A stretch of 63,904 nt of DNA, filler included, from Platydemus manokwari (Eukaryota), in the NCBI GenBank assembly GCA_037951405.1. It is 5 parts of 5 records of this genome, joined end to end, with 100 filler letters (N's around TTAATTAATTAA, not from the genome) between each part and the next. Parts side by side here need not be neighbours in the genome. Positions count along the whole stretch, not along the records: positions 16,399 to 26,877 come from JBBMOY011130774.1; 4 more parts are not named here. One strand, given 5' to 3'. Within the stretch, counting starts at the first letter, position 1; every line of letters begins with the position of its first letter. Shown piece after piece: positions 1 through 63,904 of the stretch. Below the pieces are notes generated by a model. The model was not told where the DNA came from, did no database searches, and was given only the letters and a program-made list of their open reading frames with translations. The translations under genes were made by a program, and so were the position numbers.

Positions 1-130
1 TTATGTTTGAGTTCAATTGTCTATGTTAATATTATTGTATCTATTAAATATTGAATTATCAATAATTTATCTGAAAAATATGGATTAAAATAATAATTAT
101 GACAGTTAACATAATATTTTTTCTTATAAA

Positions 131-832
131 ATGATTTTAAAAGAAATGATCATTCCAATAATAGACCGAAGCAATTCAAATATTTCCGAAGAAGATTTGC
201 CTTTAGAAAGCAGCAAAAGTTTTTCAGCTATTCGCAGTATTTTAAAACTGTTCAATATTATTGGATCGTATAATATGAATACTTCTGCCAGAAAACCAAA
301 ACTATCTATTTCTGAAGAAATAGATGAAGAATCGACGAAAAGTATTGTGGAAGCACAAAGAGCACTGATGAATAAAGATTATAAACATGATTACACCAAA
401 GTAAGCCTATTGTCAAAACGTGATTCTGAGTCTGATTCCAATGAAAATGAGGTTGAAGTTTATATGGCTAACGAACCTGCGACGGTTCTTGTAGAAATGA
501 AACGCAAAAAATTTAAAGAGGAAGCGCGCAAAAGTTATCTCGATGATATGATTAATTCAGTGGTTAAAGAAGTCGTTAATGATATTGCTAAGCGAAATAT
601 GTTAGTTTATGATGTATTGAAGGAAATATCTGCACTATTGATGAACGAGTATAGTAAAATTGATTTATCTTGGTTGAAACGAAAATCACCGAATCGAGAA
701 GCTATAATAAAATTTATGTTAAATATTTTGCCTTATTTAATACCTCTGTTATGTTTTCTCAGCCTGGGACTTGTCTTATGGGCTGTGTACCTGTACATGA
801 ACATTTGCTGTCCTTCAAAAGTGCTAAATTAA
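131..832 (+). CDS. Orphan 233-aa protein with a charged/helical body and one C-terminal hydrophobic segment (tail-anchor-like); may be a single exon or a terminal exon
   Basis: A 702-nt stop-free frame in very AT-rich DNA. Hydrophobic stretch ILPYLIPLLCFLSLGLVLWAVYLYM lies near the C-terminus, and AATAAA follows at about 878. No family recognised. Confidence 0.6.
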   Translation: MILKEMIIPIIDRSNSNISEEDLPLESSKSFSAIRSILKLFNIIGSYNMNTSARKPKLSISEEIDEESTKSIVEAQRALMNKDYKHDYTKVSLLSKRDSESDSNENEVEVYMANEPATVLVEMKRKKFKEEARKSYLDDMINSVVKEVVNDIAKRNMLVYDVLKEISALLMNEYSKIDLSWLKRKSPNREAIIKFMLNILPYLIPLLCFLSLGLVLWAVYLYMNICCPSKVLN

Positions 833-3442
833 ATTTATTTAGAAATGGACTGTTGTAATTATTTAACTTTTGGATAGAATAAATTAATAAAAGGTGTTTG
901 CATAATTTTATCAAATTATTATTATATTTATGGAATTGCGAATAGATGATGAGAACAAAACAATACTCAAAGGTTCAAATTATAAATAGAGAAAAAATTG
1001 TAGCATATTTTTAAAATTTCTTTAATTCGAATATCTGTCCCAGTAATCGTAGTTTTGGTGTTATACAACAATATAATTAGTAATAATCCATAATATCTAG
1101 ACTCTTTAATTATAAAATTATTTATAATAAAATGCATAATAATAATCTAAGAAATAAAATTGAACTTTTACATCTAAGCCAAATTCAATTTTATGTGCTT
1201 TGATTAAAGGTAAATTTAAACAAAAGTAAAACATGTCTAAAAATATGAACATTAGATTTTTGGATTAACTTTCCACAATGTTCAGCTAAAATAATTTTTG
1301 TCAGATGAGTTCGATCAATAAAAATGTTGGGGATTTCAAAAAGCTAATCTAAAAACAATTTATAAATGTATATTTGGTAGTGACAATTTATTCGTATAAA
1401 TGCAAAATCGATAATTGCAAGTAAATTTGTATATAGGTTTATATTTATAATTTTTATTTAAAAGAAATATAATTGTAATATTGTAATAATTGCATAGCAA
1501 TGTTTGCTTACCTGCTTAAAATAATATATCTGAGTTACATTGTAGAAATTTGAAACATTATAATTTTACCTTGTAATTTTATTTACTTACTCGTTTTAAG
1601 TGGTAATATTGACTGTTAAAATGGAATACCGTTTTTATTGTACAAAATAATTTAGTCATATTATTTTAACAGTCTTGTATAAATAATTTATCCTTTAAAA
1701 AAATAATGAAATTGAGAAATATTAATAAGAAATATTCAGGAATAAGTTGACGGTTAAATTAAAATCAATAATTTAATATTTTGTCTTGGGAAAATTGCAA
1801 TAGTGTTTCTATTTGTAAATCTTTGGAAAATATCGGGAATAATCTGTTCTATTAAAAATAATAAGATAGATTAATGGCTACACAGTAGACATCATATAAA
1901 TAGTGGAAGTCTCAATGGTCTATGTTCATTATTAGATAAACCACTAGGAAGAACTTTATCACCTTGAAAAGCGAAAATCTATCAACATCATTTGTTTCAT
2001 ACCTTACGAGTTTGCAGATCATTGTCAGTATGCCTATAAAGCTGAGTAAGCGTTTAATATTGTAAACAAATGATTTATATTATAACATCTGTAATTTCCT
2101 ACTTGTGAAATATTTTATATGAATTAAGTTTCAATTTAATTCAAAACAATTTTAATTCAAATTTAATTCAAATTTTATTCAGATTTAATTTTAATTTTAT
2201 AAAAAATTAAATCAAATAAATTTTAAGAAAATGAGTTCTTTGGTTTAAACATCAATTACAAGCGAAGTAGCTGCTACTAACACTACTATCGACATTTTCT
2301 CAAATATCTTTCGGTAAAAGGTTTTTCTTCAAGAACGTGAAGCATATAAACGGTAACTTAGTCGTGAATTTGCTGAGCTTCGTCACTAGGATTAATGGTA
2401 TATTTATATTGTTAAAATCAATTGTATTATCAGTGATAAATGCAATAGCAATAAATTTTTATAAATTCAAGAATTGGTTTTTGATTGATTCAAATAAATA
2501 AGAAACAATAGGATTATAAAGAGCATGTAGATACATTAAGAGGCTGATTAGAGTGCTCACAATAATTTGCAGGACATCGCTGTTGATATTATCATCTTCA
2601 TACGATATTAAGCGTGAGATGAAGAAAGAAAATTATAATAAGATTATATTACGACCTGAGACCTTAAATCAGATACTCGCAGAGACTGATTAAGACGATG
2701 ATATTGCCAATCTAAAAATCATTCGAGAAATTGTTAAATAAAAAACCATATAAAGCCCAAGCGCATCAAATAATTAAAATCATGAATTTACTCACAATTA
2801 GTTGAATCACCATTAATATGGCAAGAATAATTCAAAATTGAGATTAAATTAAGAGTTACAAATTTGAAATTGAGATAATGAGTCCATTACTTTAAAATCA
2901 ATTCAGGTTAATATTTAAGGTTCGTGTTGACGTTCACAGATTTATGCATTTTCATTTTAAAATGCACTGAAATTTCGAATGAAACGTTGGGATGATTTTT
3001 AATATTATAGCTTACTGACATGATATTTGAACTCGTTATTTGGAATTTACTTAAACTGAATACAATCACAATTGAAACAAGTTCATAAAAGTACGAAACC
3101 CATACATCTGAGCAATGAGTTATGAATTAATTTCAAGGGAGTCTTGGATGACAATCTATGTGAATTCTTTAGATTTGTTGTAGATAAATAACATGTGCGA
3201 AACTCTTTAAATCAACTTTCCTCAATCTCTGATTTATTTCCCTCAAAATAAGTACAATCAAAATCTCATCTACTATGAATGTACACCTATCACCTTTCTA
3301 CATCACAACTATCCTTCAAATAATCGATAATGAAATGTTTATAAAAATAATTGGAAATATCAATCTGTTGATATTCATACAAAACAAGGATAAATATAAC
3401 AAATAAATGGTTATGTTCAATATCACAAACATATAAACAACG

Positions 3443-6400
3443 TCAATTGTCTTGAAGTTTCGTATGGATGGGTGGTCGAAGTTTGTATCGAATATATTTC
3501 AAAATAAATAGAGGAATACATGAAACAGCCGTTATTGCCGCTACTTTCCAAACGAAATTTATTGTTTTCAGGAAATCTTTGTCTGAAAGAAAAATATAAA
3601 ATATCTGATATCTATTTAAACTCATGGAAACAGCATAATCGAGTTTTACTTTTATTGAAGAACTCAAGCCATTATATGAATCACGAATTGAATTTTTTAA
3701 TTAAATATAGATTTAAATACTGCTATGTAGACCCTTTAGTGATCAGAATTGTGAGCATTACTATAGATAAATGGATTTCTGATATTTGTTGATAAATACA
3801 CATCATAGCAATATCAAACTAAATTTAAAATAATACACAGTATCATAGTCGATGGTAAAGTTATTCCCACATTGCTTTTCTTTAATAGATCTTTAATTCA
3901 AATCATATTTTTTGTCAAACTAAATAAATTTTTATACATTTAATATGGTAATTACTGTTCTTTTTTATCTCAGTCTTCAATTGATTTTTTCTTCCCTTTA
4001 TGCCATTTTCATAAACTTCCTTATGAAATCTTATTCCGACTGTTAAAAATCTGGATTTTCATGAAAACTTCTTGATAATTATCGATTTTATAGTTGATAA
4101 TATTTTATTATGTAATACTTATAATAAGGGACAAGCCGATCAGATAGATCATTTTCAGATTATTAAAACCAATTTTTATAATCAACACTAACATAAACAG
4201 GTTAGAATATAAGAAAATCGTCAATTATTTAATACGATAAGCACATTAAAAACGGATCGTTATAAACAACAATCATAACGAAATTTCGATTGAGTATACG
4301 CATATTTACCAGTTAAATATTCTAGCTAAATGTCAGTAGGAGTACACTTGAATACATCGGAATATTATCGATAAATATTAATCATATATTTTGATTTGAG
4401 GTTATATTTGAAATTGAAAAGGGAGGAAACGAATAAAAATAAAAATATAATATGCGAGTAATTATTTTACCCAGAATAAGAAAATATTGGAAATGAATCC
4501 TTCATCATTTACATTTAATTAAATTACATCATTTATATTTTCAATTTCAAATCATCTGATGATAATTGATGGAAATGAAAAATGAGATTTGATTCGATGT
4601 ATTCCCCATTTTTGAAAATATAATTCGAATGAATATAAATAAAAACACTCGGAACAATTGATTGATAATGACCACATTTGGTTTAGTGTGATCGACATCT
4701 GAATTATAATAAAACAAATTGATTTTGTTTTGATTTCAGTTCATGAAATTATTATTTTGTCACTAAATTCCAATAATCACAACAAGGTATATCAAAATAA
4801 TGTTAAACATGCCACGTTCATTAAACATTCTCTCAACAATCAGAATTATAAATGAGTGGGTTTTACAATATTAATAATAATATTGATAATTAATCTCATG
4901 AAATCATAAATCGATAAATGAATAAATATGTATGTAATTGCTATCAAATCGTTAAAATATATTTTTCAATCAGCATAACGGTGAAATCCTTGGTAAAGAT
5001 GGTGATGAAAGATAATGGTTGGAGCATTCAGAAATTATTTTTAATATTTATAAATAGGAATGGTTGTATTAAACCAATGAAAATTTCAACAGGAGATCCA
5101 TCAGACAGATGGACAGATTTTAATTTTCTTTCTGTTCACCAGAATAAAATAAAAAGTCAAACAAATAATTTGATAATCGATTCAACTATTTATCGGGACC
5201 CATTGGCACCGCTTTCAAAAGCAGTGTCATTTAAGACTTGGTCGGTAGGCATTAGTTGGGATAGCATTTTGTCTCCATATTAGCACAATGTTGAATTAAT
5301 TTAAGAAAATTGGAGACCATTTTTGGAAAATGTTAAATATTTGAGCCAAAAATTGTGAATTGAATGGTTAACAAGACACATATCGTGGCGAATAAATGTT
5401 ACAAATAATAATTTAATGAAAACTATTCTAATGGACATTATTGAGTGAATCAAAACATCTTACCAAAATAATCTTTCAAGACAATGAGAGCAATGATATA
5501 AATTGCTAGACTGGCAAATTCAGCAATCAACATCAGAATGTGCCATGTTCTGATAGTCAGAGCGACCATAAGTAGCTCAGTGAGAACAAGTGAAGTGAAC
5601 GTTATTGAAACCACATGAATAAAGTCATCATCGAATAGCAATAATGCACCGTACATGATAATGCCACCTGTTAAACGGGAAAATCGACCATAAAACACAT
5701 CACTGATTATGTAATGATCAACCTTGATAAATGCTTATCAGAACCCAAACGAAGAACGTCTTAAAATTCAGGTCTCGACCTTTGGTTAGAGATTTGTACA
5801 ATTCTGGATATGTGAGAGCAACTTTATCTGTGACATCTTTGTCGAGAACGAGAGAAAATACCGGAAACATTGTAAAGACAGTTGCATAACCCACCATGAG
5901 AAATCCAGGAAATAGAGGAATGGCCACAAAATAGAATATTGCAGAGAAAATGACTTGCATGACAGAAATAATCATTCCTGAATCAGAAATTATAGAACTA
6001 TAATATTGATAATAAGATTATATGTTGACAATATCAATGAGAAAGTTATATTTTCTGGCCGTTATTTATTCCGAATATGTTAAATATATAATTGATTTCC
6101 AATATTTTACAAGGTTTCATTGATTTTTAAAACAGATCCTTTTCCCTTTTAAAATTATTTATTGATTAAAATGTTTGAATATCAGATTTATTCGATTCGA
6201 CACAGTTTTTGTCAAATTTCTTTTATCATCACATCTTCAAATTAAAAAGGCTCCCAAATTTTAGCCGAATAACACAATTTTTTTTATCGATTTATACCAA
6301 ATAAATGAGATTAGTTGTATGTTTGATTTGATTTTTATTAGTATTATGAGGGATTTTGTATCCTCAGACACAGAGAAGATGGGCCGAAAATGTTGAGATA

Positions 6401-9400
6401 CAACAGTTAATTATTATGAAATACAACGAGTATAAAATCAATGATTATTCACCTCTGTGTATAACAAATTGGCTTAATGTTGCAGTGTTCTTATATGTAT
6501 TTCGACCGTGTACCAGAAATAGCTTCGCAACATGATTGAATTGGGTCAATGAAAAATCAGAAGCCAAAGAAGCTTGTCGACCCTCTTTCCCAACAATACC
6601 AATACCGACATCTGCGGCCTGAATCATGCTGACGTCATTACCTCCATCACCAATGGCTGCGATTCTCACACCGGTGTGAACTCTGAGAAGTCTAACCAAG
6701 TCAGCCTTTTGTGTCGGTGAACAACGACAAACAACAACCGCAGGACATTGAATGGTTAATTGCATGAATTCATACTCATAAAATTCTAAACACGTCTGTA
6801 AAGTATCAAAATGAATGCTCGGACATAATAAATTGATTAAATTTACCTGTAAAGACTGGCCCGTGATAATAAGAGCAGAATCGGATCTTTTTCGAAAAGC
6901 GTTCAATTCTAGATGGGCTTCAGCTCTGCCCGATACAGGTTGAAATATGTGAAGACTTTGATTACGGGATACCAATCTCGATGATTTAGCTATGCATTCA
7001 GCGGTTTCAAGCTTGTCTCCAGTCAACATCCAAACTCTGATACCAGCATTCCGAAGAGTTTCCAATGTTGGTCGCACCTAATTATTTAAATTTTTTATTT
7101 AATTCTATAAATATTTATAATTTTGGTCACTTGATTTATAAATGAATAAAAAATTATTTTATATTAATGAACAGGAACGGTAGTCATTGAAAAAAGATAA
7201 ATCATTAAGAACCGAGATACAAATATAAAGATAATTTTGTTTAAATCATTAAGTGCAGCTCAAATACAAATGATATTACTACAATAAAGTTAGATGGGAT
7301 CGATAGAAATGAGATTCAAAAAGCAAGTTGGTGGAAAAAGTAGTTCTAGCAAGGTTGGAGACAGACTAAACGGAAACCGAATAATCACAAAACACTCACA
7401 AACAGAGCCTCCTTGTTAAATGGTTTTATTTTTATTATTAAGTGTAATTTGAATAATTTTAAAGTTATTAATTAACTAAAAATTAATTAAAATAAATATA
7501 AAAATATAAATAAATAAATAATAAGTATAATTTAAATTAGGCAGAAAATTTTTCAAAAAATCAATTTAATGTAATTATGGCTAAAATCAACAAGAAATTA
7601 TTTGAAGTTAATAAATTTTTTGTGTCTTAATGTCAGAGCCGATGCGTGGAGTGAACCGACATCTAGATTGGGATGGATCCACAGTTCTGTTTCTGGGAGT
7701 ACTGCTCCAATAAAACTGATGATATATCATTTAATATAAACAAGTCAACATTTTGATAAACATAATTTTCATTATATTCGGCCTTGAGTATGAAAACTTA
7801 ATAACAAAATCAATACCAATAAAATTAATAAAATAATCGATTTGAGACCAGGAGCTCATTTATAATAAATATTTCAGTCTTTAAAATGAATGGATTTCAA
7901 ATTTTGTTGAACAAAAATCAAATTGTACCATTTATTTACCATCATCATCATCATCGATAATCCAATATAATCAATAGAATAAAAGACAAATAAATTCTCG
8001 AACTCTCGAGATTTTCTTATATTTTTAGATATTGCAAAAACCATAATTTTCAATCAACTGTCATCGAAATTTTCAAGATTCAAGATGTCATTACTATAAC
8101 GATATGCTTTAGAGAAAAATGTGAAATCATAAATTGATGAAAAATGAAAAATCTCAAACGTTTACAATTCTTCAATACAGTAGTTAGTCAAGTAAGTGCA
8201 ACACAGTTCAATAAATCAGATATAGCACTTGTTTGTCTAACTGGTTGAAATATTTATTTTGATACTAGATGCTGATAAGGTTGAAGCGTTATCACAGCCA
8301 ATCAAATCTGGAATAAATTAAGTTCGTGAGTATTATCCGCTCTGATTTTTTATTTATATTTTTAATCAAATAACACGCCAAAGTGATGTACTAATGTTTT
8401 ATTTTGACGATTGCATCTTAATAAAATCGATATATAATTTATAATCTTCGAGTCTCAAAATTGATTTTATAAGACAATCTTTTCACCTTTCACTTGTACA
8501 TGCTGAAATACATGGCAACTGCTCTGATGCGAGATAATATCAAGCATAATGTAAAACGTATTAATTATGGTTGTATGACTTTAAAAAGTTTAAACAGCCA
8601 CGACAGTGATCAATGCAACACTCACTCTAATTCAATACAGGCAAAATAATTTAAAAATAGTGATTTATCGATAATTAATTGGTTGAATAAATTTTCAGAA
8701 AATTCGGTTAAAATCGATATTTTTCCAGGATCGGAAGTTGTAATACCAACCGAGATCGATTGTAAATCAATAAATTCTACAAACCAATTAAGATAATAAT
8801 TCTTACCGCTTCTTGTAGTTTATCTTCCACTCCTGTAAGACATAATAAATCTAAATCTCGTTCGATAGTGGCCAGTGTTGCTGCAACCTTTGCCGATCGC
8901 TCGTTCATGGACATCTTGGCTTGATGGAAGCTAGAAGATTCCAAATATAAACCATTTATAAAATGAAAATCGAAAATCAAACCGAGATTCGAAATCTAAA
9001 TATTGTTCTTCAGTTAAAATCTTCTTGCCAACAACAAGGGTCCTGAGTCCTTCTCTAGCCATGTTACCGGTTTCCTCATCAAGCCAATCAGTAAACGTTA
9101 CCATTTGTGACATAACTGTATCAGCACCTTTCATAAATAAACTGATCTCACCAGTTTGTTCATCTTTGATAATGATACTCATTCTTTTAGATTCCGAAGT
9201 AAATGGGAATATTTGAAGAATCTTATAATTCAAGATTATGCCTAGAAATGTTCACCGTTTATATTATTTACAAGCTCAGATTTTCGAAAAGATAATTTAT
9301 AAAAAATCAACACAAACTGACCATTTGATGTCCGCAGCTGCATAGAATTAAGATCTCTTTTATAAAGTGTCAATCCAACGGTTTCTGTCCATGAAACAAG

Positions 9401-10505
9401 AGCTACTTCATCGGGTGAACTAGCTTGATATGTGACCTTCTGTTTTACACCAGTCATTTCTGTAGACCCAATTTCATCTTCAAGAGCCATAGCTGGAGAT
9501 GATGAATTCTAAAATTGTAATATACAAATAATATTTCATCGATATAGATATAATAACTTCTTCTTCCTCTTCGTTGACAGGAATAACATTGTGACACAAT
9601 GCAATCGCTTGCACAGCTTCAAGAACTCTTATTGCACCGGTTTTTCTCACTTTTGTATCTGTTGCAGGCATTTTGGCACCAGATTCATAAAATGATCTTA
9701 ATTGTTCGGCAATCTAACAAATAAGTATCGTAATAATATTTTCTCGTGTTAAAAAATCATTAAAAATAGCAAAATGGAAAATATTAAATGGTTCCTAAGT
9801 CACTCAAATCAACACTGCCAAAATAGTAGAACCAGAAATAATAACCATGATCATTATATTAATCATTGATAATAGTTATGTAAAATATTATCAAAAAGAT
9901 TTTAGCATTTTAATCATGTCTATGAAATACCGTCATAAAAATACAACGCAAAATTTTGTTTCAAGATAATGTGAACATTAAATCAATATAATATTTGGTC
10001 ATATTGTTCTACAAGCATAATGTAAAAATAATCGATAAATATTTCCTTTTTTAGCAATCCATTTATTTAATCGATAGACAGAGATGAGTTCAATTCAGAG
10101 AAATAATTGAAGTCTAAGTCACATTATATATTTCAACAAAATTTTCATTAGTTTTGCATATTATATGCATTTTATCAGATAAATTATACAGTATAATCTA
10201 TATTTAAATGAAATTGAGTCACATATACATATATAATTAGGTCGAAATGGTTTCACATGTTGATCTCTGAAGTGCACTTTGTCACGTACGAATTCACAGG
10301 GTTATATTAAGAGATTAAATGTATCAACATAAATTATCGAGACTTTATGTCAGCAATAAATAACTCTTTTGCACTTTATATTATATTATGTGAATCATTC
10401 ATTGTATGATAATAGAAATAATCACAATCTATCCAGTGTAGATATTTATCCATTTCAAAAGGAGAGGCATGGTACTCCATCTACCTTTTCCTGACCTCTT
10501 GATAT

Positions 10506-10544
<39 letters not shown>

Positions 10545-13500
10545 TTGATATTAATATTTAGAAATAATTTTAGCATCTTTTAAGAGAAAAATAAGAGAAA
10601 TGAAATGATATAAATGAGAAATCACACATAAGATATCCAAAAAATTTAGCCCGATTTTGTAAGATAAACGAATGTAAATTTTCAATGAATTTATTATCTG
10701 GTGAATGAGAACTACGAGCACAATAAATTAAAGGTACAACAATGATCCATTCGAAAGAAACAAGAATGCATACAATAAAATTCATTGAAAACTTACATTC
10801 ATTATCGGCCGAAACTTTTTGGACACTCTGTATAATGCCGATATAATATTATGACAGCAATATTCATAATGTAGATATTATTAATTAATAATAAATCGAT
10901 AAAATATTAAATTTTATTGATTGAATAAAATGATATTTAATTTGAGAAATCACAAAAAAGCAAATTATAAATGTTCTAATCTTTATTATTTGACATCACA
11001 GATTCCAATGAAAATCATGGAGAATGTTTATACGGGTTTATAGAGATAGTTATATACAATTGTATTACCAATTCGATAATATTCAACATGTATTTAGGAT
11101 TAGTTTTGTGTATTTTAGCAACATGATATTATCAATTTTTGGTTTAGAACGTAAATTATTTTTATTGAAATCAACATAGCTGGCATATTCAGCATTGGTA
11201 TCAAGTTTGAGAATACGGATCTGTTTAATCCGTACGTATAATAATTATTTGTGTTGATATTGTTTCATATTAACGATTCTCAATCATTTTACAGGGATAC
11301 AGTATTGAATTTGATATTCATTTAATATATTCATCATTCTATGGAATTGATCGGAAAGGGATAAACAATAATTATCAAGCAATTCATCACGATTTAATTT
11401 ATAAAATATTGATGAATATTTATCAACGTCCAATATTAATAGACTTAGATAAACAAAATACCGATGGTAAATCACATGTTAAATAATTTGGCTTCATTAT
11501 AAATAATTGGAATTAAAATATGTGTATATTCTGTGGAGAAATATTGATAATTTCGAATTTAATCGATAATTAATTTTATTGATTATTTTCATTCCAATAA
11601 TTCGAAAGAACTAATCGATTAATCATATAATATTTGAGGATGACTTCATAAATGATTCATTTAAATGCCGATTATGTAATAAAACGGGGCATCATTTTTT
11701 CAATCAGAATCTCATATTCCACACTCAACATTAAATAATGTTTTCCACACATAATCGATACGAGCATTCAATAGTTCATAAGCGTGTTCAGATTTCATAT
11801 GACAGATAATAATAGTAATTCATCGATATGAGGATTAATGTGTTCCTTTAACAAGATTCCGAAGCTTTTTCTTTGATAACGCGATTATAATTTGAGAAAT
11901 GATTCGAGAAAATGATGATGTACAAGATTTGCTGAAGAGTTATGATGATTGAAGCAAATACAAGGTTTTCCCATAAATCGATACATAAAATTTGCAATTT
12001 TTTTGACATGTTTATTAAATATTGATTTGGACACTCATCATGTGAAGATTTGTTTACAGTTTATCAAAACAGAGTTATAACATTATATAATGAATGTTAA
12101 CAGCAAAAACTGTTGTATCAGGCTAATAAAGATTATTTTAGAAATCCTTATTATAGATCTTAGAGTAAATCAATCAAACTACAAACCTCATCCATCGAAT
12201 CACTTCCATACGATACAGTTCCCAGATGCAGCTTTTTAAACATCATTTCATTTTGTGTCAGTGTGCCCGTTTTATCAGACATCAAATACGAGATTCTTCC
12301 CAACTCTTCTGGAATTGTTGTTGTGCGTACGATTACCTGTGGAATTTCTTTATCTCGCATAATGATGAAAGCTGCTACGATTTTGGCAAGGTCCAAATTG
12401 ACTCTCAACCTGAACATATAAAGAATTTAGAGAATTATAGTGGATAACATTTTGACATTTGTTTTAGAAGTGTTTCGAGAAATATTGACTGAAGGACTCA
12501 ATCCTATAATTCCAGCGACTAAGGCAAAGGATTATAGAGACGATAATATTGAGGTCAAACGACAGGTCTCTTGGATCATATAAAAGGAAAATTTTGAGTG
12601 AATAGGAAGATGGATCAACTAGTTCAATGAAATTCGAAATAAGAATATCGAAAATCCATAAATTAGATTTCCTAAAGAACTCAATTCTTTAACGATAAGA
12701 GTAGGAAAATATCAGGGCAGGCCGAAGCCGCAATAAAGTTCATTATATCGTTTACAGAATGGTTTTGCTGAGACTACATAGATATTTATATTCAATAACA
12801 CATCGATTTTAAAAAGAATGTTCATAGGGACTATTGTGTGAAAGGAATGATATTAAGCAGAAATATCACAATGATTTACGTTGACATAGACACGGAAGAC
12901 ATAAACGAAAAAATTATAATATTTGCCACACTAAATTAAGAATGAGGTATCGTTGGTCCACTTTCGTAAGGCACAATTACTGTAAGTGTAAAATCCGAAT
13001 GTGATAACAGAGGAAAATACCCAACAGTAAAATTCATATGAAGAATAATTTATGAAAAATAATAAACTAAAATTAATTGTAAATGAAAATGGTCCATTTG
13101 CTTGTGGTTAGCACGGAAAATATTTAGACTAATATTCCCTTTACACCCTATTAAACATAATATCGATAGGAATATTTTGGCTATGCTGTCAATTGGAATG
13201 CGTGTACTAATGCTCCGAATTCTAATCCATTCAAGAAATAAATAATAAAGTGGTTCATTGAGATTAGATCTTTGAAATAAATCTTCAACAAATCAATATC
13301 GCCCACACACAATATCTCCCATGTTTTAATCATAACATTGTCAAGTTAACAGCTGTTAATAATCCGCAATGAAAAGATATGAAATACTTACGCTAATGGA
13401 ATAATGTAGGAGAAAAGCAAGAAAAATCTCCATAAATATTTGTACCACGATCCTGAAAACCCTTTCAGAATCAACATAATCAATGATAACAGCACTGTTG

Positions 13501-14263
13501 TAATAAATAGCAGCTTTGTAAGATTATTGATCTCACGATCAATCAGTCCGAATTTACTACGGGGCTGGCTGGAATTCATCACTGCCCGAGTTTCTGATCC
13601 GGTATAAATCACCATCCCAACGGCTCTACCATTTGCTAAAACAGTATTTGCCCAAAGTGTATTTTCCACGGACAGGGGATCTTCCGCCTCCACCCCGTCC
13701 GTTCTGGAAAAACTACCTTCAAAATTGTGGATATTTTTGTTTGGTTTCTCTGCATAAATTTGAGCCTGTATTTTGAATATACATTCCGGCGTCTCTAATC
13801 GTTGAATGGTTGGCACGGCAATTCGAAGTTTCCAATCGGTTTCCCCATCTAATTGGTCAGTACGAATGAAACAAGTACCAGATTTTTCTGTTGTCTGCAA
13901 AAAAACCATATCTGCTGGCACTCGTTGATTCTTATCTACGATTATTACGTCTCCTACCTATTAGACATATGTTACTTCATAAACAGAAAAAATAAAGACT
14001 CCAACTTCAATATTGGAGCTGATAATCATTTTCCTATCTCCGTTCTTCATCAACTTAATATATTGAGTCATATTAACTTCTCTGTCTCTTTTCCATCTCC
14101 GAATGTCATCTATTGCTGCACGGCAAAGTGTTATAAAGATAACAAACCCTAATGGAGCCCAATAAGTATAGAGATAGCCAATTTTGAGAGCTGGGATAAA
14201 CTGACTGCATGCCATGACGAGGAAAAGCAAATTTAAAAATATACTGAATTGTTCGAACAATAC
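3443..14263 (-). CDS. ATP9: Phospholipid-transporting P4-ATPase class II (ATP9A/ATP9B/Neo1 family), 5'-partial
   Basis: Exons joined in frame through GT-AG introns: 14263-14006, 13957-13392, 12409-12187, 9713-9558, 9508-9322, 9241-8983, 8930-8807, 7077-6847, 6795-6453, 5977-5723, 5667-5464, 3582-3443 (TGA). Motifs include [20 protein letters not shown] (phospho-Asp), [46 protein letters not shown] and [13 protein letters not shown]-terminal exon(s) were not found before the gap at 16299. Confidence 0.96.
10507..10543. repeat. Compound (CA)n(TA)n microsatellite
   Basis: Read directly. Similar compound tracts occur at about 25887-25929 and about 27285-27323. Confidence 0.9.
10806..10834 (-). 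mobile_element. Solo Tc1/mariner-type terminal sequence
   Basis: The reverse complement reads TA-CAGAGTGTCCAAAAAGTTTCGGCCG, resembling CAG(G/A)GTGTCC termini. No partner TIR was found. Confidence 0.4.
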
Positions 14264-16298
14264 CTGGGAAAAACAATCAATAATAACATAAAATTATTTG
14301 TATTATTATTATTGGATGTCCTAATCCATAACAAGCATGTGAATTAGGATTTATAAAAAAGACAGAAACTTATCTAAAATAACATTGTGAATTATTATTA
14401 CATGATATGGAGTTCTTTGCGAACTTTCCAGAATTTTGATAATCACCTAGCATATAATTGTTTTATTTATAGGTGAAATATTATGAAAAATGAAAATCAT
14501 ACAATCGGTTTGAGTTATACATGGACAAAATATTATGACTTCTAACATCATGATATCAACTATTACTAATAATAATTATTATAAACCAATAATAATAATA
14601 GTGACGTTAATAATAATTAGTATTATTAATAGCTCTCGAATTATCATGTTAAACATTATCACGTGTAAGATATAAAATAGATAATTTAACAACAACTTTA
14701 AATTTAGCTCCACAAAAATTCCATCAAATGTGATCTGAATAGAAAAATTATTAAGAACAGAACCGATGGGCCAGAATGTATATGACCTAATTAGGACTTA
14801 AAACAACTCACAAAAATATCATAAATTGAATTGAGGTTGATCAATAAACATTCGTGACTATAAAAATAATCGATATCAAATGTTATATTTTTATTCTTTA
14901 CGACATTTTAGTTTGACTCTCTAGGATTTTATAGATTATTATAATACAAATAAAATTAAATTAAATTAAAAATCAATCAAAAAATCCCGAATTTAAATAA
15001 AAATATGTTTAATTCTTACCAATTTTTTATAGAAAAGCAATTAGAGTTCAATAAATGCGTGTAGCGTTTGTTTTATTTATTGATTTAGATCGATACCACC
15101 CCTCTAACAAAACAAACAATAAAACTGGTATCGATACTATGATGGTGTTCAAAATATAATTTCATTCATATTATATTATTTTGTGATTTATATAACTAAA
15201 TTAAGCTTTTCGAGAACAAAAATTGAGAACACAAATCAAATCCAATTGAAAAAGATTGAAAATATTGTTTTAACAGACCTATTAATGACATGAAATGTTA
15301 AATAAATAAATAATCACGAAACATATTTATTCTATAACTAATCACACCCATGGAGATATTGATTAACATTGGTTTATTCTTTCATTTATTTGTGGCTTAC
15401 AAAATTATTTTTCCTTGAAAATAAAACTAAGAAATCCCAGTTTGAATAATTATTTTGTTTCCATTCTCTAATATTCAAAGCTCCGTGAAAGCAATTAAAT
15501 TCCACAAACAGTGTTTTATGTCAATTTCCATTACATAAAAATGACTACGGGAATGAAATCATTAAATAAAATGGATCTCATTTTAAAAATGAATAAATTC
15601 TCAAAACTGTTTTTTCTCTGGCAAAATTGGGGATTCTTTCAATTTATGAATGATTGGAGAATATATTGAATAGTAAAACAGATCAGTATTGTTTCATTAA
15701 AATAAACCTTGAACATGTCAAAGATATTGTGGAATATCAGAACATTTCAAAAAAGCACGATACTGAATTTGGTTTTAATATTGATTTAAAGAAACGTGAT
15801 AAGCTTGACCATTTATTAAAATGGATTGTAAAAGATGACATGTTAAAATTGACCCCACCTTTAGCCGAATTACGGTAAAATTTGTGCAGAAAAACTAATC
15901 AAGACAGATGTAGTTGAAAACTGTTTTAATTTTTGGAAAATTTTGTAAATATAATTTTTATATTTAATAATAATATAATTAAAACACGGAATTCAATAAT
16001 TTGAATTTTATTGATTAAATTTTTAGAATTTTTTAATAATTTCTTTTGGTATTTTTTGTTCAGCAAATATTCAAAGCATTTTATAAATGGATCACGGATT
16101 GAATCGGCTGAATATAATTATCATCAGCTATATATAAATGCCATTGTCTTTCTTATCGATTTTCTGAAATCAATTTGAAACAGATATTCTCAGACATATA
16201 TTTGTTATGATATCGGTGATATTTTTTAATAATATTAAGAGAAACCTAGTATAAAAAATAAACGTGAAATAGAATACAAATAAATAAATCGATGAAAA

Positions 16299-16398
16299 NN
16301 NNNNNNNNNNNNNNNNNNNNNNNNNNNNNNNNNNNNNNNNNNTTAATTAATTAANNNNNNNNNNNNNNNNNNNNNNNNNNNNNNNNNNNNNNNNNNNN
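16299..16398. other. Assembly spacer N44-TTAATTAATTAA-N44
   Basis: A 100-nt linker with stop codons in all six frames. Confidence 0.97.
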
Positions 16399-19300
16399 AA
16401 GCAACAAATATTGACAATTTTTATTAAAATAAAACCAACAATTCAAAAATTATTAATTGAGATACAACAAAATTTGTAGATTCCTCGCCATTGAAGAAAT
16501 ACCTTGCCACAGAAATGTATTTCCAGTCTTAAGTGTAGTCATAAAAATTCTCGAGGAATGTTTTGAAAGTACCAAATATAGTAGCGGGCATCGAATACAT
16601 GGTTATTGATTGTTAGAGTTGAATTTTGGTTTTTAATCTAAAATTGAATTTTATGTAAAAATTTAATTAAAATATGATTAAAAATAAATTTTAATATCAA
16701 ACAACTCTCGAAAAGTCATTACTTTAAAATTGGGTCAAAGGACCCTTTTTCTTAACTTAAGCCCAAAATTATAATATTTTAAGCACTCAGAATTAGAATA
16801 TTTTTAAATAATATATATTCAAAATTATTAAAACTCGTTTGGTTTAAATTTATTTAGATTTTAATTTTCCTCACATCTGAACGAGGTAGCGGAAGCCAAG
16901 TTAACATTAAAAAATATTAATAATAACATCAACTTATAAAAATTCGTGAAATGGTAACCCAGACTACCAAGTGAAACTCTGTTTCCAAAGTATAGGCTTC
17001 CATTCAAAATAAGAACTATATACAAAAATATAAAAGAAAATTTGAAGACAATTTACGTTCATCAAAACACAAACAAATTTATGGCCAAGATTAAATTAAA
17101 CATTATAAATGACATGACCAATGGAAAGGATCATGGAGCAGTAACCAATCCTTTTAGCAATCAATTCTAGAGAATATTTTTTTGAACCCAATCAAAATGA
17201 AAATTTGAGAGGAGATTCAACCAAACACATCAAGTCATTTTTTATTGTGTTAAAATTATAAAAATCCAAAAATTAATTTAACTCGTTAATTTATCGGACG
17301 AAATTTTTTATTTTCTATTCTTTACTTTAATTTAATTTTCTAGAGGTACATTACTCTCTTAATTCCAATTCAAATAACTGATAAATAAATAGGCTAAGCT
17401 TCAATAAATTATAAAATTGTTATGATTTCGTTTAATGATACAGTCCTTAGTAAACAATAAAATTAATTATAGCATTATGAATTTGGTTTTTGGACAAAAG
17501 ACCATTATAATACAATCTCCCGTTTTTGCATATCCTAAGAATTAAAAAAAACTTTGATACTAATTACTGACTTTATTTAGCTTCATTCTAGTGTAGGGTT
17601 TTAAGGCTATTGATAAAATTTAAAGCTACAAGGCTCAGACAATAATTATATGTATTAATGTATGATATTTTATTAGGTGTATGGAATTATTTCTTGCTTG
17701 GAAAGATATTGAACATTTATGATTGAGCTTTATAATTGACAGTAAAATGTAACATAAATTATACCCCAAATACTTACTCCTATAATTAATAAAAAACCAG
17801 TATTAATTATTACAAATTAAACCCGTTAAATTTACCGTATAATAAATCCACCAATTAAAACAATATTCCCTGTGAATTTATTAGTTATCGCACTTAATAA
17901 ATTATAGCTGACGATAAAATAATCGTGCAGAATAAATTATCGCCGACGGCAAATAAAATAATCAACCAGAATAAAATAAATAGCTATACATTTCATCACA
18001 GAAAACTTCTCTGCTGTAGTGGAATTAATAGCAGGGAATTTCTCCTTGCCACAATAAAATGCACGGCATTGAATAAAAATTCGTAGAGAACATCTAAGAA
18101 TGACTCATCGGTGCTTATATAAGGCAGTGATCGTAATCATTACAGCCACAATTGTTATATAAGAATAACCAAAACGTGACATACGATTTAGAAGATCATT
18201 CTCCACCGGGATTAGGATTAGGACATGATCAGTTTATCACTGGAAGAATCAACGGTAAGATACTACATTTTAAAATTACATATTAGAATATCGATTATTC
18301 TTCCTATTTATAGAGTGAAGTCTCAAAAATATCATGAAAAGACATGTCCCCAATATCACGAAGGGCATGTTGGTCTTCAATATGCTACACTGAAATGTAC
18401 ATACTTTCACCGTTTAAGTGTATATAAATTTAAACAAAATCATTTTGTCTTGGTCACCTTCTTCATACTCTTTCAAAATTCTCTCGAAATCGGGTCACGT
18501 GACTATCAAAAATTCCAGTATCCATCTTGATGTTTTTGTTTAGCTTGTTGTGCTAATTTGTGTATATGCGGCTAGTATTATTAGGTAATCTGATCTGAAG
18601 GTAATTTTGTTACTCTCGAATCATTTCTCTAAATCCCCACCTTGTTATTGGAATTTTTAAAAACATATATCATGTACAAATCTATTAACTATATGAATGG
18701 AATTAGAAATGACTTCTTCCCCAGATATGCCATTCAAAACTTGTGGAATTTTATGATTTTTAATTAAGGCAGCGTTATGATGTGAGATAAACTTTGAAAG
18801 TTCAGATTGATTCTAGAGATAGTTATTTATCTACCATTGGTGAAGTCAATCTAGATGAGTAACTTTGATAACTTATATCTTATTGAATATTAAGATAAAC
18901 TGAGATTCATAAATAAATAAATAGATTGTCTTAATGATAGTGATCAGAAGTTGGAAAAAAATTGAATAAGCCAAAATTTGAAAACAATTAAAAACCGACT
19001 GGAATGAATTCCGCGGTTGACCTCGACACATGACTGACAATTGGATAAAACCCAATTACATGACATCACAGTATATTTTCCGGGATAAAATAATTTAACA
19101 TAAAAAATTAAAATTCCAACTTAAAGGTGACACACTCTGGATTATAACATAACAATATAAGAAATTGATTTGTGGACTGATTTTGTTGTCAGTATTACAA
19201 TAATTATTAAGAGATGAATTTTTTTTAAAACGATGGCAAAGTAAGAATTTGATTCAGTAGTTCTTGTATATAAAAATAATATTACATGTATCGCAAATGC

Positions 19301-21073
19301 TATAGATAATATTAAACCCATCAGCTAGGAATAATAAATGATAATTATGCCCCAAAAATGGAAGCTCATAAAGATAAAAACAATAATATTTAGAAGATAT
19401 TAGACACCGGAGAAAATCAGTAATCCGCAAAGAGTTGAAATGCCAGTACCAATATAAATGCTTAGCAATTTCGCTCAGGAAGACAGTAAAATAAAAGCGA
19501 AATAACACTGAGAATAGTTTCGATAGTAAATGGTGAAAATGTGAATTGGATAAAAGACTTATATTGATTATGACAAGCACATTAAATTAAAATAGTTCGT
19601 ATAGGCAATATAAGCTTGATTTTTTTTAATATTCGTGTTTATAATATCAATAAAATAATAACAATAAAGAGTTCTGTTGTCCGGAATCCGTTCTTGTTTT
19701 CTTTTTTCCTCGAATTCTTATGTAAATAGTTTGACTAAATTTGTGTGGCATTTAATTGTTTAATAATTTGTGTAACTTTTATTTGATTAAGCCTTGATTT
19801 ACATATTTCGGACTCACCTGTGTGTGATTAGCTTAATGATCTATTGAAATCCAACAATATCGATTGGTTTGTGAGGAAATTTCAAATTTTTCTTGAAGTT
19901 AAGTTGGGCTGCATTCACAACTTAAATGAATGTCGATAAAAATAATCGAAACTCCTCAAATCCAAATTAAAACCATGTAAAATAATTCAACAGATTTGAT
20001 AATATAATCAATAGAACGGGAGGGGGCTAGCATTAAACTTAAATTTAGAATAAGATAAATAGAAATATTATGTGTGTGTAATGTAGAACACGTTTACAGA
20101 CTTCAAATACTGTGACCTGCAGGGATATTGCCATCAATTAATATATTGAGGAGAACTATGTGGTGCCTGACAATAATCGAGAACTTTGTAAGAAACTATA
20201 TAATATGATTTTTGACATGTATATAAGCATGCTTCTCGACGAATAGTTTTGAAATAAATAAATTAAAATATAATTAATTTGAGTTTTCTTCTATTAGGTA
20301 CAGTTGATCACTTGGCTTTTATTTCGAAATTGTGGGTATTTGCATTCATTAATTAATATTTCTATTGGTCGGAATGTTTTAGAGAATTGTTATGCAACCT
20401 TTATATTTCTGAAAAACTTTCGAACGTTCCCATGACAACCTATAATGAAGGCAAGAAATCATGCGAAACTATGACTTTTATGGTAATTTATATTGCGAAT
20501 TTTGCCGTTAACTGCTATGATTAATCTGAATTATTATTGTGTTATTTATGGATTTTATTCGTATTTGATCTTATTTCCAAAAATATATATCTACGTTGTA
20601 TTCAACGTAATGGAAAATCGTATCCAGCTATAAAATTTGGAAGATTATTTTATTTGCGATGAATAGAATTTTTATTTTGTTGAGTAATAATCAGATGAGA
20701 TTGTTTAAATTACTATTTCCATCAACAAACAAAAAAACAATGCCCGTGATTAACTGAGATTACACTTGAGGAGTATATTTGTTTCAATTTAGCAAATTAG
20801 TTTCATGTTAGCAATGAAGCTTCGTCTGCTGGAATCCGAACCAAGTTTGAAAAATATCTGAAGTCATGAATCGATAATATTACTTGATCCACCAATAAAG
20901 ATTATTCTTCCTTATGTTTGATTCTGGTCGTTGATTTGCTGGCAAGAATTAATTGGACTAGCTCATGATAATTTAGGGACCAGACTGAATCAAACACTTT
21001 ACTCTTTCTGGTAATAATTTTCGACTGCGTAATTTAAATAATGTTGACATCTGACTAAGTAAAATTTGTAGTA

Positions 21074-21244
21074 CAGTCAAACCTGTTTTTGTGCGGTCTT
21101 TTTTTATGCGCTTTTTTTGTGCCTCTACCGCATAAAAAAAATTTCTTTAATATGCTGTGAAAAATTATTTCTTATAGCTATTTATGAAGTTTTTGAATAT
21201 TTTTTGTGCGGTTTTTTGTAACCGCACAAAAACAGGTTTGACTG
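21074..21244. mobile_element. 171-bp MITE, Tc1/mariner-pogo type
   Basis: Perfect 24-bp TIRs CAGTCAAACCTGTTTTTGTGCGGT (21074-21097 and 21221-21244), with TA on both flanks. The motif TTTTT(G/A)TGCG is reiterated internally. Confidence 0.93.
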
Positions 21245-21760
21245 TATAGCAACGCGACATTGAAAATATTGATAAAACGTCTATATGGGATCTATACCTG
21301 GACCAAAAATTTGTCATTCAGAAAAAATACAAAACACAACTGAGGCATAGAACAACCCGAATTGATGAAGTCCGTGCTGAAAATATAGAGAAGGACCCAA
21401 ATTCACATTTTATATTTCTTTATTTTCAACCATAAGAAATTTCATGAAGTTGATTGCTCTGCTCCAGCCAATGAGGTGATTGTCCGAAGAAATGTGACAT
21501 ATAACATCAGACACCTTATGTCACAGTTTTATTTTAATGTAGTTTCGTTAAATAAAAGTGTATGTCATGGGAGTGCCATCAATATGCACTGAGGCAATTT
21601 AAATAAAATATTTTTGATCAACAAATTTTGTTTACATTTACGCAATAAGTCTGGAAGGGTTAAGTAAATATTTATCATTCATATTGCGTAACAAATAATT
21701 AATTGATTTCGTATATTACATTTATTAGCGTTAAAAACAAATTACACAAAAAATAAATTA

Positions 21761-22731
21761 TCAAATAAGATCATTCAGTATAGTATCGAGAAGGTTGTAT
21801 GTTTCTTCTGAGGTGAGCTGGGCCATATTTTCATATGGTACTGAATTGTTATTCAAATCAGCAGGTGGTAAGGAGAGTTTGGTATCATTTGTTTCAGAAA
21901 AGAATGTTTTAATGAATACTTTTTTCGGTTTAGAGGATACATATTTTTTTATCTTAAAATCTTTTACAATATCCGTTATCTTTGCAGCAACTTCTTCCGC
22001 TTCTGGAATTGTAAGAGCTAATAAGGCAGAATTATCATTTAAGGTTTTAAAATTGCATATTGGAAACTAACAATGAACGACAACTTTTCCACTCTTCGTA
22101 CATTTAGCCATGGTTCGGTATACATTGTATTTTAATCCTCTGGCTTTTGGATTGGGATAGTAATAAAGAAATTGATCTAATTCTGGCTCATAGCTTTTGA
22201 TTGATTACACTCAATAATAGGAAAATTATCGATATAATTACTTACACAAATTTTATGGTGTCCGAATTATAGATTTCTTGAAGATTGATTTCGTAGTTCA
22301 ATTTGAATGATGTGAGAATATTAACGATTTTGAAATTGCAGAATCTGACGTTGGGTTCGATTTTCTTCAACCTTGAAGCAATGATTTTCGCACCTCTCTT
22401 CGTGCTTTCTATACTAAAATTTAGGTTTAATGAAAGACTTTCGTAGTAGAATCGTTTACCTAGTTCCTCCAAGGATTGTCATTTTACCACTACTCCAAAT
22501 TTGAGCTCGAGTAATTTTTGGATTTCTAAGTTCAGTTCTTAAAAGCTGACAAAGGAAAATTCATAATATCATTTGAAACAAGCGAAAATTGAGAAAAATT
22601 ACGTTTTCATAGCAATTATAATATGTATCTATTGAATTTTGAGCGATTTTTTCCAGATTTAAATGACATCTCAGACTAACGACAGCACAGACATTGCAAA
22701 TTTGAAGTTTGATTTTTTCAGGTTCTTCCAT
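21761..22731 (-). CDS. TBPL1: Divergent TBP-like factor (TRF2/TLF/TBPL1 family), 253 aa, complete
   Basis: Exons 22731-22603, 22545-22460, 22413-22246, 22193-22072 and 22017-21761 give 762 nt in frame from ATG to TGA, with GT-AG introns of 57, 46, 52 and 54 nt. The protein has TRF2 signatures RCHLNLEKIA, LRNPKITRAQIWSSGKMTILGGTS, GAKIIASRLKK, FCNFKIVNIL and YEPEL. Confidence 0.88.
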
Positions 22732-25700
22732 TTAATTTATGATTGAAAAAGAATTTTTTAACGATTTTTTCAAACACGTTTCAAAGAAAAAAAATATTTA
22801 ACTAAACAAATACGATAAAATTAATCAATATTTTGAGAATTTTAATTAAATTAAAATAAATTTTTTCTTTAATTAAAAAATATTTTTAATTACTTTAAGG
22901 TTAAAAAAAGTCTTTTAAATAAAATAATTATAAATAAATTGTAAATTTATAAAATCTTATATTAACTTTGTTATAATTACGACACCAAACCTAAATAAAC
23001 TTTGACATATTGATTAATAATTTTAATGTTTTTTCATTATATTACTTAAAATTATAATTTATTATAGTTTGTAGTACTTAAAGTATTTCTTAACTCACTT
23101 TTTATTGAATCTTATTCAATTGTTTTGTTGTTTCGGATTTACAAATTTTTCATTAAACCAAAATTCAAAACATCTACCTTTATTTAAATTTAGAGCTAAC
23201 TTATTATTTTTAAAAAATTTGGAATTTGTATTTGTAAAGGTTTTAATTATAAAACTTTTCAAGTTAAAATGGTGAATGGCAAAAGATTAATTAAGATTTA
23301 TAAAAAAAATTTCGAAACGACACAGAGTACAACGAATGTCGAATAGTGTATATTATAACAATAGATTTGAAAATGCCAGATTGTCAATATCGAACTAATC
23401 AACATTATTGCGATTAGTTCCGGAATTCTAACTGTTGTTCAACATGGTTGATAATACCGGTTAATATGATAAGAACATCTCTAGTTATGAATATTAAAAT
23501 AAATTTTGTATAATATTAGAAAACAACTCGACATAGTGATGGGAACCGTGAATTATAAATCTGGTTACTAATTTAAACAAACCAACAATACATAGATACC
23601 TGATGGTTCCACCAATATTCGGCTCTTAACAGATTAATAGATTCCACGTATATGATCACAGTAAACGAGATAAAATAATATATTCAATATAATATAAATT
23701 AATAAATGTGTAATGCATGAAGGTTAGACAGATAAAAAGTGTAGTGACTGGAAGGTGTTTAGTTGTCACCGGAGGGAACTACAAGCCACCTTTCTGCCAC
23801 AAAAACTATGAAAATGATTTTGAAATATATTGATTCAACAACAATTTGTAGGCGATTCTTTATTGCTTGTAATTAATCTTCCTGCAGAAGTTGATGTAAG
23901 ATTGAAAACGACGAGTGAAAAGTAAATTATCATATAGAAATTTGAGAAGCAATTAAAAGATTGAAAATCGGCAATGAAGTTTGCAACGTATGTGATGAAG
24001 TATCACAAAATTAACTCTTCTTATATACTATTTTACTTGTTAATTTTTAATGTGTGGTCATGGTGATTTATAGTGTTGCCATGACGACTTGCATTTAAAT
24101 TTAAAAACACTGTCTATGCGTACGATTGTCGTGGCAACATGATGAATAATATGATCAAATCTGATTTTTAAGAATTTTATTAATCTTATTATTAACATCC
24201 TTAATATGATTATTATTATATTATTATCCCTTATGACACCGGTTATAGTAAAAATATGTTTTTGAATAATATCTACTTAACAATTCCAAAATCATGTGAA
24301 TAAAAATAGGTTAAACGACAGTCACTTCAAGTTACGTCACGGCTCACAAAAATACTATAAATAATATTGGCATACATTTCAAAAGCTTAATTGATCAAAT
24401 TCGAATAATATCAATACGAATTCTTTTACAAGATGAAAATGAGAACAAATTCACCAAAATCTAATTTCATTGTCTTGAAGTAAACTAAAAATCGATCCAA
24501 ATAATCATATTTACTTCCCAAAAACTTTTTTTTGTAATTAAAGAGATTTATTTAATCAGATTACCAATCGGAATCGTCATTATAAATTTTTTCAAAAATT
24601 TTATAAATAATAAAGTATAAATTGATAAAAATACCATAAAAAATTTGTTAGACCTTATTCTAGCATTAAATTCAAAAATAAAAACTGTCACAGCTGTGTA
24701 GTTGTGCTTATGGAACAATCTATAAATCCAATGTGTATTTTATCGATAGGCCACTTTGGTAGACCTTTCTATTGGACAGTATCGAACAAGTTTTAGAAGT
24801 CACCAATGCATAAATCGATTTCCGGTAGATTTGAACTTGTATCGATAGGATTCAAATGATATCGTCAATGTAATGACAAAAATAGAACCCAGTTTAAATT
24901 TGAAAATCAATAGCTACAAAATCATAATATAAAACCACACATGAAAATAATTCAGAAAATAGCCAAACATTTATTGCAAAGGAAAAAATCTTCAAGTCAA
25001 CATTTTTCTTTCGTAATAATTTTTACATATTTTGAAAAAATAATATAAAATTCAATAATAATTATCGAGGATTAGATAATAACGGAACATAAGAGCCAAT
25101 GCAATCATTATAAATAGAAGTAAAACCGTGCGTAAAAACAATAAATCATATTTCGAGTTACAAATACAGCTAAAATTATGAATGAAATGTAAGAAATTCA
25201 ACAACAAGAAAAGAAAGGTCTTTTCGGAAAATAAGTATCGAAATCGGGACTACCGGTGTTATCTGATACATTTTTTCTGATATTATCATTTCTTCTGATG
25301 GTGACGACCGCCAAATTAACGAGTTGGTATGGGCTGAATTTATTTTGAAGTGCAGTTGTCAGATTGAAGATCTATTCACAGATTATTCACATATATCGAA
25401 TATTTAACAAACAACCTGTCCACGAACTACAGCCATCTGATTCCTAAATGTCGATTTCTTGAAATCTTTGTCGAGCTAGACCAAAAGAGAAGAAAACTCA
25501 ATAAATCAATCAGTTGTAAAATTTATTCAAATTGTGTTTTTTACTAAATTAATAACATATTGATTATATTAGTTTAATAATTTCATGAACCTGGTGGGCC
25601 ACAAAAATTAGGATTGTTATATTTCAAATGCCAATGTCTTTTCAAGCATTGTAATCATCATTTTATATTTACAGGAAATATTTTGTCAATAAAGGGAAAC

Positions 25701-25885
25701 CAAAATGTTATGGAACAAATATTTTCCTTGTGCATTTTATCGATTATTTCTTTTCAATGCAAGTGCTTCAATTATATTTTTTCTAGTAGGCTGCAAAAAC
25801 AGGACCGAGAAACAAATACACGTACAATTACTTTGCAGTATTAGTATGCTATTGTGAGAAGAATTCGTCTTCATTCGTTTAGTCG

Positions 25886-25929
<44 letters not shown>

Positions 25930-26777
25930 AAAAAGCAGATTTATTACAAAAGACTGAGGATGTTTCTGAATCTCAATAGGTCTGGTAATCGAGGATATTT
26001 ATATTTAAAACTCAAGGTAACCTATATTTAAATTATAATAATAGCACTATTTGAATGAAACTATCGATCTACCTATTCACTGCTATGCTTAATAGAGAAA
26101 TTCTAAAACAAGATATAAATTAAGCTTGGAAAACACTCAATATCGTCTATTCGAGTTAAACGATAAAATATTGATCGAACTCTATGGAACATTATTTTTA
26201 CAATAGTCACAAAAATATGATTGATAAAGATTCGACAAGAATAAATCAATATTAGCACATATTTTTAAAAGAAAAATCATATTCTTATCACAATATTTGA
26301 AGTGTTCATTTATTTAAACTTAATCAAATGTCATGTATATTAAATATTGATTCTAACTGGTAACGATCATTTGTCTAACTTTTCGATTTTGTTTTAATTC
26401 CCTCATTTTTGTTACTTATGTGAGACTTATTGACGAATTCTTCATTCACACTTTCATTGACAGAGATCAATTTCTTAAATTCTCTAATCTTATGTTTTGG
26501 CACCATTTTTGTTTTCATAACATTCTTTTAGAAATTTTTCGATAATGTGTTATTTAGTCGAAGGTTAAAATATTCTTAACCAATGAATCATATATGATTC
26601 AGCACATGTGAACTCACACAACTGTGCCTCAAATGCTCAGTTTTCTACAGCTCCCGAATAATAGCTAAACATCGGATTTCTGCATATAGGAAATTAAATG
26701 GTCTTATAATATAGTTTATATTCGTTGAATTACATTTGTTTTATGAACAATGAACAAATTAGTTTATTTGTGATATA

Positions 26778-26877
26778 TTAGGTTGGTGCAAAAATAATGA
26801 CCTTTTTTAAATTGGCTTTTCATTTTTAAATATTAAATTGAAGATCTTATGAAAATTATTCATATAATATATCATTT
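26778..26877 (+). mobile_element. Mariner-type TIR and element end, truncated by a gap
   Basis: TA followed by TTAGGTTGGTGCAAAAATAATGAC, matching the TTAGGTTGGTGCAAAA terminus of Hsmar1/cecropia-type mariners. Confidence 0.7.
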
Positions 26878-26977
26878 NNNNNNNNNNNNNNNNNNNNNNN
26901 NNNNNNNNNNNNNNNNNNNNNTTAATTAATTAANNNNNNNNNNNNNNNNNNNNNNNNNNNNNNNNNNNNNNNNNNNN
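26878..26977. other. Assembly spacer
   Basis: N44-TTAATTAATTAA-N44. Confidence 0.97.
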
Positions 26978-29900
26978 ATTCAAGCACATCAAGAGTAAAC
27001 GGTATCGACATCACATTTCGCTTTGACCTTAAATATCAATTAAACGATTCATTTTTATATCTTAAACCATAAATTGAAAGTTTTATTTGATTTTCAAAAT
27101 GAAATACATTTTATAAAAGTAACGCTCTTCAATAAATAATAAATTGATATGCACTGTATTGAACATATTCCAATAAGAATATCTGACACCAATTTGGTGC
27201 ATCAGATCACCAATATCTTAATGAGAAATGAACTGGTGGGTTAGAAATATATTGTTCTAGCAACCATTTTCAACACAATAATTATCACACACATTCACAC
27301 ACACTCACACACATATATATATATTTCAGTCTTTCACTTATCCATTGTATAAAAGACTAAATTAATGAGGATAAATCATTTATAGAAAACAAATAACTTT
27401 TAATGGCAAAACGTTCCAATTATTTCTATTGAAGTATAGAAGATAGACAATAAATGATTTTCATTATAATGTATTGTCTGGCAAAGCCAATAATAACTTA
27501 TGTTATCAACAACATGAATTGGGAGCCGAACCAAAAAGTTCAGATCTTATCTAATTTTTTCAAATGAAAATTTTAAAAACATTGAATATCGTCATTATGA
27601 TTTGAAAATATAATTTCATCGAAATTTATGATAGAAAAAATGGATCTCTTATTGTTGATCCCCAGATTTGGGGACCAAAAACTAGTCCAATGGATGACAT
27701 TAGTTTATCACTCTCGATAAACAATATTAAGATTCGAAATGATCTATGAGAATTAGTGTCAAAGTTTGTCATCGACCCAGTTATTGTTTAAAGTTTTAAT
27801 TGATCAAGGTGAACTATAAATAGATCTGGAAAAGATGGTATTTTTAAGCCAATCAAATGGGATGGCTTAATGTATTTATAATACACATGCTTTCTACCAC
27901 AATGAATCACACAATCTTCGCAAACATAGATTTATGCTAGATCCATTGACAAAATACCCAGACTATTTAGTTCAATAATAATTTAGTCGATTATTTGAAA
28001 AAATGATCTGTTCAATAAATTAAAACGAATCTCAAAAACTTTAATATAAATCCCACTTGTGCAAGCATGTTATTTTCGAATGATTTAGAAAATTCTTCTG
28101 TTATTGTTAGAAAAATTGAATGTTATATACAATGAAAACCTTTAATTAGAAATCAATAAGTGAAACTGATTTGAATTGTTAAACTTATAAGGTCATTTAT
28201 TAACTATAGTTGGTGATTGTTTTTGACCATTAATTATTTAATAAGTTTAATGACAAACCCTTCATTGGTAACACAAATTATTGACATTTATGATAGAATA
28301 AATAAGTTGAAAACAATGCCATCAGAGTTGGTTTGAAAATTCATTGTTGAAAAAGGCTGGTAATATTATCTGAATAAATATTAACGTAATATTTGATAAT
28401 TGAATGAAACAATTACAACTTTGTGTTTTTATGGGCTTTTAATGTTATTCATTTCAATGTAATCCAAAACAAATTTCAAAATTGTTCCAAATCTTTAACA
28501 ATTATTTTTAAACTATTTAAAATGTTATTATACTACTTTAAGTAATAATCAGAATAAAACATCAATTTTTAATTACATATTTCGTCAAACATTTATCTCC
28601 AAGTTGACATCTACTGAATTTACACTGCTAAATTAAATTTCCTTTTATGTTTAATTTGAATATTTTTAAATACTTTTTTCAAAAATAAATTTCTAAATTT
28701 ATTTCAAATCAATATAAACATGTTTATAAACGAGTAGAACAATGTAGAGTATTGGTGATAATGAAGTATTAATGTATAAATTATCATTAATGTTTAGAAC
28801 AATCCATTAGAATAATGATGAAATGTTCTATAAAAATGAGAAATAACAAATTGTCATTTACCAAAAGTTAATTAAAAAATTTTATATCAATTTCTGAAAT
28901 TTTGTAATGGAAAGAAATAAAATCTGTGATGATTGAAGCTTATCTTCTAAAAATTAACTTGAAAATTCGACGATTAGTTTCGATGTTATTTTTAAACTAA
29001 AAGTGTGAATTTTATTTAAAAATTTGATAAATAATTAAAATTTACATAAGATTAAAATTATTAAAATTTCAGTTGAAAGATATTTTTAAAAAATTATATT
29101 AAAAATTAATATAGCATATAAATATTTATAAAAGGATCTTGCTTAAAAAAATATTGTTAAACTCTCAGTTTTAAAATTATTTAAATTAATAAAAGTAAAA
29201 TTTAAATGAAGACAAATTAGATGAAAATAAATTTCAAATTTAATATATAAAATTGGTTTCGAAAATTGATGTATTGACGAATAGAGTTTTTGTACTGTTG
29301 TAAACATGATTTTTGATTCGAATATCAAAAATAAAGAAATTTTGGCAACTAACAATCAGTAATATTTTATATTTAGAATATTCGTTTTTTTCTTATTTTG
29401 TAAGATCTTTTAAAAATATTTATCCAATCATTGGAAATGCTTTTAAACGAATTGAATATAATTCATGTACAGGTAATATGACGCCAAGACTAATTCGTAT
29501 TATTCTGAATGAAAAATAATTCATTTCTAATCTAAATTCATGTAAAGATCATTGTATCCGATGTTCTATGTATACGGTACATGATAAATTGGAGCAGTTG
29601 AGCTACAAGTCTAATATAATACATTTGTAGTACTTCTAAAAAGCATTTAACATGAAGGCATAGTAAATATTGACATTATTATAAACAACGTCTGGAAAAA
29701 ATATGTAATTAAGTCGTCGACAATTTCATTGATATCCGTACTGATCTTTTGCATTTAATGCGGTGTTTTAACAAATAAACACAATGGCTGGTAATCACCT
29801 GGTAGTAGATGCTAATCTCATTCGATTTTAATTATATTTTTGATGCGATATGTAATTATCCAACTCTTATGATTATACTACAAACAATCAATTCATTAAG

Positions 29901-31469
29901 CAGTATTTAATTATTAATATTATTTTTTATCACTGATGATTGACTTCTTTCAATGATATGTGTCACAATGAGTCTTGAAAAGCAATGAAGAAGTAATGAG
30001 AAAAAAACATTTGTAATCAACAATGCAAATATGTTCTTCAAATCACTGTAGTGGATCACTTGCTCTTGTATAATTTGTTTATTTAAATTTCATTTTAGTT
30101 TTAATTAATTCTTTAATTTTTAAATATAATTAAAAATATTATTAAATTATTTTATTATTTATTTTCACAAATTTTTAAATAATTTTCGATAAAGTTGCTT
30201 TTATTGTGTTACGCATTGAATATATTAGAATCGAATGACAAAAAATTAAAATACAATGAATTTTATTAATATTTTCAAACAATTTTTAATATAATTATAA
30301 TGTGTTTGTAATTTCAATTTTTTTGTTTTCTTTGTGCTTTTATTTTAAATATCACCAAAACATTTTTGAAAACTAATATTGAAGCTAAACTCACTCAAAA
30401 ACCCACAAGTGATTATTATTTAACCCTCATAATTATTATTTAACCCTTATATATTCATAAACAATGGCATCACTAAAGTAAGATATACATTTTGTCTCTA
30501 AGAACGATCCAAAATGTTGATTGGTACTTCCTTTTTATCAATCAATTTATTCATTTAGTAAATTAGCTGAATTTTCGTTTTGGTTATCGAAGATGCTCCA
30601 TAAATGACTGAAATTACTTTCATGAGGGTTTATTAAATTTAATGTGCTCATACTGAAAAATGATTCAAAAATTTGTCTATTAAACAAAATGATATCATAA
30701 AACCTGGTTTTGATAACTTAATTTATTTTAAATCGGCCATTTAATTAACTATTCATTAAATTGATCATTTTTGTTGTCATTTTTGGAAATGAATCAATCT
30801 TCGATGTTAATCATTCTTAAAATAATTTTTTGAATAAGTTAAGTAATAAAATATTTAAAAATATGTTATCAGCATCGATTAATGAAATATTACTAGGTCC
30901 TGACTAGCTAAACTTTTAAAATGTCTTTACAGAATATTCGAAAACTCTATCATACGAAGATATAATTTTCTTTTATCTACGAGCTCGATTCAATTTTATT
31001 GAACATTTTGAAAACTTATAATTTCTTAATTAATATTAAAAATAATTGAATTGTATATACTATGAATTTATTTCATAAATCACCATGAAAACGTTACTTG
31101 AAATCCTTTGAAGATATCCTGTATTTGTCTATTTATAGGACAAATTGACGAACGATAAAATTCTGTTTTCTCTTTGGTGTACTTCTTTGTTTTCCCATCA
31201 CTCGACAGACATTTGATTTTGTCATATGCCATGATTCTACAGCATAATAGCCACGTCAACGACATATGAAGATAAGTGAAACATTTAAATATGGTAACTG
31301 GCTGTTTCCCTCATCAATATTTGTCGGTTACATGATTTTACTGTCAATTATTTGTCGTTTAATTGATTAGTTTGTTAAATATATCAGTTACCAAATACTA
31401 CATAGACAATTTTTCAAATTTTACACTGAAAAGAAAAATAACTATGTTAAATGAAATATTTTTTAATTA

Positions 31470-32035
31470 TATCGTGCTATTCATAAGTCTCCGTCTCGAA
31501 AACTAAAACAAAACAAACAAATATTTGAAAGGTTTTATTTTTTCTTCCTTGAGATGTCTGTAAACAGAAATTTGTGAAGTCATACACACTCGTACAGTTT
31601 TGTGCAGATTTATGCCATCATTCTCTTTTACAAAATTTACCACCTTTTTCTTAATGATTTCATCAAACGGTTTTCCTGAGTGCAATTGGATAAGTTTCCA
31701 ATTTCTTCAAACTTGTGTTTCCGGTATTGCGATGTTGTCCTAGCTGGTGGCGCACGATTGAAATGTTGTTGAAATTCTTGGCAAAGCTTTGGCATTACTT
31801 TGGTCCACTATTGCATGGCTAATTATAAACACTATCCGCCAGCGAAAATTTAGAATCATCAACTACTTTCGCCATATTGTAATAATGCAACTGATTAATA
31901 AGAAATAAGAAATAAAGTACATTAATCAGTAAATAATAATTAATATCAATTAGTATAAATATGTGAGTATAAATTATATTGTGTTTTGTTGTTTTATTTT
32001 AGTCTTAGAGACGGAGACTTATGAATCTCACGATG
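31470..32035 (-). mobile_element. Internally deleted IS630/Tc1/mariner element retaining a decayed transposase N-terminus
   Basis: Imperfect TIRs of about 50 bp (core ATTCATAAGTCTCCGTCTC / GAGACGGAGACTTATGAAT), flanked by TA. Minus-strand fragments CQEFQQHFNRAPPARTT...KFEEIGNL and SVYRHLKEEKIKPFKY resemble HTH regions of Tc1/mariner-type transposases. Confidence 0.82.
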
Positions 32036-32109
32036 TATATATATATATAATGCACAACACTAAAATAATTATAATAATTCTCAATAAAATTATCAAAATT
32101 TATATTTAG

Positions 32110-35100
32110 AACGCTTTTAAAAAAAGGCAAATGTATGAGAGTTTGCTACAAACTGTAAATCTTCTTGGAGAACTTAGCCCATATGATCGAACAAATGTGG
32201 CTGATGCATTAATGTCACGGACATATGAAGATGGCGAAATGATTTTGGAACAGGGTAAACCCGGCATGGAAATGTTTTTCATTGAAAGTGGAAAAGTCAG
32301 AGTTATGCGTGATTCGAAGGTTTGTGTGGTATTAGAATTTATTAAGAATTTTCTCGTATAAATTTCCTTTCGATATTTATTTTGAACAACTATTGATTTA
32401 TTAATTAATTTGTGGCAAATTCTGAAATATTTTTTCTCTTCACTCATAAAATACAGAATGCAATGAAAAGAAAATTTCCATGCCTCTAACTTGTATCAGT
32501 CATTTTTTTCTCTAATTACATGTATGTGTTCATTTTAATGAAAATATTGTAGTCTTCTGGAATGATATTGTATAGAACACTGATTTGTTGATTGTTTTTA
32601 AAAAATTTCGAATATTTCACAAAATATTGTTTAAAATTCGATATTTATGGTTAATATAATTCAAAATATTATTAGTTTGTTTATTAAATATTCTGCAAAA
32701 AAGCGACACTTTGAAGGAAACTGAAAAAGTTTTTTCAAATTTTAAATTGAAGGAAAATCTTAAACATAAATTCATTCTATACACTTCAAAGACATACTTA
32801 ATATTTCGGAAATTTTTATTTTTCAAATGATGAAGTCATTGAAAACATTTTGTAATAATTATAAATCCATTATCAAACCAATTATTTTTTTTCATTCGCT
32901 GTTATATCGATTGATGTTTTGATATTTTATGAAACTCATTTTTTTTGCATTTATACACTAAATTTCGATGTTTAAACGCTATTTACATCGCTTTGCTTTT
33001 CAATTTATATTTATTAATTTCTTTAATTCCAATTTGTTATTGTTAGATTTTATTTATTTTAAAGAATTTATGAAAAGTAATGAGAACTATTTTTTCTATC
33101 TGTTATTTATACCTTGAAATTAATTACTTTTTCCGAACTCATTTCGTTGTTTAAAAATTTGCAATTTTTGCTATAAAACATAATTTCTGATTTATAATAA
33201 AAGCCGATTGCGAATCAGTATGTTTGCTCAATATATCTGATTAATATTTATATCATGGTTATCAATATTTATTGGAATTATCTAGATTGCACTAATCAAT
33301 CTCAGTTCGTGTCCGGTTTCACACATTTTTATTGCTTATGATCAATTTATATGGTCATGAATAATGGAATTTATTTTATCAGAATTAATTATTTTTCCTT
33401 TGGTTTATTGTTAGAAAGAGAAACTATGCTTTTTATTTCATTTCACTTGATTTTGGTATTTTAAAGCTGAATGTTATGAAGAAATTTTCTATCTTAAACA
33501 TCTTTTTTTTAATCTTAACATTGAGTTAACTTTTGAATTAATTAATTTCATCAATGTTCAGGATGGATCTCCGCCGAAGGAAGTCAACCGCTTGCAAAAA
33601 GGAGATTATTTTGGTGGTAATCTTAACTTTTTCAATAGAATTGAATTTTTCGTTTCACGTTCTCTGTTATTAAAAATCTTTTAAACTGAAGTCGTGCGAT
33701 TAAATATGGAATGCAATAGATTATTTAGTTAAAGTTGTTTCTTGTATATCAGTGATTTTTAAAGAAAATATAGTTAATATAAATATATCGATACGACTTA
33801 AACAAAGATGGTATTTTCTTATTGATTAGCTTACGCTTTCTTTGTGTGTCGATTCATATGATGTGAAATTCTGAATTGAGATTAATGCTGTAACAGCAAT
33901 ATGGATCTGTAGTGTTTTCTAAGGACGAAGACTGAACGGCATTGATAAATATTCAGCAAAGAGACTTGCTTTAACTTGCATCTAAGAATAACTCATCATA
34001 GTCAATGTCATTGATTAGATTCTAATAGATTCTAATTCTTTTAAGAGAATAAAAATAATTTGTCTATCAGCCGAATTGATATTTTCAATGTTATACTATA
34101 GAATTAATTAGCTTATTTAGCAGTGCACACACTCTTTATTCGTATGGAAAAAGTTTCTTTAAAAGAGTGAATTAGAGCTTATTAAAATATGTAATTAGGT
34201 TGTTCTCAACACAACCCTACTAGCGACATATAATTATATTGATATTTTTAGAACTACGCGGATATCCAATTCTCTTCTCCACAGTTTCTATTCATTTATT
34301 ATTTTAATTTACATAATTTTTAAAATTAGATTATGTGTAAACATTTCTTTATTTATAGAAGTTGCTTTACTTATTAAAGAGCCTCGGCTTGCTTCAGTGT
34401 ATGCTGTGGGTAAAACGACAGTTGCAGGTGTGTAAAAATATTTATTGTTTTGATGAAAATCCATTTTTATTTGGCACTTTGAATTACTATTTTCAATTAT
34501 TTTTAAATTAAAATTAAAAAATTAAAATTTAACCAATGAAAATTCTCACTAATAGAAATTTTATTTTTAAAAGAAAATATTTATTTAAAAACCATTTATA
34601 ACTAATTGATTTATACTCGTAAGTTATAAATCATGAAGTTTTGTTGAAATAATTTATGATTTCGAATCAATGTTTGAGTTACAGTCCTTATTCTTTGTAA
34701 AAGTAAAGCTCTATTTTTAGTCGATAGGAATTTTTCTCCGTTGGGATTTGCTAAGTCATAAAATAAATGTTTTCTCACTATTTTAAAGTAGCCGTAGAGA
34801 AATAATAGAGGGATAAAAACAAATTAACAAAAGTAATTAACGCTCACTTTGTTATATACTGACCACTGATTTATTTTAACGTCTATTAAATTATCGCTTT
34901 AGAAACGTTTGTAAATACAATCAGACTCGCATTCTCAGTTCCGGAAAAAATAGTTATATTAATTTACGATAAATTAATTCAAAATAACCAAATACAAGCA
35001 ATGAGAAATCTTATATTCACTTATAGTGTTCAACCAATCATAATTAGTCAAATTAGAACCAGCAAATTAATTTTTGTTACCTTTTACAAATTTTGATCAT

Positions 35101-35922
35101 CTTTTGTAAATTACGTGATAATTATACAACCAATCAAATTTAACTACAAAAAATTACTATTATTGATTAAAATATATTGTTATGTATTTTTATTATTAAA
35201 CTGACATTATAGACTGATACCGAGTTTCACATTATTATTTGGTTATTAAATATTTTAAATCATATTTTCTAATTTTTTCTGTTTATTTGATATATTTTAG
35301 CTCTATATTTAGTTTCTATTGGCGACGTCTTTTGGTTTTGTTCTTTTCAGTATATTGATTTTAAAATCATTTATTTTTTGAAAGAGTTATTTTATTTCTC
35401 ATTTTTTCACATAAATGTTTGGAACATCTATTAATGTTTTTCAAGTGTGTGTTTTATCTGTAATTTCATACAAATTTTCTAACCAATACAGATAGATTAA
35501 TTGTTGTCAAGTTTGAGATCTTAGAACAGTAGCTCTTTCATTTTTACATTCATATTAATATATGCGTATCTTTGAGGACATTGATGGACCTCATTTAACG
35601 CGATTTGATTGCAAAGAATCACTGAATATTAAATTTTTAACAACATTATCAAATGCTTAATTTAATAATCTATAAGTTGAATAAGATTGTGTGTAATTTG
35701 TTGTGAGATTACGGTCATAATTTCACTTAGATTTGTGAAGGAAATTATATTCGAGTTTAAAGCTTTTTATTGTTAATTGTAGTTTTGGATATTAAAAGCT
35801 TCGAGAGGCTTTTGGGACCTTGTATCAATTTAATGAAGAAAAATCTCCCGAAATATCAAGATCAGTTACGTGCTATCCTAGGTTCTAAGGTTGAAGAACT
35901 AGTACCAGAATTATCGCGCTAA
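32110..35922 (+). CDS. PRKAR2: cAMP-dependent protein kinase type II regulatory subunit, last four exons (CNB-B domain), 5'-partial
   Basis: Exons 32110-32319, 33562-33616, 34359-34427 and 35783-35922 (TAA) splice in frame. They read AFKKRQMYESLL...NVADAL...FFIESGKV...GDYFGEVALLIKEPRLASVYAVG...LDIKSFERLLGPCINLMKKN...YQDQL. CNB-A and dimerisation exons were not found in this contig. Confidence 0.9.
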
Positions 35923-38900
35923 AAATAATGTATCGCGATACGAGTAAAGTCTGAATAAAATATATTCAATAAAAATTTGTTTAGTACTTGTCTGTGAACT
36001 TTGGTGGAGCCTTTGATATTGAATATTGTAATTTTGCGCTCCAAAAGTTATTAAATGAGATTTCTTTGTTGATATATTGATAATATTGGATATGTTAATC
36101 CCAAATAAATGTTGACAAATCTTTTTATATGTGATTGTTATCTTGTTATGATTTATAATAGAAACAATATATTGTTATTATTTCTTTTAGTTTATCTATC
36201 TAAATACACCGTTATGGATTCTGTTTAAAAATAAACAATAAGTTGTCATTCTACGTTTAATTTTTTTTGCGAATATTCTAATTTACATGGTAGAATTTAT
36301 CTTTTTTGAGTTTTTCTAAATTCTGCCAACTAGAATTTCTTGTTTATCTTGGCTTGAAGAATTTGATTTGACTGTGCTTCTTGCAAATATTGTGATAGAA
36401 AACATTTGTAAAGAATCCATAAATAAGATTCAATGACTAGTCTGTGTTTAACGTCATGAGATAGTCTAATTTGTATCCACCAAAAAAATGCGTAAGCATC
36501 AATAGGTGGGCCTACCTTTGATTCAAAATAGAAAAGTATCTTGTAATTGCTTCAGTCTCTATTTTCTTACTCAAATATTCGGGTTAATTTAGATTTATTT
36601 ATTCTGACCAATATTGGGAAACATATGGTATAGCATCTACAATGATAAAAATACTGGTATTTTGTATCACAAATTAGAATATTATAACTAGGCCTGATAT
36701 GATGACATAGATACATAGATTTAAAAAGAATAGAATGACTACTATATATATATGGTATATATGTGTGTGTGTTGGGACACCCATCCAACTCAAGCTAGAT
36801 AATCAAAGCTACGTCCACATAATACAGCACCTTAATTGTATATAACAACATTACCCTTATCAGAACTCATGTATCTAACAATTAGAATCTTTGACTATGG
36901 GTAAGTGAGCACAGAACCAAAAAGCAACTCCCAAGATAAAATCAAGATGCAGACAGACTGACATGCCAATTTATATTAATATGTTTCTGTCATCGTAGTG
37001 TCAATAACAATTCTGTTTTGATTCATTCAATTTGGTGTTGAAAACAATTGTATTTTTATTGTCGTATACAATAACAATTCTGTTTATTCAATTTAGTAAT
37101 TTCTATATTTATATTATGTAAGAAAGTGAACGGAAAGAGGAAGTTTTGACAGATTAAAATAAATAATAAAATCAAATAAAATATAAAATTAATAGGAAAA
37201 ATTGAATAAAAATAAATAAAAGTACAATTATTTTAAAGAAGTAACACAAAAATTAAGGAATAGCACGTTCAGGAAATACCCGAATGAACATCTAATATCA
37301 GCATATTTTGTGAAGCGGTAAATTCGTCAACAGGCATATTCTTGTCATCAGTAATAATAGTCATATGAGATAGAGTTGTAATGCATTCAATTATCATGAG
37401 AATTTTAATAATAAAATCTGTTTAAATTATAAGAATTGTAAAAGATTCAAGAATTTATGAGACTTGCAATAGATTCCATTAATTAATTATCTTCCTCTTG
37501 AAATTATGAAAGTTACAAATTAATCTGCAAATTGATCAATTATCAATAGTCAACTTGATATTCACGGTTTTGAACATGCGATTCAATATGAAATAATCAA
37601 TATTATATATTCTTGTCATCGACACGTTTTCAATTGTACTCGTCAGTTCTTGAGCGGAGTAAGTATTTTGTTTAGTATTTATATTTTCCTTTAATTTGTG
37701 ATGATTAATTAATTCGAATTTTAAATTTTTAACTATTATAATTTTATTACTAATTAACATCTGTTGAAACTGAAACTTTTATTGTTTGCCCACTGCTCTG
37801 TCTGCTTACGAATTTGTCAACTACTTGCTTTGACTATTCGACTAGAATTTGTTTGTTATTACTTCGGCTATTGTTCATTTTTATAATCTAAACATATGGA
37901 TTCATAAATCACCTCTTGTATTGAATTTTGTAGTGGTATTAAACGATAGTGACAAAGTGATGTAGTGCATTTACCACACTTTAAACAATGTTAATTATTA
38001 ACTCATGTAATCTAAACGTTAATTTATCTATTAAATTCAGAAACTAATCAACCAACTCATTTTTTCATCATAAAATGTATCTTTAGATATTTTTAAATAT
38101 ATTTACAGATAGCGTGATCAAATTAAAAGTAAAATATAAAACATAAATCAGTAAAAAGTCATAAACAGCAGTGAATCCAATAGTTATTTTATGAATTAAG
38201 AAAATTATTAGCAGCCAAGAAAGAGTGACATAACGGCGTTTATAATTCAATAAAAAGTATCTTAATAAAATTAAATAAATTTGGATATATAACAAAATCC
38301 AGAAAAAATAAAATCCTTAGGAATTATTTTTCTAATTTTTTTATGAGAAAATGAACAAAGTGGTGAGCAAATTCGATAAAAAAATTTTCAAATTTAAACA
38401 TGAAATTAAAGAAGAAGATTTATATAATATTAATCCATCGACAAATAAATTCAATGATATTGTTTTTGAATCTCAATAAATTTCAAATCCCGTCGATATT
38501 TGTAATTGTTTAAAGATATGAAATTGAATTCGAGGAAGTAAATTAAGTTGATTAGAATATAACTTAAAAAAAATAATTTCATTCCAAATTTATTTAACTC
38601 AGTGAGATTAACATTGGGAACTCATGAAATTTGAAAATATTATGTTGGAGAAGTATCAAGTAAATTAAACTTCAAGAAATATTTATTAATCAAGAAATTT
38701 GTAAAATAAAACCTTTAACTTATACATAAAGTGTTTTAAGGAAAAAATTTTCTTCGGAGATTTTATCAAAATGAATTGATTAAAACAAATTTTAGATAAA
38801 CATTTCAATTTGCGTTGATCAGTCGTTTAAATCCCATCTAACTTTTATTTTCTACAGAATAGAATTTTTATGGAAAATAGTCTGACCTGATGGAGTAAAC

Positions 38901-39739
38901 ATCGTAGGTCACGAAGTTGTTTTCAAAATTTAAACCGAAATAATATTCGAAAAGATATTCCCTTTAAAAGTTTTAAGTGTCAATAAAAAATAATTTTAGG
39001 CACAATAATCTATTTATAATGATAAGTAGTTAATTAATTAATTAATAATAATTAATAATAAAAAATATACAGCCAGATTTATTTATTGTGATTTTTTATT
39101 TATTTTTGTTGATGTTACCACAATCCGTTTTGTGTTCATTCAGTTGGAAACTCAGTAGATTTTTAATAAATTATATTCGGAACATATTTTTACAATTATT
39201 TTAACGCATTAACCTATAAACTGTCCTGGAACATTTTGTTTTGATAATTATAATTTGATTTTTCTCTATATTTTATACTCGTTTATCCTTTCAAATACTT
39301 ATCCAAATTTAATTCCGATAACAAATTTGAATTCCCTTTTTCATTTTCTGTCGAAATGTAACAAAATATTAAAAAAAAATTGAAAAATGTGGTGTCCACG
39401 GGAATCGATCCTCAAGCAAATAAAGTTGTAAAAAATCCTGAACAACTAAATAAATTTACGCCTAATGGTTAACGAAAATTCAAACCTTAACCTTTGACAA
39501 TCCAGACAATTTTGTGAATTCCACAATCCAGTTCCCACTTCGACAATCCAAGCAATTTGATAAAAATTTGATGACTTAATAATTTGATTCTTTTGAGCTT
39601 TGAACAATGTAAATAACTGTAATAATTTAGATGATGTAACATTTTTATGATTTGAAATCATTTATGAAGTTGAGTAAAAATATATGATATTAAAAATACG
39701 TGGATGAAATATATTTATATATTATGTGGATAAAATATA

Positions 39740-40785
39740 TGTGTTCGATTTTTGGATGAGTCTCTTTCTAGTTTATTACTTTTTCAATGACAGTTGAATT
39801 TATTTGGGCAATATCAGAGTTAGATCAGTCTCACGGAGTTCTTATAATCCCAGGTATCAAATAAACCTATTGTTTTATGATCTTTCTTCGCCTTGATCGT
39901 ATCAATCCTCGTATGAAGACGGGATGAACTGCTCATATTGCTTTATTAATTATCAGTCTCAAATTATGGTTATTATTATTTGCCTCTATACACCTTTCCA
40001 CAAATGTGGTGAAATGATAATGTAATGATTCTTTAGAGATAATGAAATTATGCTTATGACACTCGCCAAATTCAAAACCAACGTGTTTATGTTTATACAC
40101 TTTTATTATTTTTAAATTACACTATGAATTACTACTTTTATGCAATTAGCTATGGTTAAATATGAACGATACTTGTATACACTTAAATGGACAGAGATTT
40201 TCAATTTTGGAGAAAAGTTCGATAAAAAATGCTATCGAGAGGAGTAGAACCGATTGTTCAAGACGGTTGGGATTAACCCGATAAATAAGAAGAATATGCG
40301 TCTTTGGATATAAATAAATCATGATTTTACAAGTATTGTATCTTACTCGTTCTTTGGATCCTATCAATCAGGTCGAATATCAACATTTAATTGATCTTCC
40401 AGATGAACTGGGAATATGATTGATACAAGTGTTGGGAAAACCCCTCTAACGCCCCAAGCACGTCTTACTATATACCATCGGACGCCCTAAGTACATCTTA
40501 CCATATACAACCCGACGCCCCAAGCACGTCGTATCATGTACCACCTAATGCTCCAACCACAGCCACAAATGCAAATGAGAGAATTGAACTAGATCAGGAT
40601 GGCAACTGGGATGGAACGGTTTATCCTGGGAATAAGCCCGAGAAGGTTAGCCGGAAGGAACCCCAGGAGACGGTCAAGACAGAGCCAACAATCCCAGTGG
40701 ACCCAAGAGAAGACCATTCCCGATGGTGGGGAATGCACAAGAGGGTAGACCTAGACGAACAATATGATCTAGGATTCTTATAAAC
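39740..40785 (+). mobile_element. Decayed LTR-retrotransposon (Gypsy-like) pol relic
   Basis: An RT-like fragment F-Q-*-QLNYLGNI lies near 39780-39815. The 3' part is GC-richer with a GRPRRTI-like basic tail. There are many stops. Confidence 0.4.
40449..40558 (+). repeat. 33-bp tandem minisatellite, about 3.3 copies
   Basis: Units start at 40449, 40482 and 40515 (ACGCCCCAAGCACGTC...). Confidence 0.85.
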
Positions 40786-41077
40786 ATTGATTTTTACATT
40801 TGATTTGATTCTTACATTGTCTATAATCTATATCTTATTTTATGTAATTCTCAAGTCCTTCCTTTTAAATGTATACTGTATTAAATATCTGTATAATGTA
40901 TTTGTTGCAAATTATATTTTTAATGAAAATTATGGTAGAAATTTTAATGATAATAAAAGTTAAAATAATTCGGACAACAAAAATAATAAATAACGCGCCC
41001 AAAATAATAATAATAGAAAAATAAATTTAATTTATATAGAATTTTAGAAATGTGTTTAAGTGAGCTAATAATATATA

Positions 41078-41177
41078 NNNNNNNNNNNNNNNNNNNNNNN
41101 NNNNNNNNNNNNNNNNNNNNNTTAATTAATTAANNNNNNNNNNNNNNNNNNNNNNNNNNNNNNNNNNNNNNNNNNNN
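41078..41177. other. Assembly spacer
   Basis: N44-TTAATTAATTAA-N44. Confidence 0.97.
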
Positions 41178-41190
41178 TTATTATTATTAA

Positions 41191-41251
<61 letters not shown>
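41178..41251. repeat. (ATT)n microsatellite
   Basis: Read directly. It runs into the TTTTAG acceptor at 41255. Confidence 0.95.
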
Positions 41252-41255
41252 TTAG

Positions 41256-44200
41256 GTCATCTTGCTCGCAATATTCTTCTCTTTAATATTTAAAAAGTCT
41301 AGCAAGATAAATAACATTGAATTCATTGATGAAGAAGAAGAACTGATGAATGAGTTAGGAAAGAGGAATGGACTTTCACGAAATGAAGAATATTTGCACA
41401 ACGAATTATGTAAGATAATTAATAGTTTTAAATTTAACAATATTTCATTTTCAGATACTGCACCGATGAGACCGCGTCGATATTTCGTTCAGCCACCACC
41501 GAAAGAAGAATTGGAAAAGGCCAGAGAACTTCGATTAAAGGAATTGCAAATGTTCGACATATTTCGAGAAATCATATTTTACATCATATTTTTCTGCACA
41601 CTGGTATTCATCACTTACAGTTTCCGTGATCCGAATTCTTTTAATTTAAAGAACGAACTTACAAGAACGTTTATAACACCAGTCAATCAGGAATGGCAGT
41701 TTACCGGAGTAAGACATATTCTCTTTATTCTATGCACGAGTCAGTATTCTCATTTCACGATGATATTCAAAATAGCACCTCAATTTCCGAGATTGAAATA
41801 TAGAGCATGTGATTATAAAAGTGGATTATCAAATCTTAATTTGCGAAAATCTCATTGGATTGTATAATACTGGCTCGAAACATTATAAAATAACGATTAT
41901 TTAAAACTTAATAATCAATAATATCAAATCCATTAATGATTTTTATAAAATGTTTTTCAGTGTCCTAAATGGTATTCCAAAGAATTTGTTTTTGTGAGCA
42001 ATTTTTATTGATTCTTAAAAGCTTAAAATAAATTTGGCATTATAATGGCCGTGTTTCCATTTTAAAGGTTGAGTGAACTGAGTTTCGTTTAAAATTGATT
42101 TTATAATCTTTAAGTTTTTATTAAGTATTTTTCATGTAATTTACAAATCTGCTACTGATCAATAGAGGATTACTTTTCTCGTGTATCAGCATAGTGCACA
42201 CATTCATTTATGAGCAACTTGATGATCGTTTGTAAATCATTTAAAATCAATTAATGTTTAGAAATTATAAAATTTAGAAATGTCAGCTTTATTATATATT
42301 ATCAATTCTTGACCATCCTGTTTCTTAAGAATAAGATTCCTTTTATAAGCATTTGTTATCGGATTGGTTATTGAAATATTATTAACGTAGCTTGTGTGTT
42401 ATCGATTATTGATTATTTTTAATTTATTTATGGTTCATTGATACAAAAAAGGACTAAAGTTAAAAAAAGAGGTCTTAAAATAAAGTTACATATTTGTTGA
42501 GTGTATTACAAGAATCTACATAGTTTATTTAATTAAATTCTTTAAAAACAGTTTGAATTTTTTATTTAAGTACTTAAAAAGGATTTTCGTTGTCTTATGT
42601 GAAATATTAAATTGACTAAAGCTTCAAAATCTCCTAAAATTTGATTATTTGAAAAACATATCAAAGTAAGTCAAATTGTAATCGAATGAAAATTTTAATC
42701 ATCAGAAACAAATGGAAGGATTCTCTAAATTTTCACAATTATTTTATAAAAATAAATTATATTATATTGATAAACGTGTTTATAGTTTACTAACTCGATT
42801 TATAATTAAAATAATCTTAATTCGAATTTCAAAAAATCATATAGAAGTATTGTGGTTAGAATAATAAATACTTGGTTTATCGATTATATTTTTTCCCTAT
42901 TTTTAACCATAAAATGCGAGATATGCAAAAAAACCGATTCACATTAAATGACAAGAAAAACCTCAAAAATAAAATAACATATTTCAAAAAATTATTGCTA
43001 TATAAAATATGATTATTTCTTTGATGTCTTCCCCTTTCTTATTTCAAAGTTGAGGTATGACAACACTAAAGGAAAAAATTGCAGGATAAATATAAAAATA
43101 AATAATAAAAGTATTACTTCATGTTTAATTGATGATGGATGAAGCTGGATCAATTTCTTTCAAGTTTTCTTGGTAGTCTCATAGATCTTTCCAAATATTG
43201 GTTATCACCATGGAATTATGAACCATTCCAAGTGCATTGTGAATCCGGATAATCGAAACAATTACATTCAAAATATTGAATCATCATAACATTGTGATTG
43301 TTGTTTTCCTGATATAATTTTGTGGTTTTCCTATTTTTTATAAATCTGAAGTGAAAATATGATAAAAAAATATCATTATGAATAAATTTTGAAATTAAAT
43401 AATACACGAAAACTCATGCATTAATATTACGTCAGATGACTCTTTTTCTTAATTTAAGCCCAAAGACATATTCATAATCGGATTAATTTATCTTAAAAGG
43501 TTTTTGGAAATATTTTGTATTTCTGGATTTTATTATTTTTGATAAATAAAGAAAAAAATTTTTATATTCAACAGATTACCCGAGAAGAGCAGTTCTGGGT
43601 ATGGGCTTTGAATGTACTTGTTCCCGGTCTTCGAGCTCCAGTATGGTACAACAATAAACCGCAATTGTATCAACGAGGTTTCATAAGAAATAGAAATAAC
43701 AGATTGATCGGATATGCCATTATGAGACAGGTCAGAAGCAAGAAAAGTAAGATTTGTTATATTTGGGAAAAAATATTTGGTTTAATTTGATAGACAGCTG
43801 TAAAGTATACGATTATGTCAAACCATTGGTGAAAAACTGCTATTCGGACTACAACATCTTTAGCCAAGACACCGGTAAATATGGACAAAAATGGGAACCT
43901 ATTGGACCAAATGTTACCGTTGCTAAAGAATTCTCCTATGTCGAAGAATCTTCATTGAAAGGAGTTCCTTATATTGGTCGAATCGGGCTTTATTCTGGTG
44001 GTGGATTTGTCTACGAATTCCGCAAGAATATCAGCAACATATTTAAGGATGTCTCCGAACTACGGGATAACAACTGGATTGATTTTCAAACACGTGCTAT
44101 ATTTATCGAATTTACGACATACAATCCTAATATTAATCTATTTGCAATCAATCAATACGTATTAGAATTACCGGGTACTGGAGGAATGTGGCCTGTCTAT

Positions 44201-45313
44201 AGAGTAGAACCAGCTAATTTGCTAGCTCTATATAGTGGTGGCGTGAAAGCATTAGAAGTATTCGCTCAGGTTCTCTATGCAGTATTCATCCTGCTTATGA
44301 TAATTAAGGAAATAAGAAATATTAGGAAACAGAAATGGAAATACTTTTTCGAATTTTGGAATCTTTGTGAAGTTTTTATTATTGTTGGATCGTTTGCTGC
44401 GGTTGCTGGGTTTGTGTATGTCAGGACCGCAACGAATGCATTAACGAGTGAATTTAAAAAATATGGTGGTAATGTGTATCTGAATTTTAACACGGTAGCT
44501 TTTTGGAATGAAAATCTCGGCTATTTGATTTCATTAATCGTCTTTGCATCCACATTGAAGTTTATCCGTTTGCTAAGATTTAATAGACGAATCGGAATGC
44601 TGGGTGCAGTTTTGGCTTATTGTGGAAGAGATTTAAGACAATTCTTTATTATTTTCGCCATCACTTTCCTGGCTTTTGTAATGGTTTTTTATTCTTTATT
44701 TATGGACTCTTTATATCGTTATCATACATTCCTATTCGCTACTGAAGCCAGTATGCAAATCGCTCTGGGTAAATTTGCTTTTCTTGAACTTTATCAGAGA
44801 GAACCGATATTCGGTCCGATTGTGTTTGCTTGTTATGTTCTGTTCATAATTTTCGTCTTGTTGAATATGTTTATTGCTATTTTGAATGAAGGATTCGCAA
44901 TGGTAAAGGCCGATATTGAATTGCAAGGAAACGAGCACGAAATGGTGAAATTTGTGATGACGAAGTTTATTATGTGGAGCGGTATCAATACCACGAAATT
45001 TGGAAAGAAATTCATCAAAACGGGAGTCACCGATCAAATCTACAAAGATATTGATACTCGACAGTTGTCAAGTAAAATCGATGAGTTTCCGGAGAAAATC
45101 GAGCAACTTTTGAATCATATCAACAGAATTATCTGCGATGGCAAGAAGGGAAACAGCAACTCTGAGAAGCAGTTCAATAGCATAGTTTTCGAAAAACCAA
45201 AACCAATAGTTAAAGGAGGAGATGATTATACTGTAACCAGCAGACCAGTATCAGCTGCAAGCAATATTTTGAAAACCAAATCCAGTCCTCAAATGACTCC
45301 CATTGAGAAATGA
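41256..45313 (+). CDS. Polycystin-1 family (PKD1-like) protein, C-terminal TM region plus polycystin/TOP and cation-channel domain, 5'-partial
   Basis: Exons 41256-41409, 41455-41708, 43575-43746 and 43794-45313. Motifs include EIIFYIIF, RLIGYAIMRQVR, YSGGGFV, LRDNNWIDFQTRAIFIEFTTYNPNINLF, KFIRLLRFN and FVLLNMFIAILNEGF. An extra TM segment (VILLAIFFSLIF) upstream of the channel S1 favours PKD1-type over PKD2-type. Confidence 0.88.
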
Positions 45314-45449
45314 AATTTCGTTGAAAAATTACTCGAATAAATGTTGTGACTTTGATATATCGTGAAAACAGTTTACCATAAAATAATCATGCTTGGTTTA
45401 ATTATTAGATTATATTTTGCTTTAATATTTTGCCTGATTTTTACTATCG

Positions 45450-45554
45450 ATATTATTATTATTATTATTATCATTATTGTTATTATTATTATCATTATTA
45501 TTATTATCATTATTATTATTATCATTAATATGATTATCATCATTATTATTATTG

Positions 45555-45600
<46 letters not shown>

Positions 45601-45735
45601 CATTATTATTATTATTATTATTGTTATTATCATTATTATTATCACTGTTACTATCACAGTAATAATAATAATTAATATTATTATCAACATTATTACTACG
45701 GTTTTTAGCATTATTATTATTGTCATTATTATTAC
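45450..45735. repeat. Degenerate (ATT/ATC)n microsatellite
   Basis: Read directly. It explains the poly-Ile ORFs on both strands. Confidence 0.95.
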
Positions 45736-47190
45736 TGTGTTACAAGATTTATTTAAATACAAATTTGCTTGGTTTATTGGATTGATTGTGACCTGCTTGA
45801 GTCTGAAAGCTTTGATTTGTGCTTTTGCACGATCTTACTTTTACTTTCGTTCATCTCGGCTTTTCGTTGTGTAAGAATTGTTTGATTCTATATTGTGTTA
45901 GATAAAATCTATCAAAACACCGGTCGAGTGAAATTGCCAGATTTTTGCCGAATATTCAATATTTGAAATTGCGCATTCTTTGACCAGGTTTTAGATTTTA
46001 TTCTTTGGCACTCCAATTTTTGCCTAAATAGCTTTTGTTGATGCCGGAACTGTACAGAGGTAGCCTATAATGCACGTGAAAAGCTCAATATTGAAATCTG
46101 GTATAATGAATTATATTATTTTTGTTTGACTCCTCGAAGTTTTGTAATATGTCGATCGGACATTTTATATCTAAGATCTTTCTTCGCTCTACATCATTAA
46201 CCAATAAATCGATGCGCTCTTTTCTGCCCGGTAACAGTGATCACATTTGATTCACTACTACAATAATATTTTTTGATCGAAGACAGTTAACAATTTTGTT
46301 CAGGCATGCATCATGGCGAGCAGTTTGTAGCTTTTTGTTTGGGTTGCAGCACTGTAGTACATGTGTCATGGTTTCAGGGAAACTATGACAACGTCGGCAC
46401 TTTTGGCTTTCCTCGTTTGTTTTCCAAGGCGATGCATTAATTGCTAGAGTATTTGTTCTAGCTCGATGAATGAACTTAAACGCAAAATATTTCAGGTCAC
46501 TACGAAAAATCATCTTATTAATTCGTGGAAATAGCTTAATCGTATCTGCAATAAAATTACTGCCTTTACTATCAAGCCATTTTGACGAATAAGATTCCTG
46601 AATCAGTTGATGTAAAACAAGAGACAGTTATTTTCAATTACGAGAGCCAAAGTTGTAAGTTCCGCAAAAATCAGAAGTCATCCTCAAGCAAGTTTAATCT
46701 TTAAAAGATTCAAAAATCAGGCTAATTTTGTGAGTACTTTCAAAGTATTTCGCAGCATTGATAACACGTATCCACCAAGTCTTTTTAAAAGCAGAGTTTA
46801 CTATAGATTTTTTTTACCATTAATTCATTCAAAGCTTTCACCGATTGATGGATTTGTGTTACAAAGCCTTGTAGAAGAAACAAAACAAAGTGAATCAGAG
46901 ATAATTCTCTTTGTTAGTGGGCAATCGGAGTTTAAAAGACGAAATGCTTGAACAATGCACTGAGTGTGATATTCATCAATCAATCCAATAAGTCCGACAC
47001 CTCCATTTACTATCGATGAATAAAGATATCAGTTTTCAGCTTGATTTGGTAAATGAAGTAATTGCTCCATGTAAGCTTGTATTTTACTACTTTTCTATTT
47101 CAGTGACGAAATTTTGATTTCTATGCTTTTAAACACATATACAAGTCTAGAGTGCAAGAAAATTCTAGACGATTTAAGCTTTTGAATGTA
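45736..47190 (-). mobile_element. 5'-truncated, decayed RLE-type non-LTR retrotransposon (R2/NeSL/R4-like group)
   Basis: The minus strand shows, in order: post-RT YLYSSIVNGGVGL, then FIHRARTNTL, CCHC knuckle CRRC...ETMTHVLQCC, RHD motif, RIDL...ILDIKCP endonuclease motif, C-terminal SAKIWQFH, and about 170 nt of 3' UTR with AATAAA. Confidence 0.85.
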
Positions 47191-47659
47191 TTATTATAAA
47201 TGTAATTATATTATTATCTTTGGTCTTTAACTCATTATATGAAAACAAAATAAAAACATTTCTTACTTTTAGTGTAAAAAATATTTTGATTTCAAACATT
47301 ATTTTGATTTTGATTTTAATTTATTAATTTATTAATTTAATTTTTAATTTTAACCATTAATTCTATATTATTTTTTTAATGTGACATATTACACTATAAC
47401 TTATTATAAAAAATCGAAGATCTTGTGAATTTTTATTCATTAAATAATTTCCAATTTTTGTCATAATTTGACAATCTAATACGCTATTTAGTGGCGTTCT
47501 CACTGGATCTCAGGAGAGATATTGCGAAAATCAAACCAGGATAGTCAGTTGAATTACCCACATTTGTGGTTGCTGTTCTCGGTAGATGGTAACCCGCTAT
47601 CGAAATGGTTCTGCGAAAACTGGAGTTCAAAAGCGAGGCAAACTAAACAATAGCTTACA

Positions 47660-48450
47660 ATTCAAAAACTAGTTTTTACTAACTCATTTAGATAAAATTT
47701 TACAAGAATCTTTTCCCAATTTAAATCTATTATTTTAAAAGTTATAGGTGTAGTTTTGCAAACTTATTTAATAATAAAGATTTCTTTGGAATATTTCGTG
47801 GTATAACCTTTTTCAAATATATTTTTATATTTAAAATTTCTTATACAATCTAAACCTCTAAATTTGAGTTTTGATTTTAAATTATTGCCCGAAGAGGTTT
47901 ATGAAGAACCTTCATTTTCATTTTTAAGTTTTCCAATTATTTCTTTAACAATGTCAGCATTTTCACTAAATTCAACTGGATTTATACCAATACTAGAACG
48001 AATTATATTATTATATTTATTTAACTCATTCTGTAATAAATTATTATCCCATTTTTGATCTTCAAGAGCTGTAAATTGTTTCCACGGTATATTTTTCAAG
48101 GTTCTACTAAATCATTCAGCAAAAACTGACTCGCCTTCATTTTCTGTATGATATAAAATAATATTATTTTCATCACAAAATTTTCTAACATGCTTACTTC
48201 TTTATCAAACCAAATATATTTCAAATTCTTCTATCTCGTTCAAAATAATTTTAAAATGCTTCAAATAAAGTCTCTTATTTTTTATATTTCAAAGTAATAC
48301 GCCATCCATATTTTGTAAATAAATCAATAACTTGTGGAAATTGGTGGAATATTTAAATTTCCTGTTTCATTATAATTATTAATATCAATCAGGTATTCAT
48401 CGTCATCCAATTGCTGTCCTTTAAATATTGCATGACGTTTTATTCGCTAT
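47660..48450 (-). mobile_element. Maverick/Polinton integrase relic
   Basis: Frameshifted fragments VIDLFTKYGW, KYNNIIRSSIGINP and IFEKGYTTKYSKEIFII...PITFKIIDLNWEKILVKFYLNELV match the Polinton c-integrase pattern (VIDvFSKyaW; YNns.HrsI...P; FeKGY...ws.EiF...PitY.l.Dl.ge.i.g.FY..EL). Confidence 0.8.
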
Positions 48451-51353
48451 TCGTGACCATCTTCTACGTTTCATCTGATTTTGACTACATAGGTACAATA
48501 ATGAGATTCCTTATAATGTTTTATTATAATTATCATTATATGCATAAGCGCTTCCATCCTCTTGAAATACCCTGATATATACTCCATACTTTGATAATGG
48601 GACAATTGAACTAAAGTATTGGAGAATATTATTAACGTATCAGCGGTAAAGATTAGCTCAATTTTCGTATGAAAGTGATTGCTGATTTGTAACAAAACTT
48701 CTTTCATTTGATATAAGTAAATATAGTTGAAATAAAAAAATTGTGAGTACTTTCGGTTCGATTGAAACCGTATTTAAAAGAGTCAGATAAAATATACCAG
48801 CCATAAATAAATTCCGTTCATTATAAAGAGATAATGATATATTCTTTTATCCATTGATCATAACCCATTATTTTCTATTTAGTAAAAATAAAAACCCACC
48901 TGAGCCATTGTTGGTTGGCTAATTGGTTTTATGCAATATATTAATATGTATTGTCTTTACAAGGAGACATCATTAAGCTCTGATGCTGATCAGTCACTCT
49001 AGCCTTATTATTTCAAATGAGATTTAGATGTTCGTTTATTCAGAAGTCTCTTATCACCGTATTCGTACTAAATAACTTTTGACGAGAAATATTTTCTAAA
49101 GTTTTCGGAATTACTTGAAACGATAACTTCTATCTATATAAAATCGATAATATCTAATTCATCACACAAGAAATTGTAAAATGGTAAGTGTGAAGCACAT
49201 TTTATCAGAATTTATCTTGATTTTTAATTAATAGTACAAATGACTTAGAGAATTTTCTTTGCGGTATGAAGAAATAGAAATCTCAAGAAAATATTTTTTT
49301 AAATAATATTTTAAGATTGCTTATTTCTTTATGCGCTATTCCATCTTGCCTATTTACCGATGTGGGAAGATTATATATGTATGTATCGGGGATCTTATTA
49401 ATCAAATCTAATTATGATTACCAACTGTGAGCATTAATTTTAATTAAATGATAATAATTTCAAAATTTCAAAATAATTTTTAAATTAATTTTAAAATCAT
49501 TATTTTAAAGATTATTTTAAATAATAAGATAATAAATTTAAAAAATAGTGTTTTAAAATTTATTATATAAAATAAGATAATTTAAAGTTATTTTAATATT
49601 GTTGTATATAGACCTGATTAAGATTGATTTTGAAACTTTCCGGAATTATAATTTGTTTAAAAATTTAAATTAAGTGTTATAAGGAAATAAATTTTAAGAA
49701 AATGAGATCTTCTGTTGAAACATCAATTAAAAGCGAAGTAGGCGCTACTAACACCAACTAAATGAAAACACTGCAGTATGCTCTACACCAATTGACATAC
49801 CAAATGAAAATATCATAAATAAATCATCAAAACAGGATTACCTAGTGACAAAATTCTGAAAAAATTACCACAAAATCTATTTTCGGCTGTTTCAAGAATA
49901 TTTCGAACTATCACCTGCAGTTGCTAGTTGATAAAATTTCTTCGGTTTTAATTTCCAAATTCAAAGAGACATTTTCAACCGAACAATTATAAATTTCATC
50001 AATTTTCAAACAAATTTTAAAATTTATTCCCATCTTCTTTGTTTAATTCCAATAAAAATGCTCATTTTTATATTGATTGAAAAATTTTTCAATTTTACTT
50101 TTACTAATTTTAATAATTTTGAAAATTGTGAGATAAACAGCAAAAATTTAAAGCAAGATCCATATGGTATATTTATTTTTAAAATATTTTTTTAAATACC
50201 TTTTAACACAAATTTTTATAATTTTAATCCCATGTAAATTTTAAGTTTTTTTTATCATATTTTTAAATAAATCTCACGGTAGTAATGAACAACTCTCCTT
50301 ACACTTACGCTTGAACCTAACCTTATATAATAAGTGGAAATCATTTCTTACTTCTCATTGTTCTGTTGAAACCCTTTTTTTAGTGTCTTCATTTATGTTT
50401 AGAACTTCCATTTATGGATATGAATCTTTAATTTCTATATAATTCCATATAAAACCACATGCTCTAATTAAAAATTTATCGTTACTAAACTAAATAATTT
50501 AATTACATGGAAAATATGTAGATAAAAATACAAATTACCGCTAATTTAGTGATTGGTTTTTCTCAGAATTAATTTAATAATTTGATGTCGAAATAATCCT
50601 TAATTATTTATTCCGCTATACACTAGGCTCATTTATGTGTAAAATTATTGATTATTAGATTGTCAATGCAATAAAACTATAATAATGAACTAAATTATTA
50701 TTTTATTCGATAACATGCAGGATTTAAAACAGTCCCAAATTGGGAGTTCATTTATCATTTATACACATTATTGGTATTTTTAAGGATGAATTGTATTTTT
50801 AACTTTAATTATGTAAATAAAACAGACAAATTAAACGAAATATAACGTTGCTCGATTGGTTTCTTAAATTTGAAATATCGATTAAAACGAATTTTAAAAT
50901 CAGTGTAAGATGAGAACCTTTAGAAAATGGTAAATGGTGCCCCATTTAAAAGACTCAAAACCTTCTTAATTAAGATGGCAATAGTGAGAACAATTGTATT
51001 AAAGAATTAACTAAAAATCTAATATAAATCTAATAATCGCAAAGTACCAGACGTAACGGGATGAGTTGAAAATATTCCCATACATAAATTAATAATTTTT
51101 CGACCTAATTGCATTCATATTTGATGTGAACATCTGTTCCTATTGCGATTACTTTAATGTTTTGAATTTTGCAAATTGATACATTATCGCTAATGACTAG
51201 TTCGATCAGATTGATAAAAATGGAATTTATCAATATCAATATTGAACATTGACCAATTACAACAATCAATGATGAGAGGTTCATAAAATTATCAGTCGAA
51301 CATTTGAATATTCATAAACTCAGTAATAGTGGACACGTTGACTTTTGAATAAA

Positions 51354-51836
51354 ATGGAAATTGCTAACGAACCAGCCACCAACCCACAATCGGAAACAAC
51401 ACCGAAGAATATGAAAAATTATTTAACGTTTGGCATTACTTTCATCGCTATTGGGGTTCATTTTTTATTTAATTTTATAGATTATATTTTAGTGGACGAT
51501 ATCAATTTCTATTTTTTGAATTTGCGATCGGTCACGTTGATTGTCATTGGTGTGTTCACTATTTGCTGCTCATTTAAAACTGAGATCCGATTTCTGATTC
51601 CTATCATTATATTGTCAATTCTATCCCTCATCTTAACATATATGAACATTTCCTATTTCATCAGTGATATCATTCAATTAAAGATAATAACTGATTCTCT
51701 TCATGGTAGCTATACATTGATAATGCCAATAACATTCCAATTTCTAATTACATTCTATTTGATTTACCATTTTGTATTCATCGCTAAAGATCTCACTGCA
51801 ATTCAAAGAAATTCCATTCGAAATCGAATAAACTAA
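51354..51836 (+). CDS. Intronless orphan protein of about 160 aa with about four hydrophobic segments
   Basis: ATG at 51354, open to TAA at 51836. There are four predicted TM stretches, and a near-identical paralog lies at 54465. Confidence 0.65.
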   Translation: MEIANEPATNPQSETTPKNMKNYLTFGITFIAIGVHFLFNFIDYILVDDINFYFLNLRSVTLIVIGVFTICCSFKTEIRFLIPIIILSILSLILTYMNISYFISDIIQLKIITDSLHGSYTLIMPITFQFLITFYLIYHFVFIAKDLTAIQRNSIRNRIN

Positions 51837-53305
51837 TCAATAACTATTACATAATGAGTTGCTAATTGAGCAAATCAATATATTCAATGAATTTGATGAA
51901 TTATTTTTTAATTTGATTGATTAATTAATTATTTGTTGAATCAATTGATTGAATTTATTAAAAATATATTTTGATTTTTCGCGCTTTATTTTTGATTATA
52001 AATCTGTGTTTTATAAATATTTATAACGCATTATTAATGATATTTTAAGAAATATAATATTGATTTTGAGAGTTGGGGTTTAACCATGTTTACACACGAT
52101 GATTTCCCAAATACCATTTCAGTCCTTTTGATTGATCAACATAATGGTGTATTCAAAATCACTTCAAAACATTTACGAGACCCTTATTAATGGCAAGCTA
52201 AAATAAGAGAATATAAGTTCACTGCTATGGATAAGGACATTCTGTCTTTGATTTTTGAGTGCTTATCATATCCTGTGTGATAGACCATCGATGATTTGAA
52301 AAGATGTTTAACAGTAACCATTTGTGACTGAGTTTGTGACATTTTAGTTAATATAATTTTCAGATTTAATTGTTGATTAACTCCCAAGATAAAGTTCAGT
52401 GTTGGGTGTGCGTGTCACTTTTAATCTTGATTTTAAAATTAAATATTTGGTGGATTTATTTATATTTTATGTAAAAATTATTCTGATGAAAAGTAATTGA
52501 AGATAAATAAATAAAATACAATGCAATCAATAAGTAACAATCAATTATTTTTGAATAATAAAATATGGAGAAATCACAATGTGCAAAATAAATAAGCGGT
52601 GGCATAAAATATCACCAAAAACACCAACTTTTAACAATCTCGTTTAAAAATTGCACAAACAAGTTCGTCCGAATTGGAGTTGTAAAAGTATGATCTGGAA
52701 ACAAGTTTTAATATTACTTGATAATTATCACTTTTCTTTGTGAAGTGCTCAACTTATGATGTCATTCAAATAGGAGTTGTCGATTGTAGAGCAAAACTGC
52801 TTATAAACAACTGAATAATCACAAACTTCATAAGTCGATGGCTATGACTTCATTTCCAACCTGAATACTGATTAGTACCACTTACAAAAGTACACCAACA
52901 CTACTACTACTTGACTTCCGACTGGCAGTTTGCCATCTTTATATCGGTATTTATACTCGAGATCTGTGTGTAATTTTTGTGCCATGTATGGTATCACATT
53001 TTGATTCTATCTTTGATTTTCCATGTTCCTATTGAGCTTATTAGTTTTTGAAAGAGTGGGATTGGTCAATCCTTCGGTGTGTATTGTTGTTGTATGGCTG
53101 TGTCCCTTTTTCCAGTTGTCGTTTACATTCTAGCTCTGCGGTTATTGGTTGGTTGCTATTCATGTATGGTTGTGGAGGTATTCAAAGGTCTAATTACTAA
53201 AATAAAGGTTTCAAAGTGCAACTTCGTTTTACTTTGCAGAATCTCATCTCAATCTAAAAAAACTGTGATTATCTTAAATTTTTCTCTTAGAATTTAATAA
53301 AGAAG

Positions 53306-53364
53306 TTATTTATTACTAATTTATTTATTACTAATTTATTTATTACTAATTTATTTATTATTAA
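53306..53364. repeat. 15-bp tandem repeat (TTATTTATTACTAAT) x about 4
   Basis: Read directly. Confidence 0.85.
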
Positions 53365-54464
53365 AAATATATTTTAAAGAAGAGATTTGACATTTTTAAT
53401 TTATCGACATTTTTTAAGAAATGTAAAAATCATTCCATAAAAGCTATTCACATAAAAATTAAAGATTATATTTTTTCACATTTTCACAATTATTCTTTAA
53501 TACATAAAATTGTTATTCAATAAAATTATTGGCGGAAATTGTGAAATAAAAATTCAATACTTTTGTACATTAATATGTGAATAAAAATTAAACAACGTTG
53601 AAAACAAGATCAATCAATAGTCTTGAGTTATTGATGATTCTGAAGCCTCAACAAGAAAGTGACAAATGAATGCGTGATCTTATTTATTGGGTTATCAATC
53701 AACAAATTAGATAGGAAAATGTGTATTAACTAAAATATTACACTCAAAGTCGTAACAACAACAGCAAATCTTTTCGCAATTCACAAAGAAAATCACCGAA
53801 AACGGGATCAGCGTCCGAAAGTCAAAAACAGAATGAAAAATAATCAAAAATACCGATTACTAAAATCACACATAAGCTAAGAACTTAAGTTACCGACCAA
53901 AAAAGATTGGTCATTGTTATGAAAAATGGGTTCTTTCATAATATTCCTAAACACATTATTACATTGATTTATTTAAACAAATTCTTCTGGAATATTCTAT
54001 TAATTTTTATTTTTTTTTATTTAAGCAAATTATTAATGATTTTCTTGAGAATATTTCTAAGTATATTTATTTCGAATTTTTTAATTATTTTTTAAAACTT
54101 TACTTTCTTGCCTTCTAGACATTATCAATGAGTCCAATATTAAACGAAACCAATGACTATTTCATTTGTTTTTACATAGTATTTTAATAGACGATTGAAG
54201 AATTTTTAAAAACGAAAACTAAAATAATAAAATAAAAATAATTTAGAAAATGCACATGTCAATTAAAAAGATGATATTCGGATTTCTTTGAAATATCGAC
54301 ATTAGCTCTATAATCATATCACAACATAATTGATGTTTAGTTAACGATAAACATCTATGACTGCCAAAATTTTGCTTAAACTCAACACAGAACCCGTTTG
54401 ATATTTATTGACAGAATCGATTTTACTATAAACAACGATTTATAATTGAATTCAAAATAAATAA

Positions 54465-54668
54465 ATGACGATTCCAAACAGTGATGGAATGGACAATGTT
54501 ATCCCACCCGCCACCAACTCACAATCGGAAACAACACCGAAGAATATGAAAAATTATTTAACGTTTGGCATTACTTTAATCGCTATCGGAATTCATTTTT
54601 TATTTAATTTTATAGATTATATTTTAGTGGACGATATCAATTTCTATTTTTTGAATTTGCGATCGGTC
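54465..54668 (+). CDS. Second copy of the four-TM orphan gene, truncated by a gap
   Basis: Nearly identical to 51375-51533 from GCCACCAAC onward, but with a different N-terminus (MTIPNSDGMDNVIPP). Confidence 0.6.
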
Positions 54669-54768
54669 NNNNNNNNNNNNNNNNNNNNNNNNNNNNNNNN
54701 NNNNNNNNNNNNTTAATTAATTAANNNNNNNNNNNNNNNNNNNNNNNNNNNNNNNNNNNNNNNNNNNN
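54669..54768. other. Assembly spacer
   Basis: N44-TTAATTAATTAA-N44. Confidence 0.97.
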
Positions 54769-55030
54769 ACTTCAATAATCTATGCGTAATGATACAAAAA
54801 CCATAGAACCTTCCGACAGGTTATAATGACGGTTGCCAACCAAGAAATTAAAGATTGATGAGTAAGTGACTCTCTAAATTAATTTAATGAAAAGGTACCT
54901 TATCAAAGGACGAGGAATTAAAGGTGATGGTATCGACATCAAAAGAAAAGCTAGCAGAGTAAATTATTGTCAATAACCTAGTTACTGTAGATGATTATGA
55001 AACAGAATTAAGAGAAATAGAAGAGGTTAA

Positions 55031-55497
55031 GATAAAATTCACATAATTCATTGGAGGAAAAATAAATAAAAAATAATATTTTATTGCTTATGATCTTGAA
55101 ATTACAATTGTACGACCGGACAAGCAACTTCAGTACGAGAAGCACGACTAATGGAATATCAGTTAGCCTACATATGCTTAGTTGAATATTTTTAAACAAA
55201 CGAGACATAATTAAGAACTGAATACGATACTAAGGACTAAGAGCCATACTGAAAGAAGGAACGGCAATAAGAGACTTGCAGATAGATGAAACCCCAATTA
55301 TACTGGTAAACAAGTAAAAAATGATGAGATTTATTAGAAAAGAAAGGCATTATAAGAAAAGAACCAGGAAAGAATTTACCAATTACAGGATAACAATGTT
55401 AAAGTCATAAGAACGAATATGGATAAAATTCACATAATTCATTGGAGGAAAAATAAATAAAAAATAATATTTTATTTGCTTATGATTTTGAAATTAC
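55031..55497 (+). repeat. Direct repeat of about 75 bp (55031-55105 and 55422-55497)
   Basis: GATAAAATTCACATAATTCATTGGAGGAAAAATAAATAAAAAATAATATTTTATT...GAAATTAC occurs twice with about 2 differences. Confidence 0.9.
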
Positions 55498-58400
55498 GTT
55501 TGACACTTGCGATTTAAAAGTTTTGTGTGAAGCCATTTATTTATTCTATTTATTTATTTCATTTATTTATTTTATTTCCTTATTTTCAGAATATCATTTG
55601 GAATATGAGTCTCTCAAATAATTGTTTTGTACTTATTATTATTATACATTTAAGATTTGCAGAATACGTGAGAATCAATAATAATGAATCATATAGTAAA
55701 TGACTTAGAAATATAACAGCGAATTTTATATTTGGGCACAGATATTGCTTGACAATATTGGAGATTACCCATTATTTAACATTTATTTTTCAGTATTTCT
55801 TTGTCTTCATTTTGAATAAATTTTCCGATAATCTTATATTTTATTTTGTTTCTTGAATGAATTTTCGAATGAGTCTCATTTATTTAAACCTTTGTTGAGA
55901 AATTAAATATTCTTTATCATTAAATATTTTTCAATTTTGTCTTATTTTTTAGACACGCTTTTGTTATAAATTTAGAAACGACATCAATTTCCATTTCTAA
56001 GTCATTAAATTTGTACATTCATTTCTATGGTGATATTTTTTTGTTCTCCATTTATCATAAACCTGCAAACTCACATTGTGTCTCAACTATTTAATTTACC
56101 ATTTTAATTGAGCAGATAATACCTGAAATGAAAATAAAAATGATCATAATTATTTGTATGAAGTATTTTGATGAAGTGTATTTGATGAGTTAGGCTTGTT
56201 TCCAAATTCGTATCACCCATTTTAACAAATCAGTATGACAGCTATTCCAATTATCATTGATAAGGAATGGTATAAAATTTATGTGCTGTTTTCTACACGT
56301 AAATAAAAAATTTTATACTTTATTTCTGAATGGCATTTATTTTCACAATCGATAATCTATCAAAAACAGAGTTTTATTCAAATAGGTTTTTTGACCAGGT
56401 TCTCTAAGGAAACTTTTTATCAAATATACTTTATATACTGAATAGAAATTTGATTTCCAAATTAATCTACTATTGAGATATTCATTATTGCTTGCTGGTA
56501 TCATTCTTGCTTAAATACGAATTGCAAACATCATCAACCATTTCAAAGTTTTAATCCATTTTGAATATCAGCAAAATGTTTTCTATTGACTTTAATGAGA
56601 ATTTATAAAGCACACGTTAAGATGGCTGCTATTTTAATAATGGTCTTCCATCTTAATCCGATTTTTTCATGAAATGGATTATTGTCAAGCTTAATATTTA
56701 TTTGTAAAAGTAATTATGATAAAATATCCTAATTTATTATGAAAAATAATGATTGAAAGTATATACAGTATTATAATTAAATAAGATTGGTGAATAAAAT
56801 TATGGTAAAATTATTAACAGGAAAATAAAGAATTCCAAAATCTCGTAGAAATAAAATAATAAAGAGAAGAATAAAATCAATATAATAAAATATTCGCATC
56901 TACTTATACAGGCGATGCCGAGAAATATCTGAAAATGTCAGAATAATGATGAAGAAAAGAATAAAATTCAATAATGGTGACACTAAGAAAATAAAGACCG
57001 GCAAAAATCTTTAGTTTTTTCAGTAAGAAAATTTTCGAGGTAAGTCTTTTTCAGGTTAATTTTTTAAGGTTCATTATTAAAAAGACTGGAATGTTTAAAA
57101 TGATGATATTCATGGTGATTTAATTAGAGTATCAAAAGTACAATTTCACAAATAGAAATCTATTTTATAAAGGAAGCACAGATTCAGCAACGAAACATAT
57201 AAAAATATGAAATATAACTTGATAGTATTTGATATCATCATTTTTATTTGATTTGGAATACATTGTCAGATATTTTTCATATTTTATTTTGTATTGTAAT
57301 GATTTTATTTGACGTAATATTCAAAACATTCTTCAGAAAATTAGATATTCCTTAACATTGGTTATTTATCATTTCGCTGTATATATTAGATAAGCAAAAT
57401 TCACTGGTTTATTGGTCATTTTAACCAATCAATGTATAATCATGGAAAAGATAAGTTTGAATATTCGTTTTCTCTTTGATATTCTAAATTTAAAAATGAC
57501 TTCAATCAATGTTTTCTATCGATTCATTTCTGTGGAACACTTGTTTGATTGTATTATTACGAATATAAGTTGCTTAGGAAATGCTTTTGTCTGTCGGTTT
57601 TTCATTAAATTCATTGGGAATATTTATACCCGTCACGTGACAAACAATCATTAAATAATTCAAAATATTTTTTAAATCATCATTTATATTCATTAATCAT
57701 TCCTAATATGCAATGAATTTAGAGCGGAACGCGACATATTCCAAAGTGATATTTATTGATATTAATTCCACTAGGTAAGCTTTAATATCCTTTTGTTTTA
57801 TTATCGATTTCTATTCCTTTGTCGTTAAAACTTAAAATCCTCATTATGTACTCTTTCTCTGTGTGTGTGTCTGTATTTTCTGTGAGACAATTGTATCTAT
57901 TCCATTTTAAACATCATCTCTTAGATATTTTTCTCGTTCTCATTGGATAACCAATTAAAAATCAATATTGTAATGCACTAATTCAATTTCCTTTGGTAAA
58001 TAAAACCTATTTGTATATCAAATTCGTTATGGTTTTAAATACACCAATAAAAATATTGCAATTTGAATTGAAGATAACATAAAATATAAGCTGTACACGT
58101 TTAAGGATTGCAAACCATCAAATCGTATTCAATCAAATTATTGAATGAAATTTTGACTTTCATTTTAATCAATAAAATCTTTAAAAGACTCACAACAAAT
58201 CTATCAAATCAAACTTAACGTCATGAGATCAAATATTTTTTTTAAAAACATTTCTTATGCTACTCATTACAGTCATCATTGTATATGCTTCTGATATTTA
58301 AAACTAAAATATAAATGATATTTCATCACTTTTAAATAAAGATCTTTTAAACAGAGATCGAAAATTAAACAGAGTGATTTTAAAGCCTAAATATTGTAAT

Positions 58401-59009
58401 TTTTAATTTATTGATGTGATCAATAAATACCATTTTAAAATGCTTTGGGCTTAACTCTAAATTTATTGCCAATTAAAAATTGATTAATGAATAAAAATAG
58501 TGATTGATAAAAATCATTTTCATCTATTATATTATTATTTGTCATGTGATAGCTTTTGTCTTTTCAAAACATTCATTGGTTGCCAACAAATAAAGAAAAT
58601 TGAAATCAATATTTTGAAAAATATTTCAGTTACTCTTTACAATTTGTTTGGATTGGAAATGTTTATCCCAAAAGAATAGTAGCAGCCCATTAACTATCAC
58701 AAGTGAAATTCCTCAATATAATTTTACAAAGTTGACTTTTTATGGTATAAATGATGTCGAAAGTTTCCAATTAAAATATCAATGATTTGCAAAATTTGAT
58801 AAATGATAACCAAACATATTCAGAAAAACAAATAATAACGACCTATTACATTTTAACCCAATAAATTATTTTTGAATACTTTCCATTTTCGAGCTGTTGA
58901 GATACAAAATCTAAAATAGTTAGATTAATTATTTTTCGCTTTTATTTATCAAAACATTGTAATTAACCATTTACATATAAAAACATGTCTTCGCGAAGAT
59001 TGGCAAATA

Positions 59010-60830
59010 TCTTAGAATGAACCAAATGAAGGCGAGAGACACCATTATCTTATTTCACAGGAAATACTCAGCATTTAAACTTAACTCATCAGGCCTATTT
59101 TTGAAGATGAAACTAACAGATATTTTAAGGATTTTAGAGTTAAATAATGTTTAAATGATCGAATTTATTTGAAAAAATCTTCCATTTGTTTTAATATTTT
59201 GATTTTCTAATTGAATTTGACAAAATCGAAACACTTAAAAGAGTTAAAGAGTTTAACAAAATTCTTTCCATCATCTCTGAAATTTTAAAAATTATTTAAT
59301 ATTTATCGTTATATTTTCAAGTGGTAAGTCCAAAAGTTTCTTAAGATATTGAGGCTTGTTATTATTTTTAACATACATACATTTATTATTTATATTCATC
59401 ATTTATATTTATTATTTATATTGATTTATTAAATTTATTTTACCAAAAAATTGTTTTAAATGTAAGGTTATGTAACCACACAATGATTTACAATCGAATT
59501 TATTACAAATATTTTGATCTCTTCTTCTGTTATCCCACTTAAATTAATTTCAACATAAAACATTCTATTGGTGATAATCTAGTTTCTTAATATTTCAAAA
59601 ATTTGTTAAATCGAAATCATGTGCAGAGTCATTATGAAAATATAATGGCAAATCTCTTGGTTTCCTAGCTAATAAATTACATTCTATATTTGTAGCTTCT
59701 CTATAATTGTGTTTTTTGAGATTATGACCATAATATCAAACTTTACTTACTTGTTCTGAGATTTTTCTTGAATTATACCAGCTAATATATCAAATTTATT
59801 ACAATATTTACAATAAATACAATTCGTCGATTTATAATTTTTAATTAGTTCTGGATATCTTGAAATTAATCTTAACTAAATACAAGAAGGTATATGATTA
59901 CGTACAACTTTTGTTGCATTTTGATTTTTTGGTTTCTATATGAACGCATTCTGCATCAGCTACTATTATAAATTGAAATGTTATTTGATGGTCAGTGTTT
60001 CTAAAATTTTGAAATACTATTTTAATTACTTGGCATGACTACTTTTGTCTTTTTTTTAACATCTTAACCACTTTTTTTTACAAAGTATGAACAATATCTA
60101 TGACAAATATATAGTTTTTCATTTGATCTTAGATTATAATTAAATTCACAATTCATTAATGGATCGAAATTCTTAATGAGTTCATAATAAGATGGCATTC
60201 TTTTTAATATAAATGTTTAATATCCCAATTACATTTAATACCATGAACATTTATTTTAAAATTATTATTCTTTTCAAATTTTTTAATTCCATTAATAGAC
60301 GTTGGAAATGTTATTTCATCTAAATTTAATGTATTGGTGATGACTTGGTCTATCTGGATCTCTATTGGGTAATACTAATGTGCCAATATTTAATATATGA
60401 AATGTTACTAATATTTCATTAATTATATATTCAGCAAATTTTAATGTTTGGTCTGAACGTAATGCTATTGTAATATAATCATATTCATTTATATTGTGAT
60501 TTATAATAATAAATATTGTTGATTGTTATTTTATATCTAATGTTTGAATATTTATTTGTGATTTTTAAAATTGCATGAATTTCTTCTGCAACACGGAAAC
60601 TTATATATTTTTCGTTGTTTGTGATCTTTAATTAACCTTATGGGATCTATATCACTAATTTCTTCATCGGCTACAGAGACTAACCTTTGGCCATTGTCTA
60701 CGACAGAACTTCGTTTATCTTCTTGGAAACCAGCTTTTTCATTATATTTCGAAATGTGCTTTTAAGATTTTTTATGTGCTTATATAGTGTTTAAACATAC
60801 ATCACATATTTTGCATTTTTGTGCTTTCAG
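59010..60830 (-). mobile_element. Maverick/Polinton (adintovirus-like) protein-primed PolB relic
   Basis: Fragments in the expected order: a C2H2-like KCKICDV...H...KH, then LNLDEITFPTSINGIKKFEKNNNFKINVHG (about 60240-60330), then an endonuclease-VII-like H....NYREATNIECNL followed by ExoII-like PLYFHNDSAHD (about 59610-59730). There are multiple stops and frameshifts. Confidence 0.75.
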
Positions 60831-61159
60831 TTTTAAGATTATATTTTACACAGGGTTTTTATTTATTGATTTGAAAATATCTTTTATTCGATTATACACC
60901 AATCTTTTGTAATCGTAATTCTCAAATTCTTAATAACTTACAAACTATTTCAAAATCGAAAACCACAAAGGTTATTTCAGTGAGATCGAAACTCGTGTGT
61001 ATTAAATTGGGTTTTTTCTAAATTATTTTTATAATTCAAACTCAACAGTGTGAGTTCTTCGTTGATGAGTGAAAACTTTCTTGATAAGTTGCAAATAATC
61101 AGAATGTTATTTCTAGATATCACAACATTCATATTGTTTTTAAAAAACATAACAACAAT

Positions 61160-62510
61160 TCATAGCTGCTATTGAATTTCAAAAATTTTTATATAAAACT
61201 TCAGTGAGATAAGAAAAATTTAAATAAATAAATTTTTAAAAGAAGAAAAAGACATAGACAATTAAATTTGTGAGATAATATCTAAATTTGAAAGAAATGT
61301 TACTGATGACAATTAATTTAAGAATGCTAAATAATGTCTGGCATTTAAGCAAGGTTATCAGTTATTAGATTGTTCGTAATAAGAAGAATGTACTTATTGC
61401 AGATCATCTGCATATATGCTGTAAAAATTAGTGAAACACAAAATAATAACAAGTGGGAACCCAGTAAATATCAAATCATGGAGATAATCGGTGAATTTGG
61501 AAGAAAAGATAGATTAAGTAATCGAGAATTGGTTGAGAGCTCTCCTATACCGACGGGAATTAAAATCGGCCAATATTTACTTTAAACAGATGGCGAATAA
61601 TAATATATCGCAGAAGATGGGAAATCTACGTATAGTCTCATTTCGTTCAGTATATTGTCCAGAAGATGCGGATCTGGACAAAGAGATAAAATGCAGGACA
61701 TTACTGAATAACAGAAGACTAATGTGGTATGTAAGAAGCTAAATGGATTAAGAACTACATTATTTTGTAAGATAGAAAGTTAACATTCAAAACAAAGCAT
61801 TCAGTGTTTGCTAGATACAGAAGCAAGAATTAACGTTATTAAAAAAAAGATATAGAAATTACTGGAAGACATTGAAATAGAATATACTGAGGAAGTTTTG
61901 CGTTGGGCAAATTATAGTAATTTAGAAGCAATTGGTAGAGTAACATTTAAAGTTGTAGCATGAATGCAATAAAATAATATATCATTTACAGTCGTCGAAC
62001 ACATGTCACCAAAAATCATAGCTGTCATTGAATTTCAAAGGATATTTTGAATAAAACTTCAGTGGGATAAGAATTTTTTTAATTAACAAATGGAAAAAGA
62101 CAAAGACATAGACAATTAAATTGGTGAGATAATATCTAAATTCGAAAGGAATGTTACTGATGACGCTTTATTTAAGAATACTAAAGAATGTTTGACATTT
62201 AAGCAAGGTTCTCAGTTATTAGATTGTTCGTAATAAGAAGAATACATTTATTGCAGAAGAGGAATCTCAAGAAAAAAACCCTTTTCAACAAAGACAGGTC
62301 AATATTGCTTCACATGCTGCATCAGAACTTTAAATAAAAGTATCGACAGGTAAGAGAGAGATATATTGTTTTCAAAAAACCATTGCGAACATTAGGAAAT
62401 CCCTGAAGAAGTAATAAGAAAATATATATTGGCTTTTGTAAACATGGAAACAATCGATTAAAGATACACAATATATTATAGGCATTATAGACCAATTTAG
62501 TCGACATATA
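61160..62510 (+). mobile_element. Gypsy-like gag/protease relic with an internal duplication of about 240 bp
   Basis: Aspartic protease-like QCLLDTEARINVI lies at about 61802-61840. Segments of about 61160-61402 and about 62017-62257 are diverged direct copies. Confidence 0.6.
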
Positions 62511-63904
62511 CCACTTACATTAATAAGTAATCAAAATGAAGAAATAATAAGAAAAGTGATTTAAAATCAATTTAATTTAAACTACAGTGCACCAAAGAAT
62601 CAAAGAATCGTATGGCAACAAATATAATATTTTCCAGTCCGTATTATCATAATACAAATTGATTAATTTAGATAAAATTTAGGACGATAAGAGACTTGAT
62701 AATGATGCAAAAAGGAATTAATTGGACAGATCTTACCAGAATGGATAGCTGTACAACAAAATGTTATTGTGAATTGGTAACATTTACCTTTATCAGATGA
62801 ATTACAATAAATCAATAATAAGCCAATGAAACGGATGTTATATTCAATTGTCAGTTGCTATATTTTTGGTATAAGCATTTACAATCCAAATAAGTTGGTT
62901 TGAAGCTGCTTTTTGAGGGTATTTTATTAAATCCACGTGGGATATAATTATATAAAAGTCAGAATATTTTTATCCATCAATATGCAATACATTCAGAGTT
63001 AAAATCAATTTTTATCAGAAAAGGTATTTATTGATGGCATCGATAAAATCAACGCAATATATAAGCTTCAATATCCTCTGGTTTTGTTATCGATTTATGT
63101 TTTTTTGTTATTAAAAACATCAAATCATTACGAAGTACTCTTATCCAGAATATGCTTTATTTGTGAGACAATTTATTCTGTTCCATTTTCAACAAAAGCT
63201 TAGAAAACCCAGTTTTTTCGCTCATTTTGTTGGAAGATCAATCTTAAATCAATATTTTAATGAACTAATTTAACCAAAATTTAATTTGATTGAATATTAT
63301 TCTGTTGATTTGTAATTGAGTGAATAACAATAAATCAATTAGGGATTTCATTTGCCCGAAACTATATGATCCGAATATTCAAACAAATTTTTAATTTTTA
63401 TTTTAATCACCGATTTTGCAACAAATGACAAAAAATTATTTATAAAGTTTTTAAAACCTTACAACGAATAAATATTTCGCGATAAATCTACTGTGTAATC
63501 ATTGATTTAAATTTCTAGAAATCAATAAATGTGGGGATAGAAACATTAGTTATGCTACTCATCACATCATTTTTTCACTTTCGTTATTTTATTAATCAAG
63601 GGTTTATTCAATATTAAAGTGAAAAATATTAAAATTTTTGATCATTATTCGAACTTGACCTAATAATATATTCTAATTTAAAACAATGGAACAGGACAAC
63701 ATAGAAATATGAAAACCAATTATTAAATTTCTTGCTATTTAATTTCTCATTTTAACTTGTCACAATGAATGCTTAATTTTTATCATTTGCTAAATTTGAA
63801 GTGTAAATATATTATTTTTATTGGTTGGTGTTATATTAGGCTGAGTCAAAAGTTATTCATGTTTTTTAGTTGTTTAAAGTTTTTGTTTTACCAAATCATT
63901 TAAA

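Follow-up and report, generated by a model that had tools for sequence, protein, structure and literature searches.

The closest described relatives of the gene reported here are the TRF2/TBPL1/TLF proteins of bilaterians, which bind TFIIA and TFIIB but not TATA and drive TATA-less promoters (PMC4180970; PMC3142196), this binding of TFIIA and TFIIB without binding of TATA being a trait of TRF2 (PMC4180970, PMC5006001). TRF2 evolution is approximately five times faster than that of TBP (PMC4180970), and TLF cores from different metazoans share only 40-45% identity (PMC3142196). In the TRF2 signature of Duttke et al., the first three of the four Phe positions with which TBP intercalates into TATA are altered, and the replacements recorded in TRF2 are Phe to Trp and Phe to His (PMC4180970). 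Loss of these residues is also documented for the sole TBPs of two protists, all four being lost in Crypthecodinium cohnii and two in Trypanosoma brucei (PMC4180970).

In this study, we analysed a window of 63,904 nucleotides from Platydemus manokwari (GCA_037951405.1), the whole stretch being made up of five joined parts. The 10.5-kb piece from JBBMOY011130774.1 carries an intact five-exon gene on its minus strand. With the exons joined and translated, the coding length is 762 nt, corresponding to 253 codons and a TGA stop, and an in-frame TAA is located immediately upstream of the ATG. All four introns (57, 46, 52 and 54 nt, with 23-28% GC) run from GT to AG, and an exhaustive walk over the GT/AG pairs indicated that the frame stays open only with at least four introns. 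Thus, in the gene model, five small exons join cleanly into a 253-aa ORF, as proposed in an earlier, sequence-only reading of this locus. The only public run that contains the locus is genomic, and it yields a single 1852-nt contig that is colinear with the exons and introns. The features of the gene are given below in the direction of transcription; L001 is a metagenome contig with a related gene, described further on.

22603-22731, minus strand: exon 1, with the ATG at 22731; residues 1-43, comprising the S1 strand and H1 helix of TBP repeat 1, with RCHLNL
22546-22602, minus strand: intron 1, 57 nt, GT..AG, phase 0; its counterpart in L001 is 46 nt at the same place
22460-22545, minus strand: exon 2, 86 nt; residues 44-72, comprising the N-terminal stirrup and IWSSGK, with Trp60 at 22495-22497
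22414-22459, minus strand: intron 2, 46 nt, GT..AG, phase 2; its counterpart in L001 is 49 nt at the same place
22246-22413, minus strand: exon 3, 168 nt; residues 72-128, comprising H2 of repeat 1 and S1' of repeat 2 (FCNFKIVNIL)
22194-22245, minus strand: intron 3, 52 nt, GT..AG, phase 2; its counterpart in L001 is 50 nt at the same place
22072-22193, minus strand: exon 4, 122 nt; residues 128-169, the remodelled half of repeat 2, with YEPEL, Asp134, the insertion and Thr160
22112-22141, minus strand: C-terminal stirrup insertion within exon 4, approximate; about residues 146-155, RGLKYNVYRT, placed by MAFFT alignment with six canonical TRF2s and P0003
22018-22071, minus strand: intron 4, 54 nt, GTTAGT..TTAG, phase 1
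21761-22017, minus strand: exon 5, with the TGA at 21761-21763; residues 169-253, comprising H2' of repeat 2 and then a tail of 63 residues
21902-21931, minus strand: tail motif KPKKVFIKTF, residues 198-207, a basic cluster with a hydrophobic stretch
21764-21808, minus strand: acidic amphipathic C-terminal helix EETYNLLDTILNDLI, residues 239-253, from its hydrophobic moment and AlphaFold2
21721-21726, minus strand: candidate polyadenylation signal AATAAA, starting 35 nt past the stop, read from the sequence

The neighbourhood of the gene is AT-rich, with 24-33% GC in the surrounding piece, and it contains few genes as well as repeats, including a high-copy repeat directly past the 3' end. Besides this gene, no other convincing ORF, tRNA or Rfam match was found in the 10.5-kb piece.

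Separate exons (22603-22731, 22462-22545, 22248-22412, 22073-22192 and 21764-22015, all minus strand) served as queries in the database, family and fold searches, and the joined protein was used only for local translation, BLAST, MAFFT alignment and tree construction. Exons 1, 2 and 3 matched the Pfam TBP family (PF00352) in colinear order, exon 1 with an E-value of 4.9e-5 (profile positions 2-34), exon 2 with 1.2e-3 (positions 43-65) and exon 3 with 8.4e-4 (positions 1-25 of the second repeat). The Pfam scan gave no TBP match for exons 4 and 5, so that the second half of repeat 2 was unrecognised. Against solved TBPs, single exons scored weakly (14-16 bits) but at the expected positions. In P0002, a related protein of 212 aa (UniParc UPI000601C873), two stretches matched PF00352 (E 1.2e-12). 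Two tandem TBP-type repeats, by which membership of the TBP superfamily is judged, are thus seen in the exon matches, in the P0002 matches and in the structural model of P0002. The motifs that the sequence-only reading had quoted, namely RCHLNL, IWSSGK, YEPEL, PNPKARGLKYNV, AKCTKSG and the C-terminal helix, were all present in the translated model. Its view of the two repeats also held: the first is recognisably that of a TRF2, as RCHLNL and IWSSGK are identical to those of canonical TBPL1s, and the second is rebuilt, with AKCTKSG in place of K[IV]FS[ST]G, Asp134 and a lengthened exon 4.

The sequence of the protein is nearer to TRF2 than to TBP. In a local blastp, the model scored 100 bits against P0003, a canonical TRF2 of 253 aa on a Logan contig, and 85-87 bits against the TBPL1s of Pinctada imbricata (P0008) and Polyplax serrata (P0009), with 36-37% identity to canonical TBPL1s across the first ~145 aa. 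The scores against solved TBPs were lower, reaching only about 45 bits for P0002 in addition to the values for single exons mentioned above. The phmmer library search with exon 3 listed members of the subgroup described below and one canonical TRF2, and no TBP was listed. The gene structure points in the same direction. We mapped the P. imbricata TBPL1 protein exactly onto its locus (L004), where the coding exons measure 300, 83, 168, 95 and 242 nt, compared with 129, 86, 168, 122 and 257 nt in the Platydemus gene. All of the four introns are equal in alignment column and phase (0, 2, 2, 1), and no intron has been lost relative to the mollusc gene. These shared positions and phases support the exon model. 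They also support descent from a gene of the TBPL1 type, whether through ordinary inheritance or a segmental duplication; retroposition is disfavoured because the introns were kept. Judged by the motifs, the alignment scores and the intron positions, the gene derives from TRF2/TBPL1 and is intact, in agreement with what had been claimed for it.

The positions of TBP Phe193, Phe210, Phe284 and Phe301 are occupied by Glu42, Trp60, Asp134 (codon 22175-22177) and Thr160 (codon 22097-22099; both codons in exon 4, minus strand), and thus by no Phe at all. When P0002 was aligned by phmmer with the human TBP core 1cdw_A, Trp fell on Phe210 and Asp on Phe284, chain indices 56 and 130 corresponding to residues 210 and 284 under an offset in which index 1 is presumably TBP residue 155. 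In the MAFFT alignment, canonical TRF2s read YEPE[LI]H and K[IV]FS[ST]G, the Platydemus protein YEPELD and AKCTKSG, and P0002 and L001 YEPELD and AKLTSNG. Accordingly, the Phe284 position is Asp in the three related sequences and His in six of six canonical TRF2s (P0003 and P0006-P0010), and the Phe301 position is Thr in the former and Phe in all six of the latter. The one Phe that canonical TRF2s keep has therefore been replaced here by Thr160, as the sequence-only reading had noticed. With Glu42, Trp60 and Asp134, the protein shows the published three-position TRF2 signature, and of the two specific replacements it has Phe210 to Trp but not Phe284 to His, the latter position carrying Asp. 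The retention of Phe301 is a usual TRF2 trait, although it is not part of the published signature, and as it is absent here, we file the gene as a diverged derivative rather than a typical TRF2.

Both stirrups have gained residues. The insertion in the C-terminal stirrup follows the conserved YPNPK, and with exon 4 exceeding its Pinctada counterpart (95 nt) by 27 nt, the net gain is 9 aa, the size that had been suggested for an insertion after YEPEL. Exon 2, with 3 nt more than its 83-nt counterpart in Pinctada, adds a single residue to the N-terminal stirrup. The extra residue and the C-terminal insertion, with the shared form YPNPKxRGxKxNxYxTMAK, also occur in P0002 and L001.

Close relatives of the gene are few. 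When 1.84 billion representatives were searched exhaustively with exon 3, four proteins were recovered: P0001, which is an 89-aa ORF on the JGI metagenome contig L001 (26% GC), P0002, P0003 and one unrelated 1473-aa protein. With P0002 as the query, P0005 on the Logan contig L002 (42% GC) was identified as the last exon of a third relative, and a profile built from P0003 and P0002 brought in canonical TBPL1s, among them those of P. imbricata and P. serrata, which UniRef names 'TATA box-binding protein-like 1'. No candidate came from a word-index search with exon 3, which for this query is limited to proteins of 30-96 aa, no usable match from an ESM Atlas feature search with exon 3, and in the JGI metagenomes the degenerate pattern YEPExD...Y.YPNPK matched only the contig of L001 itself. 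The database protein P0002 lacks exon 1, and from a comparison of its first residues with intron 1 of L001, its start seems to lie inside the homolog of that intron; it looks like a mis-modelled automatic prediction rather than transcript evidence.

Contig L001 harbors exons 1-4 of an ortholog-like gene, with the first three introns at the positions of those in Platydemus and a fourth that is longer than 1.2 kb. Intron 4 of L001 has its donor at the codon position seen in Platydemus, and the acceptor phase agrees with L002. Amino acid identities between the Platydemus gene and L001 are 62, 54, 44 and 68% for exons 1 to 4, respectively; thus, conservation is highest in the remodelled exon 4, which aligns without gaps at 68% identity to P0002 as well as to L001. 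The introns of the two genes are of unequal length, and their sequences align at no more than 54-61%. In exons 3 and 4, conservation is lowest at third codon positions (0.38 and 0.53). Across 156 codons free of gaps, pN was 0.27 and pS 0.79, and as synonymous sites are saturated, the resulting ratio of ~0.34 is an upper bound. In a maximum-likelihood tree, constructed without a TBP outgroup and subject to long-branch warnings, the Platydemus sequence, L001 and P0002 form a clade with 100/100 support on a long stem (~2.3 changes per site) from six canonical TRF2s. Identity across this subgroup is 41-68% and the derived residues are kept, though GC content ranges from 26% to 42%.

The sequence-only reading had raised the possibility of a lineage-specific paralog, but the remodelling is not specific to this organism. 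P0002 and L001 carry the same Asp, Thr, insertion and additional N-terminal stirrup residue, and a tail motif, KxVF[IV]KT, recurs in P0002 and L002, so that the changes are not a one-off; that reading had itself counted shared changes as part of what would speak against it. By alignment and tree, the gene is a member of a small, strongly diverged and internally conserved TRF2 subgroup.

The protein is predicted to keep the TBP saddle fold. An AlphaFold2 model of P0002, obtained with a 10-row alignment, has a mean pLDDT of 67.8, with 80-88 in the core, 61-73 in the insertion and less than 50 in the tail. The best Foldseek match of this model was the human TBP core 1cdw_A (TM 0.71, rmsd 1.9 A over 147 columns), and the 44 matches with an E-value of 0.001 or better were all TBP-containing chains. 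Because Pfam misses exon 4 and the phmmer alignment of P0002 with TBP ends at the insertion, the fold of the second repeat is taken from this medium-confidence model of the relative.

The C-terminal tail comprises residues 191-253 and is thus close to the ~60 aa estimated beforehand. Its charge is +5 over residues 191-210 and then -6 over residues 211-253. In the tail motif, P, K, V, F, K and T are invariant in the Platydemus protein, P0002 and L002, giving the core P-K-x-V-F-x-K-T. The amphipathic acidic helix that had been read at the C terminus was corroborated in two ways. For the final 15 residues, the hydrophobic moment is 0.45, compared with 0.22 +/- 0.10 in shuffled sequences, 1.6% of which reach 0.45, and an AlphaFold2 model of exon 5 alone predicted one helix at residues 3-19 (H2' of repeat 2) and, past a disordered stretch, another at residues 69-83 with a pLDDT of 71-80. 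Either the C terminus of L002, ETQQVLDDLLN, which resembles this terminal helix, or an internal ELL motif of L002 may be its counterpart, as the two align with comparable quality. Canonical invertebrate TBPL1s also have a basic cluster and then an acidic stretch past the core; the tail is thus only partly new.

In yeast and human TBP, the YEPEL motif carries the acidic and Leu residues that contact TFIIB. The Platydemus protein retains this stirrup motif, the R-x-P-K of the N-terminal stirrup and the Asn residues of strands S1 and S1', and because of these residues it would be expected to be a TATA-independent, TRF2-like factor that assembles with TFIIA and TFIIB. TFIIB would dock through the YEPEL stirrup and TFIIA through the R-x-P-K stirrup. 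Most likely, the protein would act at TATA-less promoters in the manner of TRF2, nucleating or stabilising pre-initiation complexes of RNA polymerase II, with protein-protein contacts to TFIIA and TFIIB replacing the bending of a TATA box; binding to TATA itself is not expected, since all four intercalating Phe residues are absent. The conserved basic insertion, which comes right after the TFIIB-contacting motif, at the C-terminal stirrup tip, probably provides an altered or added contact with TFIIB or flanking DNA, and it is the likeliest site of such a change. In the tail, the basic motif is a candidate nuclear localisation signal, and the terminal acidic helix a candidate partner-binding or activation motif.

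From the sequence comparisons, we consider this a functional, selectively maintained TRF2/TBPL1 gene and lean, at a probability of roughly 0.6, towards the lineage's own fast-evolving and sole TRF2 rather than a new species-specific paralog. A sole ortholog this divergent is plausible, given that TRF2 evolves fast and that TLF cores elsewhere share less than half of their residues (40-45%), and the rarity of the subgroup in very large libraries is expected of a narrow, poorly sampled lineage. The His and Phe typical of TRF2 at the Phe284 and Phe301 positions are both missing, which weighs on the other side. Their loss to Asp and Thr, together with the conserved insertion, is what would be anticipated if the gene were instead an extra, specialised TRF2-derived paralog that stands beside a canonical TRF2 across the clade, with a changed TFIIB/DNA interface, a new partner-binding tail and perhaps a use restricted to certain tissues or stages. 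The very long stem from canonical TRF2s also speaks for such a paralog, as does the strongest constraint being on the remodelled exon, which would fit a new function that has become fixed, and even P0003, a fast-evolving canonical TRF2, retains the His and the Phe. However, no second TBP-family gene was found within the 10.5 kb searched, and the scarcity of subgroup members in huge libraries is easier to reconcile with a narrow, poorly sampled lineage than with a paralog that is old and widespread. Retention of all ancestral introns, as a sole TRF2 would have, is neutral between an ortholog and a segmental duplicate and argues only against a retrocopy. We therefore regard the extra paralog as clearly the less probable of the two, and give a similarly low probability to the idea of a second, undescribed TBP-family class that derives from TRF2 and exists beside a canonical one, without a wedging Phe, with a basic stirrup insertion and a conserved tail (the KxVF[IV]KT motif and a terminal acidic helix), and with its own partners and promoter set. 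The sequence-only reading had likened the gene to 'Drosophila TRF4/TRF5', and in the library searched, these names gave no TBP-family factor, the matches being poly(A) polymerases.

Two further explanations carry much less weight. A decaying or never-expressed copy, with an open frame that is fortuitous or recent, might be suspected from the purely genomic nature of the one public run and from the gene-poor, AT-rich and repeat-bearing surroundings, but it is very improbable in view of 253 codons that stay open across four exact GT..AG junctions, intron positions conserved with both L001 and Pinctada, a pN far below pS and derived residues kept at 41-68% identity in organisms of such different GC content. 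More improbable still is a gene acquired from a giant virus or otherwise horizontally, rather than descended from an animal TRF2. The ESM Atlas clusters nearest to P0002 are indeed TBP-domain proteins of Nucleocytoviricota (score 0.94), but this is a feature-level match with neither an alignment nor an E-value, and the exact TRF2 motifs RCHLNL and IWSSGK, together with intron positions and phases identical to those of a mollusc TBPL1, oppose it. Searches of IMG/VR, by tblastn with peptide patterns and with a signature DNA pattern, found no relative. We thus rejected a giant-virus origin on the motifs, the Pinctada-matching introns and the IMG/VR result. On the features compared, the gene is a diverged variant within the known TRF2/TBPL1 family, and its features are shared by at least two other organisms.

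The TBP-family paralogs TBP, TRF1, TRF2 and TRF3 define separate transcription programmes, and the subgroup shows how far the TRF2 scaffold can drift while selection still maintains it, to the point where no intercalating Phe is left. The stirrup on the TFIIB side has been rebuilt, yet it is the most conserved part. Should the gene be the lineage's sole TRF2, it would reveal which features a TRF2 can do without; as an additional copy, it would represent a new, specialised initiation factor. In both cases, binding tests could be aimed at the conserved insertion and the tail motif. Micro-introns may also cause automatic annotation to mis-model such genes, as the database protein without exon 1 illustrates.

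Compared with the TRF2/TBPL1/TLF proteins of bilaterians, the Platydemus protein has the same two TBP-type repeats, RCHLNL, IWSSGK, the Trp at the Phe210 position, altered Phe193 and Phe284 positions and YEPEL, and the same four introns as Pinctada TBPL1. With invertebrate TBPL1s it also shares a C-terminal extension in which a basic cluster precedes an acidic stretch. It differs from these proteins in having Asp instead of His at position 284, Thr instead of Phe at position 301 and net stirrup gains of 9 aa and 1 aa, and its N-terminal extension before the core is 6 aa, versus ~20-70 aa in the canonical TRF2s compared. Insertions at the remodelled site are not confined to the subgroup: two canonical TRF2s, P0006 (on a Logan contig, run ERR1712110) and P0007 (on a JGI metagenome contig), carry one of ~5 aa in the same S2'-S3' loop, from which it appears that this loop tolerates insertions in TRF2s. 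These two proteins keep the His and the Phe, however, and the sequence of their insertion is unrelated to that of the Platydemus protein.

In relation to TBP, the likeness lies in the saddle fold, as predicted from the model of P0002, and in the YEPEL and R-x-P-K stirrup motifs, whereas the four intercalating Phe residues of TBP are absent and sequence similarity is low. The sole TBPs of C. cohnii and T. brucei resemble the Platydemus protein in the complete or partial loss of Phe, in factors that still serve transcription initiation. In these protists, however, the changes arose independently in the only TBP, while those in Platydemus are found on a TRF2 backbone that keeps the motifs and gene structure of this family.

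The neighborhood of the TBP-like gene is gene-poor. In the 10.5-kb piece that carries it (window 16399-26877), no other convincing coding ORF, tRNA or Rfam family was found, and no second TBP-like exon was found within the same 10.5 kb. This gene-poor setting contrasts with the very short introns of the gene itself. The DNA upstream of its ATG is extremely AT-rich (22732-23100), with a G + C content of approximately 20% in window 22899-23398, and the piece contains the following AT repeats:

22840-22892, 22-nt AT tandem repeat, upstream of the ATG
25886-25911, (AT)13 microsatellite

Six-frame translations of the flanks suggest that TG/CA dinucleotide runs adjoin the (AT)13 tract. On the other side of the gene, about 500 nt past its 3' end, lies a high-copy repeat (21084-21250), over which the summed contig depth was 580-1300, compared with approximately 12 over the gene, and within which numerous short contigs end.

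Among the relatives of the gene, intron size differs greatly at one position, that of intron 4. This intron is 54 nt long in the window gene, while it exceeds 1.2 kb in L001, a metagenome contig bearing exons 1-4 of a relative (L001:924-2179; exon 5 is absent from the contig), and 200 nt in L002, a Logan contig bearing the last exon of another (L002:1-201). Exon 1 is missing from P0002 (UniParc UPI000601C873), the sole protein of the window gene's subgroup in the databases, and the nine N-terminal residues of P0002 look like read-through of the intron 1 homolog when compared with L001:232-448. P0002 looks like the product of a faulty gene prediction, with the micro-introns as the probable cause.

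By language-model features (ESM Atlas), the nearest clusters to P0002 were giant-virus TBP-domain proteins (score 0.94). IMG/VR, scanned both by sequence and by pattern, yielded no relative. The likeness in features probably reflects no more than divergent TBP folds converging in the embedding.

Two canonical TRF2s, P0006 and P0007 (their sources are a Logan contig from run ERR1712110 and a contig from a JGI metagenome), have long, Q-rich tails and carry an insertion of approximately 5 aa in the same S2'-S3' stirrup loop as the window gene, unrelated to the insertion there. In TRF2s, this loop seems to be a hot spot for insertions.
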